Notes under the pieces: generated by a model | Told to the model about the DNA's origin: nothing | What the model saw: only the letters and a program-made list of their open reading frames with translations | Database searches by the model: none | NCBI GenBank assembly: GCA_018673915.1 | Contig: JABHBK010000001.1 | Coordinates: 68,069-132,068, forward strand | Length of the DNA: 64,000 nt | Direction: 5' to 3' | DNA from: Nitrospina sp. | Lineage (GTDB): Bacteria > Nitrospinota > Nitrospinia > Nitrospinales > VA-1 | Shown here: piece by piece, positions 1 to 64,000 of the stretch | How positions within the stretch are numbered: the first letter of the stretch is position 1 | How the letters are laid out: each line of letters begins with the position of its first letter | Position numbers and translations under genes: made by a program

Positions 1-1232
1 TAGACCGGTTGTTTGAGCAGTTCATGGGAGCCGGAAATCTCAACAAGTTTTATCGGATTTATGACGGGTCGGGAAATGTGGGATCTCGATCTAAAAATAT
101 TGATGCCTCCCAGTTCCCATTATCCCAGGTCGCTTATGCCGAAGCTCTTAAAGGGGAAAACTCCTACGAAACATTTTTGGTAGAGGGAAAACATTCCATT
201 CGGGTTATCACCATGCCCATCATTAGGGAAAAGAAACTGGTCAACCTGGTTCAAGTGGGGACTTCACTGGAAGCCGTGCAGGAAACCCTGAGAAACCTGA
301 GAATTTTTCTGTTTACGGCTGTTCCTTCTGTACTTGTTCTAGCAACATTATTCGCTCGGTTCATGGCCCGGAGGGCTTTGAAACCGATATCCCGAATCAT
401 TCAAACAGCCCGCGATATAGGCCAGGGGCAAGAGTTGAACCAGCGTATACCCGTACTTAAAGTCCAGGATGAACTGGGGCAGTTAGCTCTTACCTTTAAT
501 GAAATGATGGACCGGTTGGAAAATTCTTTTGCCCAGATGCGTCAATTTAGCAGTGACGCTTCGCATGAGTTGAGAACTCCTCTGACAGTGTTGAAAGGCC
601 AAAATGAACTGATCTTGAGCAAACAGCGCGATCCGGAAGAGTATCAAGAAGTGATAGCTAGCAACCTTGAAGAGATTAACTATATGTCAAAAGTGCTGGA
701 GGACTTGTTCATTCTCTCGAAGTCAGACGAAAACCAGATTCACCTGAATTGCAAGCGCATGGATCTTAGGGACCTGGTGGAGGAAGTGTGCAAACATGCC
801 GAAGTGTTAGCAGGTGATAAAGATATCCCCATCACCATTGCCTTTCTTGAGTCTGTGACAATCAATGGCGATGAAGTGCGGCTCCGGCAAATGATCTGGA
901 ACATTCTGCACAACGGTATTAAATATACGCAACCGGGAGGCGAGCTGAAAGTATCTTTGCAGGATGAAGGGGAGTTTGCCCTGTTATCGATACAGGATAC
1001 GGGTATTGGAATACCAGAAAAAGACCTGCCATTGATATTTGATCGGTTCTATCGAGTAGATAAGGCCCGGTCACGGGATGAAGGTGGGAGCGGCTTAGGA
1101 CTCAGTATCTGCAAGCACATTGCCGAAGCTCATAAAGGTAAGGTCGAGGTCGAAAGTAAACCAAGTGTAGGCACCCGTTTCAAAATCCGCATCCCCAGCA
1201 TTACGCGTGCGGCGAATGAGCAAAAACTTTAG
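1..1232 (+). CDS. two-component sensor histidine kinase, 5' end cut by window edge
   Basis: The frame is open to position 1. A TM helix (FLFTAVPSVLVLATLF) is followed by a HAMP-like linker and the H-box SDASHELRTPL. HATPase motifs are NGIKYT, DTGIGI and GGSGLGLS. Confidence 0.9.
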   Translation, partial: DRLFEQFMGAGNLNKFYRIYDGSGNVGSRSKNIDASQFPLSQVAYAEALKGENSYETFLVEGKHSIRVITMPIIREKKLVNLVQVGTSLEAVQETLRNLRIFLFTAVPSVLVLATLFARFMARRALKPISRIIQTARDIGQGQELNQRIPVLKVQDELGQLALTFNEMMDRLENSFAQMRQFSSDASHELRTPLTVLKGQNELILSKQRDPEEYQEVIASNLEEINYMSKVLEDLFILSKSDENQIHLNCKRMDLRDLVEEVCKHAEVLAGDKDIPITIAFLESVTINGDEVRLRQMIWNILHNGIKYTQPGGELKVSLQDEGEFALLSIQDTGIGIPEKDLPLIFDRFYRVDKARSRDEGGSGLGLSICKHIAEAHKGKVEVESKPSVGTRFKIRIPSITRAANEQKL

Positions 1233-1299
1233 CGGGCTGGCGAACATTTTTTTCGGCTCAACGAGCTTTTGCTAATTGCCATCGGCGGCTCGCCGGCGT

Positions 1300-2814
1300 C
1301 TAGTGCAGTTGGAGGATGACGTTTTTGACCTGGGTATAGTTTTCCAAAGCGTGAATGCCCATTTCCCTGCCATACCCGCTGTGTTTGTAGCCTCCAAAAG
1401 GTGCCGCAGCATCGAATATATTGTGACAGTTTACCCACACGGTACCGGCTTTAAGACCTTTAGCCACTTTGTGAGCCTTGTTGATGTCTTGGGTCCACAC
1501 GCTGGCCGCCAGTCCATAAACGGTATCGTTACCACGGGCAATGACCGAATCAAGATCTTCAAAGGGTGCTGCTACCACTACGGGACCAAAAATTTCTTCC
1601 GCCACTATTTTCATTTCGGGATTAACATTGTCAAAAACAGTGGGTTCAACGTAGCATCCTGATTCCATTTCCCCACCTGGAGCGTTACCACCTGCTCGGG
1701 TTTTGGCACCTTGCTGAGTTCCTGACCGGATAAAATTCATGACCCTTTCCTGTTGCTCGCGTGAGACCAAGGGGCCCATGTCTGTATCGGAACACATGCC
1801 CGGTCCAATTTTGATATTTTTAGCCAGTTCGGAAACGCGCCCTATCAGGTCCTCATAAATATTTTCATGCGCCAGAAGTCGGGAACCTGCGGCACAACAT
1901 TGTCCGTGGTTGAAAAATATGGCACCAGCTACTCCCTGGGCGGCGAGGTCCAAGTCTGCATCGGGGAAGACGATGCAGGGTGATTTGCCTCCCAACTCTA
2001 ATGAGACCCGTTTTAGGTTTCCGGCAGAGGATTTGACGATCTCATGTCCGACTTCTGTGCTTCCTGTGAAAGCGACCTTGTCTACATTTTCATGACGGGC
2101 AAGCGCTTCGCCCGCATCGCCGAATCCGGAGACGATGTTGACCACTCCATCGGGGAACCCCGCTTCGGCGAACAGGTCTGCAAGATATAAAACGGATAAG
2201 GGCGTTTGTTCCGCCGGTTTTAAAACCACGCAATTACCTGCGGCCAGAGCCACGCCCAGTTTCCAGGTGGCCATGAGTAATGGGAAGTTCCAGGGAATGA
2301 TTTGCCCGACCACACCCATGGGTTCGCGTAAAGTGAAATCAAGAAATTCGGCACCCGGAGCGTAAGGAACGCTGATGTCAATGGTTTCGCCATGAATCTT
2401 TGTGGTCATCCCGGCGTAATAACGGAAGTGGTCCACAGTGAGCGGAACATCGGCAGCACGGGAGATGTTTAGTGGTTTGCCATTATCGAGAGTTTCCAGT
2501 TGTGCGAACTCTTCGGTGCGCTGTTCGATCAGGTCTGCCAATTTCCACATCAGCTTGCCTCTCTCCGAGACGGTTATTTTTCTCCAGGGGCCTTCGAAAG
2601 CCTTGCGTGCTGATTTTACAGTTCGATCTATATCTTCCTTCTCTCCCTTGGGAACACGGGTCAGGACACTGTTGTCGGAAGGATCCAGGACTTCAAAAGA
2701 TTCTCCATTGGAAGCGTCAACACGTTTCCCATCGATCAATAGTTTTTGTGGGGAGGCGAGAAAATCTTTGATCGCCGAAAGCGGTGCGATTGCTGTGGTC
2801 ATGGCTAGCTCCAA
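1300..2814 (-). CDS. NAD(P)-dependent aldehyde dehydrogenase
   Basis: 504 aa. Carries the ELGGKSP motif and the catalytic-Cys motif FFNHGQCCAAGSR, plus FTGSTEVG and a PFGGYKHSGYGRE tail. Confidence 0.93.
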   Translation of the reverse strand: MELAMTTAIAPLSAIKDFLASPQKLLIDGKRVDASNGESFEVLDPSDNSVLTRVPKGEKEDIDRTVKSARKAFEGPWRKITVSERGKLMWKLADLIEQRTEEFAQLETLDNGKPLNISRAADVPLTVDHFRYYAGMTTKIHGETIDISVPYAPGAEFLDFTLREPMGVVGQIIPWNFPLLMATWKLGVALAAGNCVVLKPAEQTPLSVLYLADLFAEAGFPDGVVNIVSGFGDAGEALARHENVDKVAFTGSTEVGHEIVKSSAGNLKRVSLELGGKSPCIVFPDADLDLAAQGVAGAIFFNHGQCCAAGSRLLAHENIYEDLIGRVSELAKNIKIGPGMCSDTDMGPLVSREQQERVMNFIRSGTQQGAKTRAGGNAPGGEMESGCYVEPTVFDNVNPEMKIVAEEIFGPVVVAAPFEDLDSVIARGNDTVYGLAASVWTQDINKAHKVAKGLKAGTVWVNCHNIFDAAAPFGGYKHSGYGREMGIHALENYTQVKNVILQLH

Positions 2815-2960
2815 ACAGGTTGGGAAATCAAAATTAAAATTGAACTATAGCTCAATTATTATATTGATTGGTGGCGAAATAAAGAGTTTTTTGAAATTAA
2901 AAGAGAAGATAAGCTTTGTTTCTGGCAATTTAAAATCTAGGTTAGTGAGGTATTTAACTT

Positions 2961-4805
2961 TTACAAGTTTTTTAGCCTTTGTGAGCGGGCAAGATTGAGG
3001 GCCGATTTGGGTTGGGAATCCTTCTGGTTTCTATTTTCAGATTTAGATTGGATATTTACATTCAAGCTTGTTCCACCGAGCCCCACTAAATTGGAAGGGG
3101 TGAAGGATGTGGAGGTACTTGCCGTGCTAATGTTTTCTGCAGGTTTGGAATTCTTGGATTCTGAATTATTCTGTGTTTTCTGACTCGCTTGTCCAGGAGG
3201 AGTGAATGTCTCGCTGCGAATAGATGATGTAGGAGAAGCATTGCTGCTGGAAGTGGTGCTGACTCCTCCGAGTCCATTAAACGTTCTTTCCCCTGAGGGT
3301 TTGGCTCGAGTGATGTTGCGGGTTCCAAAGTCTACTCCTCCGATTCCTATTGTAGGAGTAGTGATGTTGAAATTTTGGGCTACTTCCACTCCACCAATGC
3401 CTACCGCAGGGCTATTAGCGTTTCTTATAATGGAAGCGACTGCTGGTGTAGACGGTTTTTTAGGTTCTGGTTTAATTTCTAGTTTAATATCTGTTTTAGT
3501 TTTCATTTTCGTTTTAATTTCTACTTTGACTTCTGGCTGGGAAGATTTAGGGGTTATAATTTTTTCAATTTTAGAGGTGGCCTTAGGGATGTCAATGGTT
3601 CCATTTTTTGCACTTAAGGTTCCATATGATTCGGTAGTTCCTTTAACAACGATTTTCCCAGCCATTCCCCAATCCATGAGGGTGTCAGCGTTAACTTCGG
3701 AACCCATATTGATGAGGGTGCGATAGGAGTTTTGCGTGTTGCCATTTATATCCCCGCCTATATAAGCACTGCCTTGTCCGGCGTTAGAAGAAACATCCAC
3801 CCGCGCTCCATTACGCAAGGTGACATTTTTTCCTGCAACTCTTACCAGGCCGCCTTTTTCCTGCCATCCTTTTCCGGAAGCATCAAGTTGACCGGATACA
3901 TTTACCGTTCCCTGATCTCCACCATCCAGGATAATAGCTCCTTCCTGATTCATGGAGATGGATTTTGCTTGAATGATGCCATCCATATTGATGACCTGAT
4001 CGAGCGCGTTTTGTGCTGTTGCGACCTTTAGGGTAACGATGCCGCCATCGGCATAAATTTTCCCGCTATTGGATACCTGAGCATCGAGTTCTTCCCCATA
4101 CATTCCGGTTGCTTGTTTCATTACAGTGTCATTAACGCCCAGATTAATCAGTTGGTCGCCATAAAGGTCGAGGGTGAAGGTATTGCCTGAAACAAGGCTG
4201 ACTCTTCCAAGCCTGGCGTTGATAGTGCCGGAGTTGGAAACGCCAGGAGCTACCAATGCTACCAAACCACCCTCGCTAACGGTGATGATTCCTTTGTTGA
4301 TGACGACACCCCTGGAATTGTTAGAGGGAAGGTTGAAATTGAAATTATCGTTCATAAACTCCCAATTGCTGATGTCGGTGGTGGTAGCTACCAGACCTCG
4401 AACATCTACTCTGGCTGTGTCCCCGAAAATTACACCATTGGGATTGATCAACACGAGACGACCGTTTGAATTGAGACTACCTAAAATGGATGACGCTTGG
4501 TCTCCTGTAACCCGATTCAGGGTTATGCCATTTGTGGAGGATAACTTAAAATCGACAGCTTCGTTAACCCCGACGCTGAAAGACCGCCAATCTATAATAG
4601 CCTTATCGGAACTCTGGGTGACATTAAGCTGTTGGGCATTAGGTTGGCTAAATGTTACATCACCAGTCTGCTTTGTTGGGTCTTGCGGAAGAGCATAAGC
4701 CAGATGAGTAACCAACAACGGAGAAAGGAATAGTGCGAGAAAAGTAAGGAGAATTTTTCCATCGCTGCTTTTATTGTCTGATTTTAATTTAAATATTTCT
4801 TTCAT
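2961..4805 (-). CDS. two-partner-secretion (TpsA-type) exoprotein with filamentous haemagglutinin N-terminal domain
   Basis: Has an extended signal peptide and the TPS-domain signature LNRVTGDQASSILGSLNSNGRLVLINPNGVIFG. A beta-helix-like G/N/V-rich body follows. The C-terminus is a K/E/P then S/T/N-rich low-complexity tail. Confidence 0.8.
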   Translation of the reverse strand: MKEIFKLKSDNKSSDGKILLTFLALFLSPLLVTHLAYALPQDPTKQTGDVTFSQPNAQQLNVTQSSDKAIIDWRSFSVGVNEAVDFKLSSTNGITLNRVTGDQASSILGSLNSNGRLVLINPNGVIFGDTARVDVRGLVATTTDISNWEFMNDNFNFNLPSNNSRGVVINKGIITVSEGGLVALVAPGVSNSGTINARLGRVSLVSGNTFTLDLYGDQLINLGVNDTVMKQATGMYGEELDAQVSNSGKIYADGGIVTLKVATAQNALDQVINMDGIIQAKSISMNQEGAIILDGGDQGTVNVSGQLDASGKGWQEKGGLVRVAGKNVTLRNGARVDVSSNAGQGSAYIGGDINGNTQNSYRTLINMGSEVNADTLMDWGMAGKIVVKGTTESYGTLSAKNGTIDIPKATSKIEKIITPKSSQPEVKVEIKTKMKTKTDIKLEIKPEPKKPSTPAVASIIRNANSPAVGIGGVEVAQNFNITTPTIGIGGVDFGTRNITRAKPSGERTFNGLGGVSTTSSSNASPTSSIRSETFTPPGQASQKTQNNSESKNSKPAENISTASTSTSFTPSNLVGLGGTSLNVNIQSKSENRNQKDSQPKSALNLARSQRLKNL

Positions 4806-4848
4806 TGTATTTTATTATATAAAAATTATTAATTTATATAATTTTAAA

Positions 4849-4864
4849 TACAATTTCTGTGCCA
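4849..4864 (-). promoter_or_regulatory. candidate sigma-54 promoter upstream of the TpsA gene (imperfect -12)
   Basis: The minus strand reads TGGCAC-agaaa-TTGTA. The -24 element is perfect and the spacing correct, but the -12 GC is GT. It lies about 44 nt upstream of the ATG at 4805. Confidence 0.3.
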
Positions 4865-5080
4865 ACGTAACAATTTTGTGATAAATTGAGGTATTCTATT
4901 GATTTTAAAGCCTTTAAGATTTAGATTGGCGAGCGGTGCGGAGGAGGTAGATGCATTGAATTTTATAAATAGTATGAATTATTTATAAAAATTTATACTA
5001 ATGTGGGAATGTGTTGCATATTTCTAGCCTTAATAGGGGGTGGGTGGAGCGAGGGAGGGTTTGAAGTTTTAGGGGGAGGG

Positions 5081-5533
5081 TTATTGTATCCAGACAAGGG
5101 GTCGGTAGATCCAGGCTTTGTCTCCGGCGGCGTCTTCAACATGGACCCAATTGTTCTTGATTTTGAGGACTTTCATGGAAAAAAATTTATCTACCGGTGC
5201 CCAGCTCACTTTGGGAAATTTGGTGCCGGGTCCTTCTCTGAGATTGGTTTTATTATTTTTGATGACGGCGCATTTGAATTTTTGGGTGGTGAGGGGAGCG
5301 TGGACCCAATACGCGTCTCCATCCAGATCCTGCACCTGTTTCCAGTCATTTCTGGTTTTTAATAGTTTAAAGGGCATGTATCGGAATACCTGCCAGAGTT
5401 TTTCGTGTTTGGTGCCGGGTCCTTTTCGCAAATTAGCTTTCTCGCTTTTGATGCAAAGAGCCAATGCGGGGCTGACCTCAAAACATAAAAAGATCAAGGC
5501 CAATAAAGAAGCGGATATAGAAAATTTAGTCAT
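5081..5533 (-). CDS. secreted protein with two bacterial SH3 (SH3b) repeats
   Basis: Signal peptide present. Two repeats of the type ANLRKGPGTKHEKLW...NDWKQVQDLDGDAYWVH and TNLREGPGTKFPKV...NNWVHVEDAAGDKAWIY. Confidence 0.75.
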   Translation of the reverse strand: MTKFSISASLLALIFLCFEVSPALALCIKSEKANLRKGPGTKHEKLWQVFRYMPFKLLKTRNDWKQVQDLDGDAYWVHAPLTTQKFKCAVIKNNKTNLREGPGTKFPKVSWAPVDKFFSMKVLKIKNNWVHVEDAAGDKAWIYRPLVWIQ

Positions 5534-5583
5534 AGTGTTCCGATGTAGAGGGTATGTAGGTAGATCAGTGAATTAATTCTCGT

Positions 5584-6306
5584 TTATGTTCTTCCATATT
5601 CTAAAACGAACAAACCGCAAGAAATGACTCCGTATATCATGAAAATCTGAAGCAGAAAACGTGAAGAGGTAACCGGTTGAACTTCTTTACCGTTGACTTT
5701 GAAGGTGAAGGAAAACGCCTGCTTTTCTATGTGGTCATCTTTTTCAAGCATATCAAATAACTCAGCCTTAATCCGTTTTTTCTTTTCTTTCCCTTCAGAG
5801 GTTTTGACGATTACCTTGTAAGAAATATTTTGAAACAGGCCCGTATCTATCTTCTTTTCCAACACGGTTCCATCCATCACTGAAAAAAACTTAAAAAATA
5901 TCAGAGCACCCAAAAGGGAAACCATGAGAGTTTTCCCGTTGAGAAAAGTGGTGCGCAGCGTTTCTTTGTTGTTTTGTCTTTGCTGGTGTCCCATGAAGAA
6001 GGTATGCATGGCTGGAGTGAAAATATCCCATTGAAAATAAGGGTAGCCGGAGTAATGCGGACGTGTGTACCAAGGTTGGGCTTGCTCTTTGTGTTGAAAG
6101 TCATCATAAGCCCGTCTGCGCTTCAGGTCTGACAATACGGAGTAAGCTTCGGCGATTCGGGAAAATCGTTCCTGGTCGACAGGGCTGGGATTCTGAATCC
6201 GGTCAGGATGATATTGCTTCGCCTGTTCTCGATAGGCGGATTTGATTTCCAGATATCCCGCATTTTCTGTCACGCCGAGTAAGGCATAGTAATCAGGATT
6301 GCTCAT
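5584..6306 (-). CDS. J-domain (DnaJ-like) membrane protein
   Basis: N-terminal DYYALLGV...IKSAYREQAKQYHPDR with an HPD motif. Hydrophobic helices sit mid-protein and at the C-terminus. There is a 4-nt overlap with the upstream DedA gene. Confidence 0.8.
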   Translation of the reverse strand: MSNPDYYALLGVTENAGYLEIKSAYREQAKQYHPDRIQNPSPVDQERFSRIAEAYSVLSDLKRRRAYDDFQHKEQAQPWYTRPHYSGYPYFQWDIFTPAMHTFFMGHQQRQNNKETLRTTFLNGKTLMVSLLGALIFFKFFSVMDGTVLEKKIDTGLFQNISYKVIVKTSEGKEKKKRIKAELFDMLEKDDHIEKQAFSFTFKVNGKEVQPVTSSRFLLQIFMIYGVISCGLFVLEYGRT

Positions 6307-6881
6307 GATGAAGAGGGAGCCACTTTTTTGGTGAGCCAGATCATTATTACAATAAACGCCAGGGTCAGAAGGATAACGCTGGCTTTAAATGGGTTCAAGG
6401 TGTTGATCAATACTTTCCCCAATGACAGACTCAAAAAAGTATAAGCGACCGAAAAAAGGATATTGCCCGCGAACGAATATAAAATGTAACGCCGAATATC
6501 GTATCGGATCATCCCTGCAAAGGGAGGGATGATTTTAGAAACCACGAACAGAAAACGTCCAAGGATGACCATCGATGCAGGGTGGCTTCGAAAAGCACGT
6601 TGAGTCCAACGGATGGGTTTTTCCAGTTTACGGACAAAACCAAACTGCATCCAATAGTCCAGTCCGGTTTTGTAACCCAGAAAATATAAAAACAGGTCGG
6701 CGATCCAGCCTCCTGCAAATCCGCAAAACAGGACTCCATACGGGCTCAACAAATCCTGCGAAGCGGCGATACCTCCAAAAACGAGGAATAGGGGAATTCC
6801 ATAATGATCGAAATAAGTGCCGATCAGGATCACTACGTATCCGTAATCCCGGACCAGCGGTTCGATGGATTCAGGGGACAT
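6303..6881 (-). CDS. DedA/SNARE-associated family membrane protein
   Basis: 192 aa and polytopic. DedA-like motifs include GYVVILIGTYFDHYGIPLF and GRFLFVVSKIIPPFAGM. Confidence 0.75.
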   Translation of the reverse strand: MSPESIEPLVRDYGYVVILIGTYFDHYGIPLFLVFGGIAASQDLLSPYGVLFCGFAGGWIADLFLYFLGYKTGLDYWMQFGFVRKLEKPIRWTQRAFRSHPASMVILGRFLFVVSKIIPPFAGMIRYDIRRYILYSFAGNILFSVAYTFLSLSLGKVLINTLNPFKASVILLTLAFIVIMIWLTKKVAPSSS

Positions 6882-7165
6882 TATTCGCAGGAGTCACACA
6901 ACATATTGGTCAGCGCATTCATACAACAACAACCAGCATAGGTGCCTGCCCCGGACACAGCACTGTGTTTAAAAGTTTCTTTCATGTCCGGACGTTGGTT
7001 GTAATATTGTTGTGGAGGCGGCGATTGCCTGTATTGCTGGGGAATTTCTGTTTCACCCTGTTGTTGCGGGGACTCGGCATTAGGGTCCTGATTCAATCCT
7101 TTTCCACACTGGGTGCAGAAATTAGACTCTTCACTGTTTTCGGCTCCGCAATTTCCACAAAACAT
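6881..7165 (-). CDS. zinc-ribbon protein with Q/P-rich linker and Cys-cluster tail
   Basis: An internal ATG gives MFCGNCGAENSEESNFCTQCG (CxxC-x12-CxxC). The tail is GCCCMNALTNMLCDSCE. The longer track ORF (to 7228) would overlap the upstream gene. Confidence 0.55.
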   Translation of the reverse strand: MFCGNCGAENSEESNFCTQCGKGLNQDPNAESPQQQGETEIPQQYRQSPPPQQYYNQRPDMKETFKHSAVSGAGTYAGCCCMNALTNMLCDSCE

Positions 7166-7175
7166 ATTGGCTCCT

Positions 7176-8111
7176 TTAAAAATCTTTACAGTTGAACAGG
7201 GTTCGTTCAGGATTTTGTTTTTTCTCAATCATGGATTCAAACACTTTTCCTGTTTCCTTGTCAAGACAGTGAGTGATAATATTTTCGACCACGGGAAACG
7301 ATTCGTTCAGGCTCAAAGCGGGGAGGCAAGTCAGTAGTGCCTGTTTTTCGTTGGCAATGAGTTGGCTGTATTTATCATAGGTTTTCTCAAGCCGGGCTCT
7401 ATCTTCGGGGTCTACTGCTTCCTCTGCGTGTTGAATTAAATTGAACCGCCCTGCTTTTAAATCGGAATGAAAATCCTCCATTGCATCGAGTAGATTGATG
7501 ATTTTCCCCAGTCCTGTAAAAAGCACTTCCAGAGCGGAAAGGCGGGAAGGGTCGACTTTGTCTTTAAACGGTTGAGTCATGATATAGGCAAAAGTTTCGC
7601 CCCAGCATTCCTGGATTTCAGAAAAACTTTTGGAACTCTCTTCCAGTCTGTTCAGTACTTTTAGTCTTTCCTGTATTTGTTCGACATCTATGTTGAAGAT
7701 TTGGTATTGATCAATATTGGCATCAAATGTTTTTTGAAATCGGGACTGGAGAGCTTTGTTGTAGCGGGTAACCCAAAACCCTTTCTCGTCATCGAGGTTG
7801 TCTTGAAACTTTATTTGGAAAGCCAATAGGCTAATCAAGGCTCCAAGTCTTACGGCTGGATGGTCTGAGGACAGGGACGCAACTTTAGCAATGGGCATTC
7901 CTGAGCAACGATCCTTGACCGCACGGATGTCTTGCACTACCATTTCGTTATACAACATGGCGATCAGGGTGCCCTCATAGGTATTCACAAAGGCGTATAA
8001 GCGGTTGTGGGTTTTCACCATATGGCGGCAAATACTACAGTAGTAGAGCTTGTAGTACAGGCAGTCCTTGAGCAGAAGCTCCATTTTTTCCGGTTTTAAA
8101 ATTCCGATCAT
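7176..8111 (-). CDS. DUF5685-like protein of unknown function
   Basis: The N-terminus MIGILKPEKMELLLKDCLYYKLYYCSICRH matches my recollection of the DUF5685 start pattern (MxGxxxPxxxEL...Y..YCxxC). The rest is helical. Confidence 0.45.
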   Translation of the reverse strand: MIGILKPEKMELLLKDCLYYKLYYCSICRHMVKTHNRLYAFVNTYEGTLIAMLYNEMVVQDIRAVKDRCSGMPIAKVASLSSDHPAVRLGALISLLAFQIKFQDNLDDEKGFWVTRYNKALQSRFQKTFDANIDQYQIFNIDVEQIQERLKVLNRLEESSKSFSEIQECWGETFAYIMTQPFKDKVDPSRLSALEVLFTGLGKIINLLDAMEDFHSDLKAGRFNLIQHAEEAVDPEDRARLEKTYDKYSQLIANEKQALLTCLPALSLNESFPVVENIITHCLDKETGKVFESMIEKKQNPERTLFNCKDF

Positions 8112-8189
8112 GGGAAAGTTGGATGGGTTGATTCAGAAGTTGGTATCATTATAGGTCATCCGGTTTCCTCGATCAAAAGGGAAGGTCTC

Positions 8190-9320
8190 TTGCTACAAAT
8201 ATTGACATTACTGCAACTGGTATTAATTGTGGGGATAATCGTCTACCTGACGGCGAACATGATTTATCTGGTTCGCCTTGAACCTGTTTCCCATCTGCTG
8301 GATGATCCCCCTATGGTTTCGGTATGCGTCCCGGCACGAAATGAGGAGCGAGGTATTCGGGCTTGTTTGGAATCCCTTTTAAAGCAGGATTACCCCCAGT
8401 TTGAAGTGATCGTGGTGAACGACCATTCCACAGATCGTACCGGCGAATTGATCAATGGCCTGAAAGACCCTCGTTTAATTGCGCTAGAAGGAGAGCCCTT
8501 GCCTGATGGCTGGCTGGGGAAACCTTTTGCCCTGTATCAGGCTTTTCAGAAGGCAAAAGGAGACCTGCTATTGTTCACCGATGCCGACCCTGTTTTTGAA
8601 CCTCATGCTTTAAGTACCGCTGTGTTCACCATGAGAGAACGCGAGCTGGACGCCTTGACTTTGATGCCCAAAGCGGAATTCGGTTCTTTTTGGGAGAGGG
8701 CGGTGCAACCCGTTATCTTTGGTTTTATCGGCTCCTTGACACGATTCAGAAAAGTGAACAGCCCCGATCACAAAAGCGCGATGGGATTCGGTGCATTCCT
8801 GATGTTCAAACGTTTTGCTTATGAATCCATCGGGGGACACGAGGCTGGAAAAGCCGATGTGCTGGAAGATGTGTTGATCGCTAAACGGCTTAAAAAGGCA
8901 GGATTCAAACTTCTCGTTGCCGATGCCAAGCGTTTGTTTTCTATCCGCATGTATTATGGGTTCCGTGAAATCTGGACGGGCTGGCGAAAAAATATGTTCC
9001 TGGCTATGAGACGGTCTGTTCCACGCGTGCTTTATTATGTATCCATGGTGCTGGCGTTTGTGCTAACCCCTTATCTGATTCTGGCTTGGAATGTGGCAGT
9101 TGGAACGGGTATTTTGTGGCTGGGGCTCTCCCTTTTCGGGGTGATCATGGTTTTTGCAGCATCGATAAAAACCTGCGATGAGTTGGAGATGCACCGTATC
9201 AACGCCTGTCTGTTCCCGATAGGTGCCGTTGTGATGGCGGCAATCATGATAAACTCCATGATCCAGATCCTGGTATTTTCCCGTGCTGAGTGGCGGGGAA
9301 GAGTTTATTCAATGAAATGA
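8190..9320 (+). CDS. family-2 glycosyltransferase with C-terminal membrane helices
   Basis: VSVCVPARNEERGI...DYPQFEVIVVNDHSTDRTGE and FTDAD (DxD) motifs, followed by several TM helices. Confidence 0.85.
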   Translation: MLQILTLLQLVLIVGIIVYLTANMIYLVRLEPVSHLLDDPPMVSVCVPARNEERGIRACLESLLKQDYPQFEVIVVNDHSTDRTGELINGLKDPRLIALEGEPLPDGWLGKPFALYQAFQKAKGDLLLFTDADPVFEPHALSTAVFTMRERELDALTLMPKAEFGSFWERAVQPVIFGFIGSLTRFRKVNSPDHKSAMGFGAFLMFKRFAYESIGGHEAGKADVLEDVLIAKRLKKAGFKLLVADAKRLFSIRMYYGFREIWTGWRKNMFLAMRRSVPRVLYYVSMVLAFVLTPYLILAWNVAVGTGILWLGLSLFGVIMVFAASIKTCDELEMHRINACLFPIGAVVMAAIMINSMIQILVFSRAEWRGRVYSMK

Positions 9321-9374
9321 TGACAAAACTAAACTCGATGGAATAATTAGACACTTTCCTTCCTCTAACTTGAT

Positions 9375-10277
9375 ATGCAAAATTATCCACGTCTTTTTAT
9401 AAAAGCAGGTCTTATCTATGCATTGATTGGGGCTCTGCTTGGCATTGTCATTTCGATCAATCCATCGCTTTCGCATCCGCTTCGGTTTATTCATATTCAT
9501 CTGAACCTGCTTGGGTTCATGACCATGATGGTGGCGGGTGTCGCCTACCACGTGCTGCCCCGGTTCAGCGCAAGAACCCTACCTTGGCCAGGAGGAATGA
9601 AGGTCCAGTTTATTTTGCAGAATACAGGGCTCATCGGAATGGTTGCCGTGCAGGGATTCGGCAGTTGGCGAGGCGGAGAGCATCAGCCCATTTTTGTTTT
9701 CTTTGCTTTACTCGCCGGAGTGGCATTTGGAATCATGTTTTACAATCTCTATTTTGTCCTCTCCCCGAGCGCAGAAGAAGAGGCGCCCCCTACAAAAATT
9801 ACTGGCGATATGAAAGTGGGGATCGTACTCGACCAATTCCCCTCCTCCTTGACTATTTTTATTGAGAATGGATTCCAGGCTCTGGCTAATCCCACAGCAC
9901 GGCAAACCTTTGCCAAAATGGTGTCCATAGATAAAGCCTGCGAAAAACATGGTGTGTCTTCTGCAGAGTTTCTGGAAAAACTTAATCAGGAAATTTTTAG
10001 CAAAGAAACATCTTCGGCATCCGGAGAAACTGACTCAGCAGGGCAGGAAATTCAGCGTGGGGAAATGTGTGAGGGAGATACCCGGGTGGGGAGTTTGATT
10101 AAAACTTATCTCACGACCAAGTCTGTTTTCGAAAAGCATTATGGCGAAGGCTGTTTCTCTTGTCCCGGTCAGGTCTATGAGACCGTGGCACAAACCGCCA
10201 GCATGCATAATGTCGATCTGGAACTAATTTTGGCGGAAATCAATATCGAAATAGAGAAAGAATTGAAAGCTTCATGA
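9375..10277 (+). CDS. 4-TM protein with haem-copper-oxidase helix-X-like His motif fused to two DUF1858 domains
   Basis: TM2 reads HIHLNLLGFMTMMVAGVAYHVLP. The C-terminal half has DMKVGIVLDQFP...MVSIDKACEKHGV and DTRVGSLIKTY...CFSCPGQVYETVAQTASMHNVDL, which are ScdA_N/DUF1858-like. Confidence 0.6.
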   Translation: MQNYPRLFIKAGLIYALIGALLGIVISINPSLSHPLRFIHIHLNLLGFMTMMVAGVAYHVLPRFSARTLPWPGGMKVQFILQNTGLIGMVAVQGFGSWRGGEHQPIFVFFALLAGVAFGIMFYNLYFVLSPSAEEEAPPTKITGDMKVGIVLDQFPSSLTIFIENGFQALANPTARQTFAKMVSIDKACEKHGVSSAEFLEKLNQEIFSKETSSASGETDSAGQEIQRGEMCEGDTRVGSLIKTYLTTKSVFEKHYGEGCFSCPGQVYETVAQTASMHNVDLELILAEINIEIEKELKAS

Positions 10278-10281
10278 CATT

Positions 10282-10596
10282 GTGAATTCAAAAAACGAAT
10301 TCAAAGAATATGTTCTGGATCAGCTTTGTCGGTTGAATGGTGTGGAATGCAAACATATGTTTGGCGGATTCGGCCTGTATTGCAACGGGGTGTTTTTCGC
10401 CATCATCGCTGATGGCTGTGTTTATTTTAAAACGAATGCCACCACCGTTGACGCTTTTAAGGCAAGAGGCATGCAACCTTTCAAACCCTCCGCTAAACAG
10501 ACCTTGAAAAACTATTACGAAGTCCCCGCCGAAATCCTCGAAGATGAAGATCAACTTGCCGAATGGGCAAAAAGAGCTTCGGCAAGTGACAAGTAG
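10282..10596 (+). CDS. TfoX N-terminal domain protein
   Basis: KHMFGGFGLYCNGVFFAIIADGCVYFK fits the TfoX_N pattern MFGG.GLY..G..FA.I.D..LYFK. Confidence 0.7.
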   Translation: MNSKNEFKEYVLDQLCRLNGVECKHMFGGFGLYCNGVFFAIIADGCVYFKTNATTVDAFKARGMQPFKPSAKQTLKNYYEVPAEILEDEDQLAEWAKRASASDK

Positions 10597-10682
10597 ATTT
10601 ATTAAAAAATGAGCTATTGTCTTTGAGCTACCAGATAAAAAGACTAAAATTTAATTTTGAAAAAGTAAGTTTGTAGTATCGA

Positions 10683-11117
10683 ATGAGCTATAAATATTTA
10701 CTAAAAGGAGAGGAGATGGACGACCCAAAAAAAGAATTTGAGCGCCTGAGACTTCTGTTTGACTATACAAAGTTCCATATAGGGATGTACACAACGATTA
10801 TTGGTATTTCTATAGGTGTGATTAAGATTGGCCCTGGTAATATAGAGATTAATATTTCTATTTTTGTCGCTGCGATTATATTATTTCTAATTGCTGGTTT
10901 AGCGGGGGGAGTGATAGCGAGTAGCACTCCAGAGTACACAAGTTACACTGAATTTTTGAAGGCAGAAATATTTCCCGGTAAAAGGGGATGGCTTAAGTTT
11001 ACGGCGAAAAGCTGGATTCGTAAAGAGCATAGGTGTTTCTGGATTGCTGTGGCTCTGCTATTACTATCTTTTTGGAATCCATTATTCTTGAGATCGCTGG
11101 ATATTATTTGTAAATAA
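10683..11117 (+). CDS. hypothetical membrane protein
   Basis: 144-aa ORF with 3-4 hydrophobic helices. I do not recognise the family. Confidence 0.45.
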   Translation: MSYKYLLKGEEMDDPKKEFERLRLLFDYTKFHIGMYTTIIGISIGVIKIGPGNIEINISIFVAAIILFLIAGLAGGVIASSTPEYTSYTEFLKAEIFPGKRGWLKFTAKSWIRKEHRCFWIAVALLLLSFWNPLFLRSLDIICK

Positions 11118-11121
11118 AAAT

Positions 11122-11544
11122 TCAGGCAATTAAGGCTTGTGCTCCTGCTTCGGCTACTGCGTGATCGTTTTCAACGGAAGAGCCAGACACGCCAATAGCG
11201 CCCACAATATTTCCTTCTTTATCTTTCAGCGGAACGCCGCCGGGGAAGGTGATTAATCCACCGTTGGAATGTTCGATGTTAAAGAGTGGTCCGCCGGGTT
11301 GGCTGAGTTTGCCAATCTCTCCAGTGTTCATATCAAAGAAGCGTGCGGTTTTTGCTTTTTTGATTGAGATGTCAATGCTCCCCAACCAGGCACCTTCCAT
11401 CCGGAAAAAAGTTTTTAGGTTTGAGCCCGCATCTACCACGGCAATATCCATTTTGCAATCTATCTCTCTTGATTTCTCCATCGCTGCTCTTAAAACTTTT
11501 CTTGCTGCTTCGTCAGAAATATCTTTGGTTGTAACCTGTTCCAT
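11122..11544 (-). CDS. GlcG/HbpS-like (DUF336) haem-binding protein
   Basis: [39 protein letters not shown] and [19 protein letters not shown] are typical of the family. Confidence 0.8.
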
Positions 11545-11670
11545 TTTTTCTCATTCTCCGTCTAGAAATTATATTTAAATGCATATTTCATATGTGTATT
11601 TAATAGAAGGGGTATAGCAGACTACAGTCGACGGGGCAACAATATTGGTTGTCTGATAGGTGTCGGCCTG

Positions 11671-12459
11671 TTAGATGGGGGGCTTATCCTGTTTCGCTTC
11701 TTGCCAGTATTTTTCCAGTTCCTCGAGGGGGGTGTCTTTTAGCTCCTGGCCACGTTTGGCGACTTGTTCTTCGATATATTGGAAGCGCTTGATAAATTTG
11801 TTATTGGTCATGCGCAGGGCTTCTTCGGCATCGATCTTTTTGAATTTAGCGATGTTGACCAGCACGAATAGGATGTCTCCCAGTTCGCCTTCGATATCAG
11901 CTTCTTTTCCTGAAAGTACTGCTTCTTTGAACTCGGCGACTTCTTCATCGAGTTTGTCGAACACTGCGGTGATTTCATCCCAATCGAACCCTTGCTTGGC
12001 GGCTTTCTTTTGCAGTTTTTGTGCGCGCAGGAGTCCGGGCAGATGTTTTGGAACCCCATCCAGTACCGATTTTCTGTGAGCATTATTTTTTTCCTGCTTT
12101 TTAATTTCTTCCCATTGCGTGACGACTTCGTCCGGGGTTTCCAGATTGCCTTCCTGGAAAACATGCGGGTGGCGGCGGGTCATTTTTTCGCTGATGGATT
12201 GCACTACATCTTTAATATTGAACTCCCCTCTGTTTTCTGAAATTTTTGCGTGGAACAAAATTTGATAGAGCAAATCTCCCAGTTCGTCCTTTATTTCTTC
12301 CGGATTATTTCCATCCAGAGCTTCCAGTGCTTCGTAGACTTCCTCGACCAGGTAAGGTTTCAGAGATTCGCGCGTCTGGACTTTATCCCACGGACAACCG
12401 TTTTCGCTCATCAGTGTGTCGACAATTTCGGTTAGTTTTTTAAATGCTGAATCACTCAT
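11671..12459 (-). CDS. mazG: nucleoside triphosphate pyrophosphohydrolase MazG
   Basis: Tandem MazG domains: CPWDKVQTRESLKPYLVEEVYEALEA...ELGDLLYQI and EELGDILFVLVNIA. Confidence 0.9.
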   Translation of the reverse strand: MSDSAFKKLTEIVDTLMSENGCPWDKVQTRESLKPYLVEEVYEALEALDGNNPEEIKDELGDLLYQILFHAKISENRGEFNIKDVVQSISEKMTRRHPHVFQEGNLETPDEVVTQWEEIKKQEKNNAHRKSVLDGVPKHLPGLLRAQKLQKKAAKQGFDWDEITAVFDKLDEEVAEFKEAVLSGKEADIEGELGDILFVLVNIAKFKKIDAEEALRMTNNKFIKRFQYIEEQVAKRGQELKDTPLEELEKYWQEAKQDKPPI

Positions 12460-12465
12460 GAATTA

Positions 12466-13602
12466 TTAAGCCAGAAATTTTAAGATGACCGAGTCGGCGA
12501 TGAAAAGTCCTTTTCTCGACAGGGCCATTCGGTTTTGATTGAAAGTGATGAGACCTTCGTTGAGCAATGGGTCGACCACTTTTCCGTAAACATTTTTAAA
12601 AGAGATCTGGAACCGATTTTCGAAGTCTTCAATTGAGATGCCCTTGAGACGCCGCAGACCCAGCATAATGGTTTCGCCCATAGCGTGTAAAAGGTCAAGC
12701 TTTTCGGTGGATTCCACTGCTGACCCTTTTGCCTGCACTTCACGGATGTAGCGGGAGGGCAGATTGGTATTTTTGAAACGCTCACCCTTTAAATAGGAGG
12801 AGGCACCGGCCCCGAGGCCGAGGTATTCGCCGTTATCCCAATAGTTGAGATTGTGTCTGCATTCGAATCCGTGCCTGGAAAAATTTGAGATTTCATACTG
12901 CTCATACCCTGCGGATTGTAATGTTTCAATAGTTGTCTGAAACATTTCCAGGTGGGTTTCTTCGGGAGGCAGGGTGAGGAGTCCTCGTTCCTGCAATTTA
13001 AAGAATGAGGTCGTAGGCTCTATGGTCAATCCGTAGGCAGAAATATGTTCGGGCTTCTTGTCGAGTGCTTGTTGTAAATGAGATTGCCATATTGCCGGGG
13101 ACTGACCGGGAAGGCCCGACATTAAATCGAGAGAGAGGTTATCGAATCCGGCTAAACGTGCTCGATCTACTGTGGTGTGGATCTCTTCCTCATTGTGTAC
13201 GCGTTCTAAAAGCTTCAGCTCATCAAGGTCGAAGGATTGCACGCCTATGCTGATGCGGTTGAACCCTGAGGAACGGATTTGTTCCAGCGTCTCCTGCTTT
13301 ATGGTTGCCGGGTTGGCTTCGATGGTGATTTCGCAATCGGCGCTGAGATTGAAATGTTGCTTCACTTTGCCGAGAATTTTATCCAGGCTGGCGGGAGGCA
13401 GAAGGGTGGGGGTGCCGCCGCCAAAAAACACAGTGGGGACGGTTTGAGGGGCTAGTTTCTGCGCGTAATGTTCGATCTCCAACAACAGAGCGGGAACATA
13501 AACCTCTGATTCCTCCTGATTTTCTGGATGGGAATTGAAATCACAGTATCCGCATTTGTGCAGGCAGTATGGAATGTGAATATATATTCCCAATGGGTTC
13601 AT
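12466..13602 (-). CDS. hemW: radical-SAM haem chaperone HemW (coproporphyrinogen III oxidase-like)
   Basis: IHIPYCLHKCGYCDFNS (CxxxCxxC), GGGTPT and a HemN_C-like tail. Confidence 0.88.
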   Translation of the reverse strand: MNPLGIYIHIPYCLHKCGYCDFNSHPENQEESEVYVPALLLEIEHYAQKLAPQTVPTVFFGGGTPTLLPPASLDKILGKVKQHFNLSADCEITIEANPATIKQETLEQIRSSGFNRISIGVQSFDLDELKLLERVHNEEEIHTTVDRARLAGFDNLSLDLMSGLPGQSPAIWQSHLQQALDKKPEHISAYGLTIEPTTSFFKLQERGLLTLPPEETHLEMFQTTIETLQSAGYEQYEISNFSRHGFECRHNLNYWDNGEYLGLGAGASSYLKGERFKNTNLPSRYIREVQAKGSAVESTEKLDLLHAMGETIMLGLRRLKGISIEDFENRFQISFKNVYGKVVDPLLNEGLITFNQNRMALSRKGLFIADSVILKFLA

Positions 13603-13710
13603 GATATGATTAAAAATTAACAGGTTTTGAAACCATCTCCAGTAAAATTTATCTTACACTGTAGGTTGTTTCATTTTGATGTTTAATCTCGTCTTATATT
13701 ACAGATAATT

Positions 13711-14613
13711 ATGACAGATACTTTCAAGTCTGGCTATGCCAGTATAGTTGGCAGACCCAATGTGGGCAAGTCCACACTGTTGAACCGTTTGTTGATGCAA
13801 AAGGTTGCGGTGACGTCCAGACGCCCTCAGACCACCCGCAATAAAATCACAGGCGTTTTGCACCTCCCCAATGCGCAGATCATCTTGGTGGACACACCAG
13901 GAATTCATCAGTCAGAAAGGACTTTGAACGAAATGATGGTGCGAGCAAGTGTGAGCACTTTTTCGGATGTGGACCTGATTCTTGTGATGCTGTCTGCCGA
14001 TGCGGGGTTTTGCGATGACGATGAGTTTGTTTTAAATTCCATGAAGCAGGTTAAAACAAAAAAGGTTCTGGTAATCAATAAGATAGACTTGGTTGAAAAG
14101 CCCATCCTTCTCTCGTTGATGAATGAGATGAACCAGAAATCTCTCTTTGAGGAAATTATTCCCATATCGGCCCTTAAAGAGGATGGGCTGGACCAATTAA
14201 AAAGCCTGATTTTAAGTTACCTGCCCGAAGGACCGGAGTATTTCCCCAAGGATATGGTGACGGATTGTCCGGAAACCTTTCTTTTTGGTGAAATCATTCG
14301 TGAAAAAATATTGAATCTCACTCGGTTTGAGGTGCCGCATTCAGTAGCGGTAGTCGTGGAAGACATGCATGAGCAGGAAAATGGAGTGGTGCAGATCGAT
14401 GCTACGATTTTTGCGGAGAAGGACTCACAGAAAAAAATATTGATCGGTGAGGGAGGAAACATGCTAAAAAACATTGGACGCCAGGCTCGTCAAGAGTTAG
14501 AAAAGCGCCTGGGTGCTAAGATATTTTTGAAACTATTTGTTAAAGTAAAAGCCAACTGGAGAGACCAGAGTCGCGCTATAAAGGAGTTCGGTTATACCCA
14601 TGATTCATTTTAA
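13711..14613 (+). CDS. era: GTPase Era
   Basis: G1 GRPNVGKST, DTPG and NKID motifs. The C-terminal KH domain reads VVVEDM...IIGEGGNMLKNIG. Confidence 0.95.
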   Translation: MTDTFKSGYASIVGRPNVGKSTLLNRLLMQKVAVTSRRPQTTRNKITGVLHLPNAQIILVDTPGIHQSERTLNEMMVRASVSTFSDVDLILVMLSADAGFCDDDEFVLNSMKQVKTKKVLVINKIDLVEKPILLSLMNEMNQKSLFEEIIPISALKEDGLDQLKSLILSYLPEGPEYFPKDMVTDCPETFLFGEIIREKILNLTRFEVPHSVAVVVEDMHEQENGVVQIDATIFAEKDSQKKILIGEGGNMLKNIGRQARQELEKRLGAKIFLKLFVKVKANWRDQSRAIKEFGYTHDSF

Positions 14614-15364
14614 AACCGATGAAGAAATAGAAGTCATGAAGGAAAGCTGCAAGCTTGCGGCAGAAGTCCTGATAATGATTGAGCCTTATGTAAAACCCGG
14701 AGTGACCACCGAAAGACTGGATCAGATTTGCCACGATTATATTGTGTCCCAGGGGGCGATTCCTTCACCCTTGAACTATCGTGGCTTTCCCAAGAGTATT
14801 TGTTCCTCCGTCAATGAAGAGATTTGTCATGGCATTCCTTCAAGCCGTAAGCTGCGTAACGGGGATATTGTCAACCTGGATATCACCACTTTCCTAAAAG
14901 GATTTCATGGGGATACCAGTCGCACGTTTTTTGTGGGAGCACCCCGTAAAAAAACTGAAAAACTTGTTGAGGTATGCAGGGAAGCCTTGCAAAAAGGAAT
15001 TGAATGCGTCAAGCCCGGTGGCCGCTTGGGAGATATTGGTGCAACGATCCAGCAACTTGCCGAGGGCCATGGATACTCAGTAGTACGCGAATTCTGCGGG
15101 CATGGGATTGGAAATAATTTTCACGAAGAACCCCAGATTCTACACTACGGAAATTTTGGAGATGGCCTGGAAATAAAAAAAGGCATGGTGTTTACCATTG
15201 AGCCTATGATCAATATGGGGAAACCAGACTTGAAAATTCTTTCCGATAAATGGACTGCTGTGACTGAAGACAGTAGCCTCTCTGCCCAGTTTGAACACAC
15301 CCTCTGCGTCACGGAATCGGGCGTAGAAGTCATGACCCGCCTTGATGGCCGCACTCAGTTTTAG
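14600..15364 (+). CDS. map: type I methionine aminopeptidase
   Basis: Pita-bread motifs GDIVNLD, HGDTSRTF, FCGHGIG, FTIEP and FEHT. Overlaps era by 14 nt. Confidence 0.95.
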   Translation: MIHFKTDEEIEVMKESCKLAAEVLIMIEPYVKPGVTTERLDQICHDYIVSQGAIPSPLNYRGFPKSICSSVNEEICHGIPSSRKLRNGDIVNLDITTFLKGFHGDTSRTFFVGAPRKKTEKLVEVCREALQKGIECVKPGGRLGDIGATIQQLAEGHGYSVVREFCGHGIGNNFHEEPQILHYGNFGDGLEIKKGMVFTIEPMINMGKPDLKILSDKWTAVTEDSSLSAQFEHTLCVTESGVEVMTRLDGRTQF

Positions 15365-15542
15365 CTTGTTTTTCTTCTGTTAGATTCGAAGCTTTTAGGA
15401 GAAACATGACTCAAACCCAGCGTGGTCATCTCCTCTTCATAATTTTGTGTGCCACAGTATAAAAACTTTATTCCGCGAATTTTAGTTTGGGTGGTCCAGA
15501 GTGAGGAGCCTTAAATTTATTTTTTCGCTGACCCATCCCAAC

Positions 15543-15557
15543 TGATAAGGCTTATCA
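15543..15557. promoter_or_regulatory. Fur-box-like 15-bp palindrome about 235 bp upstream of bfr
   Basis: TGATAAGGCTTATCA has the same TGAYAA-N3-TTATCA architecture as the four boxes at 16971-18393. Confidence 0.45.
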
Positions 15558-15791
15558 ATTCTGAAATTTATTCAAGGATACAACCCCTGGCTCACCTTGG
15601 TTTATTGGCGGATAGTGTGAAATGATATAGAGCGCAAATTTTTTAAAGCAATTTGTTGATACAAATTCTCATTATTAGGATCAATTGTAACCTGTTATAA
15701 ATAAAGGGGTTGACTTTGTTTTTAGGTTTGGTATTTTTGGTGGCAGAAGATCGTTTCGTAAACAAATTATTAAAAGTTCAGGAGGGATTAG

Positions 15792-16271
15792 ATGAAGGGT
15801 GACAAGGCGGTGCTCAGTGCTTTGAACGATGTATTGATGGCGGAATTAACGGCGATCAATATTTATTATATTCATTATAAAATGCAGGTAGATTGGGGAT
15901 ATGACAAGGTGGCGGCCCACTCGCGAGAAGAGTCTATGGGTGAAATGAAACATGCCGACCTAATGATTGATCGCATCCTGTTTCTGGATGGGGTTCCGAA
16001 TATGCAAAAATACGATACCGTTCTTGTGGGGAATAATGTCGAAGCTCAATTGAAGAATCAATATAAAATTGAAATCGCTCATGTGACCCGTCTTCGAAAA
16101 CATATTAAAACCTGCCTGGACAAAAATGATTTTGGTACAAAGGAAATTCTGGATGGCATTCTCGAAGATACGGAAGAGAGTGTGGATTGGATAGAAACGC
16201 AGTTCAATCGCATCAAAGACATAGGGATACAAAATTACTTGACGGAGAGCATGAACAAGGAAGGTAATTAA
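15792..16271 (+). CDS. bfr: bacterioferritin
   Basis: MKGDKAVLSALNDVLMAELTAINIYYIH...EESMGEMKHAD. The ferroxidase E/H ligands and the haem Met are in the usual places. Confidence 0.93.
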   Translation: MKGDKAVLSALNDVLMAELTAINIYYIHYKMQVDWGYDKVAAHSREESMGEMKHADLMIDRILFLDGVPNMQKYDTVLVGNNVEAQLKNQYKIEIAHVTRLRKHIKTCLDKNDFGTKEILDGILEDTEESVDWIETQFNRIKDIGIQNYLTESMNKEGN

Positions 16272-16298
16272 AAGAAAAATCAGTCGTTAATGGCAAGT

Positions 16299-16342
16299 AA
16301 GCCCCATTCCTATCAGAGTATTGATGGGATGGGGCTTTTTTT
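16299..16342. terminator. bidirectional stem-loop terminator between convergent bfr and fur
   Basis: AAGCCCCATTCC pairs with GGGATGGGGCTT (12 bp, one G-U) across a 15-nt loop, followed by TTTTTTT. Confidence 0.6.
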
Positions 16343-16366
16343 GTGACAAGTGAAGGATGAGGGCGC

Positions 16367-16795
16367 TTACTTGAGGCAATTTCGACAAATGCCAAATAAT
16401 TCCATTTTATGATTTTTTAAAGTAAATCCATATTGTTCGCAAATTTGGAGTTGGTATTTTTCAATGAGAGGGTGTTCAAATTCTATTGTTTCCCCACAAC
16501 ATGTGCAGATTAAATGGTCATGATGGCGAACATGAAACATGCGCTCGTATGTTTTCTTCCCATTCTGAAAGGAATGTGCTTCGACCAATCCACAATCCGT
16601 CAATAACTTTAAGGTGCGATACAGAGTTGCGATTCCCAGATCGGGCTGATGTAACCGAATTTTATTTTTGAGCGACTCTATTTCAACATGTCCCTCGAAG
16701 GATAAAAAAACTTCGAGTATCATTTTTCTTTGCGGTGTCCAACGAAGATTTTGTTGACGAAGGAAGTCTTTAAAGAGGTCAAACTCGTTCAGCAT
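16367..16795 (-). CDS. fur: Fur-family metalloregulator
   Basis: Winged-helix N-terminal region. HHDHLICTCCGETIEF...C..C metal-site motifs. Confidence 0.9.
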   Translation of the reverse strand: MLNEFDLFKDFLRQQNLRWTPQRKMILEVFLSFEGHVEIESLKNKIRLHQPDLGIATLYRTLKLLTDCGLVEAHSFQNGKKTYERMFHVRHHDHLICTCCGETIEFEHPLIEKYQLQICEQYGFTLKNHKMELFGICRNCLK

Positions 16796-16942
16796 ATTTT
16801 TAGTTGAGAAAGATTATCAAAGTCATAATATTGTGAAAAAAGTATAATAAAACCTGAAAAAATACAAGCTTTATGAGATAAAAGGTTTTAACTCGTTATA
16901 AATAGGGGGTTTAAAGAAATAAAAAATAATTGCGCATAGGGG

Positions 16943-16985
16943 TTGACAGGAGAGGTTTTTTTATCTATATTGATAACCGTTATCA
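16943..16985 (+). promoter_or_regulatory. sigma-70 promoter with overlapping Fur box 1
   Basis: TTGACA (16943-16948), a 17-bp spacer, then TATATT (16966-16971). The palindrome TGATAACCGTTATCA (16971-16985) overlaps the -10 and the start site. Confidence 0.7.
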
Positions 16986-17005
16986 ATTTAAAAGGCGGTG
17001 ACTCA

Positions 17006-17269
17006 ATGCAAGAACAAAATGTGAGAATTTGTAAGGGGCCGGGTTGCAAGGCATGGTCATCGGACCAAATTGCCAGAGAGTTGCTGGAGATTGGGGAAGC
17101 TTTAGATCTCGAGCAGTTAAAAGTTTGTCGCGTCCCTTGCATGAAAGTATGTGGTGGTGGGGCATCTTTTCGCGTCAATGCAAAATCTGCAATTATTAAA
17201 CTGAAAGAAGTGGACGATGTTTTGAATGTTTTAGGCATCCGTGAGGGAGCTGTAACTTGCCAGGCTTAG
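17006..17269 (+). CDS. thioredoxin-like [2Fe-2S] ferredoxin-family protein
   Basis: An internal ATG lies after AAGGCGG. The Cys pattern C-x4-C...C-x3-C (ICKGPGC ... VCRVPCMKVCGGG) is typical of TRX-like ferredoxins. Confidence 0.6.
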   Translation: MQEQNVRICKGPGCKAWSSDQIARELLEIGEALDLEQLKVCRVPCMKVCGGGASFRVNAKSAIIKLKEVDDVLNVLGIREGAVTCQA

Positions 17270-17295
17270 GCTAAAAAAATTTGCTTTTTTTATTT

Positions 17296-17325
17296 ATGAC
17301 AATGATTATCAAAATTAAATATAGT
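17296..17325 (+). promoter_or_regulatory. promoter with Fur box 2 in front of the DUF2325 gene
   Basis: ATGACA-18 bp-TATAGT. The palindrome TGACAATGATTATCA (17297-17311) covers the -35 and spacer. Confidence 0.6.
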
Positions 17326-17363
17326 TAACGTTTCTGCTTGGTTTTGAGAAAGGAGCCGGGTTT

Positions 17364-17660
17364 ATGAGTGTTGCAATAGTGGGCGGTTTGGATCGACTAA
17401 AAAGACTTTATGAGAAGAAGTGTGTGGATATGGGATATCAGGGCAAAGTATTTAGTAAGCGTGTCCCTAACCTTGCTAACAGGATGACCGGAGTCAATGG
17501 AATTGTCATTTTTACCGGTACGGTGGCACACCCCATGGTTGAAGAGGCCACCCGTGTGGCACGGATGTGGAATATTCCTCTTGAGCGCAGTCATTCCAGT
17601 AGTGTTTCAGCTTTAAAACGTTGCCTGGAGGGTTTTTCTGATGGTGAGAGGGCGGTATGA
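17364..17660 (+). CDS. DUF2325 domain protein
   Basis: VAIVGGLDRLKRLYEKK...VNGIVIFTGTVAHPMVEEATRVARMWNIPLERSHSSSVSAL fits my recollection of DUF2325. Confidence 0.55.
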   Translation: MSVAIVGGLDRLKRLYEKKCVDMGYQGKVFSKRVPNLANRMTGVNGIVIFTGTVAHPMVEEATRVARMWNIPLERSHSSSVSALKRCLEGFSDGERAV

Positions 17661-18058
17661 ATATTTTTCCAAGAAAAATTCTAATGGCTCATGGGGATAA
17701 GGAAGAAAGGGGAAAGCTGGCTATTATGTTAGCCCGCTTTGGTCATTGCATTTCATTTGCAGATGCCATTAGCAGGTCAAAGTTTTCCGTTGATGAATAT
17801 GATTTGATCATTGTGGATGAACATTTGGCCCAAAGCGCATGGTTTGCTTTTCTGCAACATCTTTCAAGCGAAAACCAGGCTAAAACCATTTTTTTGTCGA
17901 GCGAAGGCAAAAAAGAGAGAAGATTATTTCGCGATTCCATGGGTATCTATGAATGCCTGCAAAAGCCTGTGATACCGATTGACCTTGCAGTTGTGGTTTG
18001 TGATTTTTTTATATCATGTTTTCCAAATACAAAAATTGCTACTCCAATGAGTTTATAG
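17657..18058 (+). CDS. atypical (pseudo-)receiver domain protein
   Basis: REC-like layout KILMAHGD / DLIIVDEHL / TIFLSS / CLQKP. The usual N-terminal DD pair is HGD. The ATGA overlap with the DUF2325 gene suggests translational coupling. Confidence 0.45.
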   Translation: MNIFPRKILMAHGDKEERGKLAIMLARFGHCISFADAISRSKFSVDEYDLIIVDEHLAQSAWFAFLQHLSSENQAKTIFLSSEGKKERRLFRDSMGIYECLQKPVIPIDLAVVVCDFFISCFPNTKIATPMSL

Positions 18059-18190
18059 ATTGTTATGTTCCCGGAAGTTTTCTTTCAGGAACTTGGGCGG
18101 GTAAGAGGGAGTTGCGCCCCTTTTTGCCCGCTCACTCAGTTGTTTCAACTTACAGGTAAGTTACCAGATGTAAGGAAGCTATTTTATTTA

Positions 18191-18205
18191 TGATAATTGT
18201 TATCA
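18191..18205. promoter_or_regulatory. Fur box 3
   Basis: TGATAATTGTTATCA, preceded by a possible TTACCA-17/18-TATTTA promoter (18161-18190). Confidence 0.55.
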
Positions 18206-18332
18206 AAAAAGATTGCAACTTGTATGAATCCTGACCGTTATATAACTGTCTGAAATATTTGAAGTTATTTGTGGGTAGGTGGGGCTTGACTTAAAGAATG
18301 GCTCGAAACTCTTTGAAATCTATAATTTTAAA

Positions 18333-18393
18333 TTGACATAGGCTTAAATATTGATTATAAATAGTCGTATTATAAAAGTGATAACCATTATCA
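18333..18393 (+). promoter_or_regulatory. sigma-70 promoter plus Fur box 4 in front of the porin gene
   Basis: TTGACA (18333-18338), 17 bp, then TATAAA (18356-18361). The palindrome TGATAACCATTATCA (18379-18393) lies just downstream. Confidence 0.65.
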
Positions 18394-18478
18394 AAATTAA
18401 ATTATAAACTAATTTGCATCTTTTTTAATAATCATTTGTAGCTGAGTAATTTTTTTAGGAGAAGAAAGGAGTGGGTAA

Positions 18479-19732
18479 ATGAAACAAAATCTAGGTTTAG
18501 GGGTGTTGATGGTGTTGGCGTTTTTATTAATAACAACGCCGGGCTATTCTGCCAATACAGAGGAGCTGGAAAGGAAAATTGATCTGCTGGCCGATGAGGT
18601 GGACGATTTGAAAAGCCACGGTGCTGGCGGCGGTACATCTGACCATAACCGTGTCAGTGTGCATGGCTATGGGGAAATGCATTTTAACCATAATACCAGC
18701 TCGGGAACAACGCAAATTGACAATCACCGCTTTGTCATCGGGGTGCATGCTCTTTTATCCGACTGGATTCACCTCAATGCCGAAATCGACTTTGAACATG
18801 CGGCGCAGGAACTTGAGTTTGAATTTGGACATTTGGATTTTTTGCTGGACCCGGCCCTCAATATTCGTGCCGGAGTCATGCTGGCTCCCGTTGGACTGCT
18901 CAACGAATTCCATGAGCCGAATCTGTTCTGGACATCGGAACGGCCCTTGTTACAAAGCCGGTTGATTCCCACTAGTTGGAGTGCTGGAGGTGTGGGCATT
19001 TTTGGAACCCCCATGGAAGGTGTGAGCTACCGGCTTTATGCCATGAATTCTCTACAATCCATAACGGCTGATACTACGGCAAACGGGTCCGGTACAGGAG
19101 GGAATGGTGGATCAGGGGATTCTTTTTCCAGTAACGGTATTCGTGGCGGCCGTAAACAGGTCAATGATGCCATTGCCGATGATTTTAGTGTGTTTGCACG
19201 TGTAGAACTCACCAAGCTTTATCCCGGTCTGCAATTAGGTTTTTCCTGGGTGAACGGGGATACCACACATAATCTCATCAAAGAAGGCGGTAATATGAAC
19301 CTCCTTGAAGCAGATATAAGGTATCGCTGGAATTGGTTCGACATGAATGCTTCCATTGTGAATACCAGTGTTGATAATACATTAGAACTGAATAGATTTT
19401 GTACCGCAGCTACCAGTGGTTGTTCAGCCGGAATTGCTGAAAACAATTTTGGTTATAATGTTCAGGCGGGCGTGCATCTTCCCCAGTTGTTAGGGTGGAA
19501 GACCTCGCATGATATCGTCCCGCATTTCATGTTTGAGAGAGTACGAACTCAGGATGAGATGAATGGCGAGACAGCGCCCGACTACTCTAAAAATAGAGAT
19601 GCTGTTTATACTTTTGGAGTGGCCTACTTGCCAATTCCAGAGGTTTCTCTGAAGGTGGACCATACCATCACCAATACACAAGATGGAAAAACTGCTGACC
19701 AGTTTAATATGGCTGTCGCTTATATGTACTAG
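18479..19732 (+). CDS. iron-regulated outer-membrane porin-like beta-barrel protein
   Basis: Signal peptide, then an N-terminal coiled coil (NTEELERKIDLLADEVDDLKS). Alternating beta-strand pattern with a C-terminal aromatic end ...MAVAYMY. Two Fur boxes lie upstream. Confidence 0.65.
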   Translation: MKQNLGLGVLMVLAFLLITTPGYSANTEELERKIDLLADEVDDLKSHGAGGGTSDHNRVSVHGYGEMHFNHNTSSGTTQIDNHRFVIGVHALLSDWIHLNAEIDFEHAAQELEFEFGHLDFLLDPALNIRAGVMLAPVGLLNEFHEPNLFWTSERPLLQSRLIPTSWSAGGVGIFGTPMEGVSYRLYAMNSLQSITADTTANGSGTGGNGGSGDSFSSNGIRGGRKQVNDAIADDFSVFARVELTKLYPGLQLGFSWVNGDTTHNLIKEGGNMNLLEADIRYRWNWFDMNASIVNTSVDNTLELNRFCTAATSGCSAGIAENNFGYNVQAGVHLPQLLGWKTSHDIVPHFMFERVRTQDEMNGETAPDYSKNRDAVYTFGVAYLPIPEVSLKVDHTITNTQDGKTADQFNMAVAYMY

Positions 19733-19979
19733 TAGGTTGATGACTGTCCCTTTGGACACCATATCCTGGCACCTTGCAATGCTTGCTCCTCCAAGTATTT
19801 TGGGTGTCAGGATTTTTTGTTTCATTCCAGGATAGCGGAAGAGAAGATTTATAAAATCTTTGCGTCCCGGGGTGCTTTGCGGTAAAAAGCTCAGGGTCGG
19901 TGGGGCTATAATGACCTCTAGTTTTTTTTGACCTGCCTGAAATAATGACTGTCCAGATTTTCTAAGGTTTATACGTTTT

Positions 19980-20564
19980 ATGTTTTTAAGTAAATCAAAA
20001 ATTTTACTGACTTTTTTGATCGTGGTTTCAATGTTTGGCTTTTTTATTCCAGCCTCATTTTCAGGCGAGGAAGAAAAAGTGCTGGATGTTCAGGTTTATC
20101 TCACGAAAAAGCAGGCATTTGAAATCGCTTTTCCGGGAGCGGACAAAGTAGACCGGGAAAAAAAATGGCTGACGGATGCCCAGAAAAAAGCCATTGGCGA
20201 ACTTTGTTTGCAAAGTATTGAGACCAACCGGATCACTTTTTATGTGGGAAAACGAGGTGGGGTTACCATTGGTTACGCCATCATAGATCATGAGATTGGT
20301 AAATCGTTTCCTATCACCTTTATGACGGTTCTTAACGAAGAGGGTACGGTTCGGGATGTCGAGATCATGGTCTATCGCGAACCGCGCGGATGGGAAGTGA
20401 GGTATCCCTCCTTCATGGATCAATTTGCCGGGAGAACGGCGGATTCGGATTATCGCACTGTTAATTCCATTACCGGCGCTACCCTGTCGGTAAGGGCGAT
20501 GGTGAAGGGAGTTTCTCGCGCGACGGCGGCTTATAAGGTGTTGTATCTTTCCCAAAAACCCTGA
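19980..20564 (+). CDS. exported FMN-binding domain protein
   Basis: Signal anchor present. The C-terminal VNSITGATLSVRAMVKGV matches the FMN_bind flavinylation-site region (S/T-G-A-T). Confidence 0.65.
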   Translation: MFLSKSKILLTFLIVVSMFGFFIPASFSGEEEKVLDVQVYLTKKQAFEIAFPGADKVDREKKWLTDAQKKAIGELCLQSIETNRITFYVGKRGGVTIGYAIIDHEIGKSFPITFMTVLNEEGTVRDVEIMVYREPRGWEVRYPSFMDQFAGRTADSDYRTVNSITGATLSVRAMVKGVSRATAAYKVLYLSQKP

Positions 20565-20650
20565 GTCATTCGTTACATTTCTTTCCTTTTTTATAAAGGA
20601 TTTAGGGTTTATACTTTTCTATATATTTTCTCTTCCTTATCTTGGAAACC

Positions 20651-21343
20651 ATGAAAAATTGGATTTGCATTTTTGCGTTATTGATTTCAGCCTGTGCATC
20701 GTCCCCGTTAAGCAGGTCGAACCCTTTTGAGCACACCGAGCTTCTTTTAGACTCCGAAGAAGCTATTGAAGGGGTGATCGATGTTTCTGGAGAAGGGATT
20801 CCGCAAAAACTTTTAAATCGTACTAAGGCTATTGTGGTGTTCCCAAACTTGGTGAAGGCGGCTATGATAGCCGGCGCCCGAGTTGGAAAAGGGGTGGTGA
20901 TTGTTCGCTCACCGAAGACTGGAAAATGGAATCCTCCGGCTTTTGTAAAATCCCGGCAAGCCAGTTGGGGTCTTCAGGCGGGTATTCAGAAAGCCGAGTT
21001 GGTGCTTTTGATTATGACCAATAAAGGACTCAAGCAATTATTCAGGACGCAATATAATCTAGGGTCGGGGCCACAGATAGCGCTCGGGACAGTGGGGGAA
21101 ACTTTAAACTTGAATCTGGCTCTTAAAGAAAATGATATTTTTGCCTATTCCCGCATTAAAGGTCTGTTTGCAGGGCTTTCCTTTGATGGGACTATCATTT
21201 CTTCTGACAAGAATGCAAATTTTGAGTATTACGGGGAACCGGTTTCTAATCGGAATCTGCTCGCAGGCCATAAAGGAATCAAGGTTCCTGAATCCGGGCA
21301 GGCTTTTCTTGGAAGAATGAACCACCTTGCTCCTCCCTATTAA
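20651..21343 (+). CDS. SYLF (Ysc84/DUF500) domain lipoprotein
   Basis: Lipobox LLISAC. AIVVFPNLVKAAMIAGARVGKGVVIVR...WNPPAF...SWGLQAGIQKAELVLL. Confidence 0.65.
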   Translation: MKNWICIFALLISACASSPLSRSNPFEHTELLLDSEEAIEGVIDVSGEGIPQKLLNRTKAIVVFPNLVKAAMIAGARVGKGVVIVRSPKTGKWNPPAFVKSRQASWGLQAGIQKAELVLLIMTNKGLKQLFRTQYNLGSGPQIALGTVGETLNLNLALKENDIFAYSRIKGLFAGLSFDGTIISSDKNANFEYYGEPVSNRNLLAGHKGIKVPESGQAFLGRMNHLAPPY

Positions 21344-22317
21344 GAGCCAAGTCTTTCAATCGCATCTACCACCCTTATCAGCCCTTTTCCGTCAATCAGA
21401 CTTTTACCGGCCTGACTCATTTTCTTCAAAGTCTCCGGGCTTGCATTCAGGATTTCTGGAAGGCGACTTTCGTTCCATGACTCTGCCATTCCAAGGTTCA
21501 TGGCGGCACCCTGCGCACGTTTTGTTTTCAATTCTTGATGAGAAACCTGATTAATCACAAAGGCAGGAGTCCCCACCGCCATGGCTTCATCCAGTGTGAC
21601 TCCGCCGGAACAGAACACGGCGTCGTGATCGAACAAGGTTTGTGCCATTTGTGATGTGGATTCCAGCAATTTCACCGTTTTAGTTTGCAGATTTTTTAAG
21701 GCAGGGATGTTTTCACACCCCGGGCCTGCAAGAAGGGTTATGGGTAATTCAGGCTGGATTTGTAAAAGTTTTTCGGTAAGGGAACCCGTCAGAGAATGGG
21801 GGTCAGTGCCTCCCATAGTGATCAACACAGACTCGATGGGATTACTGAATTCGCGCTTTTTTGCATGAAATGTTGCAAAATTCTGCGCGAGGACGCAATA
21901 GCGATTACTAAAAAGCGTCTGAACCCTATTCGGGAGTTCTGCTGATTTTTCTTCATCTAAATTGCAGTCGATCAGTAGGTTGACGTGATTACGCCCTTCT
22001 CCAAGGTCTTCAAAACTGACCACGGGTTTATTGTTTTGCGCAATATTTTTGATGAAGGTTTCGGGGGTGTCCTGAATGTCCAAAAGGATGAGGTCCAGAA
22101 GTGCTATATCTTTTGCTGTGACAGACAGAGGGTCCTTTAAAGTTTTTCTAAGAAATCGACATTGGTCCAGCCAGGTTTGTGCGGGAGGGTAGTCGGGAAT
22201 GAAGAAGGTGACTTCGGCCCCTCGGTCTTGCAAAATTTTTGCAATATGGGATTGCCGGACCACATGGCCCATGCCTTGAGAAAATGAAGTTTTACAGAAA
22301 ATTCCTATTTTAGACAT
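21340..22317 (-). CDS. PseG-like / GT28-type GT-B glycosyltransferase
   Basis: An internal ATG gives MSKIGIFCKTSFSQGMGHVVRQ (Gly-rich N-terminal loop). The C-terminal half has ITMGGTDP and CSGGVTLDEAMAVGTP. Confidence 0.55.
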   Translation of the reverse strand: MSKIGIFCKTSFSQGMGHVVRQSHIAKILQDRGAEVTFFIPDYPPAQTWLDQCRFLRKTLKDPLSVTAKDIALLDLILLDIQDTPETFIKNIAQNNKPVVSFEDLGEGRNHVNLLIDCNLDEEKSAELPNRVQTLFSNRYCVLAQNFATFHAKKREFSNPIESVLITMGGTDPHSLTGSLTEKLLQIQPELPITLLAGPGCENIPALKNLQTKTVKLLESTSQMAQTLFDHDAVFCSGGVTLDEAMAVGTPAFVINQVSHQELKTKRAQGAAMNLGMAESWNESRLPEILNASPETLKKMSQAGKSLIDGKGLIRVVDAIERLGS

Positions 22318-22413
22318 GATATTGCGGAAAACCTTTGCTGGTAACAAGGCTATGCCTTGAGGAAATGAGCCCTAGCTTTTTCAGGTTGCAACAACGCATC
22401 TAGGGAGATATAG

Positions 22414-23373
22414 CTAGTTGGCCCCACGCCCAGTGGCAGGCCGGTTGATATTGATCTTTTGTAAAATTTCATGGTCGCTGAAAATAACATCCCGTTTTTC
22501 TCGCCTTCGTGCCCTGAGAATAGAGGGCAGTCTTTTTAAGGCCATGTAAAAGGCAACCCAGAACCGGCTTTTCAGACGGAAAAGATCACGAAGCAGAAAA
22601 AGGGGAATATAAAACAGGAACTGACAGGTCAAAGGTCGATCGAGAATATTCTTCCAGACAAAAAGATAATTATTGCGGGCGGAGATCAACCCAATTCTCT
22701 TTTCCTGTCGGGTAATGGTGGACTGCACCTTGTGATAGGCGACGGACTTGGGCTCATAGAGCACCTTCCATCCTCTTTTAAGAGCGCGGTACGAAAGGTC
22801 TATCTCTTCGTAGTACAAAGGATGATAAATAGGATCGAACCCTCCCAGTTTCAGGTAGCGTTCCCGGTCCACCATGAAAGCTCCCCCACAGGCGAACAGG
22901 GTTTGACTGGAGTCATCCGGTTCTTTTTCGTAGAGGTAAAAGTGCCCGTTACGAAAATAACCTCCGCGGTTACCATAGAGAAAGGTGGTTCCATCAAACG
23001 CATAGAATTTTCCACTGACTGAAAAGGTGTCTTTCCCGTCCTCAAAATATTCCGCCAGGTGATAGAGAGCATCCTCGTCTAGTTTTATATCGTTGTTCAT
23101 TGGCATGATGAGACGAGACCGTGCCAGGTTGGCTCCAAAATTATTAGCCCCATGAAACCCATAGTTGACAGGAGTTTTTTCTGCTCGAACGCTGGGGAAT
23201 TCCTTTGCCAGGATTTCGAGACTGTCATCGGAACTGCAATCATCCACGACCATAATTTCATAGGAACGCTTCTTATCGTAGGCGACGGATTTGAGAACAC
23301 TGGGCAAACATTCTTTCAGCAGTTCTCTGCCATTCCAGTTTGTGATGATAAGAGTGATATCGGGAATATTCAT
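22414..23373 (-). CDS. family-2 glycosyltransferase
   Basis: ITLIITNWNGRELL...YEIMVVDDCSSDDS, NNDIKLD, and the EEIDLSYR motif typical of GT2. Confidence 0.85.
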   Translation of the reverse strand: MNIPDITLIITNWNGRELLKECLPSVLKSVAYDKKRSYEIMVVDDCSSDDSLEILAKEFPSVRAEKTPVNYGFHGANNFGANLARSRLIMPMNNDIKLDEDALYHLAEYFEDGKDTFSVSGKFYAFDGTTFLYGNRGGYFRNGHFYLYEKEPDDSSQTLFACGGAFMVDRERYLKLGGFDPIYHPLYYEEIDLSYRALKRGWKVLYEPKSVAYHKVQSTITRQEKRIGLISARNNYLFVWKNILDRPLTCQFLFYIPLFLLRDLFRLKSRFWVAFYMALKRLPSILRARRREKRDVIFSDHEILQKININRPATGRGAN

Positions 23374-24425
23374 GAAAGTATTTGATGTACGGATTCTAAA
23401 ATTTCAACTTCCCCGTTTAGAGGTACTTTATCCTTAACGGTCAAACTGAGAGCTGTCTTGATGCCTGTCTGCCAATTGCCCGGGTAAAAATCTTCATCCT
23501 CAATAATAACTCCTGTCTGGGTTTTCTGTAAATATTCGCGAATGGCCTTAAATTCATAAAAATCTTTTCTTTCACAGGTAATGACGGGTTTGTGGCTGGC
23601 GAAAGCCGAACCCAGGGTGGAGTAGCCTCCTTTGGTGCATATCAGGTCAACACTGGCAATGAGATCGGGGAACGGGAACCGGTCATCTAAATAATGGAGA
23701 TTGGGAACCTTCTTCTCAATGGAGTCACGGGTTAGATAAAGACAGTCTTTATGCTGGGCCAGGTTTTCCCACAACACTGAACCTGCGCCATATTGCCCCA
23801 GATAAATAAATGTCAGAGTTTTACCCGCAAATGAAATATTCAGGTGATGCTCGAGATCTTTTCGGATGCTTTTCCCTTTTTGTGCAATGAATCCCACTTC
23901 TTTGGTTTTTTTGGCTAGCGATTTTGGGAGATGACATTGCGGAAGAATTTGCAGGTCGGCGCAGGCGTATTCTTCCTCCAGCTCATGCAGTAAATTTTTT
24001 TGCTCCTCAGCACCTGGCAGATGACTATATATATCATGCCAGGTAAAGTTTCCTATCAGGATTGCAGGAATGCCAAGTTCATGAGCCGCTTTAATAGGCA
24101 TGCTGGCGATATCGGATAGAACCAAAGCTATCTGGTTTTCTCGAAGCCATTTTTTTTCTGCTTCTGCTCTTGCACTCCTTTGGAAAATATTAAAATCTTT
24201 AAATGTTTTTTCGGCATCAATATTTAAGGAGTTTGAATGCCTGCATCCCACATCCACAGGCTGCAGCCAATGGTTGGCATCCAGATGTTGTTTGAACAAA
24301 AACTCTGGGACTTCTGTTTTAATATGTAAGTTGAATTCAGAAACAAGTTGCTTAAGAACAGGTAGGGATCGGGCGTAATGCCCATAGCCGTGACCGCTGA
24401 TGTAGTAGGCAAGGTTTTTGTCCAC
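23370..24425 (-). CDS. GT-B fold glycosyltransferase (family uncertain)
   Basis: GTG start. N-terminal YYISGHGYGHYARS loop, and C-terminal ICTKGGYSTLGSAFASHKPVI. 4-nt overlap with the downstream GT2 gene. Confidence 0.5.
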   Translation of the reverse strand: MDKNLAYYISGHGYGHYARSLPVLKQLVSEFNLHIKTEVPEFLFKQHLDANHWLQPVDVGCRHSNSLNIDAEKTFKDFNIFQRSARAEAEKKWLRENQIALVLSDIASMPIKAAHELGIPAILIGNFTWHDIYSHLPGAEEQKNLLHELEEEYACADLQILPQCHLPKSLAKKTKEVGFIAQKGKSIRKDLEHHLNISFAGKTLTFIYLGQYGAGSVLWENLAQHKDCLYLTRDSIEKKVPNLHYLDDRFPFPDLIASVDLICTKGGYSTLGSAFASHKPVITCERKDFYEFKAIREYLQKTQTGVIIEDEDFYPGNWQTGIKTALSLTVKDKVPLNGEVEILESVHQILS

Positions 24426-24532
24426 TAGGCGTGGGGCCAGCGTGCAATAGCTTTCATTGGCGAGTAAAGAGTTATTTCGGCTTAATGGGTGTTTGCCCTG
24501 TTCCTGCCCACGCAGGGGGGGCCTCGAAGGAG

Positions 24533-25180
24533 CTACTTATCTTTTTTGGGCTTGTAGTCGAATTGGCAAACAGAACCCAGTTGCGCGAAAAGGTTGCTCA
24601 ATTTCAAATCGACATAATCCTTCCGGGCTTCCCAGGGAATTTTGTCAAAACCACAGGCCGTCTGGATATAGTCGGTTCTACCGAAGCGAATAAAATATTG
24701 GGCAAACCAGCATTTTTTCATTTTATAAACCCAGTTTTTATCGCTGACGGTTTTGTGTTCGAGAAGAAAATGTCTCCATGTATGTATTTCATCAACCTGG
24801 GGTTGGTGGTTTTCAATAAATTCTTTGAACGGATTTTCCGAAGCTTTTTCCTGCTCGATCATCTTGTCGCGTTCCGTTTGCTTCCATGCTGCAAGTGCAG
24901 AGATAATCATCGCCCGCGCTCTATCGATTCTTACATTGGCATCATCCAACACATTATGGGCATTGTAAATGAAACACGCTACTGTGGTCATGAACTGTTC
25001 TTCGTCTTCCAGCTCGTCTGCTTTATCATATTCCCAGATATCTATGAATTTATTGCGAATGAGGTCCTTGTCGACTTCGGCATCTCCGACATCAAGGTGA
25101 TTGAGAATGGGGTCAACGCGCTGTCCGGCGCTCTCTCGGGTTTCTGTACTGTCCTGACTTGTTTCTGTTTTTTCGTTCAT
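24533..25180 (-). CDS. hypothetical protein, C-terminal ATC-hydrolase-like region
   Basis: The acidic N-terminal half looks like real coding sequence. The C-terminal KKCWFAQYFIRFGRTDYIQTACGFDKIPW resembles the L-2-amino-thiazoline-4-carboxylate hydrolase family (weak recollection). Confidence 0.35.
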   Translation of the reverse strand: MNEKTETSQDSTETRESAGQRVDPILNHLDVGDAEVDKDLIRNKFIDIWEYDKADELEDEEQFMTTVACFIYNAHNVLDDANVRIDRARAMIISALAAWKQTERDKMIEQEKASENPFKEFIENHQPQVDEIHTWRHFLLEHKTVSDKNWVYKMKKCWFAQYFIRFGRTDYIQTACGFDKIPWEARKDYVDLKLSNLFAQLGSVCQFDYKPKKDK

Positions 25181-25344
25181 AATGTTTTTATAGGGAATAA
25201 CCTATTGAATTAGGATTAAAAGTGACTTTTTAAATTTGCCAATATGCTTTCTAAAATATCATAATCAGGTTTGAAGTGGAAGGGGCTTGATACTATTAGC
25301 CAGGCGTGGATTGTTTTTACTGGGTTAAGGATAAGGACTGTTTA

Positions 25345-26457
25345 ATGGAAAATAATGATTTTGATATTGTGGTCATTGGGTCGGGGGTAATCGGTCATAG
25401 TATTGCCTTTCGCCTTAAACAGGATGATCCTCAACTGAAGATTGCGGTTCTGGGCGACCCTGTTAACTCACTTCAGGCTTCCCGTGCGGCTGCGGGCATG
25501 CTTGCACCTTTTTGCGAATGCGACAAGGCCGACCGGTTCTTTAAGTTTTGCCGGGAGTCGCTGGATAAGTTTCCGGAATTCCTCAGGGAACTGGTCTCGG
25601 TCAGTGAAGTTCCCGTCCATTTTTCAATTGAAGGTTCTTTGATGCCTTCATCCAGCTACCGGGAGGCCTGGGAAGAACGAAAGGTGTTTTTTGCAGAGGA
25701 AGACATTCCCCATGAAGTATGGAGTAGCGATAAGGTTCGGCAGAAAGCACCCTATCTTTCAGACAACTGCGGTGAAGTGATGTGGGTTCGGGAGGGGCAG
25801 GTCAATAACCGGCAAATGCATGATGCGCTTATTCAGGCCTCTAGAAACCTGGGGAATCATGTTCTGGAAGCAAATGTTTCCGGTTTTATCCGCAAAGGTT
25901 CAACTCTTGCTTCGGCCGTTACGGATTCGGGAAACATTAACGGAGGACAGTTTGTTCTCGCATCGGGGAGTTGGTCCTCGCAGTTGGCTCGTGTGTTGGA
26001 GGTATCGATCCCCATGAAACCGATTAAAGGACAAATGTGTCGAGTGCAGTTGGAGGATCATTTTATGGACTATACTTTGCATGGAAAGATGACCTACATT
26101 GCACCTTGGAGGGAAGGGAATGGTTTTGTAATCGGCTCAACTATGGAAGACAAGGGCTTTGACCCTTCGGTCGAAGATGGGGTCATTGACCGGTTGATTG
26201 CTAATGCTGCTGAAATTCTCCCATGCCTTAAATCAGCTCCCTTGATCGAATCCTGGGCGGGCATGCGTCCTGCGGCTGAGGATCTTATGCCTATCATGGG
26301 TAAAAGCGGGAGGTATGATAATCTGTTTTATTCTTCCGGTCATTACCGTAATGGAATTTTACTGACTCCAAACCAGGCGGACTATATGTCTGGATTAATC
26401 AGGCAGACTTTGGATAATGAAAACTCTGAGTTTTCTCCCTCCCGGTACGATTTGTAA
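25345..26457 (+). CDS. FAD-dependent glycine/D-amino-acid oxidase family (ThiO-like)
   Basis: An internal ATG gives MENNDFDIVVIGSGVIGHSIA (GxGxxG). AAGMLAP and GHYRNGILLTP motifs. Confidence 0.7.
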   Translation: MENNDFDIVVIGSGVIGHSIAFRLKQDDPQLKIAVLGDPVNSLQASRAAAGMLAPFCECDKADRFFKFCRESLDKFPEFLRELVSVSEVPVHFSIEGSLMPSSSYREAWEERKVFFAEEDIPHEVWSSDKVRQKAPYLSDNCGEVMWVREGQVNNRQMHDALIQASRNLGNHVLEANVSGFIRKGSTLASAVTDSGNINGGQFVLASGSWSSQLARVLEVSIPMKPIKGQMCRVQLEDHFMDYTLHGKMTYIAPWREGNGFVIGSTMEDKGFDPSVEDGVIDRLIANAAEILPCLKSAPLIESWAGMRPAAEDLMPIMGKSGRYDNLFYSSGHYRNGILLTPNQADYMSGLIRQTLDNENSEFSPSRYDL

Positions 26458-26469
26458 TGAGGATTTTTC

Positions 26470-27810
26470 ATGATTTCTGAAAACCAATCCGAACTCATCC
26501 GCGACTTACACCATGTCTGGCACCCTTGCACTCAGCACAAGGATTACGAAACAACTCCCCCTATCCTGATTGAGAGGGCGGAAGGCATCTATCTTCAAGA
26601 CCGGCAAGGGAACCGGTATATGGACGTGATCGCTTCGTGGTGGGTAAACCTTTTTGGTCATAATCATCCTCGGCTCAATAAAGCACTCACCCAGCAGTTG
26701 GAAAAAATGGCACATGTAATGTTTGCCGGCATCACCCATCAGCCCGCCATAGACCTGGCCGACTCGCTGGTGGCTTTGTCGCCTTCGGGACTTGAGAAAG
26801 TATTTTTTTCTGACAATGGTTCCACAGCGGTGGAAGTGGCTCTGAAGATGAGCCTGCAGTACTGGCAGGAAAAAGGTGAATCTCAAAAGGTTCAGTTTGC
26901 TTATTTAAAAGGGGGATATCATGGCGAAACCTTGGGGGCACTTTCTGTATGTGGTCTTGAAATTTTCAGGGGAAAATTTGAAAAGGTTCTCCCCAGCCAT
27001 TTACCGGTAGAAGGACCGGACTGTTTTCGCTGTCCCTATGGATTACAACGCGAAAGTTGTAACGCCGAATGCTTCGAGCCTATGGAGAAAGCATTGGGTG
27101 AGAATTCCGATACCCTCGCCGGAGTGATTGTGGAGCCTTTAGTACAGGGGGCGGCTGGGATGATGATGTATCCGCCGATTTATTTGAAAAAACTTCAAAC
27201 GGTTTGTGAATCGTTGGGAATTCATATGATCTTTGATGAGATCGCGGTTGCTTTCGGGCGTACCGGCTCACTTTTCGTATGTGGGGCGCACGATTTGCGG
27301 CCGACTTTTTTGTGCCTGTCAAAAGGAATCACTTCGGGTTATCTGCCGTTATCCGCCACATTGACCACGGATGAAATCTATTCAGCCTTTTATGGCGAAT
27401 ATGATGACATGAAATTATTTATTCATAGTCATAGCTATTCGGCGAATCCTCTGGCCTGTGCTGTGGCCAATGAAACCTTGAAGATGTTGACGGAGAATAA
27501 TTTTCTGGAATCGCTGAAACCTAAAATCGCCACTTTAAAAGAATGTGGAAAACAGTTTGAGGGATTGAATGGAGAATTCCGGCAGACGGGCATGATAGCG
27601 GCAGTAGAATTGGTCAAGAATAATAAGGAGCGCCATCCTTTTGAAAAACGTATCGGCTATCAGGTATTCCTCGAAGGATTAAAGCGTGGACTCTTCATGC
27701 GTCCGCTGGGAGATGTGGTGTACTTCATCCCGCCTTTGGTCATCAGCGAAGCAGAAATTGAGACCATGCTGAATACGGCCCATGACTGCATTAATGCGGT
27801 GCTAAGATAA
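26470..27810 (+). CDS. bioA: adenosylmethionine-8-amino-7-oxononanoate aminotransferase
   Basis: Class-III aminotransferase with WWVNLFGHNHP, DNGSTAVE, FDEIAVAFGRTG and LSKGITSGYLPLSAT (PLP Lys). Confidence 0.85.
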   Translation: MISENQSELIRDLHHVWHPCTQHKDYETTPPILIERAEGIYLQDRQGNRYMDVIASWWVNLFGHNHPRLNKALTQQLEKMAHVMFAGITHQPAIDLADSLVALSPSGLEKVFFSDNGSTAVEVALKMSLQYWQEKGESQKVQFAYLKGGYHGETLGALSVCGLEIFRGKFEKVLPSHLPVEGPDCFRCPYGLQRESCNAECFEPMEKALGENSDTLAGVIVEPLVQGAAGMMMYPPIYLKKLQTVCESLGIHMIFDEIAVAFGRTGSLFVCGAHDLRPTFLCLSKGITSGYLPLSATLTTDEIYSAFYGEYDDMKLFIHSHSYSANPLACAVANETLKMLTENNFLESLKPKIATLKECGKQFEGLNGEFRQTGMIAAVELVKNNKERHPFEKRIGYQVFLEGLKRGLFMRPLGDVVYFIPPLVISEAEIETMLNTAHDCINAVLR

Positions 27811-27842
27811 ATATCTCTTAAATATTTTTCAGGGAGCTAAAA

Positions 27843-28211
27843 ATGTACGAGGTAACAGTTAAAACTGGATTTTCCGCCGCTCACCAACTCAGGTTGTATG
27901 ACGGCAAATACGAAAACCTCCATGGGCACAATTGGTCTGCTCAAGTCAAGGTTGAGGCCGATGAACTGGATGCTATGGGAGTGGGTATCGACTTTGTAAA
28001 ATTGAAACAGTTTGTCGGAGAGATCCTCGCCGCACTGGATTATCAAAATATCAACGAGGTGCCACCCTTTGACGAACTAAACCCCTCGGCAGAAAATATT
28101 GCCCGCTGGTTATTCTTACAACTCAAGCAAAAGGTCAATACGTCCGGTGTTCGTATAAAATGTGTGGAAATTTGTGAAATGGAAGGTTGTGGTGCCAGCT
28201 ATTTTGAGTGA
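27843..28211 (+). CDS. queD: 6-carboxy-5,6,7,8-tetrahydropterin synthase
   Basis: 122 aa. FSAAHQL...LHGHNW...EICE, the PTPS/QueD His-triad pattern. Confidence 0.85.
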   Translation: MYEVTVKTGFSAAHQLRLYDGKYENLHGHNWSAQVKVEADELDAMGVGIDFVKLKQFVGEILAALDYQNINEVPPFDELNPSAENIARWLFLQLKQKVNTSGVRIKCVEICEMEGCGASYFE

Positions 28212-28543
28212 ATTTTGGTTTTATCGATTTTTCTCCACTTGAACAGGTTTTTCAAGTTTCAATTCTTTCCCCTATCAAACCCTCTAAAGTTTTAAAATAA
28301 TTTCCCCGGGTTTCGGGGCTCGTGACGGGCCCGCCTAATCCTAACCCACCTTTATATTTAAAGTCTGATTTGGCATATATTTATAATCCCTCCCTGGTTT
28401 TGGTAATTACTATCGAAAAATCAATAGCTTGAGTGGGTGTTGATTTTGCTTTCAAGTAAAAATTTTTTATTCCATAACATATTTTAAAATAAGGCTTTAT
28501 AGGTATTTATGTCAAAATTGGTAAAAAAATAATTAGAAAAATA

Positions 28544-28572
28544 TTGACAAAAGTAATTGATTTCTTTATAGT
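28544..28572 (+). promoter_or_regulatory. near-consensus sigma-70 promoter inside a 577-bp intergenic region
   Basis: TTGACA (28544-28549), exactly 17 bp, then TATAGT (28567-28572). Confidence 0.55.
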
Positions 28573-28788
28573 TATTTCATTCTTGAAAAATTAATTAGAG
28601 TTTTCGGCGTCATTTGCGGGGTTTTTTTTCCTTGGTTTCTAAGGGATGGCCCCCAAACCATTTTGAACCTTGTATTGGGTTTAGTTGGGTTGAAGATTCA
28701 GCATTTATTACCGATAGGTTATTTGAGTAAAGTTTTTCTTTTGGAAAAACTGCATTTCTAGCAACCATTTTTTTAGGGGGATCGGATC

Positions 28789-29019
28789 ATGAAAGACCCG
28801 GTAGCCGATTTTTGGGGAAATATTGAGTGCGCATTGGATCAGGGAGGATTTCGATACATTCTAGACGATCTTGTGAGCAAGGTTCGGGCGCAATTGGATG
28901 ATTCATCCATGACAGCCCTGTCCATTGACAGGCATGACCCATATTCGGATATTGCCGCCATTGCGCAAAAGGATGGATTAGAGGATTTTGCTCTTGCCCT
29001 TCGTTTTGCTAATGATTAA
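28789..29019 (+). CDS. hypothetical 76-aa acidic protein
   Basis: ATG preceded by AGGGGGA, and followed by a very strong terminator. I do not recognise the family. Confidence 0.5.
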   Translation: MKDPVADFWGNIECALDQGGFRYILDDLVSKVRAQLDDSSMTALSIDRHDPYSDIAAIAQKDGLEDFALALRFAND

Positions 29020-29096
29020 GGCTAAAAAGTAACTCAAAAATATTTTTGTCGGGAGAATCCAACCCCTCCCGTTGTTTGGGCCTCATGTTTCATTTG

Positions 29097-29143
29097 GAAG
29101 CCCCTGTTCTTTTCAGGCAGAACAGGGGCTTCCTTATTGTTTG
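29097..29143 (+). terminator. Rho-independent terminator
   Basis: Perfect 14-bp stem GAAGCCCCTGTTCT / AGAACAGGGGCTTC with an 8-nt loop, followed by a T-rich tail CTTATTGTTT. Confidence 0.8.
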
Positions 29144-29240
29144 ATATCATTCCTTCCCCTTCTCAAATCCATCGGTATAATACCTGAAGAAGGTTTTGTC
29201 TTTCCCAACTGCGTTACTTTTATTCTCGGGCGAATTTATG

Positions 29241-31226
29241 GTCCATTTGATTGAAGACTTAGCCGTACTACTTCTGGTTTCCCTTCCGATAAACCTGCTA
29301 TTCCATAAAATTAAATTGCCCTCGGTCATGGGTTATCTTATTGCTGGGGTTTTAATCGGTCCCTATGGATTGAAATTGATCTCTGATGTGCCTTCCGTTA
29401 AGGAACTGGCCGAAATTGGAGTGATCTTACTTCTATTTGTAATTGGGTTGGAATTTTCTCTTGGACGCATACTCAAAAGTTTAGCCTCGATTTTAGGGGT
29501 CGGGGGTTTGCAACTGGGGCTGACAACGGCTTTTGTCTGGTTCATCTTCATCAAGATGGGGTATCAGCAAAACCAAAGCATGGCTTTGGGGTTGATTGTT
29601 GCTTTGAGCAGTACTGCAATCGTCATGAAAATGATTACTGATCGGGCAGAAATAGATACTTTGCACGGCAAGCTTTGTATTGGCACTCTTCTTTTTCAGG
29701 ATTTATGTGTGGTTCCCATCATGCTTCTTATGCCTCTTCTTGCGCAGTCAGAGGTTACCTCCGCCACTGATTTTATATTCGCAATGGTTAAGTCTCTGAC
29801 AGCTGTGGTCGCGATATTTTTTCTATCCCGGTTGATCGTTCCAAAAGCTTTGGTGTGGGTTGCCCGTGTTGGAAATAAGGAACACCTTACGCTTTCCGTA
29901 CTTTTTATAATTCTTGCTACGGGCTGGGCATCACAGAAAATGGGTTTGACCCTGGCGATGGGAGCCTTGATCGCAGGGATGATCATTTCGGAGTCCGAGT
30001 ACAACCACCAGATTATTCTCGATATCCTTCCATTACGGGATTATTTCAGCAGCATCTTTTTTATTTCGGTTGGAATGCTTTTGCAAACGCAGATATTTGT
30101 GGAATCTATTTGGGTCTGTGTAGCACTCGCTGTTCTGGTGATATTGCTAAAAGCAGGGCTGGCAGGCCTGGCCTGTTTGTTGGTACGAGTGCCTTTGAGG
30201 ATTTCTTTTGTGGTAGGACTGCGCTTGGCGCAAGTGGGTGAGTTCTCTCTGATTCTTTCTGCGATGGCACTGGATCAGGGTTTGTTCGACTCCCATCAAT
30301 ACCAGCTCTTGCTCATTGTTTCGATTCTCTCTATGCTTTTTGCTCCCCTGATGATTCAGCTATCTACGGCACTTTCCATCAGAATATTTTCCAAGTGGAA
30401 AACAGAAGAAACTGATTCCGAGCAGAAACAGGATCTTAAAGGACATGTCATCATAGTAGGATATGGCCTGGGTGGCCGAACGCTTGCCCAGGTGCTGCTT
30501 GAAACACAGATTCCCTTCCTCGTTCTGGATCTGGATGGTGAGCAGGTGAAACGGGCTTTGACAGAAGGAATCCAAACTCATTATGGAGATTGTACTCAGG
30601 AAGAAACCTTAAACCGCGTGGGTTTGCAGGAGGCACGGATGATTGTGTTTTCTATCCCGGATTATACGGTGATGGAAAAGGCCGTGCGTCTTGCCCGAAA
30701 GGTGAACCCTCAGATCAAGATCATGGTTAGAACCCGATTGACTGCACAAGTTGAAGAATTAAAATCGGCGGGAGCGGATGAAGTAATCCCTGAGGAGTTT
30801 GAAACCTCCATTGAAATTTTTTCGCGGGTATTACGCGACTACCGTATTCCCAATAATGTTATCGAGCAGCAGGTGGAATTGATCCGGCTTGAAGGGTACA
30901 GCATGTTCAGAGGGCTGTCTTTAAACACTGAAAGCTTGAAAAAGTTTTCAACCTATCTCACGGCCACCCTCACCGAATCATACCTGGTTTTGGAAAGCAG
31001 TTGGGCGCGGGAAAGGATGCTGGGAGATATAGATGTCACCACTATAACGGGAGCGGTTGTCATCGCGGTAGTAAGGAAAAATAAACCTCATCCTAACCCC
31101 AGTTCAGAATATGTCGTGGTATCTGGAGATATCCTTGTTCTATTCGGCAGTCATATGCAACTGGATCGGGCGATCACCTATTTGGAGTCGGGTCAGTGTC
31201 CAATCAATAAACAGGATCCAAAATAA
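29241..31226 (+). CDS. CPA2-family cation:proton antiporter with RCK (TrkA-N/TrkA-C) domains
   Basis: About 12 TM Na_H_Exchanger-type helices, then HVIIVGYGLGGRTLA (Rossmann) and a C-terminal TrkA-C-like GDILVLFG. Start chosen at MVHLIEDL. Confidence 0.85.
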   Translation, partial: VHLIEDLAVLLLVSLPINLLFHKIKLPSVMGYLIAGVLIGPYGLKLISDVPSVKELAEIGVILLLFVIGLEFSLGRILKSLASILGVGGLQLGLTTAFVWFIFIKMGYQQNQSMALGLIVALSSTAIVMKMITDRAEIDTLHGKLCIGTLLFQDLCVVPIMLLMPLLAQSEVTSATDFIFAMVKSLTAVVAIFFLSRLIVPKALVWVARVGNKEHLTLSVLFIILATGWASQKMGLTLAMGALIAGMIISESEYNHQIILDILPLRDYFSSIFFISVGMLLQTQIFVESIWVCVALAVLVILLKAGLAGLACLLVRVPLRISFVVGLRLAQVGEFSLILSAMALDQGLFDSHQYQLLLIVSILSMLFAPLMIQLSTALSIRIFSKWKTEETDSEQKQDLKGHVIIVGYGLGGRTLAQVLLETQIPFLVLDLDGEQVKRALTEGIQTHYGDCTQEETLNRVGLQEARMIVFSIPDYTVMEKAVRLARKVNPQIKIMVRTRLTAQVEELKSAGADEVIPEEFETSIEIFSRVLRDYRIPNNVIEQQVELIRLEGYSMFRGLSLNTESLKKFSTYLTATLTESYLVLESSWARERMLGDIDVTTITGAVVIAVVRKNKPHPNPSSEYVVVSGDILVLFGSHMQLDRAITYLESGQCPINKQDPK

Positions 31227-31232
31227 AATCTG

Positions 31233-31970
31233 ATGAGTCAAGTTATCACTAAGGCAGTTATCCTCGCCGCCGGAATGGGGTTGAGAATGAAAGAGATGGG
31301 CGAGGAAATTCCTAAAGGCTTTATCCGGCTGGGAAAATCACCCATTATCGAACATTCACTCAAGGCTTTGATCTCGTGTGGTATCAAAGAAATCATCATC
31401 GTTACGGGTTATAAGGGCGAGTATTATGAGAACTTGAAGGAAACATATCCCCAAATTAAAACTGTTGAAAATACCAGGTTTGCTAAAACCGGTACCATGT
31501 ACTCTCTCTGGTGTGCGCGGGAATATGTTGATTCCGATTTTATTCTGCTTGAATCAGATTTAATTTATGCTTCGGGAGAGATAGCCAAAATAATAAATGT
31601 GCCCTTCGGTGATTGCCTATTATTGTCGGGAACGACCCATGCCGGGGATGAGGTTTATGTGGAAGCTGTTGAAAACCGCGTTTCCCAGATATCAAAAAAC
31701 CGGGAAAAAATAAAAAATTCTATCGGGGAATATATTGGGATCGCTAAAATTTCAAAGCCCCTGTTCAGCAAGTTAATTCAAATAGCCGAGTCCCAGTTTG
31801 ATACAGACCCAAAGATCAGTTATGACATGGATTGCCTGGTTCAAGTCGCAAATGAATATCCGATTAATTTTTTACAGATGGATGGATTGGATTGGGCTGA
31901 GATCGACGACCTCGCGCAATTAGAAAGAGCTCAAAAAGTTTGGCAGAGAATAAAAGCCAAGCGACCATAA
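31233..31970 (+). CDS. sugar/alcohol-phosphate nucleotidyltransferase (NTP_transferase fold)
   Basis: KAVILAAGMGLRM signature. LicC / cytidylyltransferase-like length of 245 aa. Confidence 0.7.
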   Translation: MSQVITKAVILAAGMGLRMKEMGEEIPKGFIRLGKSPIIEHSLKALISCGIKEIIIVTGYKGEYYENLKETYPQIKTVENTRFAKTGTMYSLWCAREYVDSDFILLESDLIYASGEIAKIINVPFGDCLLLSGTTHAGDEVYVEAVENRVSQISKNREKIKNSIGEYIGIAKISKPLFSKLIQIAESQFDTDPKISYDMDCLVQVANEYPINFLQMDGLDWAEIDDLAQLERAQKVWQRIKAKRP

Positions 31971-32001
31971 TCCCTCCCAAACCTTTCTTGCCCTCCGGAT
32001 T

Positions 32002-32403
32002 CTAAATATTGCTCATGAACTCCGGTTCGATGAGGTTCCTGATAATATCCCCGCGAGAAACTACCCCAACCAGCTTCTCATCTTTAACGACCGGAAGACG
32101 GATGATAGAAAACTCCTCCATCATTTTAATCATTTCAGTTATGGGGGTATCCGGGTTTACCGTTGCAACATCCGGGGTCATGATGTCACCCGCGTTGAGG
32201 TGCGAAAGTTCATGCCCATCGTTAAGGGCTTTCAGAATGTCTATTTCCGTTACAATGCCGATGACTTTGCCATCCTCCTCGGTAACAGGCATTCCGCTGT
32301 ACTGCTCATTTATAAATTGAAGGGCGATATCCCGTGCAGAGGCTTTCAACTTGGCTGATATTGCAGGGCGTGTCATGATTTCAGAAGCGGTTCTATCTTC
32401 CAT
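32002..32403 (-). CDS. CBS-pair domain protein
   Basis: Two CBS motifs: IMTRPAISA...GMPVTEEDGKVIGIVTEIDIL and IMTPDVATV...RLPVVKDEKLVGVVSRGDII. Confidence 0.88.
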   Translation of the reverse strand: MEDRTASEIMTRPAISAKLKASARDIALQFINEQYSGMPVTEEDGKVIGIVTEIDILKALNDGHELSHLNAGDIMTPDVATVNPDTPITEMIKMMEEFSIIRLPVVKDEKLVGVVSRGDIIRNLIEPEFMSNI

Positions 32404-32530
32404 AATCTATCACTTCCTTTCTGGTTGAACAGGTAGATTCCAAACCTTTAGTAACTGTCCTATTGGGATAGATATCTAAATAGAAAAATTAATTCCCGCA
32501 AAAATGAAGAAATTGGGAGGGAGAAAAAGA

Positions 32531-33190
32531 TTAACCGAACTCGTATTCCGTATCAGAAATCCATACGATGGATAAGTTTTCAGGGAACAACGTTTCTTTA
32601 TTAATGAAGGTGGTTTCTATTTGATCCGGGGTGAGATTTTTTGCTTGCTGGAGGTTGGCACCTGAAAGATTGGCGTGGTTCATATAGGTGTTTTTAAAAT
32701 TGGCGCCGGTAAGGTTGCAGTTTGTCAGGTCAGCGGCAATGAGTTCTGCATTGGAGAAATTGGCACCTGAAAGATCCGCGTTGGATAAAAAAACTCCTGT
32801 CATATTGGTGTCGCTGAGGTCAGCATTTTTAAAGGTGGAGTTTTGCAGGTCGGCTCCTTCAATGTCGGACTCTTTCAGATTGGCCTGACTAAAGTCTGCG
32901 GAAACCATATTAGCCTCGACCAGATTCGCTTGGGTCAGAATAGCCCCGACAAATTTGGTGCCTGGGGCGCGGGATCGATATAGAAGTGTTCTGTGGAGCC
33001 GAGCGCCCTCAAAGTTGGCAGAGCTGATATCGGCCTCACAGAGGTCGGCCTCGCTCAGATCGGCATCCTTTAAACATGCCTCAATCAAAACCCCTGAACT
33101 CAAGTCGGCTTCTTTTAAGTCGGCTCCTGTGAAGTCAGCTTCATGCAGGTTTTTTTTGGAGTTTTCTGCTCTGGATTTTTCTGAGCTCAT
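32531..33190 (-). CDS. pentapeptide-repeat protein
   Basis: Long run of A(D/N)Lxx pentapeptides (ADLKEADLSSGVLIEACLKDADLSEADLCEADIS...). Confidence 0.9.
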   Translation of the reverse strand: MSSEKSRAENSKKNLHEADFTGADLKEADLSSGVLIEACLKDADLSEADLCEADISSANFEGARLHRTLLYRSRAPGTKFVGAILTQANLVEANMVSADFSQANLKESDIEGADLQNSTFKNADLSDTNMTGVFLSNADLSGANFSNAELIAADLTNCNLTGANFKNTYMNHANLSGANLQQAKNLTPDQIETTFINKETLFPENLSIVWISDTEYEFG

Positions 33191-33330
33191 AACAAGTCTT
33201 TGATAATGGAACCAGGGAGTCTAGGCTAAATCCTGACTGGAGTTTCGTCAAGGGAGAAGTCTAAAAAAATCAGGTGCCTGCGGTTCCTGTCCATGATAAT
33301 CTGTGTTTCAAACTTGGAATGGAGAAAACA

Positions 33331-33711
33331 ATGTCTGAAAATGATTTTATCAAATTATCTGTCCCGAAGAATTCGGGACCGGAACTTGATTTGCTCCTTG
33401 CTTTGCATATGGGTTGGAAACACTGGTCTGGCAGCGAGTTGACCCTAAAGATGCATTTAGAAGAAATCAGCAATAATCCGGCAGTGATTGTTCCTAAATT
33501 CTCAACGGACCATAATGCTTTTTTTGATCATGTGGTGGCCCATTTTGTAAATCTGGATATGGGTTTTGTTGCCAGCTATGGAGTGGAAGATCAAATGTGG
33601 CATGTTGAGATCAAAGTTGGAAATGAAAGCTTTATAGGCAAAGATTATGAGTTGCCCCATGCCGGTTCGTTGGCTGCAATCCCTGCATTACGCAAAATCA
33701 AACAAAGCTAA
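33331..33711 (+). CDS. phage ABA-sandwich-domain-like protein
   Basis: Start chosen at ATG after GGAGAAAACA. ELDLLLALHMGW...VPKFSTDHNAFFDHV...ELPHAGSLAAIPAL resembles the ELDALVAEKVMGW...PxYSTD...A..A.LRA pattern. Confidence 0.45.
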   Translation: MSENDFIKLSVPKNSGPELDLLLALHMGWKHWSGSELTLKMHLEEISNNPAVIVPKFSTDHNAFFDHVVAHFVNLDMGFVASYGVEDQMWHVEIKVGNESFIGKDYELPHAGSLAAIPALRKIKQS

Positions 33712-33737
33712 ACAGTTTTCTCGAGGTAGTAATTAGT

Positions 33738-34250
33738 TTGTTTAACAAAATGAAAATAACAACCCTGTTATTGCTTGTCCTGCTGGGGGGGACCGTCAAT
33801 CCGGTTTTTTCTGCCACGGACAAAACCGAGGACATTCGTAAACTGCTTAAAGTTTCCGGTATTCTGGACCAATTGGATTATATGCAGGACTCTCTCCTGA
33901 ACAATGTCTCAATGATGGTGACGGGGAGCTTTCCCAAAGTTCCCGAGGCGTTCTGGGGGGATTTTAATAAATTGATGGGAAAGAAAGAAATGGATGAATT
34001 GGTAGAGCGGGTGATTCCGGTTTATGAAAAGCATATGTCGCCCGAGACAGTCAAAAAACTCATCACCATGTTTGAGACTCCGTTTTGGAATGAGTGGAAA
34101 GAACAAATGCCCAAGATCAGCCGCGAAGCAGGGCAGATTGGCAGTGAATGGGGCAGGGAGATCACCCAGTCCAAAGCATTCAATGAAAAACTGGAAGGCC
34201 TCATCAAAAAATACGAACTGGAAAAATTAAATAAGGCTGAACAAAAATAA
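33738..34250 (+). CDS. secreted DUF2059-like protein
   Basis: Signal peptide and a helical repeat. Family assignment is from weak recollection. Confidence 0.45.
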   Translation: MFNKMKITTLLLLVLLGGTVNPVFSATDKTEDIRKLLKVSGILDQLDYMQDSLLNNVSMMVTGSFPKVPEAFWGDFNKLMGKKEMDELVERVIPVYEKHMSPETVKKLITMFETPFWNEWKEQMPKISREAGQIGSEWGREITQSKAFNEKLEGLIKKYELEKLNKAEQK

Positions 34251-34283
34251 AAACCGGAGATAGGCCTAAGCCTACCCCCGGTT
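34243..34283 (-). terminator. Rho-independent terminator ending the sigma-54 peptide/cupredoxin/cytochrome c operon
   Basis: The minus strand reads AACCGG-ggg-TAGGC-ttag-GCCTA-tct-CCGGTT, then TTTATTTTTG. It lies 14 nt after the cytochrome c stop. Confidence 0.7.
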
Positions 34284-34297
34284 CCAAACCCCCACCT

Positions 34298-34726
34298 TTA
34301 CTTGACCCAGCTTTGGCGGATGTATTTCACGACATCCCAGATCTCTTTATCCTTCATAGATTTTTTGTGAGCGACCATCCCGGTTCCGGGGGAACCATTT
34401 TTGATGATCCAGAACATTTGTCCGGCCGAAACATCTTTCATGGTATCGCTACAAGTGAAGTTGCGAGGATTAGGTTTTAACGCTTTACCCAGTTTGCCCA
34501 TGCCATCGCCCTTTTTTCCGTGACACATTTTACAGGCCAAAGGTTTTGCTTTTTTGGCGTAGATCTTTTTGCCATTTTCCGCGTTCGCCTTGGCAGTTTT
34601 ATCCATCGATGCGATATTCGAAGGGGCCGATTTAGTTTTCCTTGGTTGTGGACAGTTGCTGGCCGCCCAGGTGGAGGTGGTGAAGAACAGGATGCTTATT
34701 GCAGTTATTAGTAAGGTTTTTTTCAT
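34298..34726 (-). CDS. class-I mono-haem cytochrome c
   Basis: Internal ATG MKKTLLITAISILFF (signal peptide). Haem motif CKMCHG, with a distal Met candidate in PGTGMVAH. Confidence 0.8.
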   Translation of the reverse strand: MKKTLLITAISILFFTTSTWAASNCPQPRKTKSAPSNIASMDKTAKANAENGKKIYAKKAKPLACKMCHGKKGDGMGKLGKALKPNPRNFTCSDTMKDVSAGQMFWIIKNGSPGTGMVAHKKSMKDKEIWDVVKYIRQSWVK

Positions 34727-34847
34727 TTTGGTTTCTCCTCTTTCTTGTTGATGAATACGTTTCTCAAGTTTTAATCCCAACCCCCTCGATCCCCCTTGCC
34801 TAGGGGAGGCTAATTTACCCATGACAAGGAGGATAGGGAGGCCGAAA

Positions 34848-35648
34848 TTACTTCGCTGTCAATTCAAAGTTAGCGTTGATTTTTGCTCCTTCTGCTACCG
34901 TGACTTCCTGAGTCATTTCCCCTACATAAGGATGCCATGCGGTGACTTTGTAAGTACCGGCAGGAATATTATCCAAGGTGAATGAGTCTGTGCTCACGGT
35001 GTAGTAAGGATTCCAAACGATTCGCGCATCTGCTTCCATGTAGTTATGCTGGTCGCATTGCAGGAAAAAATGGGAATCCTTTTTAGCTTTTAATCGCTTG
35101 AGGGACTTGGTGACATCGGCAATAGACCCTTTAGAAGGAAGCGGTTTATTAAACAGCGTTTTACGATTCGCTCCTTTAATGGAATAACCGTGTGGGTTGT
35201 GCAGAGTGTTCTCGTCTTGATTGGTCACTTGCACCAAGCCTTCTTTCATACCTTTTGGTGTTTTACGGATGACCGTTACCTTGGGGAAAATATCACATTG
35301 CCGGAAATCGAAATTCACAGTTTTTTCAGACCAGGCTTTGCCTTTGCTGATATTTTCGATCAGGATCACTGCGTTGTGAAGTTTTCCATCTTTAACCTCT
35401 ACTTTCTGCCTGGGTCGGATACCTCCCTCTTGTGTATCGGGGTGGGTGGCGCAGAACTCGGCATTTTTGCCTTTGCTCAAATCTTCCAGGATAGGCGCGG
35501 GGACGTTTCCTTTGAACATAACGCTTCCTGTAATAGACCCCCCATTGGAAACCTTTGCTTCTTCATAGCTGGCTTTCTTTGCGTGAACATTACCCGCCAG
35601 GGCCAGTGTGATTACGGTAGTGACTGCTATTAAGTTTAATTTTTTCAT
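34848..35648 (-). CDS. periplasmic cupredoxin-like (type-1 Cu) protein flanked by carboxypeptidase-regulatory-like segments
   Basis: Signal peptide present. VTNQDENTLHNPHGY plus the FFLQCDQHNYM loop (H ... C-x2-H-x2-M). GSITGSV... at the N-terminus and FTLDNIPAGTYKVTAW...ANFEL at the C-terminus. Confidence 0.6.
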   Translation of the reverse strand: MKKLNLIAVTTVITLALAGNVHAKKASYEEAKVSNGGSITGSVMFKGNVPAPILEDLSKGKNAEFCATHPDTQEGGIRPRQKVEVKDGKLHNAVILIENISKGKAWSEKTVNFDFRQCDIFPKVTVIRKTPKGMKEGLVQVTNQDENTLHNPHGYSIKGANRKTLFNKPLPSKGSIADVTKSLKRLKAKKDSHFFLQCDQHNYMEADARIVWNPYYTVSTDSFTLDNIPAGTYKVTAWHPYVGEMTQEVTVAEGAKINANFELTAK

Positions 35649-35686
35649 GATGATTCTCCTTCCTCTTGTTGTTGTTCCTGCTTGTC

Positions 35687-35869
35687 TTAATTAAATTTTG
35701 GGGTGGGGCCGGGAAAAGGAGGTCCATCCCGGCCCCAACTGCAGACAACGGGGAAGGCTCCGTTGCCCGCACTTGCACTCAGAAAAATTTGAATGCAAGT
35801 CGTTCCCTCGGGGCATGGTCCGGCACCGCTAGGTTGTGCCAGGGTTCCCTTTGAGATTAAGTTTTTCAT
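35687..35869 (-). CDS. 60-aa Cys/Gly/Pro-rich ORF, first cistron after a sigma-54 promoter
   Basis: ATG preceded by GAAAGGAAGG. Translation is MKNLISKGTLAQPSGAGPCPEGTTCIQIFLSASAGNGAFPVVCSWGRDGPPFPGPTPKFN. The region is GC-rich and could instead be a structured leader. Confidence 0.4.
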   Translation of the reverse strand: MKNLISKGTLAQPSGAGPCPEGTTCIQIFLSASAGNGAFPVVCSWGRDGPPFPGPTPKFN

Positions 35870-35907
35870 GGCTTGCCTTCCTTTCAAGTATTTCTAATCT
35901 ATTAGAG

Positions 35908-35923
35908 AGCAAGGCTCATGCCG
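35908..35923 (-). promoter_or_regulatory. sigma-54 promoter
   Basis: The minus strand reads CGGCAT-gagcc-TTGCT (GG-N10-GC spacing correct), about 40 nt upstream of the small-ORF ATG. Confidence 0.65.
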
Positions 35924-36069
35924 AAAAAGATGGAGAAAAAATAAAGTCTTTAAGCGGTTATTTAACAAGAGGTTTAGAGAAAGCTATTGCGGAAGGGAAT
36001 GGGGAGTCGATTCGGAAAATGCCATATCGGGACGAAGCCGTCCCATTATGGGATTGTGTCAGAGGGGAA

Positions 36070-37428
36070 CTAGGTTAACTGGTATTTTTTTAGCATGCGG
36101 TAAAACGTGCTGCGGCTGATTCCCAAAGCTTTCGCCGCACCGGGGATATTTCCGTCGGTTTGTTCCAAGGCCTGGTTTAGAGTTTGCTTGACCACTTCAT
36201 GGTAGGGAGTGAGACCCTCGGTTTTTGCATTTATCTTTTCATCAGTAGGAGCTGAAGAGTCGAAGACGTCTTCGGGTAAACAGTCGGCGTCCAGAGTGTC
36301 GTAGGAGGTGACGATCATGGCCTGATAAAGAGTGTTTTCGAGTTGGCGGATGTTTCCGGGCCAGGAATATTCCTGCAAAATCTGCATGGCTTCATCACTG
36401 ACTGACAGGATTTCTTTGCCAATATCTTTTTGATGTTTTTTAAGGAAATGGCTGCAAAGCGGAGGAATGTCTTCTACTCTATCCCGCAAGGCGGAGACTT
36501 CTATGGGAAAGACGGCCAGCCGATAATAAAGGTCTTCTCGAAAGGCTTCTTTTTCAATCAATGTTTTAAGATTTTTGTTGGTCGCACAGATTACCCGGGT
36601 ATCAACCTGTATTTTTTGGGTGTCTCCCACGCGCTCTAAATATTTTTCCTGCAAAAAGCGCAACAATTTGGCCTGGGTGGAGAGGCTCATTTCCGCCACC
36701 TCATCGAGAAACAGGGTGCCTCCATCTGCCAGCTCCAGTTTTCCGGGTCGAGATTCGGTGGCGCCGGTGAAAGCCCCTTTTTTATGGCCGAACAATTCGC
36801 TTTCCTGTAGTGATTCGGGAATGGCTCCGCAATTGATATCTACAAAAGGTCCTTTGGCGTAGGTGCTGTTACGATGAACGGCGCGGGCAATGAGTTCTTT
36901 TCCGGTTCCGGTTTCTCCGAGAATGAGTACGCTGGCTTTGGTGGGTGCGACCTGATGAACTTTTTTTAGTGTTTCATTTAACGCATTACTATTGCCTATG
37001 ATTTCATCTTTTCCGGATAGACGGTCCACTTCGCTTTGCAGGTGGTGGACTTTGCGGACCAGGTTTCTTTGTTCAAAGGCTTTATCCAGACAGGTAAAAA
37101 GACGGGTTTCATCAACAGGTTTTAAAAGATAGTCATAAGCACCTAGCTTGATCACTTCGACAGCGGTTTCGACTTTGTCAACGCTGGTGAGCATGACCAC
37201 AGGTATATCTGGGTGGGTGGCTTTGATTTGTTTTAAAGTTTCCTGGCCGCTCAGGCCGGGCATCATCACATCGAGGAGGATCAGAGAAGGATTGTCCTCC
37301 AGTGCGTCAAGCAAGGCTTTTCCGCTTTCGAATTTTTGCACTGCATAGCCCTGGTCTTCCAAAAGCGCCTTCATCAGGCCTCTCAGCGGGGAATCATCAT
37401 CGACTACGAATATCAACTCAGTGGCCAT
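36070..37428 (-). CDS. sigma-54-dependent response regulator (NtrC family)
   Basis: REC domain (VVDDD, LILLDVMMPG, KP). AAA+ domain with GETGTGKE, GAFTGA and LFLDEV. C-terminal Fis-type HTH. Confidence 0.93.
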   Translation of the reverse strand: MATELIFVVDDDSPLRGLMKALLEDQGYAVQKFESGKALLDALEDNPSLILLDVMMPGLSGQETLKQIKATHPDIPVVMLTSVDKVETAVEVIKLGAYDYLLKPVDETRLFTCLDKAFEQRNLVRKVHHLQSEVDRLSGKDEIIGNSNALNETLKKVHQVAPTKASVLILGETGTGKELIARAVHRNSTYAKGPFVDINCGAIPESLQESELFGHKKGAFTGATESRPGKLELADGGTLFLDEVAEMSLSTQAKLLRFLQEKYLERVGDTQKIQVDTRVICATNKNLKTLIEKEAFREDLYYRLAVFPIEVSALRDRVEDIPPLCSHFLKKHQKDIGKEILSVSDEAMQILQEYSWPGNIRQLENTLYQAMIVTSYDTLDADCLPEDVFDSSAPTDEKINAKTEGLTPYHEVVKQTLNQALEQTDGNIPGAAKALGISRSTFYRMLKKYQLT

Positions 37429-37548
37429 TTTAATTCAAATCAATAGGTTAGGCTTATCATTCATTGATTGTAGCCCACTCCGCAAAATTTAAGAAAAAAA
37501 TGATAAACTGATGGTGTTCACAATTTCAAGGAAAGGTGAAAATTTCAA

Positions 37549-39297
37549 ATGGGATCGTTGGCAAGTCAAACTAGAGGGGTTTTGTTGGCAGGATTGGTTT
37601 TGGCTATTGTGAGTTGGGGTATTGCTCGCGATCGTGCTCAGAAAACCTGGTTCAATGAATTGGAGCAGGAGGTTCTGGAAGACACTCTTATTCTGACTGG
37701 AGAACTGGAAGTAGTGAAGAGGGAATTGGGAGGCATAGTGTCCCTTTATAATTCTTCAGAATTTGTAAGTCGGGAAGAGTTTGGAGCTTATGTCCAGCCT
37801 CTTTTAAGGAACCATCCCTTCATTCAGGCCTTTGAGTGGATTCCGCTTATTGACCACTCGGAAAGGGAAGGGTTTGAAGGCATTACCCGTTCTATGGGAT
37901 ATGTAGAGTTTCATGTCTTTTCATCGTCAGGTCCCTCCGAGGCAAAGCAGGAATATTTTCCGGTACATTATGTAGAACCTATTCCCGGCAATGAGCAGAC
38001 GCTTGGCTTTGATCTGGCTTCTGATCCGAAATTGTTAGAACTCACCAATACCGCGAGAGATACGGGAAGAGAAGTTGCGGCTTCACGGTTTGGGCCGGTA
38101 CCCAACGCCCGATCACAATTGGATATGATAATTCTTGCTCCTTATTATAATGGAGGAAAGAACCCAGAACGAACTGAAGAAAGACGGGAGCATTTAAAAG
38201 GTTTTGTGCTTGGTATTTATCGAGTTGGGGACATGATTGATCAAATGCTCAATCCTTATATTCCCAATGGAATGAATTTAACTGTTTACGAGGAAGGTGA
38301 TCTGGTTCCAGAAAATCTACTTTATGGTAATTCTTTAAAAAATCCAGCCATGAAGATCACCAACGTTGTTACTGTTTCCAACCGTCGCTGGTTTTTGGTT
38401 TGGCAGGTTACTGAAGAGTTTCGCGGTGGGCCTCAAACATTAAATGCGTTTTGGGTGGGGCTTGCCATTTTATCAGGAGCCCTGTTTCTATCTATTATCA
38501 TCGAGATAATGGCATCGCGAACTCGTGTTGTGGAGAGTGAGGTTCGGGTTCGTACGGAAGAATTGACTCAGGCAAACCAGAAGCTGGTTGAGTTGAACGA
38601 TTTAAAAAATAAATTTCTTGGAATGGCATCGCACGATCTCAGGAATCCTCTTGCTTCGATTCGTGGTTATTCGAAATTTCTTTTAGATAAAGGAATGCAA
38701 GTCAAGGAGGATACACGACAGGAATTTTTAACAAGCATTAAAAATGTCAGTGGAAATATGTTGGAGTTGATCAGCAACCTTTTGGATATCTCGGTGATTG
38801 AGAGTGGGCAGTTGAAACTGAACCCCGAAAAAGCATCCATAAAAAAACTCGCTGAAGAGAAAATCCATCTGCAACAGATTTTGGCGGATAAAAAAAATAT
38901 TGTCCTCCATGCGGATTTGGAAGAGGTTCCGGAATTTTATTTTGACGCAAACCGTATGGGGCAGGTGATGGATAATCTTCTCAGTAATGCGGTTAAGTAT
39001 TCACCGCCGGATAAAGAGGTTTTTGTCAAGCTGGAGTCGACGGGAGAAATCATGACTGTCAGCGTAAAGGATGACGGGCCAGGGATTTCCCCAGATGAGC
39101 AGGGGCAGCTATTCCAGCATTTTCAAAAATTAAGCGCCCGACCCACGGGGGGTGAAAGCAGTTCTGGCTTGGGGTTGGCTATTGCTCAGAGAATTGTGGA
39201 AGAACATCAAGGTAGCATTGGTGTGGATAGCCAACTCGGTCAGGGGGCTACGTTTTACTTTTCTTTGCCCACTGGGAATCTGGAAACTACGGAATAA
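37549..39297 (+). CDS. CHASE-domain sensor histidine kinase
   Basis: The periplasmic region has FIQAFEWIP...FPVHYVEP...LGFDLASDP (CHASE-like). A TM helix follows, then H-box ASHDLRNPL and HATPase NAVKYS/DDGPGI/GLGLAI. Confidence 0.85.
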   Translation: MGSLASQTRGVLLAGLVLAIVSWGIARDRAQKTWFNELEQEVLEDTLILTGELEVVKRELGGIVSLYNSSEFVSREEFGAYVQPLLRNHPFIQAFEWIPLIDHSEREGFEGITRSMGYVEFHVFSSSGPSEAKQEYFPVHYVEPIPGNEQTLGFDLASDPKLLELTNTARDTGREVAASRFGPVPNARSQLDMIILAPYYNGGKNPERTEERREHLKGFVLGIYRVGDMIDQMLNPYIPNGMNLTVYEEGDLVPENLLYGNSLKNPAMKITNVVTVSNRRWFLVWQVTEEFRGGPQTLNAFWVGLAILSGALFLSIIIEIMASRTRVVESEVRVRTEELTQANQKLVELNDLKNKFLGMASHDLRNPLASIRGYSKFLLDKGMQVKEDTRQEFLTSIKNVSGNMLELISNLLDISVIESGQLKLNPEKASIKKLAEEKIHLQQILADKKNIVLHADLEEVPEFYFDANRMGQVMDNLLSNAVKYSPPDKEVFVKLESTGEIMTVSVKDDGPGISPDEQGQLFQHFQKLSARPTGGESSSGLGLAIAQRIVEEHQGSIGVDSQLGQGATFYFSLPTGNLETTE

Positions 39298-39309
39298 ATA
39301 AAAAAAGTA

Positions 39310-40947
39310 TCAGAGACCCCGAACTGTCTTTCCTTCAGGGTATTCCACTTGAAAATCCAAAGTCACTGTTTTACTTTCCTTGGGGGCAAGACGAATTTTC
39401 CAGGTAATAAAATTTTGTTTATCTTTTTGGTCAGGCGTGGGTTTGATTTGATTGATTTGTACCTTAATCTCTTCCTGATAAGAGAGGGGAAGTTGATCCT
39501 TTAGTTCAATTTGGATGGGCACATCTTTAAAGTTTTCCAAGCTGACTTCAAAAATGTAGCGCTGTTTTGCAGTTTGGTTGAAGATTCCTTCCTCGCCACC
39601 TTCCTTCTTGATAAGTTTGCGTTCAACCTTGATGGATTCATCCAGTCCCAGGCCCATTTCCATTTTTTGTCCCGGTGCTGTGTTTTTAATCCAGGACTTT
39701 CCAGCAAAACTTCCATCTACGAAATTTTTGATAGGGCCGGGTAACAAATGGTAAGGGCTTGAGTTTTGAGTTTTGGCCTTGAGAAATACCTTTTGAACGT
39801 TTTTAGGTATTGCTGTGTATATCAATTCCGCATCGAACCGGTCACTAAATATCAGGGAACGATAATTATTAGATCCCGTTGCAATAGTTTGTTTTTCAGG
39901 GATCTGATAGGTGAACGAAACACCTGACTGGATAACTTTTGTATTCATCAAAACAGCACTATCCCGTTGAGGTGCGCTTCGCTTTAGGGCGCGACTGTTT
40001 TCCTGAAATGAAAGGGCCTCCATTTTTGCGTGAGAGGGATAGTCTACAACCCAGGGGCGTAACTTTGGCGGGGTGGTTCCTCGCGAAGGTTGACTGGTTG
40101 TCAGCTCTAACGAGATATCATCCCAATCTTCACCCGTTTTTTGGCTTATTTGTCCGATGTATTCGAATGCGATTGATTGTTGTTGAGTGTCTGTGCGGAG
40201 CCTGTAAGCAGGTTTCCAACTTGTATTTCTTATTTGATAAGAGATGTCAATGTGGGTCGTAGTGGATTGATTCGATCTGAGGTTAACTTGGATATAGTTA
40301 GCCTCTTTTTTCGTTCCTGCTTTCATGTCGGCAAGTTTTTTCTCTTCTACCAAGAGAAATTTTTCTGCAACTTGAGATTTGATTAAAGTTTCTCTGTGGC
40401 GATCTCTTCTTATTTTTCCGCGAGTGGCTTTGAACTCAAGAACAGAGTCCCAATAATCCGGGCCAGGCAAAACATTGGATTGATTTTTTTCTCCGGAAAG
40501 ACTTTCAATATAGTTTAGCTGGTGCTCCAAATTGCCCAACTCATCTCTAATGGAATTATGTTTCAACCGCAACTGATCGACCCGGGCTTCCTGTTTTTGA
40601 ATTGAATCATCGAGGAATCTAGTTTGGTAAGTTTTTTGGATTGAAAAATTTCCTATTTGAATGAGGGAATCGGTTTCAGGCGAGATTCTTATAGAATCTA
40701 TAATCATTGAAGTTGGGAAAGGACCTATTACCGTATCCGAAGAGCCTTTAGGCAGGTGTATTGCAGTTTTCCGAAATATCTCTGCGCGATCTGTATACAA
40801 TCGGACTTTTTGGATTTTACCTGGTTTTATGGGTTGAGTTTGCTGGGAGGCTTCCAGGCCTGGAACATAAAAAACTAATAAGAAGAAAAGCCCTCGGAAA
40901 ATATTGAGCTTCCAGAGGGGAGTTTTTGATTCATTAAGGATTTTCAT
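39310..40947 (-). CDS. DUF4140/DUF4139 (TIGR02231, MuiA-like) exported protein
   Basis: Signal peptide when started at MKILNES. Central coiled coil and a long beta-rich C-terminal part. The architecture matches my recollection of the family. Confidence 0.55.
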   Translation of the reverse strand: MKILNESKTPLWKLNIFRGLFFLLVFYVPGLEASQQTQPIKPGKIQKVRLYTDRAEIFRKTAIHLPKGSSDTVIGPFPTSMIIDSIRISPETDSLIQIGNFSIQKTYQTRFLDDSIQKQEARVDQLRLKHNSIRDELGNLEHQLNYIESLSGEKNQSNVLPGPDYWDSVLEFKATRGKIRRDRHRETLIKSQVAEKFLLVEEKKLADMKAGTKKEANYIQVNLRSNQSTTTHIDISYQIRNTSWKPAYRLRTDTQQQSIAFEYIGQISQKTGEDWDDISLELTTSQPSRGTTPPKLRPWVVDYPSHAKMEALSFQENSRALKRSAPQRDSAVLMNTKVIQSGVSFTYQIPEKQTIATGSNNYRSLIFSDRFDAELIYTAIPKNVQKVFLKAKTQNSSPYHLLPGPIKNFVDGSFAGKSWIKNTAPGQKMEMGLGLDESIKVERKLIKKEGGEEGIFNQTAKQRYIFEVSLENFKDVPIQIELKDQLPLSYQEEIKVQINQIKPTPDQKDKQNFITWKIRLAPKESKTVTLDFQVEYPEGKTVRGL

Positions 40948-41210
40948 ATCAGCCATTATTCTAGAGAGAGTGAATCGGTTCAACAACTAATTTGACAATA
41001 TAAAAATAAGGGTAATCTCTTCTATTTATAGTTTTTTGGGTGAAAAAGCAATTCTGATACGAGTGAACCCATTTTCGCGCTGTAGGACAAATGCCTATCC
41101 CGTTCTCAGTTTAATGATGTAGGGCGCGAAGGTGAATGGCTGATACTTAAGAGCTCCTTCGGTCTTTATACTTATAAGGCTGAATATCGACTTAATGCAA
41201 AGGCCAAAAC

Positions 41211-41564
41211 ATGCGCATTACACAAATTATTTTTTGTTTGCTGTTTTCACTCGGCATTTCTGTGGGTCTGGTGAAGGCAGAACCTCGAGTGATATCCTTG
41301 AATGTGCTGGGACAGGGTCCTTTAAAAATTTTTCAAAATGTTCCTGTTCAAGTGAGCAATACCTTTCAAACAAACTTGTATAACTTGACCGTGACAAAAC
41401 CACCTATCGCCAAAGAAATCCTTTCCGTATCCAAATTCATTCCCGGGCAAACCTTTGACCTTTCTTTTTCCAAAGTGGGGGCCTATGAGATTTGCTTTTC
41501 CAAAGGAAAAAATGAGGCTCGGACCTGCCTGAACCTGGATGTTCTGAAAAGAACAGTTGCCTGA
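41211..41564 (+). CDS. small secreted beta-sandwich protein (cupredoxin_1-like shape, no Cu ligands evident)
   Basis: Signal peptide MRITQIIFCLLFSLGISVGLVKA. ...PGQTFDLSFSKVGAYEICFS. Confidence 0.45.
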   Translation: MRITQIIFCLLFSLGISVGLVKAEPRVISLNVLGQGPLKIFQNVPVQVSNTFQTNLYNLTVTKPPIAKEILSVSKFIPGQTFDLSFSKVGAYEICFSKGKNEARTCLNLDVLKRTVA

Positions 41565-41648
41565 TGGGCACACCTTTCCTGATTTCCCTGGTAAATTTTG
41601 GGTCTAGGAAGTTGTAAGCCTCCTTTATACGCAGGGGGGACGACCTGT

Positions 41649-42638
41649 TTAGGGAGCAACCCTCCAAATCGAGTTTACAAAATATTTCTGCGAATCAAAT
41701 AAATGTTCCTCGATTTGAAACCCGCTTTCAGTGGCGAGGCTTTCTATTTCCTCAAGAGTAAATTTAAAAGATTGTTCCGTCTGCATCGTTTCCCAAGCTT
41801 TAAAATGATAGTCTTCGTCTAAGGACTTAATATGTACAGTTTGGTTGCATGTGCTGTATAGATAACTTTCAACTGCGCGGGTATTTGGGTTGTATTGGCC
41901 TTGTTGCACAAAGTTATTTTTATTAAAGTTTGCTCCGAGCATCTGATTAATGCGATCCAGAAGATGCAGATTGAATTTTTCAAATAGCTGGTTATTGTAG
42001 GCAGAATAAAGCAGTTTAGGGTTTTTCATGAGGTCAAATCCAATCAATAAGTAATCCTTTGGTCCCAGCGTCTCGCATAAATTTTTGAGAAATGATCGGG
42101 CTGTATCCCGGTCCATATTGTTCAGGGTTACTCCTAAAAAGAGGACCAGGTTTTGCTTTGAACCTTCTTGTGTAATGGTGTTGAGACCATCAAAATAATC
42201 TCCGATCAAACCTGTAACTTGAAGGTGGGTGTCTTGCTGTTCAGCTTCCAGGGATCGAACCAGGTTTGTGACCGCTCCGCTGGAAATATCTATGGGGAAA
42301 TAATGAAAACCGAAATTTTCATTGAGTAAATGTTCGATGAGAATCCTGGTCTTACAACCATCCCCTGAACCCAACTCGATAAGGTTGAATTTGTCACCGG
42401 AAATAAGTTTTGCAATTTTGTTTTTATGGTTACGAATGATTTCAAATTCACATGCTGCGGGAAGATACTCTGCGAGCTCTGTTATCGCCTTGAAAATCAC
42501 ACTTCCAGCGCTATCAAAAATTAGCCAGGAGGGTAAACACTTGTTATCAAGTGAGAGGCCCTTATGAACTGCGCTTGCAAATTGATCCTCCTGAGAAATT
42601 GATGCGGACCCGGCTTTCAGGGTTTTTGTTTCAAACAA
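41649..42638 (-). CDS. EgtD-family (Methyltransf_33) SAM-dependent amino-acid N-methyltransferase
   Basis: TTG start after GAAAGGAG. LPSWLIFDSAGSVIF..ITELAEY, LIELGSGDGCKTRILIEHL, YFPIDIS, LFLGVTLNN, and TEQSFKF colinear with M. smegmatis EgtD as I recall it. Confidence 0.75.
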   Translation of the reverse strand: MFETKTLKAGSASISQEDQFASAVHKGLSLDNKCLPSWLIFDSAGSVIFKAITELAEYLPAACEFEIIRNHKNKIAKLISGDKFNLIELGSGDGCKTRILIEHLLNENFGFHYFPIDISSGAVTNLVRSLEAEQQDTHLQVTGLIGDYFDGLNTITQEGSKQNLVLFLGVTLNNMDRDTARSFLKNLCETLGPKDYLLIGFDLMKNPKLLYSAYNNQLFEKFNLHLLDRINQMLGANFNKNNFVQQGQYNPNTRAVESYLYSTCNQTVHIKSLDEDYHFKAWETMQTEQSFKFTLEEIESLATESGFQIEEHLFDSQKYFVNSIWRVAP

Positions 42639-42842
42639 GAGTGCAGCTCCTTTCTCGGCTGGGTGAATTTGACCCTGTTAATTTCATTTGTTATAGTACT
42701 TTTATGAACCTCTTTTTACACCTTATTTTATTAGCTCGATCAAATTCTGTAGGATAATTTTTCCTGCATTCATGATGTCTATTGGTTGATGGTTGTCGTT
42801 TAAACAGATAGACTCGAATTCTAATTTAAAATACTCAATTCA

Positions 42843-43904
42843 ATGCATTTTAATTCACAAACAGATTCTACAGCCCTAGATTATACCTACCAGGAATTGG
42901 AGGATGAGTTCGTAGGTTTGATGAATTTGAATAATCTGGATAGAGTCATTGCGGGAAACCCTGATCGGGTTGAAAGTTTTGAGTTGGAACTTGAAGTTTC
43001 TTTGTCTGCCGCATTTGAAAGTGGTGCGGGTTGCCCTCAAGCACGCTTGCTTTTGCAGAGAATTCTATATCGCATAAACCGTTTGAAACTTTTTTGGTAT
43101 GACGGATTAGACAATTATGCCAATGAAGATTCCAGTTTCCTGTTTTCATTACGAATGAAAATTGAGAATGCCTGGCAGGATTGGGAGGATGGTAATAACA
43201 TCATGCGCAATTCCGATGATCTCCGCGGGGCTCTTCGTGATCGTGTGCAGGATGACCTGCAACCCGAGCCGTCGCCGGATGGTTTGGTCATTCGTAATGA
43301 GATTTCAAAAGCCGGGTACCAGCAATTGCTCGCTATAACTTCCCTGGACGGTCTGGTGGAAGCGAGTCAGCTTTCCCGTATGCTTGGAGGTGTCGGAAAC
43401 GAAGTGCAGACGATGCTGACGCGGATTTTATGGGAAGAATATGGTAGTGGAAAATTTTCGCGAAAGCATTCCACACATTTCGCACTCATGCTGGAAGAAT
43501 GTGATTTAGATTCAAGGCCGGAAGTTTATTTTGATCTTGCGCCGTGGGAGGTGCTGGCAAATATTAACCATAGTTTTTTTCTTTCCGAGCGTAAGAAAAA
43601 CTTTTTACGTTATATCGGTGGTTTGCTCTACACGGAAGTTTCTGTTCCTGCTGCGTTTCAAAATATCAAAATGGCTGGTGAGCGTTTGGAAATGGGTGGA
43701 AAGGGGGTCAGCTATTGGGATCTTCATATCCAAGAGGATATCCGCCATGGGCAATGGATGCTGGATGATGTTGCCTTTCCCCTGATTGAAAAATATCCTG
43801 ATCAAGCCTGGGACATGGTAAAGGGGTATGACCAGCAAAAGTTTATCAGCTCCCGTGCGACCTCAGCCATTGTAGAGTCCATTCGACAACTGGAATTCTC
43901 CTGA
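42843..43904 (+). CDS. haem-oxygenase-like di-iron (iron-containing redox enzyme) family protein
   Basis: LWEEYGSGKFSRKHSTHF (E..E/H helix) and YWDLHIQEDIRHGQW (H-x2-ED-x2-H) are typical metal-ligand helices of the family. No Shine-Dalgarno sequence, so the start is uncertain. Confidence 0.6.
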   Translation: MHFNSQTDSTALDYTYQELEDEFVGLMNLNNLDRVIAGNPDRVESFELELEVSLSAAFESGAGCPQARLLLQRILYRINRLKLFWYDGLDNYANEDSSFLFSLRMKIENAWQDWEDGNNIMRNSDDLRGALRDRVQDDLQPEPSPDGLVIRNEISKAGYQQLLAITSLDGLVEASQLSRMLGGVGNEVQTMLTRILWEEYGSGKFSRKHSTHFALMLEECDLDSRPEVYFDLAPWEVLANINHSFFLSERKKNFLRYIGGLLYTEVSVPAAFQNIKMAGERLEMGGKGVSYWDLHIQEDIRHGQWMLDDVAFPLIEKYPDQAWDMVKGYDQQKFISSRATSAIVESIRQLEFS

Positions 43905-43920
43905 GAACTACCAATATTAA

Positions 43921-44352
43921 TCAGGAAGAAATATCCAAAGTCTTTTTTGTGTCAATGGTCAACAATAAGGCGTCCTTGAGTTTATAGACTCCATGAATCA
44001 ATTGGCGTGCTACGTCATCCAATGTTTCGGGAGGAGGCTCAAGGGCTTCATCCCCCACCTCGAGAACATCTCCGATGCGGTCAACCAGGAGGCTCACTAC
44101 ATCATCATCGGTCCTGATAACTACATTCATGGGTTTCTTGTCACCTGGAAGGTCTTTCATTCCTAGCCGACGTCTCAAATCAATGGCTGTAATGATTTGT
44201 CCTCTGAGATTGATCAATCCTCGAACCACTGAGGGAGCAAGTGGAACCTGCGTCATTTCCTGGTAGCGAAAAACTTCCTGCACCCGTTCCACTTCGACAC
44301 CAAAAAAACGATCCTCAAGGTAAAATGTGCAAAACTGTTTTTGATCATTCAT
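43921..44352 (-). CDS. cheW: chemotaxis coupling protein CheW
   Basis: 143 aa. FCTFYLEDRFFGVEVERVQEV...PLAPSVVRGLINLRGQIITAIDL. Confidence 0.92.
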   Translation of the reverse strand: MNDQKQFCTFYLEDRFFGVEVERVQEVFRYQEMTQVPLAPSVVRGLINLRGQIITAIDLRRRLGMKDLPGDKKPMNVVIRTDDDVVSLLVDRIGDVLEVGDEALEPPPETLDDVARQLIHGVYKLKDALLLTIDTKKTLDISS

Positions 44353-44476
44353 GGCTTACTTCCTCAAGTTTTTTTCAATCATGGAGCTGCATATTCTTTA
44401 TCTAAAGGAACGGAGTACAGCCAGCAATTGATTTCATATCGATCCTTTCATCAAGAATTAGAAACAGGAATGACCA

Positions 44477-47113
44477 TTAATGGGTTAAACTCAAAACCTC
44501 TTGGTGGTCATCAAAAAATGCTGGGTCCATTTCACGAACAATGCCCTCCATGTCAATCAAGTCCGTGACCAAATCTTGAACCACTACCGTTCCCAGGATT
44601 CCTTTCCGTGTAAGAGATCTTTTTACAGTTATATTTTCTTCGACAATATCAAGAATTTGATCGACCACCAGGGCTACACTTTTATTTTGGTGCGTGTATA
44701 TGATCGTTTGAATCGTTGCATTCTTTTTGACCTGTTGGCTGGAATCGAAAAAATTTAAAAGATCAATAAGAGGTATGATTTCTCCTCGGTATTGAATGAC
44801 GTCATTGTTTCCTGAGCGTTCAATGTCCGAACATTTGAATTCCTCCAGGCGTGCGACAGTAGAAAGCGGGATGGAGTTTCGTCCTTTTTCTCCAACTCTA
44901 AAGATCAATAAGGTTTCCTTGTCAGTAACCTCATTGTCTGCCAGGCTTTTATCTTTCGAATCTGCCATGGCTTGCTCCTGGTTTTCACGGACTACCTGTG
45001 CCTTTTGAGCCAGACCCATTATGTCAAGGATCAGTGCCACGCTTCCGTCTCCCATAATGGTTGCTCCAGAAAAACCTGCGATTCCCTTCAATTGGTTTCC
45101 CAAGGGTTTCACTACAATTTCCTCCGCATCACAGATCTGCTCAACGACGAGGCCAAACTGTCTTTCATTGGCGTTTAAAACAACAATATTGGTCGCTGTT
45201 TGAGCACTTTCATTTTTTGAAATTCCCAGTTCAGAATTCAAATTTATGATGGGCAAAAGGTTACCTCGAAGACGATATACCGGGGTCCCTTGAATCGTTT
45301 CGATCGCTTTTTCAGACTGCTCCTCATTCAAACGGACCAGCTCCAGCAGATTCACTTGAGGTATTGCATACTGGTTGCCTCCTGTTGAAACGATCAAAGC
45401 TGGAATAATTGCCAGGGTTAAAGGAATTCTTACTTTCAGGGTGGTGCCTTCCCCTTGACAGGTATGAATATCAACCGTTCCACCAATTTTATCAATATTG
45501 GTTTTAACCACATCCATCCCGACACCACGACCGGATACATTTGTAACTGCTTTCGCTGTAGAAAGCCCAGGCATGAAAATAAGGTTCACCAATTCGCGCT
45601 CGCCCATTTTTGCAGCCTGCTCGCTGGTGATCAAACCTTTGCTCAAGGCTTTTTCTTTGAGGATAGAGGGGTCAATTCCACCGCCATCATCTGTGATTTC
45701 AATAATGACCTGTCCTCCCTCATGGTAGGATTTCAGCTGTAAAACGCCTTCCTCAGGTTTACCTAGGTCGCGTCTTACATCGGGGATTTCTATCCCATGG
45801 TCTACTGAGTTACGTATAATATGTGTTAGCGGATCCTTAATCGCCTCGATCAAGGTTTTGTCCAGCTCCGTTTCTTTTCCTTCCGTTTCAAGGCGAATTT
45901 TCTTGCCGCATTCCATGGACAAATCACGAACTATTCTGGGGAACTTGCTCCAAATTCCGCCTATAGGCTGCATCCGCGTTTTCATCACTCCTTCCTGAAG
46001 ATCAGAAGTCACCAAATTTAAATGCTGGGAAGTTTCCATGAAGCTGGCATCATGGTGAGAGGAACTAAACTGCAGAACCTGATTTCTAGCTAAGACCAGT
46101 TCTCCAACCAGGTTCATCAGCTTATCAAGCAACTGGACATCAACGCGAATACTGGAATCCTCCAGCTTGCGCTCTTCCTTTTTTGCCGTACCTGAGCCAG
46201 AAGATTTTTTAACTTTTCCATTGGATGGGGTTACTTCAGGTTTTCCGTTCCCGGGCGTAAGACCTGACACTTCAGGAGCCTCTTTAGTTAGGGCTATTTC
46301 TTTTTTGGAGGGTTCTGATTTTGTTCGATTCAGAACATCATTTTTAACAGAAAGCGCTATGCGGGCCGCCTCCCCAATTAAATCACCGGGAACTTTCAAT
46401 TCCATCAAGGTCGTTCCAAAGTCTTCTATGACCGCATCAAAATGGCTTTCGTTCAGGCCTTTCTCTTCTACAAGATATTTGTGCGTTTCCCTGAGTCCTC
46501 TTCCGTCATAATTACTGGGGCCGCCAAACGCGAAAGCCAAAAACTCTTTTTGCTTATTCAGAAGGTGGTTCAAGTCTGCGCCTTCAAAAAAATGACTGAT
46601 ACGGTCGTCATTTAGAACTTTTGCGTAAAACAGGTTGACCGTTGCATCGACCGCTTCTTGTCCACCCATTCTCTCAAAAAGGGATGCAGGCTTTGCACCA
46701 TTCCCATTTCCTGAGGCTGGTTTTCCAGTCGCATCTGCCCGCAGGCGTTCCATGGACTCAATTAATCCAGAAAAATTATGATCTCCTTCATTTCCCTGTT
46801 TAGTTACAGATGTGAATATTCTGCGTATTGAATCTGACAGTTCATGCAGGATATTCATGATTTCTGGAGTTGGTGCTACCTTGCCCTGCTGAAGCGCATC
46901 TAGAAAGTTTTCACCAGAGTGGGTTAGAGATTCGAGCTTGGTGTAACCAATTAATCCGCAGCTACCCTTGATGTTATGGATAGTTCGAAAAATACCTTCT
47001 AATAATTCCGGGGAATGGGGAGTTTCTTCCAGGCTAATCAGGTCCTGATCAAACCGATCCAGGTTCTCACGACTCTCGGCCACAAACTCCAAGATCATTT
47101 CATTGGCTTGCAT
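44477..47113 (-). CDS. cheA: CheA-type histidine kinase with embedded truncated-globin domain and two CheW-like domains
   Basis: ATG at 47113 follows AGGAAGGA. Hpt domain (FRTIHNIKGS), globin-like insert, dimerisation helix, HATPase (NSVDHGIE, DDGGGI, GRGVGMDVV), then two CheW-like modules. Confidence 0.92.
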   Translation of the reverse strand: MQANEMILEFVAESRENLDRFDQDLISLEETPHSPELLEGIFRTIHNIKGSCGLIGYTKLESLTHSGENFLDALQQGKVAPTPEIMNILHELSDSIRRIFTSVTKQGNEGDHNFSGLIESMERLRADATGKPASGNGNGAKPASLFERMGGQEAVDATVNLFYAKVLNDDRISHFFEGADLNHLLNKQKEFLAFAFGGPSNYDGRGLRETHKYLVEEKGLNESHFDAVIEDFGTTLMELKVPGDLIGEAARIALSVKNDVLNRTKSEPSKKEIALTKEAPEVSGLTPGNGKPEVTPSNGKVKKSSGSGTAKKEERKLEDSSIRVDVQLLDKLMNLVGELVLARNQVLQFSSSHHDASFMETSQHLNLVTSDLQEGVMKTRMQPIGGIWSKFPRIVRDLSMECGKKIRLETEGKETELDKTLIEAIKDPLTHIIRNSVDHGIEIPDVRRDLGKPEEGVLQLKSYHEGGQVIIEITDDGGGIDPSILKEKALSKGLITSEQAAKMGERELVNLIFMPGLSTAKAVTNVSGRGVGMDVVKTNIDKIGGTVDIHTCQGEGTTLKVRIPLTLAIIPALIVSTGGNQYAIPQVNLLELVRLNEEQSEKAIETIQGTPVYRLRGNLLPIINLNSELGISKNESAQTATNIVVLNANERQFGLVVEQICDAEEIVVKPLGNQLKGIAGFSGATIMGDGSVALILDIMGLAQKAQVVRENQEQAMADSKDKSLADNEVTDKETLLIFRVGEKGRNSIPLSTVARLEEFKCSDIERSGNNDVIQYRGEIIPLIDLLNFFDSSQQVKKNATIQTIIYTHQNKSVALVVDQILDIVEENITVKRSLTRKGILGTVVVQDLVTDLIDMEGIVREMDPAFFDDHQEVLSLTH
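46328..46687 (-). other. group-I truncated haemoglobin (Bac_globin-like) domain inside CheA
   Basis: SLFERMGGQEAVDATVNLFYAKVLNDDRISHFFEGADLNHLLNKQKEFLAFAFGGPSNYDGRGLRETHKYL...HFDAV, colinear with M. tuberculosis HbN as I recall it. Confidence 0.75.
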
Positions 47114-47189
47114 GATTGATTCCTTCCTTATTTCTTTAGTATTCACGGGCCTTACCTCCAGATAAAGTTCCCGAAACTGTTGGGAGTTT

Positions 47190-47227
47190 ATTGAAGGGCT
47201 TCGGGTTTTTAACCGAAGCCCTTCAAT
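47190..47227 (-). other. perfect 15-bp intercistronic hairpin between mcp and cheA
   Basis: ATTGAAGGGCTTCGG, an 8-nt loop, then CCGAAGCCCTTCAAT. No U-run on either strand. Confidence 0.8.
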
Positions 47228-47242
47228 GCAAATACCGACTGT

Positions 47243-49264
47243 TTAGCCATTAAACTCGCTGACAATATTTTGCATTTCTGCCGCCAGTTTAGACAATTCA
47301 CTCGCTGCTGTTTGAGTATCCGTAGCACCTTCGGTGGTGCTATGAGCCGCCTGAGCCACACCGGCAATATTCTCGGCAATCTCTTGAGATCCGCGGGAGG
47401 CATCGGTGACATTACGGGTGATCTCGTTGGTGGTGGCCGACTGCTCCTCCACCGCACTGGCAATGGTGTTGGAGATATCGCTGATCTGGCCAATAACCCC
47501 GCTGATCTCACCAATAGCAGTTACAGCACTCTGAGTATCCGTTTGTATGGCGGAGATTTTACTGCTGATTTCCTCGGTAGCCTTGGCAGTCTGATTAGCC
47601 AGTTCCTTGACCTCGTTGGCGACTACGGCGAATCCTTTACCTGCTTCACCAGCACGTGCTGCTTCAATGGTGGCATTCAAGGCCAATAGATTGGTCTGTT
47701 CCGCAATCGAGGTGATGACTTTGATGACTTGGCCAATCTCAGCCGAACTGACTCCCAACTGGGTCACTGTCTTGTTGGTGGTCTCGGCCAACTGAACCGC
47801 ATCGCTGGTGACTTTGGTAGCCTGGTTGGCGTTATGAGCAATCTCTTTTATGCTTGCGCTCATTTCTTCCGAACCGGTAGCTACCGTTTGAATGTTCTGG
47901 TTCACCTGATCGGAGGCGGCAGAGACGACATTGGACTGAGCCGAAGTCTCTTCCGCATTTCCGGCCATTTGCTGGCTGGTGGCGGTCAACTCCTCTGAGG
48001 CTCCGGCAAGGGTCTGGGCTTTTTCCGCAACATTGTTAAGAACCTTCTGCATGTTTTCGTTCTGTTCTTTTTCGCGTTTTTCAGCCGCCAGTTTTTCGGT
48101 AATCACTTCCCAGGTAACCATGGGCCCGAGGTAATTTTTATCCTTATCATAGATAGCACTGACCAGAAGATCGAGGACCTCAGGACCCACTTGTATTTCT
48201 GCACGATGTGGCAGGTTATTGGGATCAGATAGAATTTTGCGCTGATGTGCAGGGTTCTTGTGGAAAACATCTATGGATGAACCCATTAATTGGTCCACTC
48301 GAATAGGAAGATGTTGTTCAATGGTTTTTAATGTTGTAACGGATGCTGGGTTGACGTAGGTGATTTGAAAGGTTTCTGCATCAGCAAAAAGCACGTTCAC
48401 TGGGGCATTTTCCATCATGGAGTTAACTCGGGCGACTTCATTCTCGGTCTTTAACTTTTGAGTTATAACGTCCCAAGTGACCATCGGTCCCAGGTAGTTC
48501 TTGTTTTCATCATAAATAGCGCTGACCAGAAGATCGAGGATCTCAGGCCCAACTTGTATTTCTGTACGATGCGGCAGGTTATTGGGATCAGAAAGAAGTT
48601 TTCTTTGGTGCGCGGGGTTCTTGTGAAAAACATCTATGCATTGTCCCATCAATTTATCCACAGGAATGGGTAAATATTGTTCAATGGTTTTTAACGTCTT
48701 TATGGAAGCAGGGTTGACATAGGTGATTTCAAAACTATCTTTATCGGCATATATGACGTTAACCGGGGCGTTCTCCATCATTGAGTTGACCCTATCCATA
48801 GCCCGTTTCGTGATATTGATTTTGGTGACATCTTCCCAGTTGACGACATAACCGGAAATCATACCATTGGAATCGTTGATTGAGTTTATGGTAGCGGCAA
48901 GCGTCACCCCACCAAAACCAAACTCAGCCGTGTGCGGCAAAGCAGAAGGATTGCGTAAAATTCTTTCAATCTTTTGCGGGTCTTTATGAAACCGGTGGAT
49001 GGAACCACCGACGATATCGTTCAGGTTAACCCCAAATGCTTCATTAATCTGGTCCTTGATGGTTTCCAAGGTGTTCACAGCACTTTGATTGGCGTAAACG
49101 AGAGTGAAATTTGTATCCGCCACCAGCACATTTGCTTGAACATTGTCCAGGCAGGAAAGCAGACCTCCCGAAGATTTCATTAAACCATTACTGCCATTTC
49201 CTCCACCAAACAGGCCGAGAAATCCAGATTTACTTGCAGATGATTGGGTGGCGAGCATATTCAT
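47243..49264 (-). CDS. soluble methyl-accepting chemotaxis protein with three N-terminal PAS domains
   Basis: No TM helix. Three PAS modules each carry FHK(N/D)P...W(D/E)(D/V). The C-terminal MCP signalling domain has ([29 protein letters not shown]). GGAGGA Shine-Dalgarno sequence. Confidence 0.92.
48092..48793 (-). repeat. tandem 363-bp duplication encoding PAS2 and PAS3 of the MCP
   Basis: GACCAGAAGATCGAGGA occurs at 48161 and 48524, an offset of 363. The protein copies differ at 20 of 113 aligned residues by my count. Confidence 0.9.
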
Positions 49265-49408
49265 TTTTTTTCCTCCAAAATATTTTGTGTAGTTAGGAAC
49301 TTATTTCGGGTAAAAGCTTATTCCCAATAATGGGTCCTAATTTAAGACAGGTAGTTAGTTTCCTTGATTAAACTCTAAATGCTTTTCACTTTAACTAAAC
49401 ATAAGTAA

Positions 49409-49424
49409 AGCAAAAGGTATGCCA
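49409..49424 (-). promoter_or_regulatory. sigma-54 promoter of the mcp-cheA-cheW operon
   Basis: The minus strand reads TGGCAT-acctt-TTGCT, about 145 nt upstream of the mcp ATG. Confidence 0.7.
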
Positions 49425-49733
49425 AAAACCTGATAATCTTATAAGGGCTTATTTAACAGTGTAGAGATAAAAATGCTGATGTTTTTTTGTTGTGATTTGT
49501 TCCAATTTTTTTATATTCACCAGTGAAGTGTGTTTAAATGTTTTTATAGGGAGAGGGCGCTTCAAAAATGAGGAGGCCCATTTTGATAGGGAGCAATGTG
49601 CCTTGAGAGTTACTAATGAGGTTAAAAAGTTTGTAGGAAAGGAAGCAAAAAGAGGAAAGCCCGCTTTGAGGGGCAATCCTTTTTCCATGAAAATTCTGGT
49701 TTTGGAGCGGATTTCCAAAAACCCATAGCCCGT

Positions 49734-51107
49734 TTAAATAAAATATTTACGTTTCAGGCCTAGAGCCTTGAGGCGATTGTAAAGAGTTTGCCGGGAAAGG
49801 CCCAAATTGGTATAAGTTTTTTTGATATCCCCTTTATTGCGAGTCAGTTCTTGAGAGATCAGACTTTTTTCTATAGCGGCTAATTGGTTATTCAATCCGG
49901 TAGGAGGATTCTTAAGTGTTTGTTGAATAGAAACCTGAATATCATTTTCTGCGCTTGGGGTGCTGGTATCGGGAAGGCCCAGGACGAATTTGTCGGCTTC
50001 ATTTTTAAGTTCACGAACGTTTCCCTCCCACTTGCGAGACTGGAGAGCAATAATAAGCTCTGGAGAAGGGACCGGCGGTGTTTTCTGATTGTAGCGTGAA
50101 CAGGCATCCAATATTAGATGATGAAACAATAATGGGATATCTTCAACCCGCTCGCGCAGAGGGGGGAGAGCGATTTGAACCACATTGAGGCGATAATACA
50201 AATCTTCCCGGAACAGGTTTTGTTCACTGGCTAATTTTAGATCTGTTTTTGTTGCGGCAATAATACGGATATCCAGAGGTATGAGTTCGTTGGAACCGAC
50301 TCGCTCAATCGCTTTTTCTTGAATCACACGGAGAAGCTTTACCTGAAGGTGCAGGGGCATACTTTCAATTTCATCCAGGAAAACGGTTCCTTTGTTGGAG
50401 TGCTCAAATTTTCCGATCCTTTTACGGTCTGCGCCGGTAAAGGCCCCTGCTTCATGACCGAACAACTCACTCTCAATAATATTTTCAGGCATAGCCCCGC
50501 AATTGATAGCTGTAAATTTATGATTGCTTCTTTTGCTGGACTGATGAATATTTTGAGCGATGAGGTCTTTTCCCGTTCCCGTTTCTCCAAAAATAAGTAT
50601 GTCGGCATCGGCATCGGCGATATTTGAAATAACCTGACGAAGACGTTCGATGGAAGGGGACTTCCCTACAATCATATTCTTAGTGTCGTTTTGGTGGTTG
50701 ATTTTGGATCGGAGGTTCCTCACTTCCATAACAAGGCGGCGCTTTTCCTTTGCCCGTTTAATGGCATCTATGAAGGTTTCGGTAGCAAAAGGTTTTTCTA
50801 AAAATTCATAAGCTCCGTTTTGGATCGCCTGGACTGCCATGGAGATATTCCCCTGGCCTGTAATGAGGATGACGGGGATTTCCGGGTCTACTTCTTTGAC
50901 TTTTTCCATCAAGGTCAGGCCATTCATTTTTGGCATTATTACATCGCTCACCAATACGCCTGGCCAATCTGGTGAAATGGAAGCCAGAGCATCTTGTGCG
51001 GAATCAAAATCTTCCACTTCAAAGTTTTTATTTTGAAGTTCTCTTTTGAGGGATAAGCGGACCACTTTTTCGTCATCAACTAAAAAAACTTTTTCGCTGG
51101 TACTCAT
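49734..51107 (-). CDS. sigma-54-dependent response regulator (NtrC family)
   Basis: REC domain (FLVDDE, VLVSDVIMPKMNG, KP). AAA+ domain with GETGTGKD, GAFTGA and VFLDEI. C-terminal HTH. Confidence 0.93.
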   Translation of the reverse strand: MSTSEKVFLVDDEKVVRLSLKRELQNKNFEVEDFDSAQDALASISPDWPGVLVSDVIMPKMNGLTLMEKVKEVDPEIPVILITGQGNISMAVQAIQNGAYEFLEKPFATETFIDAIKRAKEKRRLVMEVRNLRSKINHQNDTKNMIVGKSPSIERLRQVISNIADADADILIFGETGTGKDLIAQNIHQSSKRSNHKFTAINCGAMPENIIESELFGHEAGAFTGADRKRIGKFEHSNKGTVFLDEIESMPLHLQVKLLRVIQEKAIERVGSNELIPLDIRIIAATKTDLKLASEQNLFREDLYYRLNVVQIALPPLRERVEDIPLLFHHLILDACSRYNQKTPPVPSPELIIALQSRKWEGNVRELKNEADKFVLGLPDTSTPSAENDIQVSIQQTLKNPPTGLNNQLAAIEKSLISQELTRNKGDIKKTYTNLGLSRQTLYNRLKALGLKRKYFI

Positions 51108-51148
51108 ATTTATTATTCCCAAAAATATTGTTCTTAATAATTAGACCT

Positions 51149-52393
51149 TTAAATTGATTCTTCTCCATTTGAATTAATGGGAAGGGTGATTATGGATTGA
51201 GTCCCTCGTCCCTCGGTGCTTCGGACTTTTAAATCTCCGCCATGTTTTTTAATGATTCCGTAACTGACAGAAAGCCCCAGGCCTGTGCCTTTAACCTCTC
51301 CCTTAGTCGTAAAGAAAGGGTCAAAAATTTTTTCCATGTGTTGCTGTTTTATGCCCTGCCCGATATCCTCAATTTCTACTTCAACGTTTGAATTGAGAAC
51401 TTTGGTGCGAATAGTTATTGCTCCACCCTTTTTGCAGGCCTCATTTGAGTTTTGCAGGAGGTTTAAAATGACCTGTTTGAACTGGTCTTCCACCACTCTG
51501 ACATCGGGTAAACACTCAACGTACTCCTTGGTCAACTGTATATTCTCTTTGTTGAAATCATTCTTCTTGAGCATGAGCATGTCATCAATAGCATTATGAA
51601 GGTTCAAGGGTTGAGGTGTTCCCGAAGTAGGGCGGTAAAAGTCTTTAAGCTGATGAGCGAGGTTCATGACGCGATTGCTCTCATTGATTGAAAGCTCCAC
51701 CAGTTCTTTCAGAGAGTCTTCCATGGTGGTTCCCTGCTGAACCTGTTCAAGGGTATTGCGAATTCCCATCAGAGGGTTGTTGAATTCATGAGCGATACTT
51801 GCGGCTAATTGACCGAGAGCCGAAAGTTTTTCGACGTGCAAAAGTTGCTGATTAACATTTTGCAACTCTTTTTCTGATCGTTCCCGTTCGGCTATTTCTT
51901 TTTTAAGTTGTTGGTTAGCCAGTTTTAGATCGGCGGTTCTTTCAAGCACTCTCTGCTCAACAAAATCTTTTTGAGCTCCAAGGTTTTTATTCAGCAACCG
52001 CACTTCAAGAATATTTTGAATTCTGCAAAGCACCTCCGATAGATCCAGAGGTTTAGACAAGAAATCCCGAGCGCCGAACTGCAGTGCCTTGAGGCGAACC
52101 GATGGGTCAGATTCTGCAGTTAATACCAGAATGGGCGCATAAGAGTCATCATTTTCAATTTGCTTGATTTGCTCAATGACCTGAAAGCCATCCAAATGTG
52201 GCATTCTCAAATCTAGCAAAACAAGGTCTGGTTTAAGTTCCTGGTATAGAGATGCCGCTTTTCTGGAGTCTGTTGTGCTGGTGATGCAGCTATAATTTGC
52301 CTGTTTTAATGCCGACTCCAGGACAATGATGTTTGAGCTCTCATCATCTACCATAAGGATTTTGGCTTTTAAAATTTCAGCTTTATCTATCAT
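51149..52393 (-). CDS. hybrid protein: N-terminal receiver domain plus histidine kinase
   Basis: REC domain (ILMVDDE, LVLLDLRMPHLDG, KP), a coiled coil, H-box IAHEFNNPL, and HATPase NSNEAC/DIGQGI/GTGLGLS. Confidence 0.9.
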   Translation of the reverse strand: MIDKAEILKAKILMVDDESSNIIVLESALKQANYSCITSTTDSRKAASLYQELKPDLVLLDLRMPHLDGFQVIEQIKQIENDDSYAPILVLTAESDPSVRLKALQFGARDFLSKPLDLSEVLCRIQNILEVRLLNKNLGAQKDFVEQRVLERTADLKLANQQLKKEIAERERSEKELQNVNQQLLHVEKLSALGQLAASIAHEFNNPLMGIRNTLEQVQQGTTMEDSLKELVELSINESNRVMNLAHQLKDFYRPTSGTPQPLNLHNAIDDMLMLKKNDFNKENIQLTKEYVECLPDVRVVEDQFKQVILNLLQNSNEACKKGGAITIRTKVLNSNVEVEIEDIGQGIKQQHMEKIFDPFFTTKGEVKGTGLGLSVSYGIIKKHGGDLKVRSTEGRGTQSIITLPINSNGEESI

Positions 52394-52499
52394 AGCGGCG
52401 ATCCGAAAAACTTGAGTTTGTTCATGGAGCTACTTTAAGCGTTAAACTGAGCCACCTATTGGATGAATAGTCTTAAAGAAGTTATCTGCTGAAGTAAAG

Positions 52500-52515
52500 A
52501 GCAAGATAAGTGCCA
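52500..52515 (-). promoter_or_regulatory. sigma-54 promoter of the REC-HK / NtrC-type regulator operon
   Basis: The minus strand reads TGGCAC-ttatc-TTGCT (consensus -24 and -12), about 105 nt upstream of the ATG at 52393. Confidence 0.75.
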
Positions 52516-52901
52516 CAAATAGGCATAAGCTTATGATTTAAAATTCAAGCAATCAGAGACCAATATAAGTAATTGTATTTTAAATGATTACTTGTCTTAT
52601 CTCGGGTTGATAAAGTTAAATGGCGATAGGCAATGGAGTAAAAATGATCAAAATATCCGGGCAGAATGTATTGATTAGTTTACAAAATAAGCGGCTGCAT
52701 GTAAAAGAAATTTGCGGGAACTATGAGGGAGCTAATCGTCAGAATTATTCCCTAGCTGGGCTTTGCTTGGACTGGCGGCCTATGGCTGCTCCTTGGACTT
52801 GCTTTTTTATAGCGGTGTCTAATAATTTTGCAGGATAACTAGGAATGACTCTAAAGCAGGGGAAGTTTCTGTAAAGCCTGGTAAAACAAGTTTAATGATG
52901 C

Positions 52902-53414
52902 TTAGAATTGCAGGAGAAAATCATCGTCCATTTCTTCTTCCAGGTAATCGGGCAACTGGGTTTCCTTGTCTGTAATAGCTTGACTGAGCTGAGAGGTGCT
53001 AAGGCCGGTTGCAAACAAAAGGTTAGCTCCTTTCAGATTAGTTTGATTGAAGAGGGTGTCTTCATTAAACTGGGCCCCTTCAAGACTGGCATTTTCAAGG
53101 TTGGTATATTGAAGGTTAGCTTCAAGCATCCCCGCTCCTGATAAATTACATTTTTGCATGTGGGCACTTTGTAGGCAGGCTTCTTGTAGCTTACTTTTAG
53201 TCAGGTTCGCTTCTCCCAGTTGAGCTCCCGTCAAATTGGAAAATTGTAACTTGCTTTCTTTAAGATTGGTGTTGCCAAGATTGATTTTTTGCAGCTTTAC
53301 ACCCCTTAAGTCTGCCTGAGATAAATCTGGATGTATTTCAGGACACTTTTCCCTCCATGCATTCCAAATATCCACTCCTTGTTTGATGAGTTTTAAGTGC
53401 TCTTCGTTAGCCAT
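52902..53414 (-). CDS. pentapeptide-repeat protein
   Basis: ADLRGVKLQKINLGNTNLKESKLQFSNLTGAQLGEANLTKSKLQEACL... repeats. Confidence 0.88.
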   Translation of the reverse strand: MANEEHLKLIKQGVDIWNAWREKCPEIHPDLSQADLRGVKLQKINLGNTNLKESKLQFSNLTGAQLGEANLTKSKLQEACLQSAHMQKCNLSGAGMLEANLQYTNLENASLEGAQFNEDTLFNQTNLKGANLLFATGLSTSQLSQAITDKETQLPDYLEEEMDDDFLLQF

Positions 53415-53608
53415 GATTTATCTTTTTGTTTGAATCTTTTGGGTAAAAGTATAAAATATTAGTAGTTATGTGTTTGGTCAGGTTTTGCTAGGAACTAAAT
53501 CGAAAGGCATAGTGTTAAATATTTATGTAAGCCTTGAAGATGTTTTTTTGAACCAACTCTTAATAATTCAATGAGTTTGAAGCTGGCTCTGCTTTTGATG
53601 ATTGGGGG

Positions 53609-53737
53609 TTACATAAAAAACTCCATGTAGACCATCCAACCTATCATAGAAAGGATTAGGACCGCATAGCCAGTGTGAACCCAGACTGTGAAAATGGGGT
53701 TTTCTCTTCGTTTTTCCAATGGCTCTTTTTCTTTCAT
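53609..53737 (-). CDS. 42-aa single-TM small protein (below track threshold)
   Basis: ATG after GGGGAAATC. MKEKEPLEKRRENPIFTVWVHTGYAVLILSMIGWMVYMEFFM. Confidence 0.35.
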   Translation of the reverse strand: MKEKEPLEKRRENPIFTVWVHTGYAVLILSMIGWMVYMEFFM

Positions 53738-53823
53738 GATTTCCCCAATTAAAGCCGAAATAATACTATGGATAGACAAATAATCCCAATAAGAATTTGA
53801 GAATGTTCCCTCCTGAAATGCAA

Positions 53824-54996
53824 ATGAAGAAAAACTTCACAGCTACGTTAGTCCTTATGCTTGCACTGTTAGCAGTGCCGGCATTCGCAGATGACTTTCA
53901 AGATGGCCTGGATGCCGCTAACCGAGGAGATTTTAATGCGGCTTTCGATATTTGGGAACCTGTGGGGAAAAGAGGGAATGCCCTAGCTCAGTTTAACCTT
54001 GGACTGATGTATGACAAGGGGGAGGGCGTTAAGCGTGATTATAAAAAGGCTGTCAAATGGTACAAGCTTGCGGCAAGGCAGGGAATCTCTTCCGCACAGT
54101 TTAATCTTGGATGGCTTTATAGCAAGGGTAAAGGCATCCGGCAAAGTTTTAAAAGAGCCATCATGTGGTATGCCCGAGCCGCCAAGAAGGGTAACCCTTC
54201 GGCGCAATTTAACCTTGGACTGATGTATGACATTGGCGAGGGAGTGGCACCGGATTATAAGAGAGCGATAAAATGGTATCGTTTAGCGGCCAAGCAAAAC
54301 AACTCTCAGGCGCAATTCAATCTAGGTCAGTTGTATGAGTCTGGAGAACGAATTTCTCAGGATTACAATAGAGCGGTCAAATGGTATAAAGCCGCTGCGA
54401 AAAATGGGAATGAGTTGGCCCAGTTTAAGCTTGGGACTCTGTTTGAAAAGGGGAAGGGAGCTACCCAGAGCTACAAGAAAGCAGTCAAGTGGTACAAACT
54501 TGCGGCCAAGCAGGGTAATGAAATTGCCCAGTTTAACCTTGGCTATATGTTTAGCCGAGGCATAGGGATCCAGCGAAACTATCAAGATGCTGTCAAATGG
54601 TATCGGCTTTCAGCAGCGCAAGGTAATATTATAGCTCAGTACAATCTGGGTGTTTTTCATGTTGAAGGGAAGGGCGTTCGCCAAAGTTATTCCAAGGCCG
54701 CCAGTTGGTTCCGGCTGGCTGCAAAACGAGGGGATTCTGAAGCGCAATTTCGTCTTGGCATGATGTACGAAGATGGGGATGGAGTTGAAAAGAATCCAGA
54801 AAAAGCTGTTAGGCTCTATCGGTTTGCGGCGGATCAAGGTCATGCTCTAGCCCAAGGAAACCTGGGTTGGATGTATATCAATGGAAAAGGTGTTGAGGAA
54901 GATTTGGACGAGGCGGCGAAATGGTATCGGCGTTCTGAGCAATCCAGCAAAAACCAAAATAAACAGAGTGGGCAACCACTCTTTTCCCTGCGGTAA
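53824..54996 (+). CDS. secreted Sel1-repeat (SLR/TPR-like) protein, about 10 repeats
   Basis: Signal peptide MKKNFTATLVLMLALLAVPAFA. 36-aa units of the type AQFNLGxMYxxGxGVxxDYKKAVKWYxLAAxQG are repeated. The track ORF starts at 53797. Confidence 0.9.
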   Translation: MKKNFTATLVLMLALLAVPAFADDFQDGLDAANRGDFNAAFDIWEPVGKRGNALAQFNLGLMYDKGEGVKRDYKKAVKWYKLAARQGISSAQFNLGWLYSKGKGIRQSFKRAIMWYARAAKKGNPSAQFNLGLMYDIGEGVAPDYKRAIKWYRLAAKQNNSQAQFNLGQLYESGERISQDYNRAVKWYKAAAKNGNELAQFKLGTLFEKGKGATQSYKKAVKWYKLAAKQGNEIAQFNLGYMFSRGIGIQRNYQDAVKWYRLSAAQGNIIAQYNLGVFHVEGKGVRQSYSKAASWFRLAAKRGDSEAQFRLGMMYEDGDGVEKNPEKAVRLYRFAADQGHALAQGNLGWMYINGKGVEEDLDEAAKWYRRSEQSSKNQNKQSGQPLFSLR

Positions 54997-55039
54997 TTTG
55001 GGCAAATTTTATTTTTAAGTCAACAGGTCGTAAAAACTT

Positions 55040-55210
55040 TTATCGCGTTAGATTTGCAATTTTTTCGATATACTCTTCGCCGTAAATTTCAAGCATAGTA
55101 TGGATATTTTGCCTTTTTAAATCTTCTTCAAAACTAAACTTTTTCGAAGTGTAAGTCTTGGATTGAATTTGTGTTTCAGTTTTTTTTTGATTCTGTGCCA
55201 AATCTTCCAT
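55040..55210 (-). CDS. 56-aa hydrophilic small protein (below track threshold)
   Basis: ATG after GGAGAAAGATC. MEDLAQNQKKTETQIQSKTYTSKKFSFEEDLKRQNIHTMLEIYGEEYIEKIANLTR. Confidence 0.4.
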   Translation of the reverse strand: MEDLAQNQKKTETQIQSKTYTSKKFSFEEDLKRQNIHTMLEIYGEEYIEKIANLTR

Positions 55211-55433
55211 GATCTTTCTCCTGTTAAAACTCTTTCAATAGCTTACTTATCGGTCGATAAAAGCAAGACCTGTACTAGTTTTGAGATCAAAATTAGAGAA
55301 TAGTAAATTTCACTTAACCGATATTTGGGCAATTGAAAGATATAAATAGGCCTAAATGGGTGTGAAACACGTATAATGTTTAAGAATTTATCTGAATGTT
55401 TTGCTGATACTTTTAGGATTGATAAAATAAAAA

Positions 55434-56252
55434 ATGATTGAGTTTGATATAGATCAAATATCCGGAATGAAAATTCTCATTGTGGATGATATTTTGGAGA
55501 ATGTGGATATTTTGGGCCATATTCTTCAACGAAGTGGTTTGGAGATTTCTATTTCTCCAACGGGTGAAAAGGCTCTTGAGGTGATCAGCAAGAATAAGCC
55601 AGACCTGATTCTGATGGATATCAAAATGCCGGGTATGGATGGTTACGAAGTTTGTGCCAAGCTGAAAGCTGATGTGAAAACCAAAGATATTCCCGTTATT
55701 TTTATTACTGCCATGTCAAGTACCGAAGACCTGGTTCGGTCATATAATGCGGGTGGTATCGATTATATTGCCAAACCCTTTCAGGAACAGGAAGTCGTTT
55801 GCAGGATAACCACCCAGCTTAAACTCAAAAAAGCCCAGGATGAAGTAATGCGCCGGGAAAAATTTTATCGGGTCATTGTGGAGAGTGTGCCAGACCTGAT
55901 ATTTCAGTTGGACCCGGATCGGGAAATTATATTCGCGAATCCTGCCTTCCGCCTACTGGGTTATGACCCGGTTGAGCTAGTTGGTACGCCTATCGGAGAC
56001 TTGATCGAATCAGAGAATAAGGAAAGTCTTCTGCAAAGTCTTGCGACTAGAAATGTTGGTCCTCTGGCGATCAGCGACCTTGAGGTTAATTTGAAGGTCA
56101 GTAATGAAGTGAGTCTGGTAACCGAATTGTCAAACCAGAAGATTCTTGTTGATTCCGTCGGCCTTTGGAATGTTTCAGATGAAGACGTTTTCAGGGAGAA
56201 TGTAGATAAGAAGTTTTTAGGAACTCTTTGTGTAGGGAAAAAAGCCGAATAG
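55434..56252 (+). CDS. response regulator: receiver plus PAS domain
   Basis: ILIVDDILEN, LILMDIKMPGMDG, AKP. Then a PAS-like region YRVIVESVPDLIFQLDPDREIIFANPAF. Confidence 0.85.
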   Translation: MIEFDIDQISGMKILIVDDILENVDILGHILQRSGLEISISPTGEKALEVISKNKPDLILMDIKMPGMDGYEVCAKLKADVKTKDIPVIFITAMSSTEDLVRSYNAGGIDYIAKPFQEQEVVCRITTQLKLKKAQDEVMRREKFYRVIVESVPDLIFQLDPDREIIFANPAFRLLGYDPVELVGTPIGDLIESENKESLLQSLATRNVGPLAISDLEVNLKVSNEVSLVTELSNQKILVDSVGLWNVSDEDVFRENVDKKFLGTLCVGKKAE

Positions 56253-56276
56253 GATTTTTGCCTTATTACCTTCCCG

Positions 56277-56702
56277 TTATTTGCTTTTCTTTGCCGCAAC
56301 TTCCGCAGCATGCGCTTTGGCCCGTTTTAACATCGCCGCTCTTTCCTCGGGTGAGAAATCGCTTCTAGGTTTTGGGCCTGGCACTCCCCCACCAGTAGGT
56401 TTGGGCGTAGGGGCGGCTTTTGGAGATTCGGGTTCGATAGGAACTTCAGCGACAATGGCAGGAACGGTCTCGATATCTTCGGTTTCTTCCTCCAGTACCG
56501 GTTCCTCAATTTCTACAATGGGAGCCTGAGCGGCGCGGATTCGTTCTTCCTCTTGTTCTATTAATTCTTTCTTCTCCCGCTTACGTTCCTGAATTTCCAT
56601 TGCACGAAGAAAGGAGTCCTCATTATTGGCCATTTTGGCTTTTGAACCACCACCCGTACGAACATTTACATTAAAATGGAAATCCCTGACCTCCTCGTTC
56701 AT
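56277..56702 (-). CDS. hypothetical E/K/P-rich, probably disordered protein
   Basis: 141-aa ORF that fits the gap. I do not recognise the family. Confidence 0.4.
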   Translation of the reverse strand: MNEEVRDFHFNVNVRTGGGSKAKMANNEDSFLRAMEIQERKREKKELIEQEEERIRAAQAPIVEIEEPVLEEETEDIETVPAIVAEVPIEPESPKAAPTPKPTGGGVPGPKPRSDFSPEERAAMLKRAKAHAAEVAAKKSK

Positions 56703-56838
56703 TGCTCATTCTCCCTGGGTATTTAAATCTACGTATTCTGTTGCCTTATATTATAAGAAACCTTTTGGAAGTGCATGTTTATTTTTTTCTGCAATTGCTA
56801 TTTTGATTCAATGCGTCATCTGCCTTTGTGGCGAGTGG

Positions 56839-57948
56839 TCAGCAAAATTTTTCGGCTGAAGTGAATTCTTTGCCTAGCGCTTTGGCAACTTCCGGATGGG
56901 TAACCGCTCCAAGACAGACATTGAGTCCGGCTCTTAAGGCAGGGTCCTCTTTCATTGCTTGCTGATATCCTTTTTCTGCCAGTGCCAGAGCATATGGGAA
57001 GGTAGCGTTGGTGAGCGCGAAGGTTGAGGTTCGAGCTAGAGCACCCGGCATATTGGCCACGCAGTAATGAATCACTCCTTCGACTTCAAAAATGGGATCG
57101 CTATGTGTTGTCGGACGTGAGGTTTCGAGGACACCCCCTTGGTCAATTCCAACATCAACCACAACCGATCCTGCTTGCATGTGGGTTAGCATTTCTCGGG
57201 TGATAAGGCGCGGAGCTTTGGCGCCGGGAATGAGAACAGCCCCGATGACCAAATCTGCGGTACGGAGTGATTCCATTAAATTGAACCGATTTGACATCAA
57301 GGTTTTGAGCCGGCTTCCATGAATATCATCGAGATAGCGTAGACGTGGCAGGTTGACATCAAGCAGAGTGACCTGCGCCCCGGTTCCAATTGCCATTTTT
57401 GCAGCATTGGCCCCAACAATACCTCCTCCAATGATCACTACATGGCCCGGATCAACACCGGGCACACCGCCGAGCAGAATGCCTCGTCCCCCATTTTCTC
57501 GCTCAAGATATTTTGCGCCCTCGTGCACGGCCATACGGCCTGCTACTTCGCTCATAGGGATGAGAAGGGGCAGAGAACGGTCGGGCAATTGTACGGTTTC
57601 GTAAGCAATGCCCACGATTTTTTGGTCTTGTAGAGCCTGACACAACTCAGGAGCAGGAGCGAGGTGAAGATAGGTGTATAGGATCTGTCCCTCCCGGAGA
57701 AGGCCATATTCCTCGGGTAGCGGTTCTTTGACTTTTACGATCATTTCTGATTTCGAAAATATTTCCTGACGGGAAACAATTTTTGCCCCCTGTGCCAAAT
57801 AATCCTGATTGGGAATGCCACTCCCTTCTCCGGCCAAATCTTCCAGCAAAATCTGATGGCCTCTGGAAACCATATCGTGAACCCCGGCGGGGGTCATTGA
57901 TACCCGGTACTCATCGGTTTTAATTTCTTTGGGAACTCCAACGATCAT
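56839..57948 (-). CDS. ald: alanine dehydrogenase
   Basis: MIVGVPKEIKTDEYRVSMTP, VVIIGGGIVGANAA (Rossmann), VDVGIDQGG. 369 aa. Confidence 0.93.
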   Translation of the reverse strand: MIVGVPKEIKTDEYRVSMTPAGVHDMVSRGHQILLEDLAGEGSGIPNQDYLAQGAKIVSRQEIFSKSEMIVKVKEPLPEEYGLLREGQILYTYLHLAPAPELCQALQDQKIVGIAYETVQLPDRSLPLLIPMSEVAGRMAVHEGAKYLERENGGRGILLGGVPGVDPGHVVIIGGGIVGANAAKMAIGTGAQVTLLDVNLPRLRYLDDIHGSRLKTLMSNRFNLMESLRTADLVIGAVLIPGAKAPRLITREMLTHMQAGSVVVDVGIDQGGVLETSRPTTHSDPIFEVEGVIHYCVANMPGALARTSTFALTNATFPYALALAEKGYQQAMKEDPALRAGLNVCLGAVTHPEVAKALGKEFTSAEKFC

Positions 57949-58097
57949 TTCACTTCTCCAAATGGTTCAACCTCATTAACTTTATTATAAATGAAAGGAG
58001 AACAGGTGTTTGATCTTTTAAATAAAATCCTTTAGAGTAATCATAACAAAACACTCAAAACCTAAATCATTGATAAATTTATAGGAGTGACTCTCTG

Positions 58098-58904
58098 TTG
58101 GAAGAAGTCGTGAAATTTGAGCAAACCATTTTGGCCAATTTGACCGAGGATGGGAAACTGCTGGATTTGGAAGATAAAAATATCGGGCCGGAGGAACTGC
58201 GCCTGCTTTGCGAAGCCGAAGACCTGTCTTCGGTAGAACAACTCTATCTCAGTCAGAATCAGCTTTGCGGGGAGTCTATTGAGATCCTCAGTCAGGTTAA
58301 AGGGCTGACGGGCCTTAGGTCTCTATACCTTAATCACAATATTATTGGCGATGAAGAGGCCAAAGTTCTGGCCAACGCTGAAATATTGCAAAACCTGAAA
58401 TGTCTGATGCTGGAAGCCAATAATATCGGACCTCAGGGTGCCGAAATGCTGGTCAATTCCCCTAACCTGAAAAACCTGGAAATCCTCTTTTTGGACTCGA
58501 ATCCCATTGGCCCTGAGGGAGCGAGGGCCGTGGCCCGTTCAGAACAACTGCCGCGCTTGCAGGCACTTCACTTAGATAGCACCCGTATCGGTGATGAAGG
58601 AATCCAAGCGATTGCAGAAAGTCCCAATTTAACCGGCCTGACAAAACTGTATTTATGTTCGAATAAAATGGGGGATGCGGGCGCTATTGCTTTGGCCAAA
58701 TCTGAAAGCCTGAGAAACTTAATTGTCCTGAGTATCTGGCGCAACGAGATAAGGGATGAGGGTGGTAAAGCCCTGGCAGAATCACCAAATTTTATGAATC
58801 TTGAACGGCTTTATATGAGTCTAAATCTTTTTGAACGGCCTGTGCGCAAGATCATCCGCAGCTCAGAATTGGCAAAACGTTTAACTACCCTGGTGATGGA
58901 CTGA
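58098..58904 (+). CDS. ribonuclease-inhibitor-like leucine-rich-repeat protein
   Basis: TTG start. 28-aa units of the type NLKxLxLxxNxIGxEGAxxLAxSxxL are repeated about 7 times. Confidence 0.8.
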   Translation: MEEVVKFEQTILANLTEDGKLLDLEDKNIGPEELRLLCEAEDLSSVEQLYLSQNQLCGESIEILSQVKGLTGLRSLYLNHNIIGDEEAKVLANAEILQNLKCLMLEANNIGPQGAEMLVNSPNLKNLEILFLDSNPIGPEGARAVARSEQLPRLQALHLDSTRIGDEGIQAIAESPNLTGLTKLYLCSNKMGDAGAIALAKSESLRNLIVLSIWRNEIRDEGGKALAESPNFMNLERLYMSLNLFERPVRKIIRSSELAKRLTTLVMD

Positions 58905-58907
58905 TTC

Positions 58908-59036
58908 ATGACCGAACCAAAACAAGAATATAAATTTACGTATAGCCGGTTCTTCAACGTGTTTTTTCATGTTGGAGTGATCTTCAATGTCGTTCTGGTG
59001 ATCTGGATGATTCTGGTATTTACCGAAGTTCTTTAA
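58908..59036 (+). CDS. 42-aa hydrophobic small ORF immediately after the LRR gene
   Basis: ATG 4 nt after the LRR stop. MTEPKQEYKFTYSRFFNVFFHVGVIFNVVLVIWMILVFTEVL. Weak Shine-Dalgarno sequence. Confidence 0.3.
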   Translation: MTEPKQEYKFTYSRFFNVFFHVGVIFNVVLVIWMILVFTEVL

Positions 59037-59180
59037 CCCTCTGACGAGGGAGGTAAATAGCAATGGCTTTGTTTAGCAAATAAATTCTTTCTCGGCCTGA
59101 GAAGTTCTTGCTAGTTTACTCCGACATAAAGGTAATGATGGGAATATCTGGCCCTCCCACGGTGGTGGGTGGCTCGCCGG

Positions 59181-59858
59181 CTAGCGAATGGCTAGGTACC
59201 ATTTTGTTAGGATGTGTGGTGGGAATCCCAATCTGAACAAGATAGCGATTAAAACATTACGGGCGGTGGTAAAAATTATTCCTTCCTTGATCCAGCGTCG
59301 TGGGGATGTGTGTGCCTTTTCTTTTAACAGAATAACAGACCCTTTTTTCTTCAGACGCCGATAGAAATCAAGATCCTCGCAAATAGGAATTGGAGAGAAT
59401 CCCTGCAAGTCTTTGAAAATCTCTTTACGGACAAAAAATCCTTGGTCTCCGTAAGCAAGACCAAAGTATTTTGAGCGAATGTTTGCTAACAAGGTAATTA
59501 ACTTGAGCGACCATTTCCCAGAATCTATGCAGAGCGTGAATGCACCTCCAATCCATTTAGGATTTTCCATATACTCCAGCATTTTTTGGTAACTTTCTGG
59601 TTCGAGTCGGTTGTCGGCATGTAAAAAAAGTAGTAGATCTCCTGTAGCTTTATCGGCTCCGGCATTCATTTGCAAGGAGCGCCCGGAAGGGCTGGTGATG
59701 ACATGCTGGCTCAGCCTGGTGGCAATTTTACATGTGTCATCTTTACTCCCCCCATCGCTGACAATCACCTCATGAGGGGATAGTTGTTGAATCTGCGACA
59801 AAGTTTTTTCCAGAGCCAGCTCTTCATTTAGGGTGGGAACGATGATTGATACTTTCAA
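59181..59858 (-). CDS. family-2 glycosyltransferase
   Basis: A TTG start after GGAGAG gives (L)KVSIIVPTLNEE...VIVSDGGSKDDT...LHAD. The track ORF extends to 59942. Confidence 0.8.
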   Translation of the reverse strand: MKVSIIVPTLNEELALEKTLSQIQQLSPHEVIVSDGGSKDDTCKIATRLSQHVITSPSGRSLQMNAGADKATGDLLLFLHADNRLEPESYQKMLEYMENPKWIGGAFTLCIDSGKWSLKLITLLANIRSKYFGLAYGDQGFFVRKEIFKDLQGFSPIPICEDLDFYRRLKKKGSVILLKEKAHTSPRRWIKEGIIFTTARNVLIAILFRLGFPPHILTKWYLAIR

Positions 59859-60129
59859 ATCGGCAACTCTCCATAGGCAAAGGGTACTTATAAACTTTTG
59901 CGTATATGGAAGTTTCTCGCTTTTCAGATCCTGTCTACGCAAGCAAACTGCGAGGGAAGTTAATCACAAAACCAGTAGAATTTCAAACCGCATGAATCCA
60001 ACGGGTTTGAAATAGGAAGGAAGCTCAATTGTTTCTTATCCTTAGGTGTTATCTGGCGAAAAAATACGATAGAATATGAGTATTGTCGACAGATAAATTT
60101 TAAGGTTCCCCTCTTCTAAGAGAGGGAAT

Positions 60130-60918
60130 ATGAATATGCTAGCCCATTTTATCGATTCAAGAACATTTCAGTGTGGATACTTTAAGGATCGAAAATCTCT
60201 CTTTGAAGAGTATCTTCTTGAGGATGTCTCTGAGGTAGAGTTTGAATACTTGTTGGCTCACGGTATGCGCCATTTCGGAGATTATTTTTTTCGTCCGCGA
60301 TGCCAAAATTGTTACGAGTGTATTCCTATCCGCGTTCGGACCGATGAGTTCAAGCCAACCCGAAGTCAAAAACGGGCGTTGAATTCCTGTAAGAATGTTG
60401 AAGTTAGAATCGGAGACCCTCGATACACGCAAGAAAAATTCGAGCTTTATCTCAATCATAAGGAGAGGTTTTTCCCCCTGCAAGATGATGTGGAAGACAA
60501 ACAAAGCTTCAGGCTGTCGTTTTATGTCAATACACCCTTCGGAATTGAATTCGAATATTATATTGATGACAAGCTCATTGGGGTTGCTTTGGCCGATAAA
60601 ACTTCCCAATCATTTTCCGCCATATACACATTTTACAAGATTCCTGATAAAAAAATGAGCCTGGGAACTTTTAGTGTATTAAAGCAAATAGATTATGCTT
60701 TGCAAAACCGGATCAAAAATTTTTATCTCGGATATTATATTGCAGATAATTCGTCCCTGGTCTACAAAGCAAGGTTTAGGCCTAATGAGATATATATGGA
60801 CGGGGAATGGCGCCCGTTCCGAAATGCCGGAGGCGACTTTCTTATCCCCTCAGATAAGTTACAATGGAAAAATAACGATCAACTGGTTAAAGCCACATCT
60901 CATATTGAGTTCACCTAA
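60130..60918 (+). CDS. bpt: arginyl/leucyl-tRNA-protein transferase of the ATE/Bpt family (N-end rule)
   Basis: ATE_N Cys motif (CGYF...FRPRCQNCYECIPIRV) and an ATE_C region (SAIYTFY...SLGTFSVL..I......NFYLGYYI). Confidence 0.8.
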   Translation: MNMLAHFIDSRTFQCGYFKDRKSLFEEYLLEDVSEVEFEYLLAHGMRHFGDYFFRPRCQNCYECIPIRVRTDEFKPTRSQKRALNSCKNVEVRIGDPRYTQEKFELYLNHKERFFPLQDDVEDKQSFRLSFYVNTPFGIEFEYYIDDKLIGVALADKTSQSFSAIYTFYKIPDKKMSLGTFSVLKQIDYALQNRIKNFYLGYYIADNSSLVYKARFRPNEIYMDGEWRPFRNAGGDFLIPSDKLQWKNNDQLVKATSHIEFT

Positions 60919-61037
60919 CCGTGAGGTTTTCCGGCGAATGTTGAAGCGGGGAATAGGGTTGTATTGAAGCTCAGCAGTCCATATAATCAAACAGACAATC
61001 ATGTCAAATTTAACAGACCTCCATATTTTCAGGCACT

Positions 61038-61493
61038 ATGGTTAGAAAAAATTCCAGCGGAAAATCATCCTCCAAAATGAGTAAAAAGCAGATTTCATCT
61101 ATTGCGCTGGCCACTTTGGTCTGCCTGTTTGTGGGAGGTGTTTATATCGCGACCAAACCGAAGGTTTCGCCAGTGGCTCCGGCAACCGGTTTTTTAATTG
61201 AAACCCGTCCGCTCCTTTCTGATGCTGTTTTTACGGGACGGGTGGCCGAAGCCTACCGTATCGCCGCAGAAATTCCCAAAGTAATCGACAGCCTGTTTTG
61301 TTATTGCTATTGCAAAAAAAATCATCAGCATAAAACTCTGTTGACCTGCTATACCAACAAGCATGGCTCCAAATGTGATATTTGTTTGGGAGAAGTGTTT
61401 TACGCCTATGAGTTGTATAATCAGGGAAAGACCCTGGATGAAATTGTAATTGCCGTAGACAAAAAGTTTTATCGGCCTTATCGAAGAACTTGA
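61038..61493 (+). CDS. membrane-anchored PCYCGC-motif protein
   Basis: N-terminal TM anchor. Contains FCYCYCKKNHQHKTLLTCYTNKHGSKCDICLGE. Confidence 0.6.
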   Translation: MVRKNSSGKSSSKMSKKQISSIALATLVCLFVGGVYIATKPKVSPVAPATGFLIETRPLLSDAVFTGRVAEAYRIAAEIPKVIDSLFCYCYCKKNHQHKTLLTCYTNKHGSKCDICLGEVFYAYELYNQGKTLDEIVIAVDKKFYRPYRRT

Positions 61494-61501
61494 AATAAAT
61501 T

Positions 61502-62065
61502 ATGGAAAACGTAGTCGAAGATAAACCCATCAGCATTTATATACCCTACACTTTATTAGTGGCGGCACTATTATCAGTGTTCGTGATGTCGCTCAACAAA
61601 GTGGAGTTGAAACCCTTTGAGACTGAATATCCGGCAGAGGCATTTTTGTCTCCCCAATTTGAACTGCCTTCTCTGGCTGGAGGGAATGTGAAGCTTTCTG
61701 ATTACCGTGGAAAAGTGGTGTTCATCAACTTCTGGGCTACCTGGTGCGGAACCTGTGAAGTGGAAATGCCTTCTATGGAAAAATTGTACCGAAAATATAA
61801 AGACTTTGGCTTTGAGATGCTGACCATTAGTGTAGATAAAGATCAGAGCCTGATTGAACCCTTCATGAAGAAATTCAATTTAACGTTTCCGGTGTTGCTT
61901 GACCCTGAAAGCGAAGTCGCCAAGAAAGTTTATAAGACCACTGGCGTTCCAGAAACTTTTATTGTCAACAGAGAAGGTCTCATTGTCCACAAGGCTATTG
62001 GTCCACGGGATTGGGCCAACGATGAAACTCTGGAAGCTTTTTCACAAATGGTACTTGGGAGTTAA
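61502..62065 (+). CDS. TlpA/ResA-like thiol:disulfide oxidoreductase
   Basis: TM anchor. GKVVFINFWATWCGTCEVEMP (CxxC thioredoxin fold). Confidence 0.88.
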   Translation: MENVVEDKPISIYIPYTLLVAALLSVFVMSLNKVELKPFETEYPAEAFLSPQFELPSLAGGNVKLSDYRGKVVFINFWATWCGTCEVEMPSMEKLYRKYKDFGFEMLTISVDKDQSLIEPFMKKFNLTFPVLLDPESEVAKKVYKTTGVPETFIVNREGLIVHKAIGPRDWANDETLEAFSQMVLGS

Positions 62066-62067
62066 TT

Positions 62068-62502
62068 ATGAATTCTTTCCGTCATTCCTTGGCGGTTATT
62101 CTGACCATCCTTTTTCTTTTCCCAGCTGTACAATCTTTTGCTCATGGTGAGGGCCATAAGCCTGAGGCAAAAAATAACAAAATCGCCACGCCCGTAGATT
62201 CGATGTACTCCAACACAGAGAGTGAGAAAGACACCCTTTCGGACTCTGGTAATAGCCTTGATAATATGTTTTCTCCCACTGACCTGTTCACTCAAGATGA
62301 ACTGGTCTCTCCTGATCCTATGCCAATGGATGATAAGAAAATGGAGGGAAGTCATAACGATCAGACGGAGCATCAGCAGGTTAAACTTTCCCATCATGAG
62401 CGAGTTTCTTCTTCCAGTAAGGGATTCGGAGTTGCAGTAGGCATTACTCTGCTTGCTGGGGTAGTTTTTGCGGGTCTCACATTCATGCGACCGGGAGAAT
62501 GA
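62068..62502 (+). CDS. exported His/Met/Asp-rich protein with C-terminal TM anchor
   Basis: Signal peptide ending [28 protein letters not shown]-terminal helix [19 protein letters not shown]. Confidence 0.5.
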
Positions 62503-62506
62503 CCTG

Positions 62507-63520
62507 ATGGCCAATGGACTTTCAAAAATTTTGCAAGATCGGTTAGGCCTTCATCTTCTTGACTACGATATTCCAGAACACTCCAACTCCATAAAATACT
62601 CCCTGGGAGGCATGACCCTGTCGGCCTTTACTGTTCTGGTTCTCAGTGGTATTTTGCTGGCACAGTTTTTTGTGCCTGATCCGGAGCGTGCCAACCGAAG
62701 CCTGCATTATTTAGTCGACCAGGTATATTTGGGCTGGTTCCTGCGAGGCATTCATTTCTGGGCGGCAGAAGTGTTGACCGTAACTATGACTCTGCATGTG
62801 ATACGTGTGTTTTTCACTGCTTCTTATAAAAATCCTCGTGAAATAAACTGGTTGATCGGAATCGGTCTAATGTTGCTGATGGTGACTTTACTTTTTACCG
62901 GTACGGTTATTAAATGGGATCAGGAAGCCTATGAAGCGCTGGCGCATTTTCTCTGGGTGGCGGAGCAAATTGGCATTTTTGGCTTTCCACTAACTGAAGA
63001 ATTCGCGCAGGGAGTCCCACTGTTAAACCGGATTTATATGGCCCATATATCTTTGCTTCCGATCATCACTCTGTTGATGGTGGGCCTGCACCTGTTCTAC
63101 GTTAAATACCATGAGCTGTCGTCTCTGCCGGAAGCACCAGAGAAAAGTAAAAACATTCCTTTTACCCGACACATGGCTTACCTGCAAAGGGCAGGGGCCG
63201 GAGTGTTCCTGGTGATCTGCCTTTTAGCGCTCACCATTGCGCCACCTCTGGGAGAAGAACCTGTTTTGGGAATGGAAGTGACGAAACCCCCGTGGCAGTT
63301 TGTCTGGATCTTTGCTTTGGAAAACCTGTGGGTGCCATCTTTAATAGTTGCTCCTCCGTTAATCATTTTATTTTTGGCAGCCATTCCCTTTGTCGACCAA
63401 AATAAGCAACGGTACTGGAAAAAAAGACCATTTGCCATGTTGGTGCTGGTTACCTTCATCCTGCTTTTTGCTTTCCTCATTATCTGGGGTAAAGTAACCA
63501 CAATGACTCATTCGATGTAG
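62507..63520 (+). CDS. di-haem cytochrome b (b6-type spacing) with fused subunit-IV-like C-terminal half
   Basis: Start chosen at MANGLSK. Helix B reads [15 protein letters not shown] (H-x13-H) and helix D reads [16 protein letters not shown] (H-x14-H). About 8 TM helices. Confidence 0.8.
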
Positions 63521-63713
63521 CTGGCCAGCGGCCGGCGGTAAAAGGGTAATAGCCCGTTGAGCAGTCATGAATATTTGCTCGCCAGAAGGAGTTGTTGCTA
63601 TTTGCCTTCCCCTGCTAAGGGGCGCGTGAGGAGTCATCGCGGCTTAAAATAATCCTCCCCCTGACAAGGGGGATTGAGGGGGTTTAAAAATCTTTCCAAT
63701 TCGAATTGAAATT

Positions 63714-63944
63714 TTGACTAAAGCAGATTGTTGTCTTTGCGATGACGCGAAGGCAATTGTAGAACGTGTGCTCCCTGAATATCCTGCGACTCTGACTCTG
63801 ACAGATATTGAATCCGATCCTGTCTTGTTTGAATCTTATAAGGAATGCATACCGGTGGTGCGGATCAATGGCGAAGAGAGTTTTGTTTATAAGACGCACG
63901 AAACCACTTTGCGTAAAAAACTCGATAAACTTATGGAGTTATGA
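63714..63944 (+). CDS. glutaredoxin-like (DUF836) small thioredoxin-fold protein
   Basis: TKADCCLCDDAKAIV...IPVVRINGEE. TTG start, with no canonical start further upstream in frame. Confidence 0.6.
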   Translation: MTKADCCLCDDAKAIVERVLPEYPATLTLTDIESDPVLFESYKECIPVVRINGEESFVYKTHETTLRKKLDKLMEL

Positions 63945-63956
63945 AAATGGTAGAAA

Positions 63957-64000
63957 AGATAGCCCTTAGCGAAGAAGAGTTGGAAGATAAATTAAAAGAG
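63957..64000 (+). CDS. start of an unidentified CDS running off the window
   Basis: ATG after GGAG. MVEKIALSEEELEDKLKE... Only 14 codons are visible. Confidence 0.3.

Follow-up and report, generated by a model that had tools for sequence, protein, structure and literature searches.

A four-helix homologue of haem-copper oxidase subunit I fused to two DUF1858 domains in Nitrospinota

INTRODUCTION

Haem-copper oxidases (HCOs) and NO reductases (NORs) are thought to stem from the triplication of a four-helix unit, and free-standing four-helix units are, to our knowledge, the only extant proxies of the HCO ancestor. Pei, Li, Kinch and Grishin (2014; Protein Sci 23:1220) reportedly described such 'single evolutionary unit' HCO homologues (HCOH), proteins of four transmembrane helices (TMHs) that are encoded by their own genes and are most like TMHs 9 to 12 of HCO/NOR subunit I. 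The HCOH proteins of Pei et al. (2014) are said to carry conserved histidines, and a trimeric assembly was reportedly proposed for them. NnrS, a 12-TM protein, contains haem and copper. We know of no H-x-H motif in the MAPEG and YgdD proteins, nor of haem binding by them. For YgdD and MAPEG, a study that cites Pei et al. 2014 discusses homotrimers of four-helix subunits that resemble the HCO 12-helix core (PMC4602095). The nnrS gene is needed for, or contributes to, NO resistance in Vibrio cholerae (PMC3345576).

Small helical proteins of the DUF1858/ScdA_N type have been tied to NO, nitrate and Fe-S biology (PMC6710368, PMC4982691, PMC6282519). A rhizobial DUF1858 gene is 29-fold NnrR-dependent (PMC6710368), DUF1858 occurs fused to SufT (PMC4982691) and as a selenoprotein with CxxU (PMC9312934), and for DrpB, a DUF1858-containing protein of Thermus, a sensor role in nitrate respiration has been proposed (PMC6282519; PMC11218638). 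Here we compare with these systems a gene found in a 64-kb stretch of Nitrospina DNA, the whole of which is called the window below.

RESULTS

A 300-residue protein with a membrane module and two DUF1858 domains

The gene at 9375..10277 (+ strand) is a 300-aa ORF with an ATG start, as read from the ORF list and the sequence. It encodes a four-TM HCO-like membrane module (residues 1-132; 9375..9770, +) followed by two DUF1858 domains, as the sequence-only reading had described. We denote this architecture M-a-b, where M stands for the membrane module, a for a DUF1858 domain without CxxC and b for a CxxC-type DUF1858. The search yielded 359 homologues; the best 120 of the 359 are about 300 aa each and 57-99% identical, and the named ones among these 120 come from Nitrospinae/Nitrospinaceae MAGs.

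The membrane module is homologous to the last four helices of oxidase subunit I

AlphaFold2 models place the four TM helices at residues 4-28, 30-64/65, 72/73-94/95 and 104-129, and the membrane domain modelled alone reached a pLDDT of 92.5 and a pTM of 0.85. The second helix reads HIHLNLLGFMTMMVAGVAYHVLP. H40 (nt 9492-9494) and H42 (nt 9498-9500) belong to the H40-I41-H42 motif (9492..9500, +), near the periplasmic side, and are the presumed haem ligands. H59, in the motif Y-H-V-L-P-R, lies at the cytoplasmic end of the same helix (9549..9551, +). The positive-inside charge count fits N-in/C-in, the insertion that we presume here.

Run against the single sequence, the Pfam COX1 profile (PF00115) gave E=3.2e-5 and 23.4 bits, below its gathering cutoff of 34.8, and of its 436 positions only 307-401 were covered, by residues 5-96. 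A profile of 22 module sequences, compared with the PDB, matched the cbb3 subunit CcoN (9g6b_A) at E=1.5e-11, its best stretch mapping to about 309-416 plus 439-465 of CcoN, the last four helices. In the profile alignment, H40 and H42 coincide with H345 and H347 of Pseudomonas stutzeri CcoN (3mk7_A), the two haem-ligand histidines. They also align with H376 and H378 of bovine COX1, whose helix X, as quoted in the sequence-only reading, is identical to residues 376-398 of 1occ_A. Further profile stretches on CcoN, at 13-104 (with H60 on H40) and 207-246 (with H207 on H42), were weak, with independent E-values of 1.9-61. Tandem M-M and M-M-M relatives favour the idea that the module is akin to each of the three internal four-helix units of HCOs.

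A Foldseek search with the whole 300-aa model was uninformative because the multi-domain arrangement swamped the signal, the best match being 2fi0 and COX1 chains appearing only at E about 1. The domain-only model remedied this: nearly all of its matches were catalytic subunits (subunit I) of HCOs and NORs, with TMq values of 0.7-0.79 at weak E-values of 0.024 or higher. The relation to oxidase helices proposed earlier is thus borne out both by structural similarity and by the CcoN profile match. The helix-X resemblance is true homology to the helix IX-XII part of HCO subunit I (TMHs 9-12 of cbb3 CcoN), and on sequence grounds the helix-X match exceeds chance. The polypeptide does not hold a 12-helix core, having four TM helices only; missing with the other helices are the haem ligand of helix II and the CuB histidines of helices VI and VII.

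The module family spans many phyla and grades into NnrS-like proteins

The module family comprises 3016 representatives from many phyla, with one, two or three tandem copies in proteins of about 137, 280 and 415 aa, respectively, without extra linker domains; stand-alone forms measure 135-156 aa. At its upper end the family grades into NnrS-like 12-TM proteins. In one relative (P0171) each of the three copies has the H-x-H, and this protein scores above the COX1 threshold. The NnrS profile (PF05940) matches the three-copy relatives P0194, P0199, P0210 and P0269, and P0177 at E=0.003; it gave no match in the 300-aa protein itself at E up to 10. Fusions of the types M-a-b, M-b and M-a occur, together with NnrS-like proteins of 12 TM helices that have ScdA_N and DUF1858 on their flanks; one of these adds a FeS_assembly_P domain. 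Our local 'DUFb' HMM also takes the N-terminal ScdA_N-type domain (GCGG, not CxxC) of the 12-TM relatives, so that proteins labelled 'b-M-M-M-a' carry a domain that is ScdA_N-like and not CxxC-type.

H40 and H42 are near-invariant, H59 is not

The only conserved histidines of the membrane module are H40, H42 and, in part, H59. The motif of H40 and H42 does not vary among 31 orthologues or among 22 diverse modules, and single-copy family representatives keep H40 in 151/153 and H42 in 153/154 cases, so the proposed oxidase relation withstood the comparison of homologues. H59 is invariant in Nitrospinota. Among single-copy relatives it is His in 136 and Phe in 17 of 156, and in distant M-a-b proteins His in 11 and Phe in 10 of 21. 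Since Phe substitutes in so many relatives, H59 is not an obligatory ligand and is probably structural, and we have downgraded it as a candidate third metal ligand. The coincidence with oxidase helix X first noted for three histidines therefore stands for H40 and H42 but not for H59, the twentieth position of that alignment.

Fused three-copy proteins have kept H40 in 21, 6 and 13 of 28 cases in copies 1, 2 and 3, respectively, an asymmetric decay. Near-invariant histidines in single-copy proteins versus asymmetric loss in fused copies are what is expected of symmetric homo-oligomers and fused pseudo-trimers, respectively.

We also considered that the gene might be a decayed, non-functional cbb3 ccoN fragment fused by accident to DUF1858, as the match to CcoN is confined to its last third and the COX1 score lies below threshold. 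However, the reading frame is unbroken, more than 100 clusters share it at 57-99% conservation, and its key residues are under strong constraint in a family of such breadth. These conservation data rule out a decayed pseudogene, and the probability that we would still give it is practically nil.

The soluble half joins two DUF1858 domains, the second with a conserved CxxC

The DUF1858 profile (PF08984) matched two stretches at E=3.6e-24 and 85.1 bits (gathering cutoff 32.2). The best stretch, residues 142-199 (9798..9971, +), is the first DUF1858 domain, which is placed in the cytoplasm, has the sequence GFxxLANPxxR without CxxC and matches 2fi0_A and 2k53_A by sequence; Foldseek also returned 2fi0, with probability 1.00. 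It is followed by a variable linker, residues 200-233 (9972..10073, +), which is partly disordered (pLDDT below 50 at 212-221) and is gappy and length-variable in the alignment. The second domain, residues 234-290 (10074..10244, +), likewise placed in the cytoplasm, is of the redox-disulfide type, scoring 63.7 bits against a cutoff of 44.95 with TIGR03980 ('hybrid cluster protein-associated redox disulfide domain'); it has a weak ScdA_N match (PF04405, E=3e-4) and a PDB match to 2k5e_A. Two DUF1858/ScdA_N-like modules, the second with CFSCPG, had been recognized from the letters, and the Pfam and TIGR03980 scores above cutoff confirm them.

CFSCPG occupies residues 260-265 (nt 10152-10169). 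Its C260-F-S-C263 part (10152..10163, +), the P-G that follows and H278 downstream form the conserved core of this partner domain: in distant M-a-b proteins (28-47% identity), C260 is kept in 20/21, C263 in 21/21, P264 in 21/21, G265 in 20/21 and H278 in 21/21. The signature GxGCFTCPG...MHNxDP is also found in separate DUF1858 genes of Nitrospirota. A four-Cys metal or cluster site made of C189, C232, C260 and C263 was rejected as a general feature, as C189 is present in 13/21 and the lineage-specific C232 in only 5/21 of the distant M-a-b proteins. The RIC/ScdA/YtfE model (TIGR03652) scored 16.2 bits against a cutoff of 204.7; of that architecture the protein has the small N-terminal-type domain but lacks the hemerythrin di-iron domain.

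The invariance of CxxC, for which a selenocysteine variant is known, and a predicted topology that places CxxC on the cytoplasmic side and H-x-H towards the periplasmic side would suit a transmembrane electron conduit, in which cytoplasmic thiols pass electrons through the haem to a periplasmic or membrane acceptor as part of a thiol-disulfide or reductase system instead of one for stress protection. Nevertheless, no second redox centre that could bridge the membrane is evident, given that H59 is not conserved, stand-alone modules lack the thiol domain and there is no conserved periplasmic partner. We regard such a conduit as quite improbable. The same inferred topology, with the putative haem site and CxxC on opposite faces of the membrane and no intermediate cofactor identified, also goes against the reading that we favour in the Discussion, a haem-binding NnrS-like trimer with a thiol-redox partner.

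Neighbouring genes differ between Nitrospinota and other phyla

A membrane GT2 glycosyltransferase gene (8190..9320, +), identified with Pfam and NCBIfam, lies directly upstream on the same strand. GT2 genes occur within 400 nt upstream in 36/44 Nitrospinota-type loci versus 0/29 other loci, with gaps down to 4 nt, and the link persists where flanks are rearranged and where the Nitrospinota module has no DUF1858. The GT2 gene is probably in the same candidate operon as the module gene. Downstream, a gene for a TfoX_N-domain protein (10282..10596, +; PF04993, E=2e-29) starts 4 nt past the stop codon of the module gene; TfoX_N is found within 600 nt downstream in 22/37 Nitrospinota-type loci versus 0/30 others. 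A promoter-like site (10/12) is present at 9320-9347, such sites being no more numerous than in shuffled sequences, and neither Rfam families nor tRNAs were found in the window.

This arrangement raises the question of whether the module serves the adjacent GT2 as an accessory membrane subunit, for instance a redox-regulated or haem-dependent one in the glycosylation of membrane lipids such as hopanoids or carotenoids, with DUF1858 tuning the activity. The persistence of the pair argues for this, and the GT2 is HpnB/CruG-like, although below those NCBIfam cutoffs. In contrast, none of the 29 loci from other phyla has the GT2, synteny within one phylum may simply be inherited, and glycosyl transfer has no evident tie to the invariant H-x-H, to the homology with HCO/NnrS or to the NifU, DUF1858 and nirK contexts of other phyla. 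A GT2 accessory role thus appears unlikely, without being negligible.

A role as haem chaperone or insertase for respiratory oxidases was considered as well, because the window encodes, 1-3 kb downstream of the gene, an HbpS-like protein and the radical-SAM haem chaperone HemW, which scored above cutoff at 356 bits; a MazG-HemW pair recurs in loci L005 and L012. However, the HemW and HbpS-like genes are on the opposite strand with other genes between, they are absent from loci L001, L006 and L007, and there are no oxidase genes nearby, which makes this role highly improbable.

The earlier suggestion to look for nor, hcp and nir genes nearby came out negative: none was found within +/-10 kb of the gene in four orthologous Nitrospinota loci, nor any Prismane/HCP Pfam label over the same range, and the 64-kb window holds no NirK, NosD, HCO or extra DUF1858 genes. 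The Nitrospinota neighbours, GT2 and TfoX_N rather than N-oxide or Fe-S genes, count against the NnrS-like reading. In other phyla, nirK and nosD adjoin the module in one Gemmatimonadota-lineage locus each, and a DUF1858-DUF2249 (DrpB-like) gene and an HCO-like gene adjoin it in one further locus. That the nirK, nosD and DrpB-like contexts are found in one locus each also tells against that reading.

In Nitrospirota, NifU-like, module and CxxC-DUF1858 genes follow one another as separate genes in 12/12 split loci. CxxC-DUF1858 is a recurrent partner of the module, fused to it or encoded next door. It is dispensable in some Nitrospinota lineages, in which a module without any DUF1858 occupies the same genomic slot, and this too weighs against the NnrS-like reading.

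The sequence-only reading had proposed an NO/O2-responsive protein. A haem-based membrane sensor that passes the ligand signal through DUF1858 to a regulator would agree with the sensor role proposed for Thermus DrpB (PMC6282519; PMC11218638), and a sigma-54 activator gene comes next after the Nitrospirota cluster in several loci. Yet none of the architecture classes has an output domain, be it kinase, DNA-binding, cyclase or another type, the module often stands alone, and no regulator is conserved beside the Nitrospinota genes. For want of an output domain the sensor role is unsupported, and we consider it rather improbable.

DISCUSSION

Within the HCO/NnrS superfamily, the protein is a homologue made of one four-helix unit, and two DUF1858 domains form its cytoplasmic tail. 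As to its function, we tentatively favour a haem-binding, homotrimeric NnrS-like unit with a cytoplasmic thiol-redox partner that guards iron and Fe-S centres against nitrosative or oxidative stress, a reading that we regard as quite possible rather than probable. A homotrimer of four-helix units would rebuild a 12-helix HCO/NnrS-like bundle, in which a b-type haem near the periplasmic side might be ligated by H40 and H42 from adjacent subunits. H60 and H347 of CcoN, which we take to be ligands of haem b, serve as the model for this site. The assembly would have no CuB site and would not respire. CxxC-DUF1858 could act as the thiol-redox or iron-handling partner, aided by the first DUF1858 without CxxC, and the outcome would most likely be, by analogy with NnrS and RIC/ScdA, the protection or repair of iron and Fe-S centres in a nitrite oxidiser exposed to NO, nitrite-derived or oxidative stress. 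What ties this reading to N-oxides is the evidence of relatives outside Nitrospinota, together with published work on NnrS and DUF1858.

A bolder version, to which we give only a small probability, is that the C3 homotrimer represents a minimal living form of the ancestral HCO unit, with up to three bis-His haems held by H40 and H42 across subunits and three CxxC domains. It might, for example, reduce or scavenge NO or iron-nitrosyl species at the membrane in a thiol- or Nfu-coupled reaction, a chemistry that would be new to HCO relatives. If so, both the origin of HCOs and the long-obscure chemistry of NnrS and DUF1858 would become testable on a 300-aa protein.

The gene is near-universal in Nitrospinota, marine nitrite oxidisers that live with nitrite and NO. 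As the family is small in size and strongly conserved, with an invariant H-x-H and a defined soluble partner (CxxC-DUF1858, sometimes with a Nfu-type Fe-S carrier), it offers a tractable entry point to several questions: whether single units trimerise and bind haem, what chemistry NnrS performs, and what role DUF1858/ScdA_N domains play in nitrosative-stress and Fe-S biology.

How does this protein compare with known systems? With CcoN (3mk7_A, 9g6b_A), its best match, it shares the motif Y-H-x-x-P-[KR] at the end of helix X; unlike CcoN, it lacks helices I-VIII, the CuB histidines, CcoO and CcoP, and one such polypeptide by itself cannot form an oxidase. NnrS of denitrifiers and V. cholerae belongs to the same superfamily but has 12 TM helices instead of four. 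For the trimer model, the four-TM subunits of MAPEG and YgdD set an architectural precedent. The small helical domains of the soluble half are of one family with those in the N terminus of RIC/YtfE/ScdA, the TIGR03980 proteins and Thermus DrpB, whereas the hemerythrin di-iron domain and DUF2249 of those systems are missing. Finally, all tested sequence and structure features of the module fit the single-unit HCOH proteins of Pei et al. (2014), its own gene encoding four TMHs closest to TMHs 9-12 of HCO/NOR. Because of this match, the membrane module represents no new kind, having reportedly been described in silico in 2014. The initial remark that the protein was not known to be characterised is correct for experimental work, but four-helix HCO homologues had reportedly already been described computationally. 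What is gained, then, is a well-characterised example and a new context for single-unit HCO homologues, rather than a new system.

A four-helix module homologous to haem-copper oxidases

The ORF at 9375-10277 (+) is intact and encodes 300 amino acids. AlphaFold2 predicted four transmembrane (TM) helices (residues 4-28, 30-64, 73-95 and 104-129; mean pLDDT of the full-length model, 81), followed by two small helical domains with a disordered linker between them. Pfam assigned two DUF1858 stretches (E=3.6e-24), and residues 234-290 scored above the NCBIfam cutoff for TIGR03980, 'hybrid cluster protein-associated redox disulfide domain', with CFSCPG at residues 260-265. These analyses agree with the sequence-only reading of a four-TM protein carrying a helix-X histidine motif, two DUF1858 modules and CFSCPG. 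The second helix is HIHLNLLGFMTMMVAGVAYHVLP, and the bovine COX1 string with which it had been compared proved exact, corresponding to residues 376-398 of 1occ_A. In bovine COX1, H376 ligates haem a3 and H378 haem a. The G+C content of the gene (46.6%, versus 44.0% for the window) gives no compositional sign of recent transfer.

The likeness of the membrane module to the oxidases is homology and not chance; taken alone, this homology and the family assignment are very probably right. Pfam COX1 matched the single focal sequence below threshold (E=3.2e-5), aligning residues 5-96 with positions 307-401 of its 436-position profile. A profile of 22 sequences restricted to the membrane domain, run against the PDB, matched the cbb3 oxidase subunit CcoN (9g6b_A, E=1.5e-11; 8smr_E, E=4.6e-11; 3mk7_A, E=1.3e-9), with a main stretch at about 309-416 and a second at 439-465 that together make up its last four helices; H40 and H42 aligned with CcoN H345 and H347. 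Weak further stretches (independent E of 1.9-61) fell on CcoN 13-104, with H60 on H40, and 207-246, with H207 on H42. In position, they match helix 2 of the two other four-helix thirds and, as an internal-repeat signal, are suggestive only. The domain-only model (pLDDT 92.5, pTM 0.85) was matched by Foldseek almost exclusively to catalytic subunits of the haem-copper oxidase (HCO) superfamily (cbb3, cNOR, aa3, ba3 and bo3), with a probability of 1.00 and query-normalised TM-scores of 0.7-0.79, but with E values of only 0.024 at least. The structural similarity to oxidase helices that the helix-X proposal called for was thus found.

Conservation and architectures of the module

The full-length protein had 359 detectable relatives, the best 120 of which were all about 300 aa long and 57-99% identical, the named ones coming from Nitrospinae or Nitrospinaceae MAGs. 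H40, H42, H59, P62, R63, C263-P-G and H278 were invariant in 31 aligned orthologues. Across the wider family, residues were counted at the non-gap positions of 157 single-copy modules. H40 was present in 151/153 and H42 in 153/154, confirming the expected conservation of the motif among homologues, whereas H59 was found in only 136/156 (Phe in 17), and distant fusion proteins (28-47% identity) had His (11) or Phe (10) at this position. H40 and H42 therefore appear to be the functional pair, and the role of H59 is probably structural. In the partner domain, G257, C260, C263, P264, G265 and H278 were strictly conserved, and C189 and C232 were lineage specific. The possibility of a decayed ccoN fragment was refuted by conservation.

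An exhaustive profile search, counted as cluster representatives, yielded 3016 family members at E<=1e-3 and 692 at E<=1e-10. Among the 193 sequences whose architecture was tallied, the module occurred alone in 118 (about 135-160 aa), with both a DUF1858 lacking CxxC (a) and a CxxC-type DUF1858 (b), as in the focal protein, in 21, with a only in 12 (some of them truncated sequences) and with b only in 5. It was duplicated in 7 (about 270-290 aa) and triplicated in 18 (about 407-423 aa), and about 10 more triplicated forms had flanking DUF1858 or ScdA_N domains. Profile scores place three-copy proteins in COX1, NnrS or both; P0199, P0210 and P0269 consist of ScdA_N, a 12-TM NnrS-like core and DUF1858, with FeS_assembly_P in addition in P0269. 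P0171 (413 aa) and its relatives P0183, P0186 and P0189 comprise three tandem modules and little else. P0171 retains H-x-H in all three modules (six His), exceeds the Pfam COX1 threshold over three stretches and, as an HCO-like protein of 12 TM helices with near symmetry, is a bridge between single units, NnrS and oxidases. Histidine decay in three-copy proteins was uneven, with H40 retained in 21/28 first copies, 6/28 second copies and 13/28 third copies. This is expected if single-copy proteins are symmetric homo-oligomers in which all sites are needed and fused copies are free to specialise; the contrast in His conservation between the two forms is new.

Genomic context in Nitrospinota and other phyla

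A scan of species-representative genomes with a local domain census gave 80 loci, 47 of Nitrospinota type and 33 from Nitrospirota, Acidobacteriota, Bacteroidota, Thermodesulfobacteriota, Gemmatimonadota, Sericytochromatia, Chloroflexota and others. The tandem-DUF1858 fusion, apparently new, is the dominant Nitrospinota form (34/47); 12/47 loci had a module without either DUF1858, a few of them cut by contig ends, and those with available flanks (e.g., P0142 and P0144) occupy the same genomic slot.

In the window, a GT2 glycosyltransferase gene (HpnB/CruG-like, below cutoffs), the module gene and a TfoX_N gene span 8190-10596, with gaps of 54 and 4 nt. A membrane GT2 of this kind lay at most 400 nt upstream in 36/44 Nitrospinota-type loci and TfoX_N at most 600 nt downstream in 22/37, with gaps as small as 3-4 nt. 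This apparently new arrangement looks like a conserved Nitrospinota operon. Such strong synteny would suit an accessory subunit of the adjacent GT2, but it is confined to one phylum: in other phyla, GT2 was adjacent in 0/29 loci and TfoX_N in 0/30.

Downstream, a 144-aa ORF with hydrophobic stretches (10683-11117, +) had no Pfam or NCBIfam match. It is followed on the opposite strand by genes for an HbpS-like haem-degrading-type protein (11122-11544, -), MazG (11671-12459, -) and the radical-SAM haem chaperone HemW (12466-13602, -; TIGR00539, 356 bits). The proximity of HemW and the HbpS-like gene would fit a haem chaperone or oxidase assembly factor; both are on the strand opposite to the module, however, and are inconsistent neighbours among orthologous loci. 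Downstream of their module genes, L005 and L012 also have the MazG-HemW pair; L001, L006 and L007 lack it there. Divergent from GT2 are genes for DnaJ-DUF7489, a VTT/DedA-type membrane protein, a small ORF and DUF5685 (5584-8111, -); the DnaJ-DUF7489/VTT/DUF5685 block also occurs in L007 (orthologue 58% identical), indicating a second conserved synteny type. Further away lie a 614-aa protein whose two-partner secretion (TPS) domain suggests a secreted haemagglutinin- or adhesin-like exoprotein (2961-4805, -) and, by local phmmer, a c-type cytochrome (34301-34858, -) and two sigma-54-dependent activators (36073-37434 and 49737-51140, both -). No tRNA gene or Rfam family reached threshold in the 64-kb window.

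In the other phyla, the module protein itself carries one or two DUF1858 domains, or the module lies ahead of a distinct gene of 70-94 aa that shares the GxGCFTCPG...MHNxDP signature (TIGR03980-like at 37 bits, below cutoff). In 12/12 split loci (L064, L066, L069, L071, L072, L076, L078, L079, L082, L085, L091 and L092), a 75-aa NifU-like (Nfu-type) Fe-S carrier gene lies directly upstream, giving a three-gene cluster at about 5650-6750 in most loci, which also appears to be new. Eleven are labelled Nitrospirae, Nitrospiraceae, Nitrospira or Thermodesulfovibrionia and one Bacteroidetes; often, a sigma-54 activator with an N-terminal PilZ domain comes after the cluster and divergent glyQS before it. 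Fusion and fission across phyla are good evidence that the module and CxxC-DUF1858 work together.

Links to N-oxides and Fe-S proteins

The proposed neighbourhood of NO genes did not hold for the focal gene: no nor, hcp or nir gene was found within +/-10 kb in four Nitrospinota orthologous loci, and the 64-kb window contains neither NirK, NosD or HCO-type genes nor another DUF1858 gene, which argues against a direct N-oxide role. Elsewhere, in a Longimicrobiales locus (L084 2818-6653), the module comes after genes for NirK (TIGR02376, 356 bits, above cutoff), a porin and a NirV-like protein of FGE-sulfatase type; in a Gemmatimonadota locus (L090 2917-6486), it lies near nosD (441 bits) and a multihaem cytochrome gene. 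A Sericytochromatia locus (L087 3812-6369) has, in order, a DUF1858-DUF2249 gene, a 434-aa HCO-like gene and the module. Vibrio cholerae nnrS belongs to the NorR regulon, which is required for NO resistance (PMC3345576), expression of a Bradyrhizobium diazoefficiens DUF1858 gene near nnrR, hemN2 and nirK falls 29-fold when nnrR is mutated (PMC6710368), and Thermus DrpB, of nitrate respiration, combines DUF1858 with two DUF2249 domains (PMC6282519). SufT-DUF1858 fusions are known (PMC4982691), and a selenoprotein form with CxxU (PMC9312934) argues for a redox-active CxxC motif.

Proposed mechanism and comparison with known systems

What is established is the homology to HCO TM helices 9-12, the invariance of H-x-H, the existence of multi-copy relatives and the recurrence of CxxC-DUF1858 as a partner. 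The distribution of K/R (2 at the N terminus, 2 in loop 2, 0 and 1 in the outer loops) points to an N-in/C-in topology, which would make the DUF1858 domains cytoplasmic and put H-x-H about one-third of the membrane depth below the periplasmic surface, as it is in HCOs. Three chains might assemble into a 12-helix HCO/NnrS-like bundle, with a b-type haem between chains whose ligands would be H40 from one chain and H42 from its neighbour, and the CuB site would be absent. We rather favour haem binding by such a homo-oligomer. In the cytoplasm, the CxxC domain could act in thiol redox chemistry or in the handling of iron. Against the rival reading of an electron conduit across the membrane, from thiol to haem, stands the absence of an evident bridging cofactor. 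The haem-based NO/O2 sensor of the sequence-only reading likewise lacks an output domain; of that interpretation, the homology and a likely, putative haem site stand, and the sensor role does not. The protein may serve to protect or repair iron and Fe-S centres when cells face nitrosative or oxidative stress, a physiological role we regard as rather doubtful, and the mechanism as a whole falls just short of an even prospect.

The putative H40/H42 pair is likened to that of CcoN in cbb3 oxidases, in which H60 and H347 ligate haem b. The membrane module is of a known, computationally defined kind: Pei et al. in 2014 reportedly described four-helix HCO homology (HCOH) proteins most like TM helices 9-12, proposed homo- or heterotrimers, counted NnrS as a 12-helix member and suggested roles in denitrification and NO detoxification. 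Our new elements thus add context and detail to a module class already described computationally, and not a new kind of system.

Follow-up and report, generated by a model that had tools for sequence, protein, structure and literature searches.

A cluster of six Fur-box-like palindromes, confined to 2.85 kb of the 64-kb stretch of DNA analysed here (the window), which derives from a marine Nitrospina MAG, accompanies fur, bfr and a set of mostly uncharacterised genes, and on the basis of sequence comparison we estimate with a probability of roughly 80% that the core of this organism's Fur (iron) regulon lies here. This reading follows from a conserved gene order, boxes that hold fixed positions, TonB uptake genes that occupy the same slot in sister clades and a regulator closest to Fur. 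The original prediction, which placed clustered Fur operators beside fur and bfr on mostly uncharacterised genes, is therefore backed both by conservation and by the type of regulator. Regulation of this kind is known; what is new is its appearance in the phylum Nitrospinota, for which no Fur regulon was found described in the literature searched.

Predicted operator sites and promoters

The sites, promoters and hairpin are as follows (boxes carry no strand):

15543..15557, bfr-upstream box, TGATAAGGCTTATCA; a perfect 7-1-7 palindrome, Fur-box-like
16805..16819, fur box, TGAGAAAGATTATCA; 10-24 nt 5' of the fur start codon
16943..16971, + strand, ferredoxin promoter, TTGACA-17-TATATT, 11/12 match
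16971..16985, box 1, TGATAACCGTTATCA; spans the 3' end of the -10 as well as the predicted transcription start, 29 bits
17296..17325, + strand, DUF2325 operon promoter, ATGACA-18-TATAGT, 10/12 match
17297..17311, box 2, TGACAATGATTATCA; overlaps the -35 hexamer of the DUF2325 operon promoter
18094..18134, + strand, strong hairpin after the receiver-like gene, -26.9 kcal/mol, z = -4.57
18191..18205, box 3, TGATAATTGTTATCA; 288 nt 5' of the porin ATG
18333..18361, + strand, porin promoter, TTGACA-17-TATAAA, read from the sequence
18379..18393, box 4, TGATAACCATTATCA; about +11 to +25 of the porin transcript

Four boxes had been predicted, and all four were found at the positions and with the sequences claimed, together with the extension ATTATCAAAATTAAAT common to boxes 2 and 4; the total, however, is six, the sites upstream of bfr and at fur having been overlooked. 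The pattern proposed for them, TGAYAAY-N3-TTATCA, had to be corrected, since it is 16 nt long and has zero matches, the right spacing being N2. Written as TGAYAAY-N2-TTATCA, a 7-1-7 inverted repeat, the motif occurs at 4 sites against 0.00 expected from shuffles, and the looser pattern TGANAANNNTTNTCA at 6 sites against 0.27 expected, 6/6 of them within positions 15543-18393 of the 64-kb window. All six have 0-2 mismatches to TGATAATNATTATCA, a 15-bp 7-1-7 repeat with TGATAAT-type half-sites. A PWM scan, proposed as a check on the genome and run here on the whole window, placed the six sites (18-29 bits) far above the next match, whose 13.3 bits fall inside the range reached by shuffles (up to 16), and neither the looser pattern nor the PWM found comparable sites in the 64 kb outside 15543-18393. 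Boxes 2 and 3 also have a 27-nt stretch in common, with 89% identity.

In the classical Fur operator, as in Bacillus subtilis and E. coli, the 19-bp Fur box contains the 7-1-7 motif TGATAATnATTATCA, and the half-sites of PerR (TTATAAT) and Zur (TCGTAAT) are both unlike that of Fur. Judged by this comparison, the TGATAAT/ATTATCA half-site is of the classical 7-1-7 Fur operator type: the Nitrospina sites match it in half-site and in 15-bp inverted-repeat geometry, and differ in that position 7 is often C (TGATAAC).

The first base of box 1 is the final base of the ferredoxin promoter. In an alignment of 16 orthologous upstream regions, TTGACA (the -35) never changes, the 17-nt spacer varies and TATAT-TGATAAY.RTTATCA, which contains the -10, is conserved. 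Box 4 sits 17 nt 3' of the porin promoter, whose -35, -10 and spacing to the box are kept across eight loci. Four sites (boxes 1, 2 and 4 and the fur box, the last a predicted autoregulatory operator) overlap a promoter element or transcription start; placement over the -35, -10 or start and an operator on fur itself are also features of classical Fur systems. No such overlap was found at box 3 or at the distal bfr site, which lies about 250 bp from bfr and about 150 bp from its -35. The claim that every box coincides with a good -35/-10 pair thus stands for boxes 1, 2 and 4 and fails for box 3, for which no convincing promoter of its own was found. Box 3 is better read as a putative additional operator, lying upstream in the control region of the porin, since the DUF2325-operon hairpin comes just before it and the two-box arrangement is conserved. 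The DUF2325 operon probably ends at this hairpin, which has a counterpart in one relative (L031), where a GC hairpin with a T run behind it lies 5' of box 3. The paired porin boxes are 176-211 bp apart in L004, L010, L018, L023, L028, L029 and L031, and no conserved sequence or structure was detected between the two (z = 0.31).

Conservation across Nitrospinota and the adjacent regulator

The gene order map-bfr-fur-ferredoxin-DUF2325-receiver-porin-FMN_bind is kept across the 42 Nitrospinota loci compared, which span 49-97% DUF2325 identity. Regular-expression searches found 106 boxes in 430 kb of these loci, most of them at promoter positions of island genes, and none in 420 kb of Clostridia DUF2325 loci. 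A PWM derived solely from the sites in the window placed a site 5' of the ferredoxin orthologue in 28/28 Nitrospinota loci and 5' of DUF2325 in 32/40, so that the co-occurrence proposed for other genomes was indeed observed; the corresponding figures were 14/17 loci for the porin and 21/25 for bfr (within 300 bp upstream). The box at the start of fur was recovered in 20 of 27 Nitrospinota loci by PWM and in 19 of 27 by regular expression, mostly 9-13 nt from the start codon. Only 9 of the 201 PWM hits in the Nitrospinota loci fall inside mapped island ORFs, and across species with 50-97% protein identity, in spite of diverging flanks, the boxes hold their register to the -35/-10 elements and start codons.

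The porin slot of sister clades is taken by a box with exbB-exbD-exbD-tonB and a TonB-dependent receptor gene behind it. The assertion that the targets are not classical uptake genes is thus correct for this genome, where, unlike in classical Fur regulons, siderophore, TonB and Feo genes are absent from the targets, but it does not extend to sister Nitrospinota, in which TonB uptake genes lie behind the same-slot box. Membership of a Fur regulon is supported on both counts, as fur is adjacent to the sites and the motif precedes exbB-exbD-tonB and the receptor gene in these clades.

The iron-storage and regulator genes were named correctly by the original prediction, according to Pfam and NCBIfam profile matches:

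15792..16271, + strand, bfr, bacterioferritin; TIGR00754 at 2e-49, above cutoff, and Pfam Ferritin
16367..16795, - strand, fur, Fur-family metalloregulator; PF01475 at 5.5e-35

The top NCBIfam matches of the regulator are Fur models, with PerR and Zur lower, although its 96.8 bits fall short of the curated cutoff of each NCBIfam Fur equivalog (vs 220). Its closest solved structures are those of C. jejuni Fur (4ets/6d57, 1.9e-32), compared with 7e-19 for PerR (2fe3). By these profile and structure matches, the adjacent regulator is closest to true Fur.

The porin and the FMN-binding protein

The last two genes of the island encode a predicted pair of extracytosolic proteins:

18479..19732, + strand, outer-membrane porin, 417 aa; signal peptide, periplasmic helix 27-46, 16-strand beta-barrel
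19980..20564, + strand, exported FMN_bind protein, 194 aa; PF04205 at 3.7e-08, 34.3 bits vs a cutoff of 22

The AF2 model of the porin has 16 strands at moderate confidence (pLDDT 67.5), and its best Foldseek matches are OmpU, OmpC, OmpF and PorB (E 4e-12 to ~1e-11, TM 0.5-0.6). The C-terminus (...AYMY) is aromatic, as expected of porins, and in the alignment numerous His, Glu and Asp positions are invariant and a Gly-rich loop is present. The modelled protein thus has the 16-strand fold of outer-membrane general porins, in agreement with the prediction of a porin with an N-terminal helix. Its family counts 2692 representatives at E <= 1e-3. Assignment to the phosphate-selective porins O/P (PF07396) was rejected for the window porin, which has no match; 3/16 orthologues and some distant relatives match this profile weakly. 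The second protein was likewise identified correctly as an exported FMN-binding protein: it has an N-terminal hydrophobic signal, the Pfam FMN_bind match and an ApbE flavinylation motif (S-I-T-G-A-T168-L-S), of which G166-A167-T168-L169 do not vary among 16 orthologues drawn from Nitrospinota, Acidobacteriota and unplaced metagenome contigs.

The pair recurs in Acidobacteriota and in unplaced metagenome contigs, and in 7/7 contexts beyond the compared set of loci (six of them outside Nitrospinota) an FMN_bind homologue lies directly 3' of the porin. These contexts include Fur-ApbE-porin-FMN_bind-TM, ApbE-porin-FMN_bind-TM, porin-FMN_bind-Aq_1264_TM-ApbE, FeoA-FeoB-porin-FMN_bind-Aq_1264_TM and PepSY_TM-porin-FMN_bind, and ten long members of the porin family comprise eight ApbE-porin fusions and one FTR1-porin. 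This recurrent linkage to ApbE, FeoAB, PepSY, Fur and FTR1 supports reductive iron uptake as the putative function of the pair. It is an even call whether the porin would let iron species into the periplasm, where the flavinylated FMN_bind protein would reduce Fe(III) for an importer encoded elsewhere; the 64-kb window contains no ApbE, FTR1, Feo or membrane cytochrome gene, and no inner-membrane iron transporter gene adjoins the Nitrospina pair.

For Geobacter metallireducens and Desulfuromonas, a porin (psp) under Fur control and with two tandem boxes has been predicted (PMC545781, Rodionov et al. 2004). It bears weak similarity to phosphate-selective porins (PF07396), was proposed to let iron enter, and has an Aquifex homologue according to the same paper. 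Compared by described properties alone, the Nitrospina porin resembles psp in that its family touches PF07396 weakly, and differs in that neither an FMN-binding partner nor ApbE is mentioned in PMC545781. The name of Pfam Aq_1264_TM, the family of the small membrane protein that comes after this porin family in other phyla, suggests the Aquifex gene aq_1264; no Geobacter or Aquifex names appear among the porin relatives listed.

A link between flavinylated periplasmic proteins and iron assimilation has been described (PMC8238504, Meheust et al. 2021) for clusters that are PepSY-like, that combine P19/FTR1 with FMN_bind or that are VIT1-linked, with Fur control reported for the PepSY-like ones (PMC8238504), and DUF4405-type cytochromes were identified as membrane partners of flavinylated proteins (PMC10979944). 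The porin pair shares with these systems an exported FMN_bind protein with an ApbE target motif and links to ApbE, FTR1, PepSY_TM and a small His-containing membrane protein. It departs from them in that the partner is a dedicated 16-strand outer-membrane porin, a word absent from the main text of both PMC8238504 and PMC10979944, and in that the Nitrospina pair has no ApbE or membrane electron-transfer gene nearby.

These comparisons raise the prospect, which we put somewhat short of even, that the pair is the outer half of an undescribed and widespread flavin-based route of reductive iron uptake present in Nitrospinota, Acidobacteriota and others. In the wider pathway, Fe(III) species would enter through the dedicated 16-strand porin and be reduced in the periplasm by a protein to which ApbE has attached flavin covalently, with electrons supplied by a small Aq_1264/DUF4405-like membrane cytochrome, and Feo or FTR1 would import the resulting Fe(II); in Nitrospina, the porin-FMN_bind pathway would be under direct two-operator Fur control. 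It is also conceivable, though rather unlikely, that the pair is controlled by Fur and yet is no iron importer, the flavoprotein acting instead as an iron-sparing replacement for a periplasmic electron carrier that contains iron, in the way flavodoxin stands in for ferredoxin, or within an extracytosolic electron-transfer chain, while the porin handles another substrate. Flavin carriers that replace iron proteins under Fur are known, for example Desulfovibrio fld (PMC545781), many non-iron redox systems use FMN_bind domains (PMC8238504), and the missing transporter gene beside the Nitrospina pair would fit such a role. The constant flavoprotein homologue after the porin, its recurrence with FeoAB, FTR1, PepSY_TM and Fur, and the TonB-dependent uptake system that fills the same slot in sister Nitrospinota count against this alternative.

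Cytoplasmic members of the island and the regulatory model

Between fur and the porin lie three small genes, each behind or downstream of a box:

17006..17269, + strand, 87-aa cytoplasmic protein with a thioredoxin-like [2Fe-2S] ferredoxin signature, C9-X4-C14 ... C45-X3-C49
17364..17660, + strand, DUF2325 protein, 98 aa; PF10087 at 2.3e-21, 76.2 bits vs a cutoff of 33.6
17657..18058, + strand, degenerate receiver-domain protein, 133 aa; Response_reg 20.9 bits, below the 30.2 cutoff

The ferredoxin has no Pfam or NCBIfam match. Its cysteines C9, C14, C45 and C49 (CX4C...CX3C) are invariant in 20 orthologues and align to the ligand cysteines of HydC and HydA, and in a profile search of the PDB the HydA C-terminus (7p5h) came first with a marginal E of 0.0016, followed by HydB, HydC and NuoE/NDUFV2, all of them thioredoxin-like [2Fe-2S] domains; the few remaining matches were weak and chance-like, all with E >= 0.47. 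The four invariant cysteines and these marginal profile matches support the call of a thioredoxin-like [2Fe-2S] protein. Membership of the Bfd family (PF04324) was rejected, as there is no PF04324 match and the cysteine spacing differs.

In E. coli and Pseudomonas, Bfd is a Fur-repressed [2Fe-2S] ferredoxin encoded beside bfr. The Nitrospina protein is likewise small, cytoplasmic and of [2Fe-2S] type, it lies under a Fur box, and its gene adjoins bfr in most loci; L037 has box-ferredoxin-bfr on one strand with a 44-bp gap. It belongs to another fold family with its own CX4C...CX3C signature, so the analogy would be functional. An iron-sulfur protein induced by iron shortage is paradoxical unless its role is Bfd-like, and by this analogy the ferredoxin might, as a tentative proposal, give electrons that free the iron stored in Bfr.

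The DUF2325 assignment was borne out by a Pfam score above cutoff. The AF2 model (pLDDT 89.6) has four beta-alpha units forming a small alpha/beta Rossmann-like domain, and Foldseek returned generic Rossmann and receiver-like matches alone, with E > 1e-3. The ATGA overlap with the receiver-like ORF (17660, 17657) is real, as the proposed translational coupling implied. In the receiver orthologues, K103-P104 is invariant and the beta1 acidic pair absent, and the acceptor D54 is replaced by Asn in L029, L031 and L033. Assignment to the response-regulator receiver domains was rejected on these grounds together with the sub-cutoff Pfam score; the fold is receiver-like and the protein is probably not phosphorylated, which makes the earlier pseudo-receiver call plausible. 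The pairing is kept in 23 loci and in the distant locus L035, and could represent a small signalling or adaptor pair. In relatives, an EAL c-di-GMP phosphodiesterase comes after the pair, and a link to c-di-GMP is conceivable but doubtful.

Redox proteins and bacterioferritin are typical PerR targets in some bacteria, and the ferredoxin, flavoprotein and bacterioferritin of the island resemble them. Together with the sub-cutoff score of the regulator against all NCBIfam Fur equivalogs (96.8 vs 220 bits), this leaves some room for the palindromes being operators of PerR, Mur (manganese) or Zur, so that the island would sense oxidative stress or another metal. The sole DUF2325 protein with expression data, C. 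jejuni Cj1384c, points the same way, being encoded next to katA, PerR-regulated and induced 352-fold by photo-oxidative stress (PMC9426514); this precedent ties DUF2325 to PerR and oxidative stress, not to iron uptake, and counts against the iron reading. The Nitrospina protein is of the same Pfam family, and Cj1384c is also stress-induced and under a Fur-family regulator (PerR), but the Nitrospina protein lacks a conserved cysteine cluster (Cj1384c has 7 Cys) and pairs with a degenerate receiver in an iron context rather than a catalase one. We consider control by PerR, Mur or Zur improbable: TGATAA/TTATCA is a half-site of Fur type, the solved structures of Fur are much closer to the regulator than those of PerR or Zur, sister clades have this motif ahead of exbB-exbD-tonB and a TonB-dependent receptor gene, and members of the porin family are linked to FeoAB and FTR1. 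That the palindrome is a non-regulatory repeat (REP-/MITE-like or a recombination site) clustered by chance is extremely improbable: the sites are short, AT-rich and palindromic and boxes 2 and 3 have a stretch in common, but the repeat-like scatter that would speak against regulation does not occur in the 64 kb, which hold zero further copies, and the boxes keep a fixed register to promoters and start codons despite diverging flanks and are found inside mapped island ORFs in only 9/201 PWM hits.

Under the preferred Fur regulon reading, Fe2+-Fur dimers would bind the 15-bp 7-1-7 operators when iron is sufficient and block RNA polymerase: at the ferredoxin promoter by covering the -10 and start site, at the DUF2325/receiver promoter by covering the -35, at the porin promoter through a box just past the start together with another some 190 bp further 5', and at fur through the box that lies 3' of the -10 and 5' of the ATG. 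Under iron scarcity, Fur would come off the DNA, allowing transcription of the ferredoxin, DUF2325/receiver, porin and fur units. Repression of the iron-storage gene bfr by Fur would be counter-intuitive, and the distal site, 250 bp away and with no promoter overlap, would more likely serve iron-dependent activation or anti-silencing.

The island offers a compact, testable set of Fur operators for an uncultured lineage. Through it, several uncharacterised families can be linked to iron limitation: DUF2325, the thioredoxin-like mini-ferredoxin, the degenerate receiver and a porin family, as yet without a name, that numbers thousands of members. The porin linkage would add an outer-membrane component, unmentioned in the literature searched, to flavinylation-based iron assimilation. 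Nitrospina accounts for most of the ocean's nitrite oxidation and its key enzyme is iron-rich, so that its iron sensing and acquisition bear on nitrogen cycling in iron-poor waters. If the proposed route holds true, then in lineages without the TonB system at this locus it could be one of the main routes by which the ocean's dominant nitrite oxidiser acquires iron.

Proposed operator sites and promoters of the island

The four 15-bp palindromes of the original prediction were recovered at exactly the positions assigned to them, while the consensus proposed for them, TGAYAAY-N3-TTATCA, contains one N too many and gave 0 matches; TGAYAAY-N2-TTATCA, which describes a 7-1-7 inverted repeat, gave 4 sites against 0.00 expected. 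The looser pattern TGANAANNNTTNTCA returned 6 sites in the window (0.27 expected), all within 15543-18393, the two additional ones lying 5' of fur and bfr. A weight matrix (PWM) built from the six sites, a check that the prediction had proposed, scored them at 18-29 bits when run on the window, and the runner-up, at 13.3, fell within the shuffle range. Sites and genes are arranged as follows:

15543-15557: bfr site, TGATAAGGCTTATCA, a perfect palindrome about 250 bp 5' of bfr
15792-16271: bfr (TIGR00754 match)
16367-16795, minus strand: fur, 142 aa (PF01475 match)
16805-16819: fur box, TGAGAAAGATTATCA, 10 nt 5' of the fur start codon
16971-16985: box 1
17006-17269: ferredoxin, 87 aa, with four invariant Cys (CX4C...CX3C)
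17297-17311: box 2
17364-17660: DUF2325 protein (Pfam match)
17657-18058: receiver-like protein, its gene overlapping DUF2325 by ATGA
18191-18205: box 3
18379-18393: box 4
18479-19732: porin, with a predicted signal peptide, a helix at residues 27-46 and a 16-strand barrel
19980-20564: exported FMN_bind protein with the flavinylation motif TGAT(168)LS

The expectation that each box sits on a good promoter held for boxes 1 and 2, which overlap one, and for box 4, which has one nearby, but not for box 3, where no convincing promoter was seen. Box 1 starts where a near-consensus TTGACA-17-TATATT promoter ends, sharing one base with it; box 2 covers part of the -35 in ATGACA-18-TATAGT, and TTGACA-17-TATAAA at 18333-18361 lies 17 nt 5' of box 4. 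The fur box is placed between the ATG and a sequence resembling a -10 element (TATTAT). The bfr site is clear of any promoter, with the bfr -35 located at 15710. Just 5' of box 3, a strong hairpin (18094-18134; -26.9 kcal/mol, z = -4.6) probably closes the DUF2325 operon, and we read box 3 as a putative second operator that serves the porin control region from upstream. No terminator was found between the ferredoxin gene and DUF2325 (z = 1.04), and read-through from the ferredoxin promoter into DUF2325 is possible. A further half-site-like element, TTTTAATAATCATT (18418-18436), follows box 4 at a distance of about 30 nt. Its sequence complements the right half-site of boxes 2 and 3 (inverted repeats I4 and I8), and it may be an extension of the Fur array into the porin leader.

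Two further candidates were set aside. The first, a small RNA under Fur control lying between box 3 and box 4 or elsewhere in the island, was rejected because Rfam gave nothing at E <= 1 in 15000-21000 and nothing at gathering score across the window, and because the 128-nt stretch separating boxes 3 and 4 has an ordinary fold (z = 0.31) and shows no conservation from clade to clade. The second, a 27-nt direct repeat, TTKTAACYYGTTATAAATARRGGGGTT (also written GTTATAAATA-RGGGGTT), is significant, with 2 copies in the window against 0.09 expected, one just 5' of the bfr -35 (15685-15711) and the other in the fur-ferredoxin intergenic region (16886-16912). It was considered as the site of a second regulator at the bfr and ferredoxin promoters and dropped: among the other loci, its core GTTATAAA[TA]A is matched 5' of bfr in just two, the closest relative L004 and, weakly, L011.

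Conservation of the boxes in Nitrospinota

A scan with the DUF2325 alignment, taking one genome per species, yielded 42 Nitrospinota and 38 Clostridia loci. The conserved Nitrospinota order is map-bfr-fur-ferredoxin-DUF2325-receiver-porin-FMN_bind, with an EAL gene present or absent after the receiver. Nitrospinota loci totalling 430 kb contain 106 matches to the strict pattern, mostly at island-gene promoter positions, and the 38 Clostridia loci (420 kb) contain 0. Using the PWM from the six window sites only, we scanned the expected upstream interval of each gene and found a site for ferredoxin in 28/28 Nitrospinota loci, for porin in 14/17, for bfr in 21/25 and for fur in 20/27. The proposed co-occurrence of DUF2325 with Fur boxes was borne out in Nitrospinota (32 of 40 loci with the PWM) but not in Clostridia (0 in 38 loci with the strict pattern); allowing <=2 mismatches in the 300 bp 5' of the Clostridia DUF2325 genes also gave 0 boxes (0.21 expected), and therefore the DUF2325-Fur link does not reach Clostridia.

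In the alignment of ferredoxin upstream regions, TTGACA is invariant, the 17-nt spacer variable, TATAT-TGATAAY.RTTATCA conserved and the leader variable, which is a textbook footprint. The box pair upstream of the porin, about 180 bp apart, recurs in seven other loci. Where clades lack the porin here, the box of that slot instead precedes exbB, two exbD genes, tonB and the gene for a TonB-dependent receptor, which ties the motif to classical iron acquisition.

In many relatives (L004, L007, L023, L025, L028, L029), a gene of about 0.9 kb that the window does not have (compared stretch 18059-18190) separates the receiver-like gene from box 3; in L025 (7811-8602) it encodes an EAL c-di-GMP phosphodiesterase. 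In more distant Nitrospinota (L035, 6054-6305, minus strand; also L039, L040 and L042), a gene for an 83-aa fragment lies beside the box 5' of DUF2325. The fragment is similar (31-35% identity) to the Cys-rich dimerisation half at the C-terminus of Fur, and the gene may be a pseudogene or code for a truncated paralogue of Fur.

Proteins encoded in the island

Most of the protein assignments of the original prediction stood up. The ferredoxin has no Pfam match, and its profile retrieved from the PDB only thioredoxin-like [2Fe-2S] domains (a marginal best E of 0.0016), a few weak chance matches aside, which together with the invariant CX4C...CX3C cysteines agrees with the fold proposed for it. 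In most loci this ferredoxin adjoins bfr, including a box-ferredoxin-bfr arrangement in locus L037, a context in which the protein, although not a Bfd homologue, may act as Bfd does and help to release iron from storage.

The DUF2325 call was supported by Pfam and its translational coupling to the next gene by the ATGA overlap; the product of that gene has no acidic pair and orthologues do not all keep the acceptor Asp, so that a pseudo-receiver is plausible. The DUF2325 model is a confident small Rossmann-like fold. Deriving a function from it was abandoned, as only generic Rossmann and receiver-like neighbours came up, with E above 1e-3, and the DUF2325 profile met nothing meaningful among PDB sequences. 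The frequent EAL neighbour, and GGDEF/EAL genes beside Fur in Acidobacteriota, give a hint of a c-di-GMP link for the DUF2325 and receiver pair.

In the porin, which the prediction had called coiled-coil-headed, a predicted helix precedes the barrel, and the model resembles OmpU, OmpC, OmpF and PorB. The exact protein is found on contigs of marine Nitrospina MAGs (e.g. GCA_018676555.1), and homologues carry the names Nitrospina or Nitrospinae. The exported FMN-binding protein was likewise recognized by its FMN_bind domain and flavinylation motif.

Outside the island, the window encodes an 889-aa CheA-type chemotaxis kinase (44477-47146, minus strand) that has two CheW-like stretches and, between its Hpt and dimerisation domains, an inserted globin domain of the bacterial-like (truncated) type (PF01152, E 3.9e-14, residues 155-253); it adjoins a PAS-containing MCP (47243-49264, minus strand) and may be a haem-based gas sensor. 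Unrelated to the Fur island is a protein of 614 aa (2961-4805, minus strand) that contains a TPS domain of two-partner secretion (PF05860, 9.6e-34).

The porin, its predicted flavinylated partner and a possible link to iron

The family of the porin is large (2692 representatives at E <= 1e-3) and has no name; all named relatives are entered as "hypothetical protein" and come from Nitrospinota or Acidobacteriota. Among ten long members, 8 carry an N-terminal ApbE flavin-transferase domain (P0238, P0242, P0253, P0295, P0301, P0309, P0349 and P0236) and 1 an FTR1 iron permease domain (P0249), as fusions or fused gene calls; an outer-membrane barrel fused to a periplasmic enzyme is unusual. In 7/7 contexts outside the loci of the DUF2325 scan, six of them outside Nitrospinota, a homologue of the window's FMN_bind protein, with an invariant G-A-T-L motif, directly follows the porin. 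The surroundings of the pair are:

GGDEF-EAL-Fur-ApbE upstream, directly 5' of porin-FMN_bind (an Acidobacteriota locus)
ApbE upstream (two contexts)
ApbE and the Aq_1264_TM membrane protein
FeoA-FeoB upstream, Aq_1264_TM downstream
PepSY_TM upstream
DUF2325 upstream, in a further lineage with Nitrospinota-like synteny and boxes on both promoters

ApbE, FTR1 and the small membrane partner were not found in the 64-kb window. In the high-GC Acidobacteriota loci L086 (4907-4921) and L091 (5826-5840), lone 7-1-7 palindromes, TGAGACTGCATCTCA and TGAGATTGAGTCTCA, of the form TGAGAyTG..TCTCA lie about 45 bp 5' of apbE in an apbE-porin-FMN_bind operon, the one in L091 being the sole such palindrome in 15.4 kb. 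They may represent a Fur-box variant, which we take as a lead only.

The family is also unusually dense in invariant His, Glu and Asp (e.g. H68, H83, E102, D104, E106, E113, E115, H145 and E146 in alignment A3), a set suggestive of possible metal binding. Its other features are a Gly-rich loop (G-x-G-x-GG-x-GG) and Cys that most orthologues conserve within a variable region. A Fur-regulated porin, psp, with two tandem Fur boxes has been predicted in Geobacter and Desulfuromonas and proposed to admit ferrous iron; its similarity to PF07396 is weak and it has a homologue in Aquifex (Rodionov et al., PMC545781). The same study reports GGDEF and HD proteins from the Fur regulon of Desulfovibrio. 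We compare the Geobacter psp with the window porin by its described properties only. ApbE flavinylation has been tied to iron assimilation via PepSY-like, P19/FTR1 and VIT1 clusters in a paper whose main text never mentions a porin (Meheust et al., PMC8238504), and the main text of a follow-up, in which DUF4405 cytochromes are membrane partners, likewise has none (PMC10979944).

The best-supported functional reading is a reductive route of iron uptake, its outer part made up of the porin and the flavinylated partner, which would be derepressed through Fur and would swap with the TonB system at this locus. A conduit like the MtrCAB porin-cytochrome complex was judged unlikely from the model, because a 16-strand barrel would be too narrow to sheathe a protein. 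It is possible, alternatively, that the flavoprotein serves as an iron-sparing electron carrier. A regulator of the PerR, Mur or Zur type is unlikely given the half-site, the TonB association and the affinities of the fur product, whose nearest solved relative is C. jejuni Fur (1.9e-32), ahead of PerR (7e-19) and Zur (weaker still). The DUF2325 gene cj1384c of C. jejuni is PerR-regulated and strongly stress-induced (PMC9426514). That the palindrome is a non-regulatory repeat is excluded because its conservation is position-specific.

From the sequence we predict, with high confidence, that this Nitrospina has its core Fur regulon in the island. Our literature search turned up no description of Fur regulation in Nitrospina. 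Such regulation is known in kind but newly seen in this phylum, and its target set is unusual. Within it, the linkage of porin, FMN_bind and ApbE is the part that deserves follow-up.

Follow-up and report, generated by a model that had tools for sequence, protein, structure and literature searches.

The Nitrospina locus described here is, in our assessment, fairly probably a two-gene operon placed behind a sigma-54 promoter and a conserved two-hairpin RNA leader, the loops of which would hold translation off. The conserved block in front of the first gene is a base-paired RNA leader, absent from Rfam, and no peptide gene. A previous sequence-only reading had counted three cistrons behind this promoter; the cupredoxin and cytochrome c cistrons stand, and the first one, a 60-aa "cistron", is the structured leader.

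Operon plan and sigma-54 control

The window analysed is a stretch of 64,000 nucleotides from an uncultured Nitrospina, the host being a marine nitrite-oxidiser. A gene for a sensor histidine kinase with a periplasmic CHASE domain (37549..39297, plus strand; Pfam CHASE 8e-40, HisKA and HATPase_c) is divergent from that of an NtrC-family sigma-54 activator (36070..37428, minus strand; Pfam Sigma54_activat 1e-72, Response_reg and HTH_8), which consists of a receiver, an AAA+ sigma-54 interaction domain and a Fis-type HTH. Since all NCBIfam scores are below the equivalog cut-offs, this regulator has no named orthologue. The -24/-12 promoter, CGGCAT-N5-TTGCT (CGGCATGAGCCTTGCT), was located at 35908..35923 on the minus strand by pattern and conservation. 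Promoter, NtrC-type regulator and divergent CHASE kinase are all present where they had been placed by the sequence-only reading.

Patterns of this type occur three times in the window versus 0.33 expected, and the promoter is kept as YGGCAY-N5-TTGCT in all 25 distinct leaders of Nitrospinota orthologs. Upstream of it, an inverted repeat (TCCCA-N3-TGGGA) occurs twice at a fixed spacing, about -131 and -110 from the promoter. Comparison of the ortholog leaders places them here at 36041..36053 (TCCCATAATGGGA) and 36020..36032 (TCCCGATATGGCA); the first is present in nearly all of the 23 ortholog leaders checked, the second, 21 bp away, in most orthologs. These repeats are putative activator binding sites. 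The regulator gene lies directly upstream of the promoter in every syntenic locus, and the kinase gene is syntenic in 13 of 15 ortholog loci (L002-L014), those with contigs long enough. Regulator, kinase, cupredoxin and cytochrome genes are syntenic in L001-L014 and L024 as far as the contigs extend. Together, the promoter in 25 of 25 leaders and the paired repeats at fixed distance strongly support the proposal that the operon is under sigma-54 control, exerted through the neighbouring NtrC-type regulator. Presumably, the regulator activates the promoter and is itself phosphorylated by the CHASE kinase upon a periplasmic signal. The predicted mRNA start was placed from the promoter position alone.

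The two-hairpin leader and the 60-aa reading frame

The leader is about 250 nt long and its conserved core consists of two stable GC-rich hairpins with a 4-nt linker between them. Hairpin 1 (35741..35770, minus strand) has an 11-bp stem and the loop AGCCUUCC(C); hairpin 2 (35705..35736, minus strand) has a 10-bp GC-rich stem and the loop UGGACCUCCUUU. Among 25 distinct sequences, 8 of the 11 pairs of hairpin 1 are changed on both sides, while in hairpin 2 99% of cells are paired and 4 pairs show compensatory changes, so that 12 pairs are changed on both sides over both hairpins. The proportion of paired cells is 91% at the true partner versus 30-54% with the partner slid, and all 500 shuffles fell short of the observed value on each of five measures, in an alignment that was fitted to the hairpin model and hence favours structure. 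Hairpin 2 was also predicted independently by RNAalifold, and its loop recurs in L018, L040 and L041 on stems that are quite different. G-U pairs are confined to the sense strand, and matches of the reverse-strand model do not exceed 22 bits. For the core, the predicted folding energy is -46.7 kcal/mol (z = -5.6).

The same region contains a 60-aa ORF (35687..35869, minus strand) with an ATG start, three Cys and GAAAGGAAGG just 5' of it, the apparent Shine-Dalgarno sequence read there being GAAAGGAAGGC (35875..35885, minus strand). It had been taken for a leading peptide that could be a copper-handling peptide, a RiPP-like precursor or a regulatory leader. The ORF does exist with a good Shine-Dalgarno sequence and three Cys, but it is nothing beyond what chance would produce. 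The sense strand is open here in all three frames, with overlapping ORFs of 62, 66 and 41 aa, and the presence of an ORF therefore carries no weight. Of the 25 distinct leaders, 11 have no start codon; in those that do, the ORF reads the conserved block in three different frames, and in-frame stops were found in 6 of 16 orthologs. The dN/dS check proposed for this frame gave 1.79, compared with 0.05 in the two genes beside it, showing that protein-level selection is absent; "synonymous" divergence is 0.057 in the ORF versus 0.39 in the neighbouring genes, and nucleotide differences are distributed 4/7/5 over codon positions.

The copper-handling peptide and the RiPP precursor were thus ruled out by missing starts, stops, dN/dS and frame loss across syntenic loci, the last being what the sequence-only reading had itself named as grounds for rejection. 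More generally, there is hardly any chance that the Cys/Gly/Pro-rich product is a functional peptide, whether copper chaperone-like or a RiPP precursor. Apart from its Shine-Dalgarno sequence and Cys residues, what speaks for it are three near-identical database relatives (67-97% identity). Its product has, however, no family match in Pfam or NCBIfam, and the syntenic block contains no gene for a modifying enzyme or transporter. Judged from these comparisons, the 60-aa ORF arises by chance in an open, GC-rich leader and does not encode a conserved product.

The reading frame might be translated as an upstream ORF. A regulatory role of this kind, in which the act of translation unwinds the hairpins and couples to or interferes with cupredoxin initiation, is conceivable but rather doubtful. 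In about 13 of the 25 leaders a strong Shine-Dalgarno sequence is followed at a constant distance by an ATG, and the ORF begins with MKN(S/L); L019 and L021, which are more distant, show these features as well. Yet the hairpins are kept in the 11 leaders from which the ORF is absent, and its stop position varies from -41 nt to none. At several loci, roughly half of those in which the start codon is present, the frame would run on into the cupredoxin gene, giving an N-terminally extended protein in which the signal peptide is buried. Moreover, the Shine-Dalgarno-like element is kept without ATG in L010-L014, suggesting a role in RNA pairing. Among the three earlier guesses, "regulatory leader" was the nearest: there is a leader, but the regulator is RNA structure instead of a peptide.

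Possible loop pairing and translation of the cupredoxin gene

Both hairpin loops are pyrimidine-rich. That of hairpin 1 (GCCUUCCCC) is found in 20 of 21 leaders also carrying GGAAGGC, and that of hairpin 2 (ACCUCCUUU) is anti-Shine-Dalgarno-like. The GGAAGGC of GAAAGGAAGGC is the complement of GCCUUCC in the loop of hairpin 1 (duplex -13.8 kcal/mol) and is kept in long-leader clades even when no ATG follows (L010-L014). The extended Shine-Dalgarno sequence of the cupredoxin gene (GAGGAAGGAG, 35656..35665, minus strand) is complementary to both loops and comes third when the 46 gene starts of the window are ordered by their complementarity to the loops, a weakly diagnostic property because any Shine-Dalgarno sequence pairs with an anti-Shine-Dalgarno-like loop. 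In clade III (L010-L014), the ribosome-binding site reads GGGGAAG, which is perfectly complementary to CUUCCCC of loop 1. Just two leaders, both of clade III, have lost the loop-2 CCUCCU, and in these the ribosome-binding site is without GGAG. The loops and their proposed pairing partners hardly vary in sequence from leader to leader.

These observations suggest that the leader acts in cis on translation by sequestering the ribosome-binding site. Base-pairing between the pyrimidine-rich loops and the purine-rich site in front of the cupredoxin gene would block its translation; as the stems that carry the loops are very stable, this would need pseudoknot-type pairing over 40-70 nt. The 5' GGAAGGC could compete for loop 1 either directly or, as Shine-Dalgarno sequence of the upstream ORF, via ribosome occupancy. 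Such pairing would put a post-transcriptional checkpoint on top of the transcriptional one.

Structure conservation and near-invariant loops are also typical of specific recognition, and the hairpins might instead be a site for a protein or small ligand (riboswitch-like or protein-dependent) or a 5' stabiliser against RNase, their anti-Shine-Dalgarno look being incidental. The short leaders L003, L008, L024 and L198, in which both hairpins are kept and the 5' GGAAGGC competitor is absent, fit this explanation, as does the lack of a match to known RNA families, including Rfam. It is nonetheless unlikely: two simple hairpins lack what most aptamers have, a junction of several helices or internal loops that are conserved, no candidate gene for an RNA-binding protein is linked in the syntenic loci, and the clade-wise variation of the ribosome-binding site is better explained by pairing.

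Even less probable is a trans-acting small RNA, either the leader itself or a product processed from it, whose C-rich loops and tail would seed on the ribosome-binding sites of other mRNAs. Three C/U-rich stretches are exposed, namely the two loops and a YCCCC tail 3' of hairpin 2, the element lies under a sigma-54 promoter directly 3' of the NtrC-type regulator gene, and loop conservation exceeds what a role in cis would strictly require. C-rich-loop regulatory RNAs include RsaE/RoxS, and Qrr and NrsZ are sigma-54-dependent sRNAs; the leader resembles the former in its exposed C-rich motifs in hairpin loops and the latter in its promoter beside an NtrC-type regulator gene. In contrast to all of these, it has no U-tract terminator 3' of hairpin 2 and no Rfam similarity, and it is always part of the same mRNA: in about 1.7 Mb of related DNA, all 38 matches precede the same operon with the start codon close downstream. 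Control in cis is the preferred reading.

The copper and haem proteins and their relation to known systems

The first gene (34848..35648, minus strand) encodes a 266-aa exported protein containing LHNPHGY and CDQHNYM. No Pfam cupredoxin match was obtained with the sequence itself. The family profile, however, matched the PDB sequences of a blue copper protein (5fc9, 8.6e-7) and of amicyanin (8e-6), and hhalign against amicyanin gave a probability of 86% (E = 5e-6), aligning LHNPH with PHNVH and CDQHNYM with CTPHPFM. The top PDB fold matches of the domain model were mostly cupredoxins, with weak Foldseek E-values of 0.03-0.2. The predicted copper ligands aligned to those of amicyanin are His150 (35199-35201), Cys198 (35055-35057), His201 (35046-35048) and Met204 (35037-35039; all minus strand), nearly invariant in 88 distant relatives. 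Profiles and aligned ligands thus agree with the amicyanin-like type-1 copper protein recognised earlier, and a predicted cupredoxin of the amicyanin kind is supported. Its domain lies at about residues 76-211, inside or adjoining a CarboxypepD_reg/fn3_3-type sandwich; the proposal that it is inserted between two halves of this sandwich is weakly supported.

Downstream of a long intercistronic hairpin of about 28 bp (34773..34850, minus strand; the region 34720-34860 folds at -44.5 kcal/mol, z = -2.7), in an intergenic region of varying length among orthologs, lies the gene of the mono-haem class I cytochrome c (34298..34726, minus strand). Its true start is likely 34726, giving 142 aa, the length called for the orthologs. 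The earlier assignment is supported by Pfam Cytochrom_C (7e-13, 50 bits versus a cut-off of 21) and the haem motif CKMCH at 34520-34534; the protein has a signal peptide and a dN/dS of 0.05. The clean terminator that had been noted was found at 34250..34285 (minus strand); it is of the intrinsic type, with a 16-bp stem containing 8 GC pairs followed by a T run (TTTTTATTTTT), and is common to the operon and a convergent DUF2059 gene.

Like amicyanin and other single-domain blue copper proteins, the 266-aa protein has His-Asn...Cys-x2-His-x2-Met, aligned residue for residue, as well as cupredoxin fold matches, a periplasmic location and a c-type cytochrome partner. It differs in that about 135 cupredoxin residues are embedded in a larger protein with the sandwich domain, in its two extra conserved Cys (66 and 118) and WHP motif, and in having no methylamine dehydrogenase genes nearby. 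The family is recurrently paired with cytochrome c or a 1637-aa multicopper oxidase, or located near a cytochrome bd-like oxidase, the latter in Nitrospiria. Cupredoxin and cytochrome c probably form a periplasmic electron-transfer pair.

The regulatory part resembles NtrC-family two-component sigma-54 systems such as NtrBC, ZraSR, AtoSC and LuxO in its receiver/AAA+/HTH activator, its -24/-12 promoter and its tandem palindromic sites about 110-130 bp upstream; here, the sensor has a CHASE domain and the genes controlled encode a pair of copper and haem carriers. With Shine-Dalgarno-sequestering leaders, such as ROSE and fourU thermometers and the translational riboswitches preQ1-II and SAM-II, in which the Shine-Dalgarno sequence is captured by a loop or pseudoknot, the leader shares a pyrimidine-rich anti-Shine-Dalgarno-like stretch 5' of, and complementary to, the ribosome-binding site, and a possible competing 5' element. 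It differs from them in that such stretches are carried in the loops of 10-11-bp GC-rich hairpins, which temperature would not melt, and in having neither an aptamer-like junction nor an Rfam match. Cupredoxin-like copper-binding proteins have also been described in the NXR gene cluster that is conserved among Nitrospina, Nitrospira and Kuenenia (Lucker et al. 2013, PMC3578206). From the same phyla and the same set of neighbour genes as listed there, we infer that the 266-aa family is identical with these proteins. The present copy differs from them in lying outside the NXR cluster, under its own CHASE-kinase/NtrC/sigma-54 control and RNA leader.

Operon layout and sigma-54 control

The features ascribed to this locus by the sequence-only reading are all present. 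On the reverse strand, a -24/-12 element (CGGCATGAGCCTTGCT, 35908-35923) is followed by a 60-aa ATG ORF (35687-35869) with GAAAGGAAGG just 5′ of it, a 266-aa ORF (34848-35648), a 142-aa cytochrome c ORF with a signal peptide and a CKMCH motif (sensible start at 34726), and a 16-bp stem with a T run (34250-34285). Pfam identified a receiver/AAA+/HTH sigma-54 activator (36070-37428) and a divergent CHASE histidine kinase (37549-39297). The gene order is common to 15 genome loci (L001-L014 and L024), as far as their contigs extend: kinase (divergent), regulator, cupredoxin, cytochrome c, DUF2059 (convergent) and pentapeptide protein. The relatives of the encoded proteins assign the window to Nitrospina. 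The closest locus, L001, belongs to a Nitrospina metagenome-assembled genome (isolate SI073_bin113) and its 266-aa protein shows 94% identity to that of the window.

The sigma-54 promoter pattern occurs three times in the window against 0.33 expected, and YGGCAY-N5-TTGCT is kept in all 25 distinct leaders collected. Of 23 leaders examined, nearly all also have a pair of inverted repeats, TCCCA-N3-TGGGA, at positions of about -131 and -110 relative to the promoter; in the window the two lie 21 bp apart (36041-36053 and 36020-36032). Paired upstream repeats are the usual layout of the tandem enhancer sites of NtrC-type activators, and we infer that the regulator binds these two candidate sites. 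Together, the GG-N10-GC element, the adjacent activator and the upstream repeats mark a predicted sigma-54 promoter and support the proposed control by an NtrC-type regulator. We regard the operon and its predicted sigma-54 control as genuine and as of a common type.

Between the repeats and the promoter, an A/T-rich stretch with a conserved TGTTAA (35935-35975, reverse strand) could, judged by its position, be an IHF-type bending site. The two further sigma-54-type promoters of the window (49409-49424 and 52500-52515, both reverse strand) lie, one of them, 5′ of a hybrid kinase and a second NtrC-type activator (52393..49734) and, the other, 5′ of a PAS-MCP and a CheA with a bacterial globin domain (49264..44477).

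The 60-aa reading frame and the conserved leader RNA

The leader between the promoter and the cupredoxin gene had been read as encoding a 60-aa peptide. Only three database relatives of this ORF were found (67-97% identity), and no Pfam or NCBIfam family. A first clue to its nature came from gene calls in other genomes, where the cupredoxin is lengthened to 341-358 aa by extensions that are the same conserved DNA in different frames. The public calls P0004, P0007, P0012 and P0018 (from L002, L004, L201 and others) are such cases, with some 75 spurious residues at the N-terminus; these long calls come from reading through an open RNA leader.

A Shine-Dalgarno sequence with an ATG start is present in about 13 of the 25 distinct leaders and absent in 11, a group made up of the short leaders L003, L008, L024 and L198, the whole L010-L014, L184 and L196 clade, and L018. 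That the upstream ORF is translated where it has such a start, its translation being regulatory, is possible, though we would advance it only tentatively. Leaders with the start read the conserved block in all three frames. The frame used in the window is interrupted in 6 of 16 orthologs, by a TGA arising from variable bases of the loop of hairpin 2 (described below). Several loci, about half of those that have the start codon, show no stop between the ORF and the cupredoxin gene, a fusion that would bury the cupredoxin signal peptide.

Comparison of the window with L001 gave a dN/dS of 1.79 for the ORF and 0.05 for both the cupredoxin and the cytochrome, so that no purifying selection on the amino-acid sequence of the ORF was found. 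Its 16 differences are spread over the codon positions (4/7/5), those of the cupredoxin being 13/4/70. 'Synonymous' divergence is 0.057 in the ORF versus 0.39 in the neighbouring genes, which places the constraint on nucleotides, not on amino acids. No maturation or export gene is linked to the ORF in the syntenic block, which holds only the kinase, regulator, cupredoxin, cytochrome c, DUF2059 and pentapeptide-repeat protein genes. In-frame conservation in syntenic loci, on which the sequence-only reading had itself staked the peptide, was looked for and is absent: the frame is not kept among the orthologous leaders compared. A leader peptide, a RiPP precursor and a copper-handling peptide were therefore all rejected, on the missing starts, the three frames, the stops and the dN/dS. 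Judged by these comparisons, the 60-aa peptide is an artefact of the open leader and the ORF is not a conserved gene. This corrects the annotation of the region, which gene callers render as a 60-aa 'hypothetical protein' or as part of over-long cupredoxins.

A different ORF of about 68 aa, unrelated to that of the window, lies between regulator and cupredoxin in a more distant clade (L015, L016, L028 and L033, at about 5700-5950, upstream of the cupredoxin gene). It reads MFEE[IV]RIFNA.G.LK..V.TKESSKRFW... and, by eye, looks protein-conserved across the four loci.

The conserved part of the leader forms two adjacent hairpins on the reverse strand: hairpin 1 (35741-35770; 11 bp, loop AGCCUUCC) and hairpin 2 (35705-35736; 10 bp, loop UGGACCUCCUUU). 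The folding energy of the core is -46.7 kcal/mol with z = -5.6 (whole leader, z = -3.5), and in 16 orthologs 92.6% of cells are paired versus 30-56% when the partners are slid. A covariance model retrieved 38 instances (25 distinct), every one 5′ of the same operon, with no match elsewhere in the window or in the other loci searched (about 1.7 Mb); that the leader acts in trans as a C-rich sRNA appears quite improbable beside this fixed position. Among the 25 distinct instances, 91.4% of cells are paired versus 30-54% slid, both sides have changed at 12 of 21 pairs (50 cells), and on none of five measures did any of 500 shuffles reach the observed level, these covariation statistics being drawn from an alignment (A4) that was fitted to the model and whose sequences are related. 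RNAalifold finds hairpin 2 independently. In the more distant orthologs L018, L040 and L041 a CCUCCU or UCUCCU loop is kept in a hairpin whose stem is unrelated.

G-U pairs are confined to the sense strand and reverse-strand matches score at most 22 bits, indicating an RNA element encoded on the same strand as the operon. The same observations, and the lack of a second copy of the leader in the window, led to the rejection of elements acting at the DNA level, for instance a REP sequence or an operator. Hairpin 2 was likewise rejected as an intrinsic terminator or attenuator, since no T run follows it. Compensatory change, strand specificity and a fixed 5′ UTR position, the marks of a conserved structured cis-regulatory RNA, were all found. 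Searched with the Rfam 15 covariance models, the leader gave no match in the window (E <= 1) and none in four orthologous loci; the matches in the region (MIR815 and snoR113 only) are chance ones on an intercistronic hairpin. A metagenome scan with the pattern of hairpin 2, CCGGGA-N4-8-CCTCCT-N0-3-TCCCGG, returned, among the matches listed, sequences that are all unrelated by the RNA model except L119. On this comparative evidence, the conserved two-hairpin leader RNA, absent from Rfam, is the new item of the locus.

Two more hairpins lie in the 5′ half of the leader (35783-35812 and 35822-35840, reverse strand), formed by ACUUGCAUUC...GAGUGCAAGU and GGCAC...GUGCC. They recur in L001, with one compensatory-type change (U-G to U-A); other clades have a different sequence there.

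A possible mode of action of the leader

Both loops are pyrimidine-rich, and loop 2 resembles the 3′ end of 16S rRNA (ACCUCCUUU); the loops should thus pair with Shine-Dalgarno-type sequences. Two such partners are at hand in cis. The ribosome-binding site of the cupredoxin gene (GAGGAAGGAG in the window) ranks third of 46 window gene starts for loop complementarity, and the 5′ element GGAAGGC would form a duplex with loop 1 of -13.8 kcal/mol. GGAAGGC is retained without a downstream ATG in L010-L014. The ribosome-binding site of that clade, GGGGAAG, is the exact complement of loop-1 CUUCCCC, and loop-2 CCUCCU is lost in two leaders (L013 and L184), only in the clade without a GGAG-type site; these are two comparative hints that would fit pairing. 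Of the 21 leaders that bear GGAAGGC, 20 have GCCUUCCCC as loop 1 (the exception being the L201-type or an equivalent single variant); among the four short leaders that lack the element, two have an altered loop 1.

The complementarity and the comparative hints favour a three-element translational switch, in which the loops would pair either with the cupredoxin ribosome-binding site or with GGAAGGC, the latter acting as 5′ competitor between an anti-Shine-Dalgarno loop and the Shine-Dalgarno sequence. The leader thus probably works by loop pairing in cis. The sequences involved in the proposed pairings hardly vary. An unlikely alternative is that the hairpins are the site of a protein or ligand, or a stabiliser; two plain hairpins would be an atypical architecture for a riboswitch aptamer. 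As to the loop-pairing switch in its full form, we suggest only tentatively that it represents a regulatory RNA class of Nitrospinota that had not been described before, combining the 5′ GGAAGGC, loops that mimic the 16S 3′ end and the gene's own ribosome-binding site. Its setting signal might be a ligand, a protein or initiation at the upstream ORF. The switch might also act in trans through its C-rich loops, and would add a translation gate for the copper/haem pair atop the sigma-54/CHASE system.

The predicted cupredoxin, the cytochrome c and their relatives

The CKMCH motif of the second gene product (residues 65-69) and its match to PF00034 (50.1 bits, cut-off 21.3) identify a predicted class I c-type cytochrome, in agreement with the mono-haem cytochrome proposed before. 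Cytochrome 579 was rejected (49 bits versus a cut-off of 280). Between the cupredoxin and cytochrome c genes lies a hairpin of about 28 bp (34773-34850, reverse strand; fold of 34720-34860, -44.5 kcal/mol), CU-rich in its 5′ arm and purine-rich in its 3′ arm. It is probably lineage-specific, since orthologs have anything from 29 to 300 nt between the two genes.

The amicyanin-like type-1 copper pattern ascribed to the 266-aa protein was not recovered by Pfam: Cupredoxin_1 and Copper-bind gave no match at E <= 0.1 with the whole protein or the excised domain, and they directly match only 4 and 2 of 88 distant relatives. It was recovered by profile comparison. Eight residues are at least 90% conserved in these relatives (25-50% identity): Cys66, Cys118, His150, Cys198, His201, Met204, Trp238 and His239. 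Against PDB sequences, the profile of the 88 relatives gave matches at 8.6e-7 to 5fc9, a blue copper protein, and at 8e-6 and weaker to amicyanin. In hhalign, the broad alignment A3 aligned with amicyanin at 86% probability (E = 5e-6), the shallow alignment A1 reaching only 0.3%. His150, Cys198, His201 and Met204 fall opposite amicyanin His53, Cys92, His95 and Met98, so that LHNPH corresponds to PHNVH and CDQHNYM to CTPHPFM. The AlphaFold model of the protein is a confident one (pLDDT 87); full-length Foldseek against PDB was blurred by the two-domain architecture, and a model of residues 76-211 alone (pLDDT 72) gave mostly cupredoxins as top PDB matches, with weak E-values. The profile and hhalign matches support the prediction of an amicyanin-like type-1 copper cupredoxin, and the comparison with amicyanin was apt. 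A family member from Nitrospiria, P0172, has QGDQNNYM in place of QCDQHNYM; two of the ligands, Cys and His, are thereby lost, and this variant presumably carries no copper.

The same reading had placed the cupredoxin between two halves of a carboxypeptidase-regulatory-like sandwich. What Pfam detected, at residues 215-264, was confined to the C-terminal half of a CarboxypepD_reg/fn3_3 sandwich (fn3_3, 26.7 bits, cut-off 24.4; CarboxypepD_reg, 24.8 versus 32.3, C-terminal half of the model only), and 87 of the 88 relatives match CarboxypepD_reg. Joining residues 33-56 to 212-266 extended the fn3_3 match to model positions 6-74 with a gain of only about 1 bit. Insertion of the cupredoxin into a split sandwich is weakly suggested by the longer match.

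Nitrospina carries out most ocean nitrite oxidation, and Nitrospinota are the main marine nitrite oxidisers; to our knowledge, almost nothing is known of how the electron carriers of Nitrospina are regulated. The locus offers a presumably inducible pair of copper and haem carriers that has a sensor system to itself. Its leader is a candidate RNA for post-transcriptional control, well supported by covariation and amenable to reporter assays and to metatranscriptome searches. The cupredoxin family is large (2495 representatives at E <= 1e-3; 474 at E <= 1e-10) and concentrated in Nitrospinota and Nitrospirota, and we know of no characterisation of this kind of cupredoxin, noticed before. It also adjoins a multicopper oxidase and a bd-like oxidase of nitrite oxidisers.

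Three arrangements were found: regulator, leader, cupredoxin and cytochrome c, as in the window; cytochrome c then cupredoxin; and a 1637-aa multicopper oxidase then cupredoxin. In L017 (921-5834), this oxidase lies directly 5′ of a paralogue of the 266-aa protein, with a terminator-like hairpin between them, and the similar C-terminal sequence of the upstream gene suggests that L026, L036-L039 and L042-L052 also appear to have this arrangement. That the 266-aa protein is an NxrC-type haem-b subunit found no support, as no EB_dh-type match was obtained and the upstream gene of the paralogous loci is this multicopper oxidase, not NxrB. In L057 (9167-11092), a 641-aa cytochrome bd-like membrane protein is encoded 2.3 kb downstream of a Nitrospiria cupredoxin homologue. 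These neighbours are the gene set given by Lucker et al. (PMC3578206), a match that points to the 266-aa protein as a new, separately regulated member of the same kind.
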